Below, one piece after another: positions 1 to 26,425 of a stretch of DNA of 26,425 bases. A model generated the notes under the pieces. That model worked only from the letters and a program-made list of their open reading frames with translations, searched no databases and was not told the DNA's origin. Origin of the DNA: a virus (lineage: Duplodnaviria; Caudoviricetes); IMG/VR virus record IMGVR_UViG_3300033555_000020, positions 1 to 26,425 of that record; one strand, written 5' to 3'. Made by a program: the position numbers and the translations under genes. The number at the start of each line of letters is the position of its first letter. The stretch's first letter is position 1.

Positions 1-981
1 GGGATCGACGAGCCGAAGCCGGCTCGTCGATCCCGCCGCGCTGCCCCGGAGCCGGACCCGGAGCCGGACGGTCCCACCATGCCAAAGAGCCTGCGCGCGT
101 TGCGTGCGCTCGACGACGACGCGTTCGCTGAGCTGGTCGAGTTCCTCGAGCTGGAGGAGGACGCGACCGAGGAGGACGTCTGGGAGGCCGTGCAGGAGGC
201 CGCCGCGGATGAGGAGCCGGCTGAGGAGCCGACGCCCCGCCGCGGACGCCGCGCGAAGGCCGAGGAGGAGGCCCCCAAGCCCCGCCGCGGTAGCCGGTCG
301 AAGGACGTCGACGAGGACGAGGACGAGGACGACGAGGACGACGACGACGACGAGGACGACGACTCCTCCTCGGGCGGCGCGCGCCGCGGGTTCGCCGGCT
401 TCAAGAAGGCGAAGGAGTCGACGTCGCAGTTCGCCGACGACTTCAAGCTCACCGACGAAGAGCAGCTGGTGAAGTTCATCGAGGACGAGCCGTACGCCGC
501 CTACGCCGAGCACGGGCTGTACAAGGAGCTGAGCGAGGGCCAGCGCGTGCACAACTGCCTCGGCAGCAAGCCGCAGCCCCAGTCCTGCGCCATCTGCGAC
601 ACCGGGCACAACCCGCGCCCCATCGGCCTGTTCAACGTCGTCGTGCTGCCCGAGGGTGGGCAGCCCGAGCTGAAGACGCTGAAGGCCGGCCCGAAGCTCA
701 TGAAGCAGCTCGAGACCAAGAGCAAGCTGAAGACCGGGCCGTTGAGCAAGGAGTACTACTCCATGTCGCAGTCGCCGGGCAAGAACGACGGCCCGGTGGA
801 GTACAGCGTGGACGTCGTCCGCACCCGCGACCTCACCGACGAGGACGGGTGGAACACCGACCCGCTCACGACCGCCGAGCTGAAGGCGTTCAAGGCGAAG
901 ATGCCTGACGAGACCGACGTCAAGTACCCGACGACGGCCGACGCCAAGGCCATCGCCCGCAAGCTCCGCAGCCGGGACTGA
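1..981 (+). CDS. Single-stranded DNA-binding protein, gp32-like (5'-partial)
   Basis: Frame is open from base 1 (GIDEPKPARR...) into the ATG at 79. Long acidic low-complexity N-terminus, then an H-x-C...C-x2-C Zn-type motif (HNCLG...CAICD) and a beta-rich OB-like region. Sits directly upstream of the DNA polymerase. Confidence 0.65.
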   Translation, partial: GIDEPKPARRSRRAAPEPDPEPDGPTMPKSLRALRALDDDAFAELVEFLELEEDATEEDVWEAVQEAAADEEPAEEPTPRRGRRAKAEEEAPKPRRGSRSKDVDEDEDEDDEDDDDDEDDDSSSGGARRGFAGFKKAKESTSQFADDFKLTDEEQLVKFIEDEPYAAYAEHGLYKELSEGQRVHNCLGSKPQPQSCAICDTGHNPRPIGLFNVVVLPEGGQPELKTLKAGPKLMKQLETKSKLKTGPLSKEYYSMSQSPGKNDGPVEYSVDVVRTRDLTDEDGWNTDPLTTAELKAFKAKMPDETDVKYPTTADAKAIARKLRSRD

Positions 982-989
982 GGGCTTCC

Positions 990-1334
990 GTGAGCGTGCC
1001 TGAGCTGACTCGCCTGCGCCTGCAGGTGCACACGAGCGACACCGGCTCTCGCACGCTCACGGTGTCCTGGCTCGCGAACACCCAACAGCTGCTGCTGGAG
1101 GACTTCGAGGCGGCGGCCGTTGACGCGGCTCTCGCTTCTGCGCACGCCGCCGGCCACATGCCGGTCGGACCGATGTTCGTGCAGACCGAGGCCGCCGAGC
1201 ACAAGCAGGAGCCCTTGAAGGAGGGCAAGCCTCTGCTGCGCAGCTTCGAGGACATGGCCATCGACAACGCCATCATGCTGGGCAACCTCGTGCTCGTGAC
1301 GTGCAGCGTCGAGCTGGGGCTGAGTTTTGACTAG
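990..1334 (+). CDS. Hypothetical protein
   Basis: GC3-rich codons; fills the gap between SSB and polymerase; overlaps the polymerase start. Confidence 0.7.
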   Translation: MSVPELTRLRLQVHTSDTGSRTLTVSWLANTQQLLLEDFEAAAVDAALASAHAAGHMPVGPMFVQTEAAEHKQEPLKEGKPLLRSFEDMAIDNAIMLGNLVLVTCSVELGLSFD

Positions 1335-3297
1335 CTCCCGCGTGCCTTCGTACGTCATCACCGACGAGGTGCAGCTCAAGGAGCTGGTCGGCGTCCTCAT
1401 CGACGAGGGCGCGTTCGTTTTCGACGTCGAGACCATGGGCACCGACGCCGAGACCGGTGCGGACATCCGTCTCGACCCCCGCCGCAACGAGGTCGTTTGG
1501 CTCAGCTTCGCGACTCGCGGCCTGGCTTTCACCGTGCCCGTGGCTCACCCGCACGGCCAGCAGATCGGCACGACGCTCGAGCCGCGCGTCGGCAGCGACG
1601 GCAAGACGCGAAACTTCAAGGTGCCTGCGTGGTCGCCGGCCCCGCCACAGATCGGGCGCGCGGCCGCGTTCGGCATCCTCGAGCCGCTCTTCTACGCCGA
1701 GGGCGTCGAGAAGGGTGGTCACAACGTCAAGTTCGACCTCGAGTCGACGCAGAAGTACTACGACGACGAGGTCATGCCGGGTCCGTTCTTCGACACGCAG
1801 GTCGCTGCGCACACGCTGAACGAGAACCACCACACCTACCGGCTCGGCGACGTCGTGAAGCGGGAGTACGGGTTCACCTACGACAAGAAGCTCGGCGAGC
1901 GCATCGAGCGGTACGGCTTCCGCGAGGCCGCGCAGTACAGCTTCCTCGACAGCAAGTGGACCTGGCTGCTGCGGCAGCGGTACTCGCCGCTCATCGGCAA
2001 GCAGAAGCTGGACGGTCTCTGGGCGCTCGAGATGGACGTGCTCGAGGTGCTCCTGTTCATGGAGACCGAGGGCGCTCTGCTTGACGTCGACGCGGCCGAG
2101 AAGCTGTACGCCGAGCTGGGCCGCGAGCGCGAGCGGCTGAGGGGCACGCTGTACCGCATCGCCGGCCACGAGGTGAACCTGAACAGCGCGCCCCAGATGC
2201 AGAAGCTGCTCTTCGACAAGAAGAAGGACGGCGGCTTCGGCCTCAAGGTCATGCAGCGCACGAAGGGTGGTGCACCGAGCACCGCGAAGGCCGCGCTGGA
2301 GGCGCACGCCGGCCACCCGTTCGTCGGCACCTACCAGGAGCTGCAGGAGGTCGACAAGGTCTGGGGCACCTACCTGAAGGCGTACCTCGGTGGTGAGACC
2401 GAGCGGCAGGTCAACGGCAAGAAGACCATCGAGGTGAAGCCATCCATCCTCGTCGAGGGCAAGCTGCACGCGAACTTCAAGCAGCACGGCACCGTCACGG
2501 GTCGCTTCTCCTGCAGCGAGCCGAACCTGCAGAACATCCCGCGACCGAGTAGCGAGCTGGGCAAGCAGGTGCGCGGCCTGTTCATCGCCCCGCCCGACCA
2601 CAAGCTCATCGTCGCCGACTACGCCCAGATCGAGTACGTCGTCATGGGCCACTTCAGCCGTGACCCGATGCTCGTCAAGGCGTTCACGACCGGCATCGAC
2701 CTGCACCAGTACGTCGCGGCGATGGTGTTCGGCAAGTCCATCGACGATGTCAGCAAGTCCGAGCGTGGTACCGCGAAGAACACCAACTTCGCTGTGGCCT
2801 ACGGGGCCGGCGACGAGAAGGTCGCGGCCATGTCCGGCATCTCCTTGGCCGAGGCGGTCGGCTTCCGCAAGGCGCACAAGAAGATGATGCCGAAGCTGTA
2901 CCGCTGGACCGAGGGCGTCGTGCAGGACTGCCGTCGCGCGAAGCCCCCGCACGTCAAGACGCTGCTGGGCCGACGCCGACGGCTGCCGACCATCCACAGC
3001 CAGACGTGGAGCCTGCGCTCGGAGGCTGAGAGGCAGGCGGTGAACAGCGTCGTGCAGGGCAGCGCCGCGGACATCATCAAGGTGGCCATGGTGCGCCTGC
3101 ACCGGCTCTGCGACGAGGAGATGCGCTTGAGCTTGAGCGTGCACGATGAGCTGGTCCTCGTGGTCCCGGACAACCGCGTCGAAGACGGGCAGGCTGCGAT
3201 TCGGGAGGCGATGCTGGGACCTGGCATCGCGAGCATGCTGAACTTGCCCATGAACATTGACTTGAAGGTCGTCGACCGCTGGGCCGACGCGAAGTAG
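1327..3297 (+). CDS. polA: Family A DNA polymerase (3'-5' exonuclease plus polymerase; no 5'-3' exonuclease domain)
   Basis: ExoI FDVET, ExoII GHNVKFD, ExoIII YSFLD; TVTGRFSCSEPNLQNIP; motif A DYAQIE; motif B RGTAKNTNFAVAYG; motif C VHDEL. Confidence 0.97.
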   Translation: MTSSRVPSYVITDEVQLKELVGVLIDEGAFVFDVETMGTDAETGADIRLDPRRNEVVWLSFATRGLAFTVPVAHPHGQQIGTTLEPRVGSDGKTRNFKVPAWSPAPPQIGRAAAFGILEPLFYAEGVEKGGHNVKFDLESTQKYYDDEVMPGPFFDTQVAAHTLNENHHTYRLGDVVKREYGFTYDKKLGERIERYGFREAAQYSFLDSKWTWLLRQRYSPLIGKQKLDGLWALEMDVLEVLLFMETEGALLDVDAAEKLYAELGRERERLRGTLYRIAGHEVNLNSAPQMQKLLFDKKKDGGFGLKVMQRTKGGAPSTAKAALEAHAGHPFVGTYQELQEVDKVWGTYLKAYLGGETERQVNGKKTIEVKPSILVEGKLHANFKQHGTVTGRFSCSEPNLQNIPRPSSELGKQVRGLFIAPPDHKLIVADYAQIEYVVMGHFSRDPMLVKAFTTGIDLHQYVAAMVFGKSIDDVSKSERGTAKNTNFAVAYGAGDEKVAAMSGISLAEAVGFRKAHKKMMPKLYRWTEGVVQDCRRAKPPHVKTLLGRRRRLPTIHSQTWSLRSEAERQAVNSVVQGSAADIIKVAMVRLHRLCDEEMRLSLSVHDELVLVVPDNRVEDGQAAIREAMLGPGIASMLNLPMNIDLKVVDRWADAK

Positions 3298-3311
3298 ATG
3301 AGGAGCACCTG

Positions 3312-3911
3312 ATGTCTGACTGGTACGCACGAAAGCTGTCCGAGCTGCGCGGGCAACCGTTGGTTCCTGGGCCGCCGGCGAGCGCCCCGCAGTACCCACC
3401 GACGCAGCCCCTAGCTCCTGGCCAGCTGCCGCCGCACCTCGCGCCGTACGCCCAGCCCAGCCAGTACGTCCGGCAGGCCCCACAGCCCGGCCAGGATCCC
3501 GCGTCGCAGCCACCCTCGCAGCAGCCCCAGTACACGAGCTACGACGCCAACACGGGCGCGCAGGTGGCCGACGACGGCACCATCGCGCTGATCGCCGGCG
3601 CAGCCCAGACCGGCGGCAGCCGTGTCGTGCAGCAGAACAGCGACAGCTGCCCGAACTGCGGCGGGGGCAACTACTTCACCGTGCAGGAGGGCGGTGTCTT
3701 CAGCAAGAGCACCGGCAGCCGCGTACACGCCATGCAGTGCGCCGACTGCAACTACCCGCAGGTCCAGGCTGGAAGCCACGGTGGCGCGCTGCAGGGCAGC
3801 CGCAGCGCCGGGCCGGCCAGGGCAGCGCGACAGCTTCCCCCCGGTCACCGCGTGACCGTCATCGCGGACGGCGGCCAGCAGGTCACGTTCGAACCCCCGA
3901 CCGGAAGGTAG
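3312..3911 (+). CDS. Hypothetical protein, Pro/Gln-rich with Zn ribbon
   Basis: RBS GAGGAG before the ATG; CPNC...CADC pair; P/Q-rich disordered N-terminus. Confidence 0.8.
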   Translation: MSDWYARKLSELRGQPLVPGPPASAPQYPPTQPLAPGQLPPHLAPYAQPSQYVRQAPQPGQDPASQPPSQQPQYTSYDANTGAQVADDGTIALIAGAAQTGGSRVVQQNSDSCPNCGGGNYFTVQEGGVFSKSTGSRVHAMQCADCNYPQVQAGSHGGALQGSRSAGPARAARQLPPGHRVTVIADGGQQVTFEPPTGR

Positions 3912-3914
3912 ACA

Positions 3915-5153
3915 GTGCCACCGCGCAAGCGCATCCCGACCAAGGCCACCGCGGCTGAGGTCGCCACCGAAGCTGGCAAGTTTGACCGCAAGGCCGCGAC
4001 GCTCGCCATCCGCAACAAGCTGAACCGCAAGACGACGTCGAGCAAGTACGGCCCCGGCACAGTCGTGTCCGCGTCCGAGGTCGTTGTGCCGACCAGGCTG
4101 CCGACCGGCTCACCAGCGTTCGACGTCGCGATGACCGGCGGGCTGCCGGTGAACCAGTGGACCGAGGTCGTCGGCAACGAGAACAGCGGCAAGACGACGT
4201 TCATCCTGAAGAGCCTGGCGAAGGCTCAGCGCGTCGACCCTGACTTCGTCTGCCTCTGGATCGCCAGCGAGACCTACGACCCGAAGCTCGCGACGATGTG
4301 CGGCGTCGACAACAGCCGTGTCGAGCTGGTCGAGGAGAACATCATGGAAATCGCCTTCGACATCGCGCTCGAGTACATCGACGGGCGCGGCTGCGACATG
4401 GTCGTCATCGACTCCTACCCAGCCCTGAGCACGCAGCTGGAGGACGCGAAGACCATGGAGGAGCACACCATGGGCGGCGCGAAGGTGCTGAACCTCTTCA
4501 TGCGCAAGTGCACCAAGGCCAGCAAGCGGAGCCTGACGGACCCCGACAACGACCGCCCCTTCACGGGTGTGATTGTGAACCAGTGGCGCGAGAAGATTGG
4601 CGTCATGCACGGCGACCCCCGTACGACGCCGGGCGGCAAGGGCAAGAACTACTGGATGTACGCCCGCCTCGACGTGAAGCGCGACGAGTGGATCACCGAC
4701 AGCTCGAAGGCCAAGATCGGTCAGGTCATCAAGATCGTCTGCTTCAAGATGAAGGGTGCGCGGCCGCAGCAGGTCGGCGTGACCGACTTCTACTTCGCGG
4801 ACTACGGCGAGTTCAAGGCCGGCGACTACGACGAGTTCAAGGGCCTGGTCAACCTGGGGCTGCTGTTCGACATCATCGGCCGGCGGGGCAGCGGCTACGT
4901 TGACCTCAACGGCGTGTTCTACAAGAGCAGCGCCCTTCTCGTCGAAGCGCTCCGCACCGATCAGCAGCAGCGCGCCCGGCTCGAGAAGGAGCTGGTCGAG
5001 AACAGCAAGCGCGGGCTGGCCCCGGTCGACATCGAGGACGAGCCGGCTGACGTCGTGCACCTCGTGCCGGCCATCGAGGAGGAGGACGTGCCGAGCGCCC
5101 GTCCTTCCAAGCCCCGCAAGCGCACGCCCCGCACTGCACCCGTCGCGTCGTGA
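3915..5153 (+). CDS. recA: RecA-like recombinase
   Basis: PTGSPAFDVAMTGGLP; Walker A GNENSGKT; Walker B MVVIDS; NQWREKIGVMHGDPRTTPGGK. Confidence 0.96.
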   Translation: MPPRKRIPTKATAAEVATEAGKFDRKAATLAIRNKLNRKTTSSKYGPGTVVSASEVVVPTRLPTGSPAFDVAMTGGLPVNQWTEVVGNENSGKTTFILKSLAKAQRVDPDFVCLWIASETYDPKLATMCGVDNSRVELVEENIMEIAFDIALEYIDGRGCDMVVIDSYPALSTQLEDAKTMEEHTMGGAKVLNLFMRKCTKASKRSLTDPDNDRPFTGVIVNQWREKIGVMHGDPRTTPGGKGKNYWMYARLDVKRDEWITDSSKAKIGQVIKIVCFKMKGARPQQVGVTDFYFADYGEFKAGDYDEFKGLVNLGLLFDIIGRRGSGYVDLNGVFYKSSALLVEALRTDQQQRARLEKELVENSKRGLAPVDIEDEPADVVHLVPAIEEEDVPSARPSKPRKRTPRTAPVAS

Positions 5154-5476
5154 CAGCACCCGAGGGCAGCTGGCACGGGTGGGCGCACGGCGAGAACGCG
5201 CTCTACCTGGCCCCGCTGGGTGAGGAGGACCGCATCGGGCTGTACCTGCAGCTCGGCCGGGAGACCGAGCTGGCTGCCGTCTTCATGGATCCCGCCATGG
5301 CCCAGATGGCCATGGACTTCCTCGACGCCAGCTTGACCGCGACGGCAAGCGCCAACGCTCAGCTGCTGCAGCGCCTCGAGTCCGAGCAGCCCCTGCTGTT
5401 CCAGCAGCCTGCGCCGGCCGGCGTCGCGCCCATCGAGGAGGAGCTGGACGCCTACGACCCGGACGGACGAGTGTGA
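5150..5476 (+). CDS. Hypothetical protein
   Basis: GTGA overlaps with both neighbours; typical codon usage. Confidence 0.75.
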   Translation: MTAPEGSWHGWAHGENALYLAPLGEEDRIGLYLQLGRETELAAVFMDPAMAQMAMDFLDASLTATASANAQLLQRLESEQPLLFQQPAPAGVAPIEEELDAYDPDGRV

Positions 5477-5856
5477 CGACCATCCGCAGGCGCATCAAGC
5501 AGTCGCAGGTGCAAGAGCTGCGCGGTGCTCGACAGCTCGGTGGAACGGTGCGCAGCGGATCCGGCAGCAAGGTGTTAGCGAAGGGAGATGTGCGAGTTCC
5601 CAGAAGGGATGGCGCAATAGGGGTCACATCTGGCACATTGGTCGAGTACAAGCGCACGGACACCAAGGGCATCCGACTAACCACTGTGATGCTTGAAAAG
5701 ATCAGGACAGAGGCGCTGCTGGAAAGTCGGCAGCACCTACTCGGGTTCGAGCTTGGCGGTCGCGACTACGTCGTGGTCCCCGCCGAGCGGTACATGGAAC
5801 TCGAGGAGTTGGAGCGCGGCCAGGATGTTGTTGACAGGACCGAACGGCGACCTTGA
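5473..5856 (+). CDS. Holliday junction resolvase, Hjc-like PD-(D/E)xK nuclease
   Basis: N-terminal E (QELRGAR), GSGS...KGD and VEYK motifs; located next to RecA. Confidence 0.8.
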   Translation: MTTIRRRIKQSQVQELRGARQLGGTVRSGSGSKVLAKGDVRVPRRDGAIGVTSGTLVEYKRTDTKGIRLTTVMLEKIRTEALLESRQHLLGFELGGRDYVVVPAERYMELEELERGQDVVDRTERRP

Positions 5857-6316
5857 CGTCTCCACAGGTAGATGTCGAGGGGTGGCTTACCAGCCAGACC
5901 ACGACGCCCAGAAGGACCGCTTCTTCCCGGAGCGAGGCACCGCGCAGATCACCGCTCGCGACGCGAAGCTGGTCTGCAACGGCGAAGGGGCCATGCCTGC
6001 GTGTCCGATGCGGGAGGCGTGCTTGGAGTACGCGATGGCCCGCAAGGAGCGCTTCGGCATCTGGGGCGGGCTGAGCGAGCGCGAGCGCGCACGCCTGGCG
6101 AAGCAGCGCAGGGTCGAGAAGCGCCGGCAGGAGCTGGAGCTGGAGCTGCGTCGCGAGAAGCGCAGCGAGTCGGCACGACGGGCCTGGGAGACGCGAAAGC
6201 GTCGGAGGCTCGAGGTAGAGATGGAGCACGAGGCCACCATGGCCGACACCCGGAGCAAGGAGCAGCGTGGCCCAACGATCATCAAGCGCCGCCGAACCCG
6301 CGCCGAAGCCGCGTAG
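5825..6316 (+). CDS. whiB: WhiB family transcription factor
   Basis: C...FFP...AKLVC...CPMREACLEYA...FGIWGGLSERER (four Cys plus the GIWGG turn); long basic C-terminal tail. Start reassigned to ATG 5825. Confidence 0.93.
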   Translation: MLLTGPNGDLDVSTGRCRGVAYQPDHDAQKDRFFPERGTAQITARDAKLVCNGEGAMPACPMREACLEYAMARKERFGIWGGLSERERARLAKQRRVEKRRQELELELRREKRSESARRAWETRKRRRLEVEMEHEATMADTRSKEQRGPTIIKRRRTRAEAA

Positions 6317-7460
6317 GGAGAAGGCATCCGGCCTCATGGGCCGCTTCGCGAAGGCGGCGAAGAACAACAACGACCTGCTGGCCGACTGCGAAAGGCTGTT
6401 GCTGCGCGAGCACGACGAGCCACAGGTCCAGAACGGCGGGGTCCGGCGCAACGACGTCATCCACCCGTCCGAGATGGCCAAGAGCGACTGGTGCCCTCGC
6501 TCGACGTACCTGCGCATCGCGAACTCTCGCGCCGGCATCATCCCGAAGACGGAGGCCGCGCACTTCCAGCTCGAGAACATCTTCGAGGAGGGCCACGAGT
6601 ACCACCGGAAGTGGCAGTCCCGGTTCCGCCGCATGAACCGCCTACGCGGCCGCTGGTTCTGTGAGGCGTGCAGCCACCGCTGGCAAGCCATCAGTCCCTT
6701 CGACTGCCCGGAGTGCGGAGCGCCGACCGACGCCATCAGCTACCACGAGGTCGGGCTGCGTGACAAGGACTACCTCATCAGCGGGAGCGCGGACGGCGAG
6801 GTCATCTCGCTGAACACCGACGCCGACGACGTCCTCATCGAGGTGAAGAGCATCGGCGAGGGCACCATCCGCCAGGAGCTGCCGGCGGTGCTCATGAAGC
6901 ACACCCACGAGATCGTTGACCCGACGTGGGGCAAGAAGATGAAGGTGCTCGACCACCGCGGTGTCTGGAAGGACATCACGACGCCTTTCGGGCCACACCT
7001 GCGACAGGGCTTGATCTACCTGAAGCTGCGCAACGATCCCGCCATCAAGCGCATCTGCTTCATCTACGAGTACAAGCCGACGTCGGCTGTGAAGGCGTTC
7101 TACGTGACACGCGACGACGCCGAGGTGCAGGAGCTGTGGGACCTGTGCGGCGACATCGTCTACGCGCTCGACCAGGGAGGAGAGCCGCCGCGGTGCATCG
7201 ACCGCAGCGGTCCGTGCAAGAGCTGCAAGGAGCAAGGTCATGACGCAGGTGCGCCGCCGGCAGGTGCAGCAGGTGAAGGAGTCGCTGAGAGTCGCGACCG
7301 AGCTGGCGAAGGAGCAGCTCCCGCTGCCGGCCCGACCACGGTCCGACGTCCCCGAGCTGCGGGGCGACCTGACCGACCTCGAAGACGGCGACCTGATGGA
7401 CCTGCTGGTGAGGCTGACGCGGTGGGCCGACTTCTCGGGCGGTCAGCTAGCTCTGGCTGA
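6267..7460 (+). CDS. Cas4-family / RecB-like exonuclease
   Basis: HPSE...WCPR, GHEYH, SGSADG, IEVKS, QGLIY and a C-terminal C...CKSC Fe-S-type cluster; internal CEAC/CPEC Zn ribbon. Confidence 0.88.
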   Translation: MAQRSSSAAEPAPKPRREKASGLMGRFAKAAKNNNDLLADCERLLLREHDEPQVQNGGVRRNDVIHPSEMAKSDWCPRSTYLRIANSRAGIIPKTEAAHFQLENIFEEGHEYHRKWQSRFRRMNRLRGRWFCEACSHRWQAISPFDCPECGAPTDAISYHEVGLRDKDYLISGSADGEVISLNTDADDVLIEVKSIGEGTIRQELPAVLMKHTHEIVDPTWGKKMKVLDHRGVWKDITTPFGPHLRQGLIYLKLRNDPAIKRICFIYEYKPTSAVKAFYVTRDDAEVQELWDLCGDIVYALDQGGEPPRCIDRSGPCKSCKEQGHDAGAPPAGAAGEGVAESRDRAGEGAAPAAGPTTVRRPRAAGRPDRPRRRRPDGPAGEADAVGRLLGRSASSG

Positions 7461-7746
7461 GGTCGACGAGACCTACGCCGAGGCGCTGCTCGACAAGCTC
7501 AAGGCGCTCGGCTACGTGAAGGGCAGCGGGGACAAGGTCACGACGGCGCGCGCCGAGATGCAGCTGGACGACGACTACCAGGCGGCCGTGCAGTCCAAGC
7601 TCGAGGCGTACGCCCGGCGCAAGCTGCTCATCGCCCGGCACACCGCCTTCGAGCGCGACGCTGCCGTCGTCAGCCGCGAGCTGAGCCGGCGCATCGAGCG
7701 GGATCCCAGTCAGCGCAGGACCGCGAGGATGGGTGGGGCACGGTGA
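7240..7746 (+). CDS. Helical protein, possibly a UvsY-like recombination mediator
   Basis: All-helical coiled-coil pattern ending SRELSRR, inside the recombination operon. The function is inferred from context only. Confidence 0.6.
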   Translation: MTQVRRRQVQQVKESLRVATELAKEQLPLPARPRSDVPELRGDLTDLEDGDLMDLLVRLTRWADFSGGQLALAEVDETYAEALLDKLKALGYVKGSGDKVTTARAEMQLDDDYQAAVQSKLEAYARRKLLIARHTAFERDAAVVSRELSRRIERDPSQRRTARMGGAR

Positions 7747-8126
7747 CCGTCATCCCGGCGCACCGCCGGCAGAAGGCACGCACGCGCCGCGGGCACCCCG
7801 CCGCGAGCTTCCAGGCCGCCTGGCGCGTCGACATGGGCATCCGAGGCATCGACGCCAAGATGGCCGGCGTGCTGTGGGCGATGAAGACGTTCGGGCGCGA
7901 CGAAGCGCTGACGAACGACGACATCGAGCAGCGGTACTTCGAGCTGGCGGCCGGCGACCCCGAGCACTTCCCGATGCAGAAGCCGCAGGGCATCCGTAGC
8001 CGGCGCAAGCAGCTCGAGGACTCCGTCGGTGAGCACCCGCTGGTCATGCCGTGCCCGGCGCAGAAGATGAACCACGAGGGAACGCCGGTCACGGCCTGGC
8101 GAGTGACGGAGCGAGGATGGAGCTGA
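7743..8126 (+). CDS. Hypothetical protein (possible winged-helix DNA-binding)
   Basis: GTGA overlap; LTNDDI...IRSRRKQL...WRV pattern resembles small wHTH proteins. Confidence 0.6.
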   Translation: MTVIPAHRRQKARTRRGHPAASFQAAWRVDMGIRGIDAKMAGVLWAMKTFGRDEALTNDDIEQRYFELAAGDPEHFPMQKPQGIRSRRKQLEDSVGEHPLVMPCPAQKMNHEGTPVTAWRVTERGWS

Positions 8127-8386
8127 ACAGGCAGCAGCGGCGGGCGGCTGAGCGGCGCAAGCAGCCCGTGCTGGCCGGCATCCGCATCGGTGACCTGACG
8201 TTGAAGGAGGCCGAGGTCGTCGAGGAGGCGCTGGACCAGTACGCGCTGCACCTCGAGGAGCTGGGCGACCTGCAGGGCGAACGGGTCTGGGCGCTGGGGC
8301 GCGCGCGATCCATCCGTGACCGGATCCGCGCTTCGTTGGAGAACCGCCCGCACTACGACGCCCACGGCGAGCGGACGCCGGCGTGA
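8117..8386 (+). CDS. Hypothetical protein
   Basis: MELNRQQRRAAERRK N-terminus (an NRxxRR start common in phage proteins); overlaps the stop of the upstream gene. Confidence 0.7.
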   Translation: MELNRQQRRAAERRKQPVLAGIRIGDLTLKEAEVVEEALDQYALHLEELGDLQGERVWALGRARSIRDRIRASLENRPHYDAHGERTPA

Positions 8387-8868
8387 CGTCGCGAGTCCGC
8401 GGCCAGCTCCCGCAGCCCGGCGCGCGGCCGGTCGAGGGACGGGTCAACCGGCGCACCGCATCGTTCGTCGACCTCGAGGTGTACGGCAAGCCGGCCCCGA
8501 AGGGCAGCTACACCCAGGGCTTCGGGCGCAGCGTCAAGGACGCCGACCCGCGGACCAAGGGATGGACGGAACGCATCGCGCGGGTCGCCGCACTGCTGCC
8601 GGGGGGTGCGCTCGACGGCGCGCTCGAGGCCGAGTGCCACTTCGTCTTCGACCCGCCGAAGAGCTGGGACGGTGTCACGCCGCCGACGACGAAGTTCACC
8701 TACGACACCGACAAGCTGGTGCGGGCGGCCTTCGACGGACTGACACAGGCCGGCGTCTGGGCTGACGATGCGCGCTGCAGCAGGCAGACGTCGGAGAAGT
8801 GGTACGTCGGGCAGAAGGACTGCCCGCTCGATGAAGCAGGGTGCGCTCTCACGGTCTGGCTGCGCTGA
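8383..8868 (+). CDS. rusA: RusA-like Holliday junction resolvase
   Basis: VYGKPAPKGS and DTDKLVRAAFDGLTQAGVWADDAR (D-x-D-K...D...DD catalytic pattern). Confidence 0.88.
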   Translation: MTSRVRGQLPQPGARPVEGRVNRRTASFVDLEVYGKPAPKGSYTQGFGRSVKDADPRTKGWTERIARVAALLPGGALDGALEAECHFVFDPPKSWDGVTPPTTKFTYDTDKLVRAAFDGLTQAGVWADDARCSRQTSEKWYVGQKDCPLDEAGCALTVWLR

Positions 8869-8920
8869 CCGACCTACTCTCGCCCGAGCAGGACGGACAC
8901 CACTCGGATAGGAGAACGAC

Positions 8921-9262
8921 GTGACGACAGCAGCGACCGAGCCGGTGGCGGAAGCCCCGGAGCAGGCCGTGGTTACGCCGCGCCGAAACTCCAACGTCGA
9001 CGAGATGCGGGTGAGCGGAAGCTCGAACCCGCAGTCGCTGGCGTCGGCCATCAGCCACGCGGTGTACGACAACCGGACCGTGACGCTTCGCGCCATCGGT
9101 GCGGGTGCCATCTGCCAGGCCATGAAGGCGCTCGCCATCGCGCGCGGCTTCGTCGCCCCGCGGGGGTTCGACATCGCGGTCATCCCAGGCTGGGCCAACG
9201 TCACGGGCAGCCGCGGCGACGAACTCAGCGCAATGACCTTCCGCGTGATCCAGCTCGGCTGA
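8921..9262 (+). CDS. spoVS: SpoVS family protein (Alba-like fold)
   Basis: MRVSGSSNPQSLASAI...LRAIGAGAICQAMKALAIARGFVAPRG...IP...SAMTF closely follows the SpoVS consensus; RBS AGGAG. Confidence 0.9.
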   Translation: MTTAATEPVAEAPEQAVVTPRRNSNVDEMRVSGSSNPQSLASAISHAVYDNRTVTLRAIGAGAICQAMKALAIARGFVAPRGFDIAVIPGWANVTGSRGDELSAMTFRVIQLG

Positions 9263-9276
9263 CCCAGGAGACCCCG

Positions 9277-9651
9277 ATGGCCAAGAAGATGATGAGCACC
9301 CCCGGCGCGCCGGCGGCCGCAAGCACCCGGCGCAGCCCGCTCGCCCCGACGAACGGCCAGACCGCCCCGAGCGGCATGGTCGACGACTTCAGCGCCCGCG
9401 AGGTGCAGGTCGGCACCTCCCGTCCCCGCGGCGTCGCCGGCCTCGGTGGCAGCGACGGTGCTCTCGGCCAGGTCGGCACCCGGCAGCGCAAGGCGACGAC
9501 CGCCGGCGCGCAGTTCCGCATCACCGCCGGCATGCCCGGCCCCGAGTCTCCTGAGGCTCGCGCGACGCAGGCCAACGGCCGCGTCGTCCCCGCGGTGATG
9601 GGCAGCAAGCAGCGCCAGAACTTCGAGCTGCAGCGCGGAGCCCTGTACTAG
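9277..9651 (+). CDS. Hypothetical protein
   Basis: RBS AGGAG; G/A/T-rich, probably disordered. Confidence 0.75.
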   Translation: MAKKMMSTPGAPAAASTRRSPLAPTNGQTAPSGMVDDFSAREVQVGTSRPRGVAGLGGSDGALGQVGTRQRKATTAGAQFRITAGMPGPESPEARATQANGRVVPAVMGSKQRQNFELQRGALY

Positions 9652-9653
9652 CC

Positions 9654-9845
9654 ATGGGCGAGGTCATCCAGCTGTTCAAGGACCGTCGGCGTGCACCCAG
9701 CGTGCACACGCGGCGTGACGTCGCGGAGCACATGTCTGCTGCGCACGGCCACGTCCCGAGTCCTCGGATGCTGCTGCACGACCTGCACGACACGCACGAC
9801 GCGCTGCACGACATGCCGGCGAGTCATCAGCACGACGTCGGCTGA
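9654..9845 (+). CDS. Small His-rich protein
   Basis: HDLHDTHDALHD periodic His; TGATG coupling to the next gene. Confidence 0.65.
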   Translation: MGEVIQLFKDRRRAPSVHTRRDVAEHMSAAHGHVPSPRMLLHDLHDTHDALHDMPASHQHDVG

Positions 9846-10129
9846 TGTCAGCCAGCGAGGCGCTCGGGCAGCAGTTCGCGATGATGCGCCCGAGCGAGCT
9901 GCTTCCGTACGCCGGTGATCGCACCGACAGGATGGCGCAGGCGAAGGTCAACGTCATCGCGGACTCCATCCAGCAGCACGGCTACCGAGCCAGCAAGATG
10001 CGCGGCAACAAGGCCCCCATCACGCTCGACGGCAGTGATCGCCGGCCCGCACTGACCGAGGGCAACCACCGTGTCCACGCCATGATCAAGATCGGGTACG
10101 ACCGACCGGTGAAGGTGAGGTTGCGATGA
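9845..10129 (+). CDS. Minimal ParB/Srx-like domain protein
   Basis: IADSIQQHGY...PITL...LTEGNHRVHAM...VKV matches the ParB-N GxHR signature. Confidence 0.75.
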   Translation: MSASEALGQQFAMMRPSELLPYAGDRTDRMAQAKVNVIADSIQQHGYRASKMRGNKAPITLDGSDRRPALTEGNHRVHAMIKIGYDRPVKVRLR

Positions 10130-10656
10130 GCGACTTCCAGTACTTGGCACCGAACGGCGTAGGCCAGTCGGGGAGCGTGAACCACGCCGCCGGCGGCGGG
10201 CAGGCGATGGCCTTCCGCGACGACCTGGATGCCCGGCGCAGTGGCATGGCCGGCTTCGTGCCGAGCGCGCAGTACCCGGACGGCTACCTGGGCACGATCC
10301 AGAGCCGCCGAGAAGACCGCCTGCTCGACAGCCTCAAGGGCAAGGTGAACGAGCGCAGCTACACGCGCGGTGTGCACAAGGGCGAGCAGATCGAGGCCAG
10401 CGAGTACTTCTGGCCGGCCGGGCTGCAGCCCGACCGTGGTCTGCAGGCGCAGGCCGCTGCGGTACAGCAGTGGGACCGGAGCTGGGCAGCCCCGCGGCAG
10501 TCGCCGATGGGCACGGTGCAGGAGCAGATGATCGTCAGCGGAGCGACTGAGCTGCCGACGACACCACGAGGGAAGGTCCGACCGGGGCCGGATCAGTACT
10601 CGACCACGCCCGACCGAGCGGCGGCCTTGAGGTCGTTCGCACCCAGCTGGAGGTAG
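10126..10656 (+). CDS. Hypothetical phage protein
   Basis: ATGA overlap; coding-like codon usage; YPDGYLGTIQSRREDRLLD...RGVHKGE block. Confidence 0.8.
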   Translation: MSDFQYLAPNGVGQSGSVNHAAGGGQAMAFRDDLDARRSGMAGFVPSAQYPDGYLGTIQSRREDRLLDSLKGKVNERSYTRGVHKGEQIEASEYFWPAGLQPDRGLQAQAAAVQQWDRSWAAPRQSPMGTVQEQMIVSGATELPTTPRGKVRPGPDQYSTTPDRAAALRSFAPSWR

Positions 10657-10661
10657 CACCC

Positions 10662-11510
10662 ATGGCCACAGGACGACGAGTCGGTACAGGCCGGCGTGGA
10701 GGCAACCCCTTCGGCATCGCGCCCGACGGCTCTGGTCTCGCGAACATGAGCAGCCCGCAGTCTCAGCGTCTCGCGGCGACGAACATCGCGAACGTCTACG
10801 ACCGCACCCCGGCCGACCAGCAGGCCGCCGGCCGGCTCTGGTACCCGAAGGTGCACGACGCGACCGCGAAGGGCGCTCGGCAGCTCAACCTGCCCGTGCA
10901 CCACGCCGCCGGCATCGTCGCGGCTGTCAGCCCGAACATGGACTGGGACAAGAACAACATCGACGCGTTCAGCGAGCTGTCGAGTCTCAAGCCCCACGAG
11001 TGGGCCACCATCCACGCCGCGCACGGCGGCAACGAGGCGGCCAAGGCCGCGGTGAAGCCGATGCTGAAGGGCAAGGGCATCAGCGCCGCCCCGGTCGCGA
11101 ACCTCGTCAAGGCGCACCGCATCATGAGCGGCGAGCACCCTGACGTCGTGCTGCCGCAGCGCACCGCGCCGAAGACGAACGCCTTCGCCCGCAACATCGC
11201 TGACCCCGGCACGCACGGCCCGGTCACCATCGACGGCCGCGCCCACGACATCGCCGTGAACAGCCTGCGTCCCTGGAAGGTCGGACGAGGCATCGACAGC
11301 GCTGCGACGCCGACCGGCAAGACGACGCGCTACGAGCACTTCGAGAACGCCTACCGCACAGCTGCCAGCGCGGTCGGCGAGGCTCCCCACGACATGCAGG
11401 CCATCACCTGGGTCGGAGGCAAGGCTCGCGAGCGCGCCGGCGTGACGAAGGCCGGCACCCCGCGCAAGGTCGGCGTCCAGCGCGTCGGCCAGGCGTACAC
11501 CGACCTCTAG
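10662..11510 (+). CDS. Phage protein with HhH-glycosylase-like motifs (DUF7178-like)
   Basis: WY...AAGIVAAVSP...W..N, KTNAFARNI, VTIDGRAH, Y..F..AY..AA, MQAITW. RBS GGAGG. Confidence 0.6.
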   Translation: MATGRRVGTGRRGGNPFGIAPDGSGLANMSSPQSQRLAATNIANVYDRTPADQQAAGRLWYPKVHDATAKGARQLNLPVHHAAGIVAAVSPNMDWDKNNIDAFSELSSLKPHEWATIHAAHGGNEAAKAAVKPMLKGKGISAAPVANLVKAHRIMSGEHPDVVLPQRTAPKTNAFARNIADPGTHGPVTIDGRAHDIAVNSLRPWKVGRGIDSAATPTGKTTRYEHFENAYRTAASAVGEAPHDMQAITWVGGKARERAGVTKAGTPRKVGVQRVGQAYTDL

Positions 11511-11668
11511 CTCGTGGTGACCTCGGGCGCGTACCGCTGCACGATCTTCCACGCGGCGCGCTCGGCCTTCAGCACGTCAGCCACCTCGTCGTTGCTGAAG
11601 GGGGTCATCACCTTCTGCAGGGCGTCGTGCACGACCTGGAAGTCCTCGTCGCTCATCGTCACTGGCAT
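11507..11668 (-). CDS. Small hypothetical protein
   Basis: MPVTMSDEDFQVVHDALQKV...; fills the gap between + genes; GC3-rich on the minus strand. Confidence 0.6.
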   Translation of the reverse strand: MPVTMSDEDFQVVHDALQKVMTPFSNDEVADVLKAERAAWKIVQRYAPEVTTS

Positions 11669-11701
11669 ACCTGATCGTACCAACTCAAGGTGAGGAAGAC
11701 C

Positions 11702-12019
11702 ATGGCTGCTCGACGAGTTCTGGGCCGGCAGTTCACCACCCGGCAGACGCTGCGCGACGACGTCTACCTCGGGCAGCACGCGCAGAGTCTCCGCGAGGAG
11801 GCCGTGACCGGCGGCCACAAGACGGAGCGCAAGAGCTTCTACGGCGAGAAGGACAGCCCCCAGATGACCGGATCCGAGCGACGCCTCACGACGCGCAGTG
11901 CCGACGACGAGTACCGCCGCCGGCAGGCTAGCGACAGGGATTCCGCGGCTGCCCACGTCCCGATGACCGACACGGAGCGCGACGAGCTGCACCGCGACCT
12001 GGCTGCGAGTGGCTGGTGA
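11702..12019 (+). CDS. Hypothetical protein (N-terminal LGRQF tag)
   Basis: RBS GAGGA before ATG 11702; GTGA overlap with the next gene. Confidence 0.7.
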   Translation: MAARRVLGRQFTTRQTLRDDVYLGQHAQSLREEAVTGGHKTERKSFYGEKDSPQMTGSERRLTTRSADDEYRRRQASDRDSAAAHVPMTDTERDELHRDLAASGW

Positions 12020-12348
12020 GCAGCCGCGACCGCGACACCGTCTACGACCGCAACGCGCCTGGCCAGCAGCGCCTGGGCTACAGCGGGGCCGGCTTCAGCA
12101 GCAACGAGGAGCGCCTCGTCAGCGAGGCCCTGATGGCGCAGCAGGACATCGACCCTGAGCTGCTGCGTCAGGTCAGCAGCCCACCGCCTGAGCGGCTGTT
12201 CCCGCCCCGCTTCGTCGGCGAGCGCACCCAGCCCGGCATCCAGGACGTCGTCCAGGTCGACCGGCGGTACCCCGACAGCTCGGCGCAGTTCAGCGGCACC
12301 TCGGGCGGCTACAGCGGCACGAGCGTGCCCAGCATCGGCTGGTGGTGA
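12016..12348 (+). CDS. Hypothetical protein
   Basis: GTGA overlap; typical codon usage. Confidence 0.7.
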   Translation: MSSRDRDTVYDRNAPGQQRLGYSGAGFSSNEERLVSEALMAQQDIDPELLRQVSSPPPERLFPPRFVGERTQPGIQDVVQVDRRYPDSSAQFSGTSGGYSGTSVPSIGWW

Positions 12349-12470
12349 CGTAGGAAGCCAGCTCGACCGGCGCTGCTCTCGCGGTCACGAACGGGGGGTG
12401 CGCTTCTACACTCGGCCTGACGGCCGGCGGCGCTTCCGCCTCTGTGAGGCCGAGAACCGGAGGGCACGAA

Positions 12471-12713
12471 GTGCGTAACGAGACACGCTCGATGAACGCT
12501 GATCTCGCCGAGGGAGCCACCGACTCGAAGTACAAGAAGATCGAGACGGACCGCGGTGGCGTCGTCGGCATCGAGACATGGGAGTCGCGCCGCGACCTGT
12601 CGCAGCGCGACTTCGGCATGCAGGAGCTGCGCGAGAAGGTGCTCGGCGACGGCACCATCCACGTCACGCCCGACTTCATCGACGCTCCGCTCGGACAGCA
12701 GGTCCGACTCTGA
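12471..12713 (+). CDS. Hypothetical protein
   Basis: GGAGG RBS at 12459-12463 before GTG 12471; TGATG coupling to the lysin. Confidence 0.75.
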   Translation: MRNETRSMNADLAEGATDSKYKKIETDRGGVVGIETWESRRDLSQRDFGMQELREKVLGDGTIHVTPDFIDAPLGQQVRL

Positions 12714-13606
12714 TGGCCGAAGACCTGAGCACCTTCTCGGACGACGACCTGGGCATCCTCAGCCTCGAGGACACGGATCCTCTCGACCTCGGCAAGGGCG
12801 ACGACGTCGACGACGACTACCTCTTGCTCGTCGATCTTCACCTCGCTGAGGCTGAGACCGACAACGTCGACGCGCTCGAGGACGTCGACGTGCAGGAGAC
12901 CCGCGGCTTCGGGGCCAGCTACCCCAGCATCAACGGCTTCCCGTGCCACAACAGCCCGCAGGCCATCGGCGTTCGCACCTACACGGTGCCAGGCACGGCC
13001 GTCAAGGTGCCTGTTCGTGGTGACGTCTCGCCGCTGCTGATCGGCTTCCTGAAGGAGTGGAACCAGAAGGTCGAGCCGCTGCGTCCAGGCTGGTGTTGGG
13101 GCTACGCCGCTCGCCCTGTCCGGGGCAGCACTGCGCCGAGCTTCCACTGGGCTGGCATCGCAGTCGACGGCAACGCCCCGAGTCACCCGCTCGGCAAGCG
13201 GGGCACGTTCACCTCGAAGCAGGCCGCGACCATCCGGGCGCTCTGCCGCAAGTACGGACTGCGCTGGGGTGGCGACTACGTCAACCGCGCCGACGAGATG
13301 CACGCGGAAGTCATCGAGAGCTACACGGACGCGTTGGCTCGCGTGAAGCGCCTGCAGACGCCCCCGCCCGGCCTGCCGGTGCACGACACCGGATCTCGAG
13401 TGCTGCGGGAAGGCATGGTCGGCACCGACGTCCGCGACGTGCAGAACGGGCTCAACATGCTCGGCAACAAGATCGTCAAGGACGGGCACTTCCGCCCGTC
13501 CACGACCGTCGTGGTGCGCGCGTTCCAGAAGAACCGCGGCATGTCGGTCGACGGTGTCGTCGGGAAGAACACGCTCGCTCGCCTCAGGGCGGAAATCCAC
13601 TCCTGA
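12713..13606 (+). CDS. Endolysin: M15 family Zn peptidase plus peptidoglycan-binding domain
   Basis: WGYAARPVRG...SFHWAGIAVD (SxHxxGxAxD), LRWGGDY...DEMH; C-terminal PG_binding_1 (LREGMVGTDVRDVQ...DGHF...VRAFQ...VDGVVG). Confidence 0.92.
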   Translation: MAEDLSTFSDDDLGILSLEDTDPLDLGKGDDVDDDYLLLVDLHLAEAETDNVDALEDVDVQETRGFGASYPSINGFPCHNSPQAIGVRTYTVPGTAVKVPVRGDVSPLLIGFLKEWNQKVEPLRPGWCWGYAARPVRGSTAPSFHWAGIAVDGNAPSHPLGKRGTFTSKQAATIRALCRKYGLRWGGDYVNRADEMHAEVIESYTDALARVKRLQTPPPGLPVHDTGSRVLREGMVGTDVRDVQNGLNMLGNKIVKDGHFRPSTTVVVRAFQKNRGMSVDGVVGKNTLARLRAEIHS

Positions 13607-13654
13607 TCACGACGACTCGCGCGCAGGGTCACCTGTAGCTCATCTACGGCATGT

Positions 13655-13692
13655 CGCCCGTCCCTATCACCAGGGGCGGGCGGTCGTCGTTT
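13655..13692 (+). terminator. Putative intrinsic terminator after the endolysin
   Basis: 11-bp stem CGCCCGTCCCT/AGGGGCGGGCG (one G-U pair), 6-nt loop, followed by GTCGTCGTTT. Confidence 0.65.
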
Positions 13693-13735
13693 AGGGTCGC
13701 GACGTCACTCGGACCAACGACACCCGGAGCATCAC

Positions 13736-14080
13736 TTGAAGAACGACCAGATCGCGCGCGTGTGTCATGAGGCCAACCGCGCACTCCAGATCATCCAGAA
13801 CGACCCGAGCATCTCGGCCGGCGAGCCGTGGTTGGACCTTGACCTCGAGACGCGGGACAGCGTCATCCAGGGAGTCGCGGGCGTGCGGCAGGGCAACACC
13901 CCCGCGCAGAGCCACGAGAACTGGGTCCGCTTCAAGATGACGCACGGTTGGACGCTTGGGCCGGTCAAGGACGAGAAGCTGAAGCAGCACCCGTTGCTGG
14001 TGCCGTTCGACCAGCTTCCCGAGAGCCAGCGCATCAAGGATGACCTGTTCGTCGCCATCGCCACGGCCCTGCTGCAGTGA
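13736..14080 (+). CDS. RyR (ryanodine receptor) repeat domain protein
   Basis: IARVCHEANR...SHENW...GWTLGPVKDEKLKQHPLLVPFDQLPESQRIKD. Confidence 0.85.
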   Translation: MKNDQIARVCHEANRALQIIQNDPSISAGEPWLDLDLETRDSVIQGVAGVRQGNTPAQSHENWVRFKMTHGWTLGPVKDEKLKQHPLLVPFDQLPESQRIKDDLFVAIATALLQ

Positions 14081-14808
14081 AGGTCACGCTCATCGCCCAG
14101 ACCATGGGCAGCCCGGCGTTCTACGACGTCATGGTGGGCAAGGACTGGTTCCCCTCGAGCCATCGCGACGGCGAGCAGCTCATCGAGTTCGCCGGCCGCG
14201 CCTGCTACCAGAGCTGGCACAAGCCGAACCCGGCGACTGCGGACACCGCGGACTACATCGCCAACGTGCTCGCGCAGCGGCACTTCAGCGTCGTCGAGCA
14301 CAGCTCGGTCAGCTTCTACATCGAGGACGTCAGCCGCTCGCTGACCCACGAGCTGGTGCGTCACCGGCACTTCAGCTACAGCCAGCTGTCGCAGCGCTTC
14401 GTCGACATGAGCGGCGCGCGCCCGGTCGTGCACCCCTCGGTGCGTGGTGACAACGCCGCGGAGGACATCCTGCACCGCGGCTTCATCGCGGCGCTGACCC
14501 ACTACGACGCCATGGTCGAGCACCTGAAGACGACCCGCCCCGACATGGAGCGCAAGCAGGTGCGCGAGGTCGCCCGCGAGCTGCTCCCGAACTGCACCCC
14601 GACGTCGCTGATCGTCAGCGGCAACCTGCGGAGCTGGCTCGAGTTCGTCGAGAAGCGCTGCTCGCCGGCGGCCGACGCTGCCATCCGCGAGGTCAGCCTC
14701 GACATCCTGGCGAAGCTGAAGGACGAACTGCCCTCGGTCTTCGGGCAGCAGGTGGACGTCGGCGCTGAGCAGCGCGCCCCCCAGCCCGAGTACCTCGGGC
14801 AGCCCTGA
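14077..14808 (+). CDS. thyX: Flavin-dependent thymidylate synthase
   Basis: EFAGRACYQS, HFSVVEH, SRSLTHELVRHRHFSYSQLSQRF (RHRxxSxxQxSQR), ARELLP, GNLRSW. Confidence 0.96.
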   Translation: MKVTLIAQTMGSPAFYDVMVGKDWFPSSHRDGEQLIEFAGRACYQSWHKPNPATADTADYIANVLAQRHFSVVEHSSVSFYIEDVSRSLTHELVRHRHFSYSQLSQRFVDMSGARPVVHPSVRGDNAAEDILHRGFIAALTHYDAMVEHLKTTRPDMERKQVREVARELLPNCTPTSLIVSGNLRSWLEFVEKRCSPAADAAIREVSLDILAKLKDELPSVFGQQVDVGAEQRAPQPEYLGQP

Positions 14809-15104
14809 TGCGCGGGAACCGCGGGACGCAGCTGGTGCTGCCAGGGATGGAGAACGTAGGGGCCGAGCATGTCCGCGTTCTGGCCGCCCCTGAGCCTGAG
14901 CTAGTGCAGCACCCGCAGCACTATGGCGGGGACACGGTCTACGAGGTCATCAAGGTGCTCCGCGCCTGGGGCTTGAACGGGGACGCGTTGCTCTGGAACG
15001 TCGTCAAGTACATCGCCCGTGCCGGCAAGAAGGGCGACGCCCTCACCGACCTGAAGAAGGCGCGCTTCTACCTCGACGAGCGCATCAAGGAGCTGGAGAG
15101 CTGA
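14808..15104 (+). CDS. DUF3310 protein (T7 gp1.7-like, putative nucleotide kinase)
   Basis: VQHPQHY...NVVKYIARAGKKG...DLKKARFYL. Confidence 0.85.
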   Translation: MRGNRGTQLVLPGMENVGAEHVRVLAAPEPELVQHPQHYGGDTVYEVIKVLRAWGLNGDALLWNVVKYIARAGKKGDALTDLKKARFYLDERIKELES

Positions 15105-15463
15105 TGGCCGACTGCAACCTCGCGCCGGCCCGCGCGGACGGCTACGCGGTCGTCTGGGACCAGGGCAAGACGCGCTACGCCCACATCGTGGCGTACGAGG
15201 AGGTGCACGGCCCCGTGCCGAACGGGCTGGAGCTGGATCACCTCTGCCGCGTGCGCAACTGCCGTGAGGTCAGCCACCTTGAGGCGGTGACCGGCGACGA
15301 GAACCGAAAGCGCGCCGGCGCGGCCAAGACGCACTGCACGAACGAGCACGAGTACACGCCGGCGAACACCTACGTCCGACCGGATACGAATCGACGAGGC
15401 TGCCGGACCTGCCGCACGACGCAGGCCCAGGCCAGCAAGGACAGGAGGCTCGTTCATGCCTAG
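15104..15463 (+). CDS. HNH endonuclease
   Basis: AHIVAYE..HGPVPNGLELDHLCRVRNC...HLEAVT..EN; C-terminal THC..H...CRTC Zn module. Confidence 0.88.
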   Translation: MADCNLAPARADGYAVVWDQGKTRYAHIVAYEEVHGPVPNGLELDHLCRVRNCREVSHLEAVTGDENRKRAGAAKTHCTNEHEYTPANTYVRPDTNRRGCRTCRTTQAQASKDRRLVHA

Positions 15464-16055
15464 AGACGCTCGCGAAGAGATGCTGGCGGCTGCCCAGGCG
15501 GCTGACGAGGCCGCTGCGTCCCGCCCACTCGGGGAGCAGATGAGGTTGCTCCAGTGTTTTACTTGCAAGAGCATGGAGGAGCTGCCGGACTACCCGCCCG
15601 AGGCGAACCCGGCCAACGACGTCGCGCTGCACTACCTCGACGAGAAGCACGGCGGCCGCACCGAGCAGCCTCACCACCGCACGCTGATGCGCGTGGAGAA
15701 GCGGGTCTGGGAAGACCGCAAGGCGCGCCGGCAGATCGTCGAGCAGGCGTGGACCGAGGAGAAGGGCTTCAAGCCCTCCTACTACGACATCAAGAACACG
15801 CTGCAGGACGACGCGGTGAAATGCCACGTCGCGCACCGCCGGCAGGTGCCTTGCATCGACTGGCGGAACGCCAGCAAGCGCCTGACCAGCCCCACCACAC
15901 GGGACCGCGAGAAGCTCGCCCGTGAGCTTCCGCGCTCCTTCGGAGGAGACCGGGAGCGGATCGCCAAGGGCGCGCCCACCCAGTTCCTTTGTGATTATTG
16001 TCCAGTAGCTGTTGCTGTGGAGTACGCCAAGCGCAAGGCGTTGGGGGAGGCGTAG
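15456..16055 (+). CDS. Cys/His-rich hypothetical protein
   Basis: CFTC, H...H, CH..H..P..C and LCDYC motifs. Alternative start at ATG 15540 with a GGGGAG RBS. Confidence 0.8.
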   Translation: MPRDAREEMLAAAQAADEAAASRPLGEQMRLLQCFTCKSMEELPDYPPEANPANDVALHYLDEKHGGRTEQPHHRTLMRVEKRVWEDRKARRQIVEQAWTEEKGFKPSYYDIKNTLQDDAVKCHVAHRRQVPCIDWRNASKRLTSPTTRDREKLARELPRSFGGDRERIAKGAPTQFLCDYCPVAVAVEYAKRKALGEA

Positions 16056-16480
16056 TGGGTCGACCAGCAGGAACCGGCATCCCGGCCGCCGACCGCTTCT
16101 GGCCGAAGGTCGAGAAGCAGGGAGGCGACGGCTGCTGGCTCTGGACAGCCGGCAAGGCCAGGGGCTACGGGCGGTTCTGCGTCGGCGTCGGCAAGGTCGT
16201 GCAGGCGCACGCCTGGTCCTACGAGCAGGCTCGCGGTCCGGTGCCCAAGGGCAAGGTGCTTGACCACACCTGCGAGCAGAAGTCGTGCGTGCGGCCCGAC
16301 CACTGCGTCCCCATGACCATCGGCCAGAACGTGGCCTGGCACTTCGTCCAGCAGACCCACTGCACGAACGGGCACAGCCTCGCTGATGCCCTTGAACATC
16401 ACGGCCGGCGCGAGTGCCGGACGTGCAACCGGGACCGGTGCAGAGTGCGCCGTCAACAGAAGGAGCTGCAGAAAGCATGA
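16055..16480 (+). CDS. HNH endonuclease
   Basis: RFWPKVEK..GCWLWT...YGRF...AHAWSYE...LDHTC..KSCVRPDH...N; THCTNGH...CRTC. Confidence 0.88.
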   Translation: MGRPAGTGIPAADRFWPKVEKQGGDGCWLWTAGKARGYGRFCVGVGKVVQAHAWSYEQARGPVPKGKVLDHTCEQKSCVRPDHCVPMTIGQNVAWHFVQQTHCTNGHSLADALEHHGRRECRTCNRDRCRVRRQQKELQKA

Positions 16481-17049
16481 CGGATCACGACCAGGAACAG
16501 CAGTCGGAGCACGGACCCATCCGCATCACCGACAAGCGGGAGCAGCGACGGCAGGAAGCGGCTGACCGTGCGGCCGCCGCGCAACACCCCGTCGTCACCC
16601 CGCCGCCGCTCGAAACGGTGGACGAGGCGCTCGGCCGCGTCGACCGCATCCAGCAGCTGCAGGACAAGGGCCGGCTGCCCGCCGGGTTGACCAGCAACGA
16701 GCAGGCCGACCTGCTCGAGCTGCAGGCCCTCGAGCAGCAGGCCATGGAGGCGCAGCAGGAGCAGGACGGCGAGAGCATCGACGTCCTCACGGCGTTCGTC
16801 GTCTTCGTCGGCCACGACGGCAGCGCGCGGGCGTCGTCGGACATGAACGCCGTGTACAGCATCGACCGTGAGGCGAACGTCGATGACATGTTCAGCGGGT
16901 GCAGCCTGGTGGTACGCGACATCAACGCCTCGATGGCCAGCAAGCACACCGTGTTCGGGCTGCAGGTCAGCGCGCAGGCGATGTCACAGCAGGCTCAGGC
17001 GGCCAAGATGATGCAGGGATTGAACACAACGACTGGACGTCATCGGTAA
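16477..17049 (+). CDS. Hypothetical protein
   Basis: ATGA overlap with the HNH stop; Q/E-rich N-terminus and TAFVVFV beta-strand. Confidence 0.75.
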   Translation: MTDHDQEQQSEHGPIRITDKREQRRQEAADRAAAAQHPVVTPPPLETVDEALGRVDRIQQLQDKGRLPAGLTSNEQADLLELQALEQQAMEAQQEQDGESIDVLTAFVVFVGHDGSARASSDMNAVYSIDREANVDDMFSGCSLVVRDINASMASKHTVFGLQVSAQAMSQQAQAAKMMQGLNTTTGRHR

Positions 17050-17094
17050 CATCACGGCCCGGATCAACCACACCTCTCAGAACAGGATCAGGAC

Positions 17095-17463
17095 ATGGCA
17101 GGCATCAGCAAGGCCGACCGCGAGGCTCTCGCCGAGGTCAAGAGCAAGTTCGACAGCGTCAAGCTCGACGAGAGCAGCGCCGCGGTCGCCGACACCATCC
17201 GCAAGAGCTTCGCGAAGCTCGCCGTCGACGTGCACCGCGCGTGCCCGGACGGCCGGAACAAGTCGCTGGCGATGACGCACCTCGAGGACGCCGGCATGCG
17301 CGCCATCCGGGCGCTCAGCCACGACACGAAGAGCGAGGCCGAGGTCGAGGTCGTCGAGACGTCGGTCAAGGTCAAGGTCGATGAGTCCCCGGAGGTCGTC
17401 GTCAAGGAGACGAAGACCCGCAAGCCCCGGAGCCGGCGCTCGAAGGAGACCGTCGACGCCTAG
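17095..17463 (+). CDS. Acb2/Tad1-like helical hairpin protein (putative nucleotide-signal sponge)
   Basis: IRKSFAKLAVDVHRACPDGRNKSLAMTHLEDAGMRAIRAL resembles the P.gR..slA.T.le...M.a..ai hairpin of this family. Confidence 0.6.
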   Translation: MAGISKADREALAEVKSKFDSVKLDESSAAVADTIRKSFAKLAVDVHRACPDGRNKSLAMTHLEDAGMRAIRALSHDTKSEAEVEVVETSVKVKVDESPEVVVKETKTRKPRSRRSKETVDA

Positions 17464-17465
17464 CC

Positions 17466-17681
17466 CTACTTCTTGGCTCTGCGCCCGCCGCCGAACATCA
17501 ACACGTTCGAGGCGGGCGCAGTGCTGTGCACGTCGTGGTCCGCGTGGAAGATGCAGCAGCGCCCGAAGTCGCCGCCCTTCTCGCGCGGGATGAAGGCGTG
17601 GCTCTTCGGAGTCACACGCTGGGTGTTGAACCGGGCGACGGCGTTCCTGTCCACAGGCCGAGTCTCGCTCAGGCCGGTCAC
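17466..17681 (-). CDS. Small hypothetical protein
   Basis: Fills the gap convergent with 17095-17463; GC3-rich on the minus strand; CCIFHADHDVH cluster. Confidence 0.5.
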   Translation of the reverse strand: MTGLSETRPVDRNAVARFNTQRVTPKSHAFIPREKGGDFGRCCIFHADHDVHSTAPASNVLMFGGGRRAKK

Positions 17682-17702
17682 AGCAGGGGGGAGACTCGCC
17701 GG

Positions 17703-18686
17703 GTGACCGCCTACGACGACGTCCTAGCTCGCAGGGCAGCAGCTGCAGGCCCAGCCGGCATGGACGGCGGCAGCGGCTACTTCGCAGCTCGAGCCACCGG
17801 CCTGGATCCCGCGCTGTTCGAGCTGGGAGACCACCTGCGTCCTGAGGTGCGCCTGCACATCCTGAGCACGCTCTACAGCTTCTGGGAGCGGCTGTACCAC
17901 GCCCCGAAGGAGTGGTCGACGGCCTGGATCGCCGGCAGCGGCATCACGACGGCCTGGAACGCTGACCGCGAGGGTGGGAACGCACCCGGCGACCTCGACG
18001 TCCTCATCGGCGTCGACTACGCAGCCTTCTACCGCTTCAACCCCGACTACCAGGGCAACAGCGAGCACGCGCTGGCACACCACTTCAACCAGCAGATGCA
18101 CGACCAGCTCTGGAACAGCACCGACCACACCCGCATCAACGGAAGCACGTACGAGCTGACGTTCTACGTCAACCCCGGTGGCACCGACATCCGCGACATC
18201 AACCCCTACGCAGCGTACGACGTCAGCCACGACCTCTGGACCGTGCACCCCGTTGCGGTGCCAAAAGGCTTCAGCGAGCAGTACTTTCGCGCCGACGAGC
18301 GAGCAGCTGTCAGCGGTGACACGCGACGCGCAGCGGACATCCTCGCGACCTTCGAGAAGTACCGGCAGCAGCTCGTCGACGTGCACCCGCACGACCCTCG
18401 CTACCGCAACGTGGCGGCCGCGCTGCATCAGAGCGTGCGCGAGGGCGCGGACCTGTTCGACGTCATCCACAACGGCCGGCACGCCGCCTTCGCGCCCGGC
18501 GGCAAGGGCTACTTCGACTTCGCGAACTACCGCTGGCAGGGTGGCAAGGCATCCGGCGCGGTCAACGCGATGCGCAAGCTGAAGCAGCTCGACGAGGCTG
18601 CACACCGCGACCTTGGGATGCCCTGCGGCGACGCCGGGCACCTCGCACTCATCGGCTCGTTGGCCAACGGAGGAGGACGACGGTGA
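17703..18686 (+). CDS. Pol-beta superfamily nucleotidyltransferase
   Basis: WIAGSG...GDLDVLIGVD (hGS...DhD) and a later ELTFYVN strand carrying a candidate third acidic residue. Start reassigned to GTG 17703 (GGGGAG upstream). Confidence 0.75.
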   Translation: MTAYDDVLARRAAAAGPAGMDGGSGYFAARATGLDPALFELGDHLRPEVRLHILSTLYSFWERLYHAPKEWSTAWIAGSGITTAWNADREGGNAPGDLDVLIGVDYAAFYRFNPDYQGNSEHALAHHFNQQMHDQLWNSTDHTRINGSTYELTFYVNPGGTDIRDINPYAAYDVSHDLWTVHPVAVPKGFSEQYFRADERAAVSGDTRRAADILATFEKYRQQLVDVHPHDPRYRNVAAALHQSVREGADLFDVIHNGRHAAFAPGGKGYFDFANYRWQGGKASGAVNAMRKLKQLDEAAHRDLGMPCGDAGHLALIGSLANGGGRR

Positions 18687-19327
18687 CCCTGTCTCCGCAG
18701 CAGTTCCCACCAGCACGGCTGTTCCACGGCTCCAGGCACGACCTGGACGGGCACACCCTGACGCCAGGCCGGCGCATGGGCGCGACGCAGAGCGACGTCA
18801 ACAAGCCGTACGGCCAGAGCGCCAAGGACTGGGTCAGCGCGACCGCTGAAGAGCACCACGCGTGGCACCTTGCGGCCTACCAGGGGCATGGCCCTGGATC
18901 CGGCCGCGCGCGTGTGCACGAGGTCGAGCCGACGCCGCAGACCCAGATGGGTGTCGAGCACGACGACCACCCGGTCATGGAGAGGGCCTACAAGGAGCAG
19001 TGGTTCCGCAAGCCCGCCAACCACGCGGAGTGGGTCGCGCCGAGCTTCAGGGTCAAGGACACGCACTACATGGCCCCCGGCAACCAGGGCGCGCTGATCG
19101 GCGTCGACTGGAACGACGTCCGCGGTCGGGTGAAGCCCGGTGGGTTCACTTACGACGAGAACCTCAAGCAGCCAACGCAACTCGACCATGCTCACCGCAA
19201 GGCGCTGATCGAGCACCACGACCGTGAGGCCATGGGTGACCCGAAGACCGGGGACGCGCGCAAGGCGCTGGTCGCGAGCCGGCCACGTCCACCCGTGCTG
19301 AACCCGGCACAGCAGGCTCTCTGGTGA
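18683..19327 (+). CDS. Arr-like ADP-ribosyltransferase fold protein
   Basis: LFHGSRHDL...LTPG, WVSATAEEHHAWHLA and GRARVHEVEP parallel Arr FYHGT..L...L.PG / YFT...A / RVY.VEP. Confidence 0.65.
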   Translation: MTLSPQQFPPARLFHGSRHDLDGHTLTPGRRMGATQSDVNKPYGQSAKDWVSATAEEHHAWHLAAYQGHGPGSGRARVHEVEPTPQTQMGVEHDDHPVMERAYKEQWFRKPANHAEWVAPSFRVKDTHYMAPGNQGALIGVDWNDVRGRVKPGGFTYDENLKQPTQLDHAHRKALIEHHDREAMGDPKTGDARKALVASRPRPPVLNPAQQALW

Positions 19328-19521
19328 GCGCTCTCGACCACCTGGGTCAGCAGTTCGTGCCGAAGACCCTGAAGGCGCAGGAGTACCCCACGAAGAACCG
19401 CTGGACCGTCAAGGGTGGCCTGCCTGACACCGCTGCCGCCACCAAGTCCCTGTCTCGCTCCGCGGGGATCAACTCAGTGCTGCTGGCGCGGCGCACCGGC
19501 ACGACACCGAGCGACAACTGA
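19324..19521 (+). CDS. Small hypothetical protein (N-terminal LGQQF tag)
   Basis: GTGA and TGATG coupling on both sides. Confidence 0.65.
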   Translation: MSALDHLGQQFVPKTLKAQEYPTKNRWTVKGGLPDTAAATKSLSRSAGINSVLLARRTGTTPSDN

Positions 19522-19760
19522 TGCCTGCCCCTGCCAGACAGCTCTGCGCCGGCTCGAGCCGGCAGCTCATGACCGACGCCGCAGCCACCGTGGAGTGCCC
19601 CTCGTGCCTCAAGTCCTTCAGCTCGTTCGAGACCACGAAGAACAGGGCGCAGCGATGCCCCATCGTGCCGTCTCACCTCCCCGACCTCGCTGGCCGCGCG
19701 AAGGTCGAGACCGCCACCATGAAGCGCAAGACCAGCTCGGCCACGCCGCGCCCCTACTGA
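19521..19760 (+). CDS. Small Zn-ribbon protein
   Basis: CAGS...CPSC...VPSH; translationally coupled to the upstream gene. Confidence 0.6.
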   Translation: MPAPARQLCAGSSRQLMTDAAATVECPSCLKSFSSFETTKNRAQRCPIVPSHLPDLAGRAKVETATMKRKTSSATPRPY

Positions 19761-19783
19761 GGCTTGTCACCGAGAGGTGCCGC

Positions 19784-19945
19784 ATGGACACCCGCGAGGT
19801 CTACGTCCGCTTCCTGCAGGTGGCCAGCGAGGCGCACGAGCGCGCGACGTGCGAGCAGCGCAGGTTCATCAGGCAGCTCGCCGCGCAGCAGCTCAGCGTC
19901 GAGGAGAACATCGACGGCATCGAGCGCATCATGGGCTGGACATGA
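19784..19945 (+). CDS. Small hypothetical protein
   Basis: GAGG upstream; MDTREVYVRF...; ATGA overlap with the next gene. Confidence 0.55.
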   Translation: MDTREVYVRFLQVASEAHERATCEQRRFIRQLAAQQLSVEENIDGIERIMGWT

Positions 19946-20421
19946 GCACCACGGTGATGGCCCTCGAGGGCGTGCTCTGCGGCCGCCACGACGAGCCGGT
20001 CGACCTTGTCACCGAACAGCCCGTGCCCGCGGCGTTGGCGCTGTTCCACGGCCTGCAGCGCACCGGCAAGATCGTGCTGGCCAGCTCGCAGGAGCGGCGG
20101 CTCGTAGAGCACTGGTGCCGCAACAACGGCATCTCTGGCTACGCCAGCGTCGTCCCGCTCAACGAGCGCTCCGTGACCTCGCTGCGCGCCAACGGCGAGG
20201 ACGTCGGGCTGTACATCGACGCCGACCCCGAGCGCGCAGCCGGCGCGCTGCGCCACGGCGTGCCGACGCTGCTGTTCACGCGTCCGCTGTACGCCCGCGC
20301 CGGCCACCGCCCTGACCTGCCGCAGCTGCAGCGCCCCTGGGCGAGCGTGGTGGCCGAAGCCAAGGCCCAGCGCTCCGCGCGCGGCGCGCACGTCCCTGCC
20401 GACACGACCCACGAGGACTGA
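19942..20421 (+). CDS. HAD-fold protein with degenerate motif I
   Basis: TVMALEGVL (cf. hhhDxDGxL), IVLASS (motif II), LYIDADP (motif IV), GVPTLLF. Confidence 0.6.
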   Translation: MSTTVMALEGVLCGRHDEPVDLVTEQPVPAALALFHGLQRTGKIVLASSQERRLVEHWCRNNGISGYASVVPLNERSVTSLRANGEDVGLYIDADPERAAGALRHGVPTLLFTRPLYARAGHRPDLPQLQRPWASVVAEAKAQRSARGAHVPADTTHED

Positions 20422-20424
20422 GCC

Positions 20425-20814
20425 ATGGACGACCTCGACGACCTCGACGCCTTCGTGCAGCAGCGCCTCAAGGAGTTCAAGCAGGGGGCGAGCCGGCCGG
20501 CGCACACCAGCACGGCCGCCGCCGGCTTCAACTACGTGCACCCGCAGGACCGCCCCCTGGCGGTGCGCAAGATCGTGCACGAGGACACGACGACGCTCTC
20601 CTCGAGCACGCCGCTCTACACGCACCAGCAGCGACTGGTGGCCGGCACGCTCGACTACCTGCGCGACCACGCTGCGCCGAAGGACGCACCGATGCCGATG
20701 GTGCGCGTGCACCCCGACGGCCGGCACTGGGTGATGGACGGCCATCACCGCCTCACGGTCGCCCGCGAGCAGGGCAAGAGCCTCAAGGTGCAGCGCCAGC
20801 GCATGGGCTACTAG
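20425..20814 (+). CDS. ParB/Srx-like domain protein
   Basis: LYTHQ...PMVRVHPDGRHWVMDGHHRL..AREQG. Confidence 0.75.
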   Translation: MDDLDDLDAFVQQRLKEFKQGASRPAHTSTAAAGFNYVHPQDRPLAVRKIVHEDTTTLSSSTPLYTHQQRLVAGTLDYLRDHAAPKDAPMPMVRVHPDGRHWVMDGHHRLTVAREQGKSLKVQRQRMGY

Positions 20815-20916
20815 CTGCCCTGCTCGTGACAAGTGCAACGCACTCGTACAGATGCGTGTTACGCTCCTTGAGAGCGCCGGCACATGGCCTGGCGCACAAC
20901 CACTCGGAGCACTCAC

Positions 20917-21738
20917 ATGGCGCGCAACCAGATCACCTACAGCTACGGCTCGGTCTACGGCACCACCGACCTCACCGTCGACGTGCTGGCGTGGCGTCAC
21001 GAGGGCCGCTACCGCGTGCGCGTCGACGGTGCCGCCGGCGCAGGCACCCTGGTCGTGCCCCAGAACGTCTTCGCGACCATCAGCAAGGACACCTCGTTCA
21101 GCAGCCGCGAGGAGTGGCGGCTGCACCTCGACAGCGAGGTGCCCGGCGACGCCGGCACCGGCCACCGGACGTTCGGCGACGCCATCCACGCCGCTGCGCT
21201 GCAGGCATGGTTCATCGTCGGCAACTCACGTCAGGTCGCCGAGGAGCAGCACGCTGCTGTCGTTGCTCGCGAGGTCGCTTCCCGCGAGAAGCGTGACGAC
21301 GAGTCGTACGCCGGGCACGCCCTGCGCAACGGTGGCTCCCTGCTCGAGCGCATCGAGCGCCGGGTCGCTGTGTCCAACGAGGTTGCGCCCGTCCCCTACC
21401 AGCACGTCATCATCAGCCAGGGTCACCGCGCTGACGTCGCGCCCGCGGTCATCAGCAGCGTGCTGAGCGAGTTGCTGCGGGCGCTGCGCGCCGAGCTGAT
21501 CGTCGGACCGGTCGTCGAGTACCGCTGGGCAGACGCCGACGACACGCTGACCTTCACTGTGCAGGCCGGCTACTGGAGTCGCCAGGACGCCCAGCGCGCG
21601 CAGGACGTGCTCGTGGCCGGTGTCAGCCACCTGCAGCAGGCCAGCGTCCGACGCAGCAACCTCGTGCCGCACGCCGACGCCAGCAACGTCGAGTTCGCTG
21701 CCACCATCGCCGACAACGCGTACCGCGCGCGCACCTAG
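20917..21738 (+). CDS. Hypothetical protein
   Basis: GGAG RBS at 20906-20909; long ORF with coding-like codon usage. Confidence 0.75.
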   Translation: MARNQITYSYGSVYGTTDLTVDVLAWRHEGRYRVRVDGAAGAGTLVVPQNVFATISKDTSFSSREEWRLHLDSEVPGDAGTGHRTFGDAIHAAALQAWFIVGNSRQVAEEQHAAVVAREVASREKRDDESYAGHALRNGGSLLERIERRVAVSNEVAPVPYQHVIISQGHRADVAPAVISSVLSELLRALRAELIVGPVVEYRWADADDTLTFTVQAGYWSRQDAQRAQDVLVAGVSHLQQASVRRSNLVPHADASNVEFAATIADNAYRART

Positions 21739-21744
21739 ACCATC

Positions 21745-21786
21745 CCGCCCACGCCCGTCACCTTCGAGGTGGCGGGCATGAGGCGG
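21745..21786 (+). terminator. GC-rich hairpin / putative terminator
   Basis: GCCCGTCACC-TTCGA-GGTGGCGGGC stem with outer CCGCC/GGCGG pairing, right after the stop codon. No U-tract. Confidence 0.5.
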
Positions 21787-21821
21787 TAGCAGGACCCACT
21801 CGGCACATCACAAGGAGCACC

Positions 21822-22043
21822 GTGAAGATCATCCGCTTCAACCGGGACAGCGCGAACGAGGTCATCAAGACCGGACTCACCCTCGAGGAGGCGCAGGAGC
21901 ACTGCCGGCGCGAGGACACCCACGGTGAGGGCTGGTTCGACGGCTACGAGGACGAGGACGTGGACCGCGACTTCATCGAAGAGGAGAAGCAGGAGCTGGT
22001 GCTGCGCGAGGGCGTCAAGATGGTCAACCGCTTCTTCTGCTAG
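21822..22043 (+). CDS. Small phage protein
   Basis: AAGGAG RBS; KIIRF...GLTLEEAQEHC...WFDGY. Confidence 0.8.
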   Translation: MKIIRFNRDSANEVIKTGLTLEEAQEHCRREDTHGEGWFDGYEDEDVDRDFIEEEKQELVLREGVKMVNRFFC

Positions 22044-22056
22044 CTCAGCACGACCC

Positions 22057-22096
22057 GGCAGCCGGCATCCCTCACGGGGTGTCGGCTGTTGCCGTT
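22057..22096 (+). terminator. Putative terminator hairpin
   Basis: 15-bp stem GGCAGCCGGCATCCC / GGGGTGTCGGCTGTT (with G-U pairs) and a TCAC loop. Confidence 0.6.
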
Positions 22097-22133
22097 GGAG
22101 ACTGACCGCCGGACTACGACTCGGGGAGCGACC

Positions 22134-23630
22134 TTGACCACGATCTACCACCTCGGTGGTGAGCAGGCCGGCTGGCGCACCATGCTCGCCGACAACGGCA
22201 TCGAGAACGTCGGGATGAGCTACTGGTCCTGGCGCAAGCGGCTCCCGCGGCGCGGGGTCGACATCGCCAGCTACGGCTTCACCGGCGTGCTGCTGGAGAG
22301 CGGCGGCTACCAGGCGAACAACCTGCCGGCCGACAAGCAGCTCAGCCAGCGCGAGTGGCGGGAGTACGGCGACGAGTACGCCGACTTCGTGCTCGAGCAC
22401 CTCGACGACCTGACGATGTTCACCGAGTTCGACTGCCTGGCGCTCGGGCCGGCGTACGTCGCCGAGCAGCGCCGGCAGGTCTGGAGCCAGGTCGACCCCG
22501 ACAAGTTCCTGCCGGTCTGGCACCCGCAGCAGGGGCTGCAGGCCCTCGAGGAGCTGGGCGAGCAGTACCCCCGCATCGCCATCAGCGAGGCCGCCATCAC
22601 CGGGCAGGGGCTCAACGTCACGCCGCAGCTCAACGCGCTCGCGCGCAAGGGCGTGAAGCTGCACGGCATCGCCATGACCAAGCCGACCGTGCTGCGCCAG
22701 GTCGCCTTCAGCACCGCCGCGTCCACCAGTTGGCTCAGCCCGATGCGCTTCGGCGACACGCTGGTCTGGGACAACGGCCAGCTCGTCCGCTACCCGATGA
22801 AGATGAAGCAGCAGGCCCGGATGCGACACCAGGCGCTGTTCGAGCGCGAGGGCTTCGACGTGCAGAAGCTGCTCGAAGACGACAAGGACGAGGTCACCCG
22901 GCTGTCCCTGTGGGCCTGGAGGCAGCAGGAACAGGCCCTGAAGCAGCTTCGTAGCAACAACGAGGTCGACGCCGTGGAGCGGCCGCAGACGACAACGACG
23001 GCTCTGGCAGTTGTAACGCAGGGCGATGACGACGGGAAGCCTGAGGTGGTCCGTCCCGCCCTCCACGAGCGCACCACAGACGAGCTTCGAACCCTGCCCA
23101 TGTTCGGTTCCAGGACCGTCAAGGCGATGAACCAGGAGAGCCGCGAGGTCGAGGACATCGAGGTGCTCGAGGTCCGCGGCACGAGCGCGCGGCGCTGCGA
23201 CACCTGCGTCATCAAGGACCGCTGCCCCGAGTTCAAGCCCGCCACGACCTGCGCCTACAGCATCCCCACGAGCGTGAAGACCAAGGAGCAGCGGGCTGCG
23301 TTCCTCACCGGCATGATCGAGCTGCAAGCGCAGCGCGTGCAGTTCATGACGCTCGTCGAGCAGGTCAACGGCGGCTACCCGGACCCGAACCTGAGCCAGG
23401 AGTACGACCGCATGCTGAAGGCCATCCAGGTGCAGGCCGACCTGGAGGACAACCGCGACTTCCTCAAGATCAGCGTCGAGGCCCGCGGCAAGACGGGAGC
23501 GCTCAGCCGGCTGTTCGGCAGCGCGCCGGCACCTCGAGACCTGCAGCAGGGACAGCAGCTCGACCAGTCCGGTGTCGACGTCGTCGCGCAGCGCATTCTC
23601 GAGGGAAAGCCGGTCACCAGCCGCCGTTAG
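22134..23630 (+). CDS. TGT/DpdA-like TIM-barrel protein fused to a Cys4 plus helical C-terminal domain
   Basis: LLESGGYQ (cf. TGT DSGGYQ), Y.DF, EFD, FLPVWH, KLHG, STAASTSW...RFG; C-terminal C-x2-C-x5-C-x8-C. TTG start with GGGGAG RBS. Confidence 0.7.
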   Translation: MTTIYHLGGEQAGWRTMLADNGIENVGMSYWSWRKRLPRRGVDIASYGFTGVLLESGGYQANNLPADKQLSQREWREYGDEYADFVLEHLDDLTMFTEFDCLALGPAYVAEQRRQVWSQVDPDKFLPVWHPQQGLQALEELGEQYPRIAISEAAITGQGLNVTPQLNALARKGVKLHGIAMTKPTVLRQVAFSTAASTSWLSPMRFGDTLVWDNGQLVRYPMKMKQQARMRHQALFEREGFDVQKLLEDDKDEVTRLSLWAWRQQEQALKQLRSNNEVDAVERPQTTTTALAVVTQGDDDGKPEVVRPALHERTTDELRTLPMFGSRTVKAMNQESREVEDIEVLEVRGTSARRCDTCVIKDRCPEFKPATTCAYSIPTSVKTKEQRAAFLTGMIELQAQRVQFMTLVEQVNGGYPDPNLSQEYDRMLKAIQVQADLEDNRDFLKISVEARGKTGALSRLFGSAPAPRDLQQGQQLDQSGVDVVAQRILEGKPVTSRR

Positions 23631-23636
23631 GAGTTA

Positions 23637-23837
23637 CTACGAAACGCGTCGGGACCGCGGTTTCGTACGTGTCCGTGCCGGCGGCACCGCGGCGACGTCG
23701 CGGAGCAGGCGCTCGACGAGGATGTGGTGGGCACCGCAGTGCGGTCGGCTGCGCCCGTCACGGCCCTCGATGAGCATCATCCCGTCGCGCAGATCGCACT
23801 CTGGCCAGCTGCAGCGCCGGCGGGACTGGGGCTTCAC
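23637..23837 (-). CDS. Small Zn-finger-like protein
   Basis: CSWPEC...CGAH; GTGA overlap with the upstream minus gene. Confidence 0.55.
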   Translation of the reverse strand: MKPQSRRRCSWPECDLRDGMMLIEGRDGRSRPHCGAHHILVERLLRDVAAVPPARTRTKPRSRRVS

Positions 23838-23905
23838 GACAGGGCGAAGAGGATGAAGGCGGCCAGCACCAGGCCGAGCAGGACGAGCAGCAGGAGCGCG
23901 GTCAC
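23834..23905 (-). CDS. 23-aa membrane peptide
   Basis: MTALLLLVLLGLVLAAFILFALS; GTGA overlaps at both ends. Confidence 0.55.
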   Translation of the reverse strand: MTALLLLVLLGLVLAAFILFALS

Positions 23906-24249
23906 TCCTCGGCCTGGTGCTGGAAGTGCCCGCAGGGCCAGGCGACCGAGACCATCCCGGTGTTCTCGGACTCGGGGGCGGGGTCGACACCGACCTGCAG
24001 CGTCTGGATCGGCTCGCGGCACACCACGCAGATCGGGGATCCCGCGAGCGCGAGGTGCTCGGGGTGCTGGGCGTAGTGCTCGCTGGCCGCCGCCACGCCG
24101 ATGCCCAGGAGGGGCATGAACATCCCGATCACCTCGGGCGAGTCGTCGCCGGGCCAGGACCGCTCGGTCTCCATGAACGTCATCTTGAGGATCGTCAGGG
24201 CCTTCGCGCGGACGGTCTCGAAGATGTCCATCGGGGTGGGGTCGGGCAT
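23902..24249 (-). CDS. Hypothetical protein with Zn-binding motif
   Basis: CVVC...PCGH; coupled to its neighbours. Confidence 0.7.
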   Translation of the reverse strand: MPDPTPMDIFETVRAKALTILKMTFMETERSWPGDDSPEVIGMFMPLLGIGVAAASEHYAQHPEHLALAGSPICVVCREPIQTLQVGVDPAPESENTGMVSVAWPCGHFQHQAEE

Positions 24250-24593
24250 CAGAAGTCTCCAGTGGGGGTCAGCGGCTCAGGGTTGCGGTCGAGGTCGCCG
24301 GGCTTGAACCAGACGGGGTTGGGCTGCTTGCTGCCGGCGGGCCGGCCGAACAGCGACGCGTACAGCTCGTCGACGGCCAGGCGCACAGCGACGCGACCGC
24401 GCGGGTACTCCTCGTCGGGCTCGTCGACGACGCTGACGACCGTGCCGAGGCGGCCGGCGAAGCGGGCGTCCTGCACGTCCTCGTGCACCTGGACTCGGCG
24501 GCCCTTGCGGAAGCGGACGTTGAGCGGGGCTGGCTTCCCGCGCCCGGTCCTGACGGGCACCGCGGGAGCGCGGCGTCGTACGACGGTCATCAT
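24249..24593 (-). CDS. SH3/KOW-like beta-barrel protein
   Basis: FRKGRRVQV...AGRLGTVV..V...VAVRL...WFKPGDL; GGAG RBS. Confidence 0.65.
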   Translation of the reverse strand: MMTVVRRRAPAVPVRTGRGKPAPLNVRFRKGRRVQVHEDVQDARFAGRLGTVVSVVDEPDEEYPRGRVAVRLAVDELYASLFGRPAGSKQPNPVWFKPGDLDRNPEPLTPTGDF

Positions 24594-24630
24594 GTTGCTC
24601 CAGTGATCGTGCTCCGAGTGAGGCCGAATC

Positions 24631-24795
24631 CTAGACCGACAGGGAGCGCCAGGTCCGCAGGCAACGCCGGCATGTCAGCGTGCGGGCAGAGACGAAGGTC
24701 GGGAAGCTGTGGTTCAGCACCAGGCAGGTCGGCTCGAGCAGCAACCGGTGCACCAGGCTGCGCCTCGGTGCGGGAGCTACCAGCGGGACGGTCAC
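24631..24795 (-). CDS. Small hypothetical protein
   Basis: C...H...CRRC; GTGA overlap with the upstream HNH-like gene. Confidence 0.5.
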   Translation of the reverse strand: MTVPLVAPAPRRSLVHRLLLEPTCLVLNHSFPTFVSARTLTCRRCLRTWRSLSV

Positions 24796-25100
24796 CGCCC
24801 GGCCATCGCGTCGGTGAACCAGTTCTCGGCCGTGACCGCGAGCTGCTTGGCGCGGGCCGGGACCGGCATGAGCGGCCTCTTGCGCTCGCCGAGCAGCCAG
24901 TACAGCCAGGCGTGGACGCTGTCGTGGCAGGTGCCGCACAGCCAGATCAGCTCCGGGAGGCGGATCCCGCCGAAGGCGCGGTTCTGCAGGTACACCGGGT
25001 AGACGTGGTGCCCCTGGGTGATGACCGGGACGCTGGAGCCGTGGTCGCGGTACAGCGCGCACGGCTTGTCGAGGGAGCTGGCGGTGGTGGGCTGGGTCAT
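24792..25100 (-). CDS. HNH-like nuclease (short, Zn-type)
   Basis: GHHVYP...GG...LIWLCGTCHDSVH. Confidence 0.7.
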   Translation of the reverse strand: MTQPTTASSLDKPCALYRDHGSSVPVITQGHHVYPVYLQNRAFGGIRLPELIWLCGTCHDSVHAWLYWLLGERKRPLMPVPARAKQLAVTAENWFTDAMAGR

Positions 25101-25152
25101 GCGCCCATCGTTGTGCTCGCAGGCTGCTGCAGCGCTGAGACGAGCTTGGCCT

Positions 25153-25350
25153 CTACAGCTCCTCGACCACGAAGTACTTGACCAGCTCGAGGGCGGGCGG
25201 GGACAACGTGAAGCTCTGCACCGAGCCGTTGGGCATGACTGCGCTGCAGGACACCTCCAGCTCTCCAGGTTCGACACCGACGTACTCGCACGCCTCGAGC
25301 ACCAGTGCGTGCAGCACCGGGCCGAGCTTCACAAGCTGCTGCGGCGTCAC
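25153..25350 (-). CDS. Small hypothetical protein
   Basis: GTG 25350 overlaps the TGA of the upstream ORF; GC3-rich. Confidence 0.5.
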   Translation of the reverse strand: MTPQQLVKLGPVLHALVLEACEYVGVEPGELEVSCSAVMPNGSVQSFTLSPPALELVKYFVVEEL

Positions 25351-25520
25351 GGGAACAGCAACCGCTCGAGCGCGGTGTACGGGTGGCCGTTCACGCAGAC
25401 CAGCTTCACCAGCAAGCTGCCGGCGGGGAGGTTTCCGCACGAGCAGTTCGGCGCGCAGAGAGCCTGCTGCCACGGAGCCATCTGCTGGTAGTCGTGCCAG
25501 CTGACGAGAAGTCGATGCAT
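25347..25520 (-). CDS. Small Cys-rich hypothetical protein
   Basis: CSCG...CVNGH; start position uncertain. Confidence 0.4.
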   Translation of the reverse strand: MHRLLVSWHDYQQMAPWQQALCAPNCSCGNLPAGSLLVKLVCVNGHPYTALERLLFP

Positions 25521-25716
25521 GCCCACCACTGTGCACCACGCGGCAAGACCTCCTAGAGGAGCACCAGTTCCGGGCCGAGGCCGAACAGCCGTCCTGCTGA
25601 CACGTAGACACCAGCCACTGCTCAGCACGCACTCCACGCACACGCATCACGTTCACATACACACACCTAAATACCTTGCATTACCTATTCGCACGCTCGC
25701 TAGTACCAACACGTAG

Positions 25717-25763
25717 GCGCATTCCTCACCTTTCACGTACTAGCTCACAGCGCATTCCTCACC
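25717..25763. repeat. 14-bp direct repeat GCGCATTCCTCACC x2
   Basis: Exact copies at 25717-25730 and 25750-25763 (33-bp period). Confidence 0.8.
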
Positions 25764-25995
25764 CCAGCCGGGCCTGTCCCACTCGCGCACACGCTCCCAG
25801 CAGCACAGTGGCGAGCACACATGTAAATCCCTGTCAATACGATTGTGCGCGTGCACAGCTGCACATTGTAAATGCAGAGTATTCACGTCTCTGCATGGAT
25901 ATTCAGGGGTTTTATGGCCTCTGGTCCCACATGCTGGGACGATAACGGCTGCATATTATGCACAAGCCTCTGACCTGCAGGTATGCGCTCAGAAC

Positions 25996-26023
25996 CCGCC
26001 CGATAACGGTGATTATGTCAACT
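25996..26023 (+). other. dif-like XerC/XerD recombination site
   Basis: CCGCCCGATAA-CGGTGA-TTATGTCAACT: 11-6-11 architecture. The right arm is close to E. coli XerD TTATGTTAAAT and to actinobacterial TTATGTCAAGT. Confidence 0.8.
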
Positions 26024-26425
26024 CACCCCTGCAGCGACGTCCGCACGGCCAGCTCGGCCTCGAGCTTGACACGCACATTGTTGCGTGCTAGCTAAATGCA
26101 CACAATAAATGGACCCCCCTCCCTTAGTGCATTCGGGCACTCAGGCCGGCCCGGTAACTCGGATACCTGGCGACATCGGGGACAGGGCAGTGGCGAAAAA
26201 TGGCGGGGATGCCGCGAGGGGCAGTGGCGCAGTGGCAGCATCTGTGCGTCCGCAGGCATGCGGCATGAGCACTAATCACATGGGTTTGCGTGTATCGGGG
26301 GATCGCGTGCACTGCGTGCACGGGCAGCCGAGAAGACGCTTCCGCGTCCAGTCGGCATCGGCATGGGCGCGGGAAACCTCGAGCATTAGTCGGTCTTCGG
26401 CAGAGGGGTGCGCGGGGTGTGGGGG

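Follow-up and report, generated by a model that had tools for sequence, protein, structure and literature searches.

A putative XerC/XerD site of actinobacterial dif type near the predicted genome end of a BRock-like phage

Introduction

The Cre/loxP system of phage P1 is built on a simple tyrosine-recombinase site in terminally repeated DNA, at which recombination can in principle circularise the incoming genome and resolve dimers. The phage locus analysed here is alike in that it presents a simple site of tyrosine-recombinase type in DNA that is predicted to be terminally repeated. It differs from Cre/loxP in that the site belongs to a 28-bp, dif-type class, the proposed recombinases are those of the host, the redundancy is a fixed short repeat rather than headful redundancy, and none of the five relatives examined encodes ParA.

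The chromosomal counterpart is the dif/XerC-XerD/FtsK system of Actinomycetota, whose sites were compiled by Kono et al. (2011). With the sites in the portion of PMC3025954 used here, our locus has in common an 11-6-11 layout, the bases CCGATAA on the inner side of the left arm, the right arm TTATGTCAACT, a non-coding setting and a single copy in the record. Unlike chromosomal dif, it lies on a phage, has a non-host spacer, stands at a predicted genome end and is predicted to be present in two copies per linear DNA. The compiled actinobacterial sites are themselves predictions, none of them experimentally confirmed in the phylum according to that portion of PMC3025954.

Phages with dif-like sites are already known as IMEXs, which use them as attachment sites. 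In CTX-phi, VGJ-phi, TLC-phi and the gonococcal genetic island, as in our locus, a dif-like site for host XerCD is borne by the mobile element (excerpts of PMC5357621 and PMC9226527). IMEX sites share homology with host dif on the XerC side of the spacer and come to lie at prophage junctions (excerpts of PMC5357621), whereas the site of the relatives described below stays internal and their complete carriers have serine integrases. Xer-like resolvases are likewise known, from tailed phages that persist as circular plasmid prophages and whose XerCD-related enzymes are believed to resolve dimers (passages of PMC8026635). In this they resemble three of the relatives with a symmetric site described below (G856, G1254 and G1256). 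The plasmid prophages have partition systems, and the passages of PMC8026635 that describe them map no site; the complete members of the window's class, by contrast, have no such enzyme.

The best cultured matches to our phage, at 37–39% in DNA polymerase I, are the Streptomyces phages LuckySocke, Alone3, GiJojo, pSt2308 and BRock. They share with the family of the window the gene order, an end motif and a short direct terminal repeat, but their repeats are without a dif-like site. BRock has been described as virulent and without recombination genes (PMC7453282). A search of the full-text literature, judged by titles and the beginnings of abstracts and with subscription journals mostly uncovered, returned no description of dif sites in the terminal repeats of tailed phages. 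Here we describe a single family in which a symmetric site with a phage enzyme, an asymmetric site without one, and no site at all occur in the same slot.

Results

The window and its phage

The DNA analysed here, 26,425 nt in length (the window), is the whole of IMG/VR record IMGVR_UViG_3300033555_000020. The record is 27% complete and represents the right arm of a BRock-like (Borockvirus-related) actinophage genome. Thirteen of its 30 proteins match BRock, nearly all collinearly, and 20 match G001, a complete 108-kb record whose gene order is nearer to the window than that of BRock and whose polymerase is 65% identical. Replication-arm gene order and proteins thus indicate that the window belongs to the BRock-like myoviruses, with the structural genes placed outside it, and they uphold the view of the preliminary description that this is a large tailed phage. 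The window encodes DNA polymerase I, a RecA/UvsX-like protein, two Holliday-junction resolvases and an exonuclease, together with a SpoVS-like protein, an endolysin, ThyX and a DpdA/TGT-like protein. Neither a tyrosine recombinase (PF00589) nor a large serine recombinase (PF07508) was found in the window, itself 27% of the genome; the preliminary description, too, had seen no integrase there.

Several of these genes merit a brief mention. The DpdA-like protein, which served us as a family marker, has a C-terminal Cys-rich domain and is kept throughout the family, and no other deazaguanine-pathway gene was recognised in the window; the protein is also encoded, as P0001, on a 101,626-bp contig, and close relatives (P0002–P0023) are 66–83% identical. 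The SpoVS-like 'sporulation protein' (8921–9262, +; PHROG 35646) is present in most relatives compared. A 114-aa protein just upstream of thyX (13736–14080, +) contains a RyR domain above the Pfam cut-off, and a 122-aa protein (17095–17463, +) contains an Acb2/Tad1 hairpin domain, also above the cut-off, making it a candidate signal sponge against CBASS or Thoeris. A conserved 199-aa gene lies between two HNH endonuclease genes that are related to each other (PHROG 826; 15104–15463 and 15998–16480, +).

A 28-mer with the layout of dif

Near the right end of the window, at 25996–26023 (+), stands the 28-mer CCGCCCGATAA-CGGTGA-TTATGTCAACT. As in a dif-type site, two 11-bp arms show partial dyad symmetry about a 6-bp spacer. 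The exact 11-6-11 layout that had been claimed is confirmed, and the pattern ATAA-N6-TTAT occurs nowhere else in the window. By chance the pattern is rare: it was absent from 300 first-order resamples of window length, and 0.0017 occurrences are expected per 926-nt end region. The site is asymmetric, with 4 of 11 positions palindromic. Table 1 lists the features of the locus.

Table 1. Features of the site and its surroundings, in window coordinates
Feature	Position	Strand	Remarks
DpdA/TGT-like gene	22134..23630	+	Synteny anchor and family tree marker; context, not part of the site
Gene-poor end region	25540..26425		Flanked by small genes running leftward and, in relative G001, by genes running rightward
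Predicted direct terminal repeat	25810..26153		Right end from the 27-nt rule; left end at 25810–25957 if the repeat is 344–197 bp long
Second look-alike of the site, 10-nt spacer	25940..25963	+	May be a decayed copy, or the origin of the left arm
Left (XerC-type) arm, 11 bp	25996..26006	+	Inner 7 bases (CCGATAA) equal the actinobacterial consensus; position 4 unusual; 6.4 bits
Spacer CGGTGA, 6 bp	26007..26012	+	Unlike host spacers; final A, shared with most sites of hosts and relatives
Right (XerD-type) arm, 11 bp	26013..26023	+	Identical to several predicted chromosomal dif arms; 16.7 bits
Family genome-end motif (C-run or G-run, then CCYTTA)	26114..26126	+	Cultured relatives have their physical right end 27 nt after it

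The surroundings are gene-poor, with a G+C content of 49–65% across 25501–26300 compared with 68% for the whole contig. No tRNA genes were found around the 28-mer, no Rfam matches within 23600–26425 and no sigma-70 promoter matches within 25500–26425; reading the right arm as a promoter -35 box was rejected for want of a matching -10. Near the 28-mer there is neither a KOPS-like skew nor a GGGNAGGG motif. A 14-bp direct repeat, its copies 33 nt apart, lies at 25717–25763, and one strain variant is without the intervening 33 nt.

The end region is homologous to G001 on both flanks of the 28-mer, and contigs from three other ice-metagenome runs span the 28-mer unchanged, with 6, 1 and 7 differences nearby. 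These strain variants are too close to reveal selection on the 28-mer. They cross it without a joint or loose end and, together with the G001 homology on both flanks, argue that the site is neither a prophage junction nor a chimera with host DNA.

Fit to actinobacterial dif

We scored the site against a matrix of 24 sites from Actinomycetes genomes that had been chosen by a 10-base core alone, so that those 10 bases are fixed in it. From 30 core loci, four in multi-hit genomes and two in unpublished genomes had been excluded. A matrix built from exact matches to a pattern derived from the site itself was circular; it was not relied on and gave way to the core-selected one. The arms of the 28-mer score 23.1 bits, at the low end of the range of real dif sites (21.9–35.0 bits for 23 of the 24 training sites, 10.4 for the other), and the next-best site in the window scores 1.9 bits. 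Among shuffles of the 453-nt end region, none of 1500 reached 23.1 bits when 2-, 3- or 4-mers were kept, and 2 of 1500 did when 5-mers were kept. Of 61 Actinomycetes genomes, 56 contain the core itself, GATAA-N6-TTATG, mostly as a single copy, compared with 5 of 61 for a reversed control; this tally includes three unpublished genomes, the loci of which were not used. The preliminary description had put forward the likeness to actinobacterial dif arms and had proposed matrix scoring as a check; the likeness holds, and the score lies above background.

Published predictions agree with the matrix. Among 30 of the 66 actinobacterial rows of Kono et al. (2011, Table S1, PMC3025954), two organisms, Acidothermus cellulolyticus and Mycobacterium gilvum, have a predicted dif with the same right arm, TTATGTCAACT; the left arm comes nearest to the predicted dif of Catenulispora acidiphila in sharing 9/11 bases with it. 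For the spacer and end-region comparison we used 23 core-selected sites, the outlier L552 being excluded as well; three of these 23 have the identical right arm. The spacer CGGTGA is unlike any bacterial one compared, with at least two mismatches to all 120 pattern-selected sites and at least three to all 23 core-selected sites. We rejected the identification of the site as a chromosomal dif on the grounds of this difference from 143 of 143 bacterial sites and of phage DNA on both sides. Rather, the sequence points to a putative XerC/XerD site of actinobacterial type, its likeness exceeding chance.

Position relative to the predicted genome end

Short direct terminal repeats are a feature of the cultured relatives, measuring 221 bp in BRock (PMC7453282), 344 bp in LuckySocke and 197 bp in both GiJojo and Alone3. 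Four of four cultured relatives end 27 nt past the same motif, a C-run followed by CCTTTA. The motif also occurs in the window and in the end regions of many relatives (L531–L543; the ends of NC_048650.1, OR725497.1, PP725410.1 and OR725492.1), and was not found in G002, G847, G859, G860, G845 and G887 within the sequence parts examined. In the window it follows the 28-mer by 90 nt. Because the 28-mer precedes by this distance a motif lying 27 nt from the end in all four cultured relatives, we predict that it falls inside the direct terminal repeat. It would span 130–158 nt inside the predicted end, within even the shortest (197-bp) repeat, and each linear virion DNA would thus carry two directly repeated copies about 100 kb apart. 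This location is a prediction: the bases past 26153 differ from the TAG of the cultured phages, no left-end signature was found, and the ends of the G1254 record show no overlap. The predicted terminal-repeat context is the key point that the preliminary description lacked.

Occurrence in relatives

We surveyed the end regions of 27 relatives with the same matrix. Three reach at least 15 bits, namely G866 (AACGCCGGTAA-GTACGA-TTATGTCAACC, 24.2 bits), G857 (CACGCTGATAA-TGGATA-TTATGACAGGC, 17.2 bits) and the G425 prophage (TGTGCTGATAA-GGTTCA-TTATGTTCGAT, 15.5 bits), and the remaining 24 score at most 3.1 bits. All three had been picked as relatives before their sites were known; the end region of G856, which was located via its own site, scores 2.4 bits. 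When all 27 end regions were shuffled, a mean of 0.01–0.05 regions reached that score, and never two of them in any of the 300 sets made for each of three word sizes. In seven G+C-rich relatives, 685 kb in total, only these three sites reach 12 bits; each precedes the end motif by 85–152 nt and has the strand orientation of the window site. Four lower-G+C records hold three sites of at least 12 bits, none of them terminal. Over the whole records of relatives the exact core is not enriched (3/50, control 3/50).

The check for conservation in related phages, proposed in the preliminary description, therefore has a divided outcome. The site recurs in the same slot and orientation in 3 of 27 end regions, but the other 24 lack it, among them that of G001, the closest complete relative and sister of the window. 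Conservation throughout the family is rejected, and the site is an accessory element. Trees built from the DpdA-like protein place G425, G857, G866 and the window on separate branches, with non-carriers interleaved (G653 was excluded from the second tree, and G805 gave no sequence). The trees suggest between two and four independent gains or losses, with weak branch support among G425, G857 and G866.

None of five Streptomyces phages has the site in its end regions, nor does the G601 prophage, and none of four Streptomycetales genomes holding the marker gene has a good dif. This absence is as expected if the site is kept only where host XerCD/dif exists; the correlation between site and host is thin.

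Wider scans added little. Sites resembling the 28-mer fall within a ribonucleotide-reductase-like reading frame in G003 and G005 and within the capsid gene locus in G851; all were set aside as chance. The 120 viral loci with a 14-base pattern included no family member and only stray shared genes, and a scan with the downstream motif returned only G001 among 13 loci. Four further records (G843, G848, G841 and G844; loci L538, L539, L541 and L542) are without a dif-like site and have a palindrome of TTGACA-N6-TGTCAA type 30–45 nt before the end motif; they share a separate family of 360–400-aa tyrosine recombinases, and the palindrome may represent divergent promoters or another recombinase site.

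Symmetric sites and recombinase genes

A scan of viral contigs for ATAA-N6-TTAT at a distance of 81–141 nt ahead of the end motif returned 30 loci, of which five are G+C-rich; being selected by pattern, they do not bear on enrichment. Four of the five G+C-rich loci have the family capsid gene, and each of the five contains ATAA-N6-TTAT exactly once. The major capsid gene matches in two to four pieces in G1253 (C1, 20191–22007), G1256 (C1, 38920–40739) and G1254 (C1, 91231–92494), which suggests introns.

The symmetric form GATAA-N6-TTATC stands 113–124 nt before the motif in G1252, G1254 and G1256, and G856 has it in roughly the same position. Xer-like recombinases of 270–300 aa are encoded by G856, G1254 and G1256; the two Xer-like recombinases tested are nearest to XerC/XerD models, at scores far below the cut-offs. 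The pairing is imperfect, with no tyrosine recombinase found in G1252 despite its symmetric site, and G842 encoding a 299-aa Xer-like protein without an ATAA-N6-TTAT site. A weaker asymmetric site, of 10.6 bits, occurs in G1253, and the site of G1255 is ambiguous. Two of the asymmetric carriers are complete, namely G866 and G846 (the latter being the G425 prophage); they show no PF00589 or PF02899 match, and each carries a large serine recombinase. The final A of the spacer is present in eight of nine sites compared, and in G866 too.

Prophages and the plasmid-like stage

Prophage hunts in five sets gave 0/301, 1/401, 4/401, 0/5 and 0/301 positives, and whole prophages only in G425 and G601. 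In both, a complete BRock-like prophage of 100-kb class resides in an actinobacterial chromosome (G425, contig C1, about 829–932 kb; G601, contig C2, about 640–750 kb). The G425 prophage occupies ~100 kb, begins with a serine integrase and holds its site internally, and the host dif of G425 is on another contig (C4). Three tRNA genes and an Lsr2-like gene adjoin its end region. The site is internal in provirus G1256 as well. No phage-host junction at the site was present in the contigs of four runs.

The preliminary description had also raised a plasmid-like stage. This idea finds no support, a ParA-type ATPase (PF13614) being absent from all five complete site-bearing relatives.

Discussion

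We propose that host XerC and XerD would bind both terminal-repeat copies and carry out strand exchange between them. The injected linear genome would in this way be circularised with a single repeat left, or replication multimers would be reduced to unit circles. The identical spacers of the phage copies would let them pair with each other, and the non-host spacer would pair poorly with host dif, so self-recombination would be favoured over integration. In temperate relatives, the resulting circle may be the substrate for their own serine integrase. That host XerC/XerD recombine the directly repeated phage copies, making the 28-mer a lox-like self-recombination site, is the reading we prefer, and we hold it with moderate confidence. 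Against it stands the weakness of the left arm (6.4 bits). The same slot holds a symmetric site in relatives, most of them with their own Xer-like gene, which suggests a Cre/lox-type module that may be served by a phage enzyme or by that of the host. We advance only tentatively, as a possibility, the broader proposal that the server of one family slot switches, the slot holding a symmetric site with a phage Xer-like enzyme, a host-type site without an enzyme, or nothing where Streptomyces hosts lack dif.

Other readings have to be weighed against self-recombination by host XerC/XerD. XerC/XerD, or a dimeric phage protein, might bind the site without productive recombination, for end protection, positioning or regulation, or to divert host Xer as a decoy. 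In 10 genomes the slot keeps its place with respect to the end motif while spacers vary freely, G1252 has the symmetric form without a tyrosine recombinase, and no XerD activator is known here; when acting at dif XerD requires FtsK, and TLC-phi needs an activator of its own (excerpts of PMC9226527). On the other hand, the 11-6-11 spacing is kept in every case, the spacers are oriented, as their final A attests, and two carriers share 10–11 of 11 host XerD-arm bases, a mimicry needless for a phage repressor site. We consider binding alone unlikely. The site might also be a functionless chance assembly of motifs that recur in end regions, such as GATAA repeats and TTGACA -35 boxes on the other strand. 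The concern is real, for half-motifs are frequent there: G036 has the right-arm tail and flanks of the window without the left arm, the G425 end region has six GATAA copies, GATAA and TGTCAA words recur in these regions, and in G601 a sequence resembling the right arm lies 470 nt ahead of the end motif. The second copy with a 10-nt spacer, the lack of genome-wide core enrichment and the choice of the window site out of a very large scan fit the same account. It has to contend with the rarity of the window score even in 5-mer-keeping shuffles, with three carriers among 27 regions where shuffled sets never gave two, and with the finding that no ATAA/TTAT spacing other than N6 is enriched in end regions, so we regard pure chance as quite improbable.

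We think it equally improbable that the target belongs to a recombinase encoded in the remaining 73% of the phage genome rather than to host XerCD. G856, the second-nearest relative, does combine a symmetric site in the slot with its own Xer-like gene, but the window site is asymmetric with a perfect host XerD arm, and both complete asymmetric carriers are without such a gene. As for integration at host dif through XerCD, the IMEX-like use that the preliminary description had suggested, the arms are canonical, and the spacer with which VGJ-phi integrates is divergent on the XerD side (excerpts of PMC5357621). The three spacer bases on the XerC side are shared with 1 of 120 and none of 23 bacterial sites, though the phage's own host may have a matching spacer. 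Two findings make integration at dif unlikely: the complete carriers encode a serine integrase and lack a tyrosine recombinase, and in the proviruses the site is internal. The suggested search for host contigs with the element at dif pointed the same way: the host dif of G425 is on a different contig from its prophage, and the four runs yielded no junction. With phage-type DNA on both sides and a spacer differing from all those compared, we rate an IMEX-type attachment site as very unlikely.

Circle closure or multimer resolution by phages with short terminal repeats is often assumed rather than demonstrated. The G425 carrier, a prophage in a bacterial genome assembly, may make the idea testable by induction, and the phage sites would be natural substrates for a first biochemical test of actinobacterial XerC/XerD. 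The end motif can place genome ends in uncultured members of the family, for which viral contigs hold about 2,100 capsid-gene stretches. If host XerCD acts here, Xer hijacking would not be confined to the integration of small phages but would take in the end-joining of tailed phages of 100 kb, and the question would arise how XerD gets activated away from the division septum. If the server of the slot does switch, tailed phages would hijack the chromosome-dimer resolvase of the host to circularise, a single family would display the evolutionary hand-over, and presence of the site would indicate a host whose chromosome is circular.
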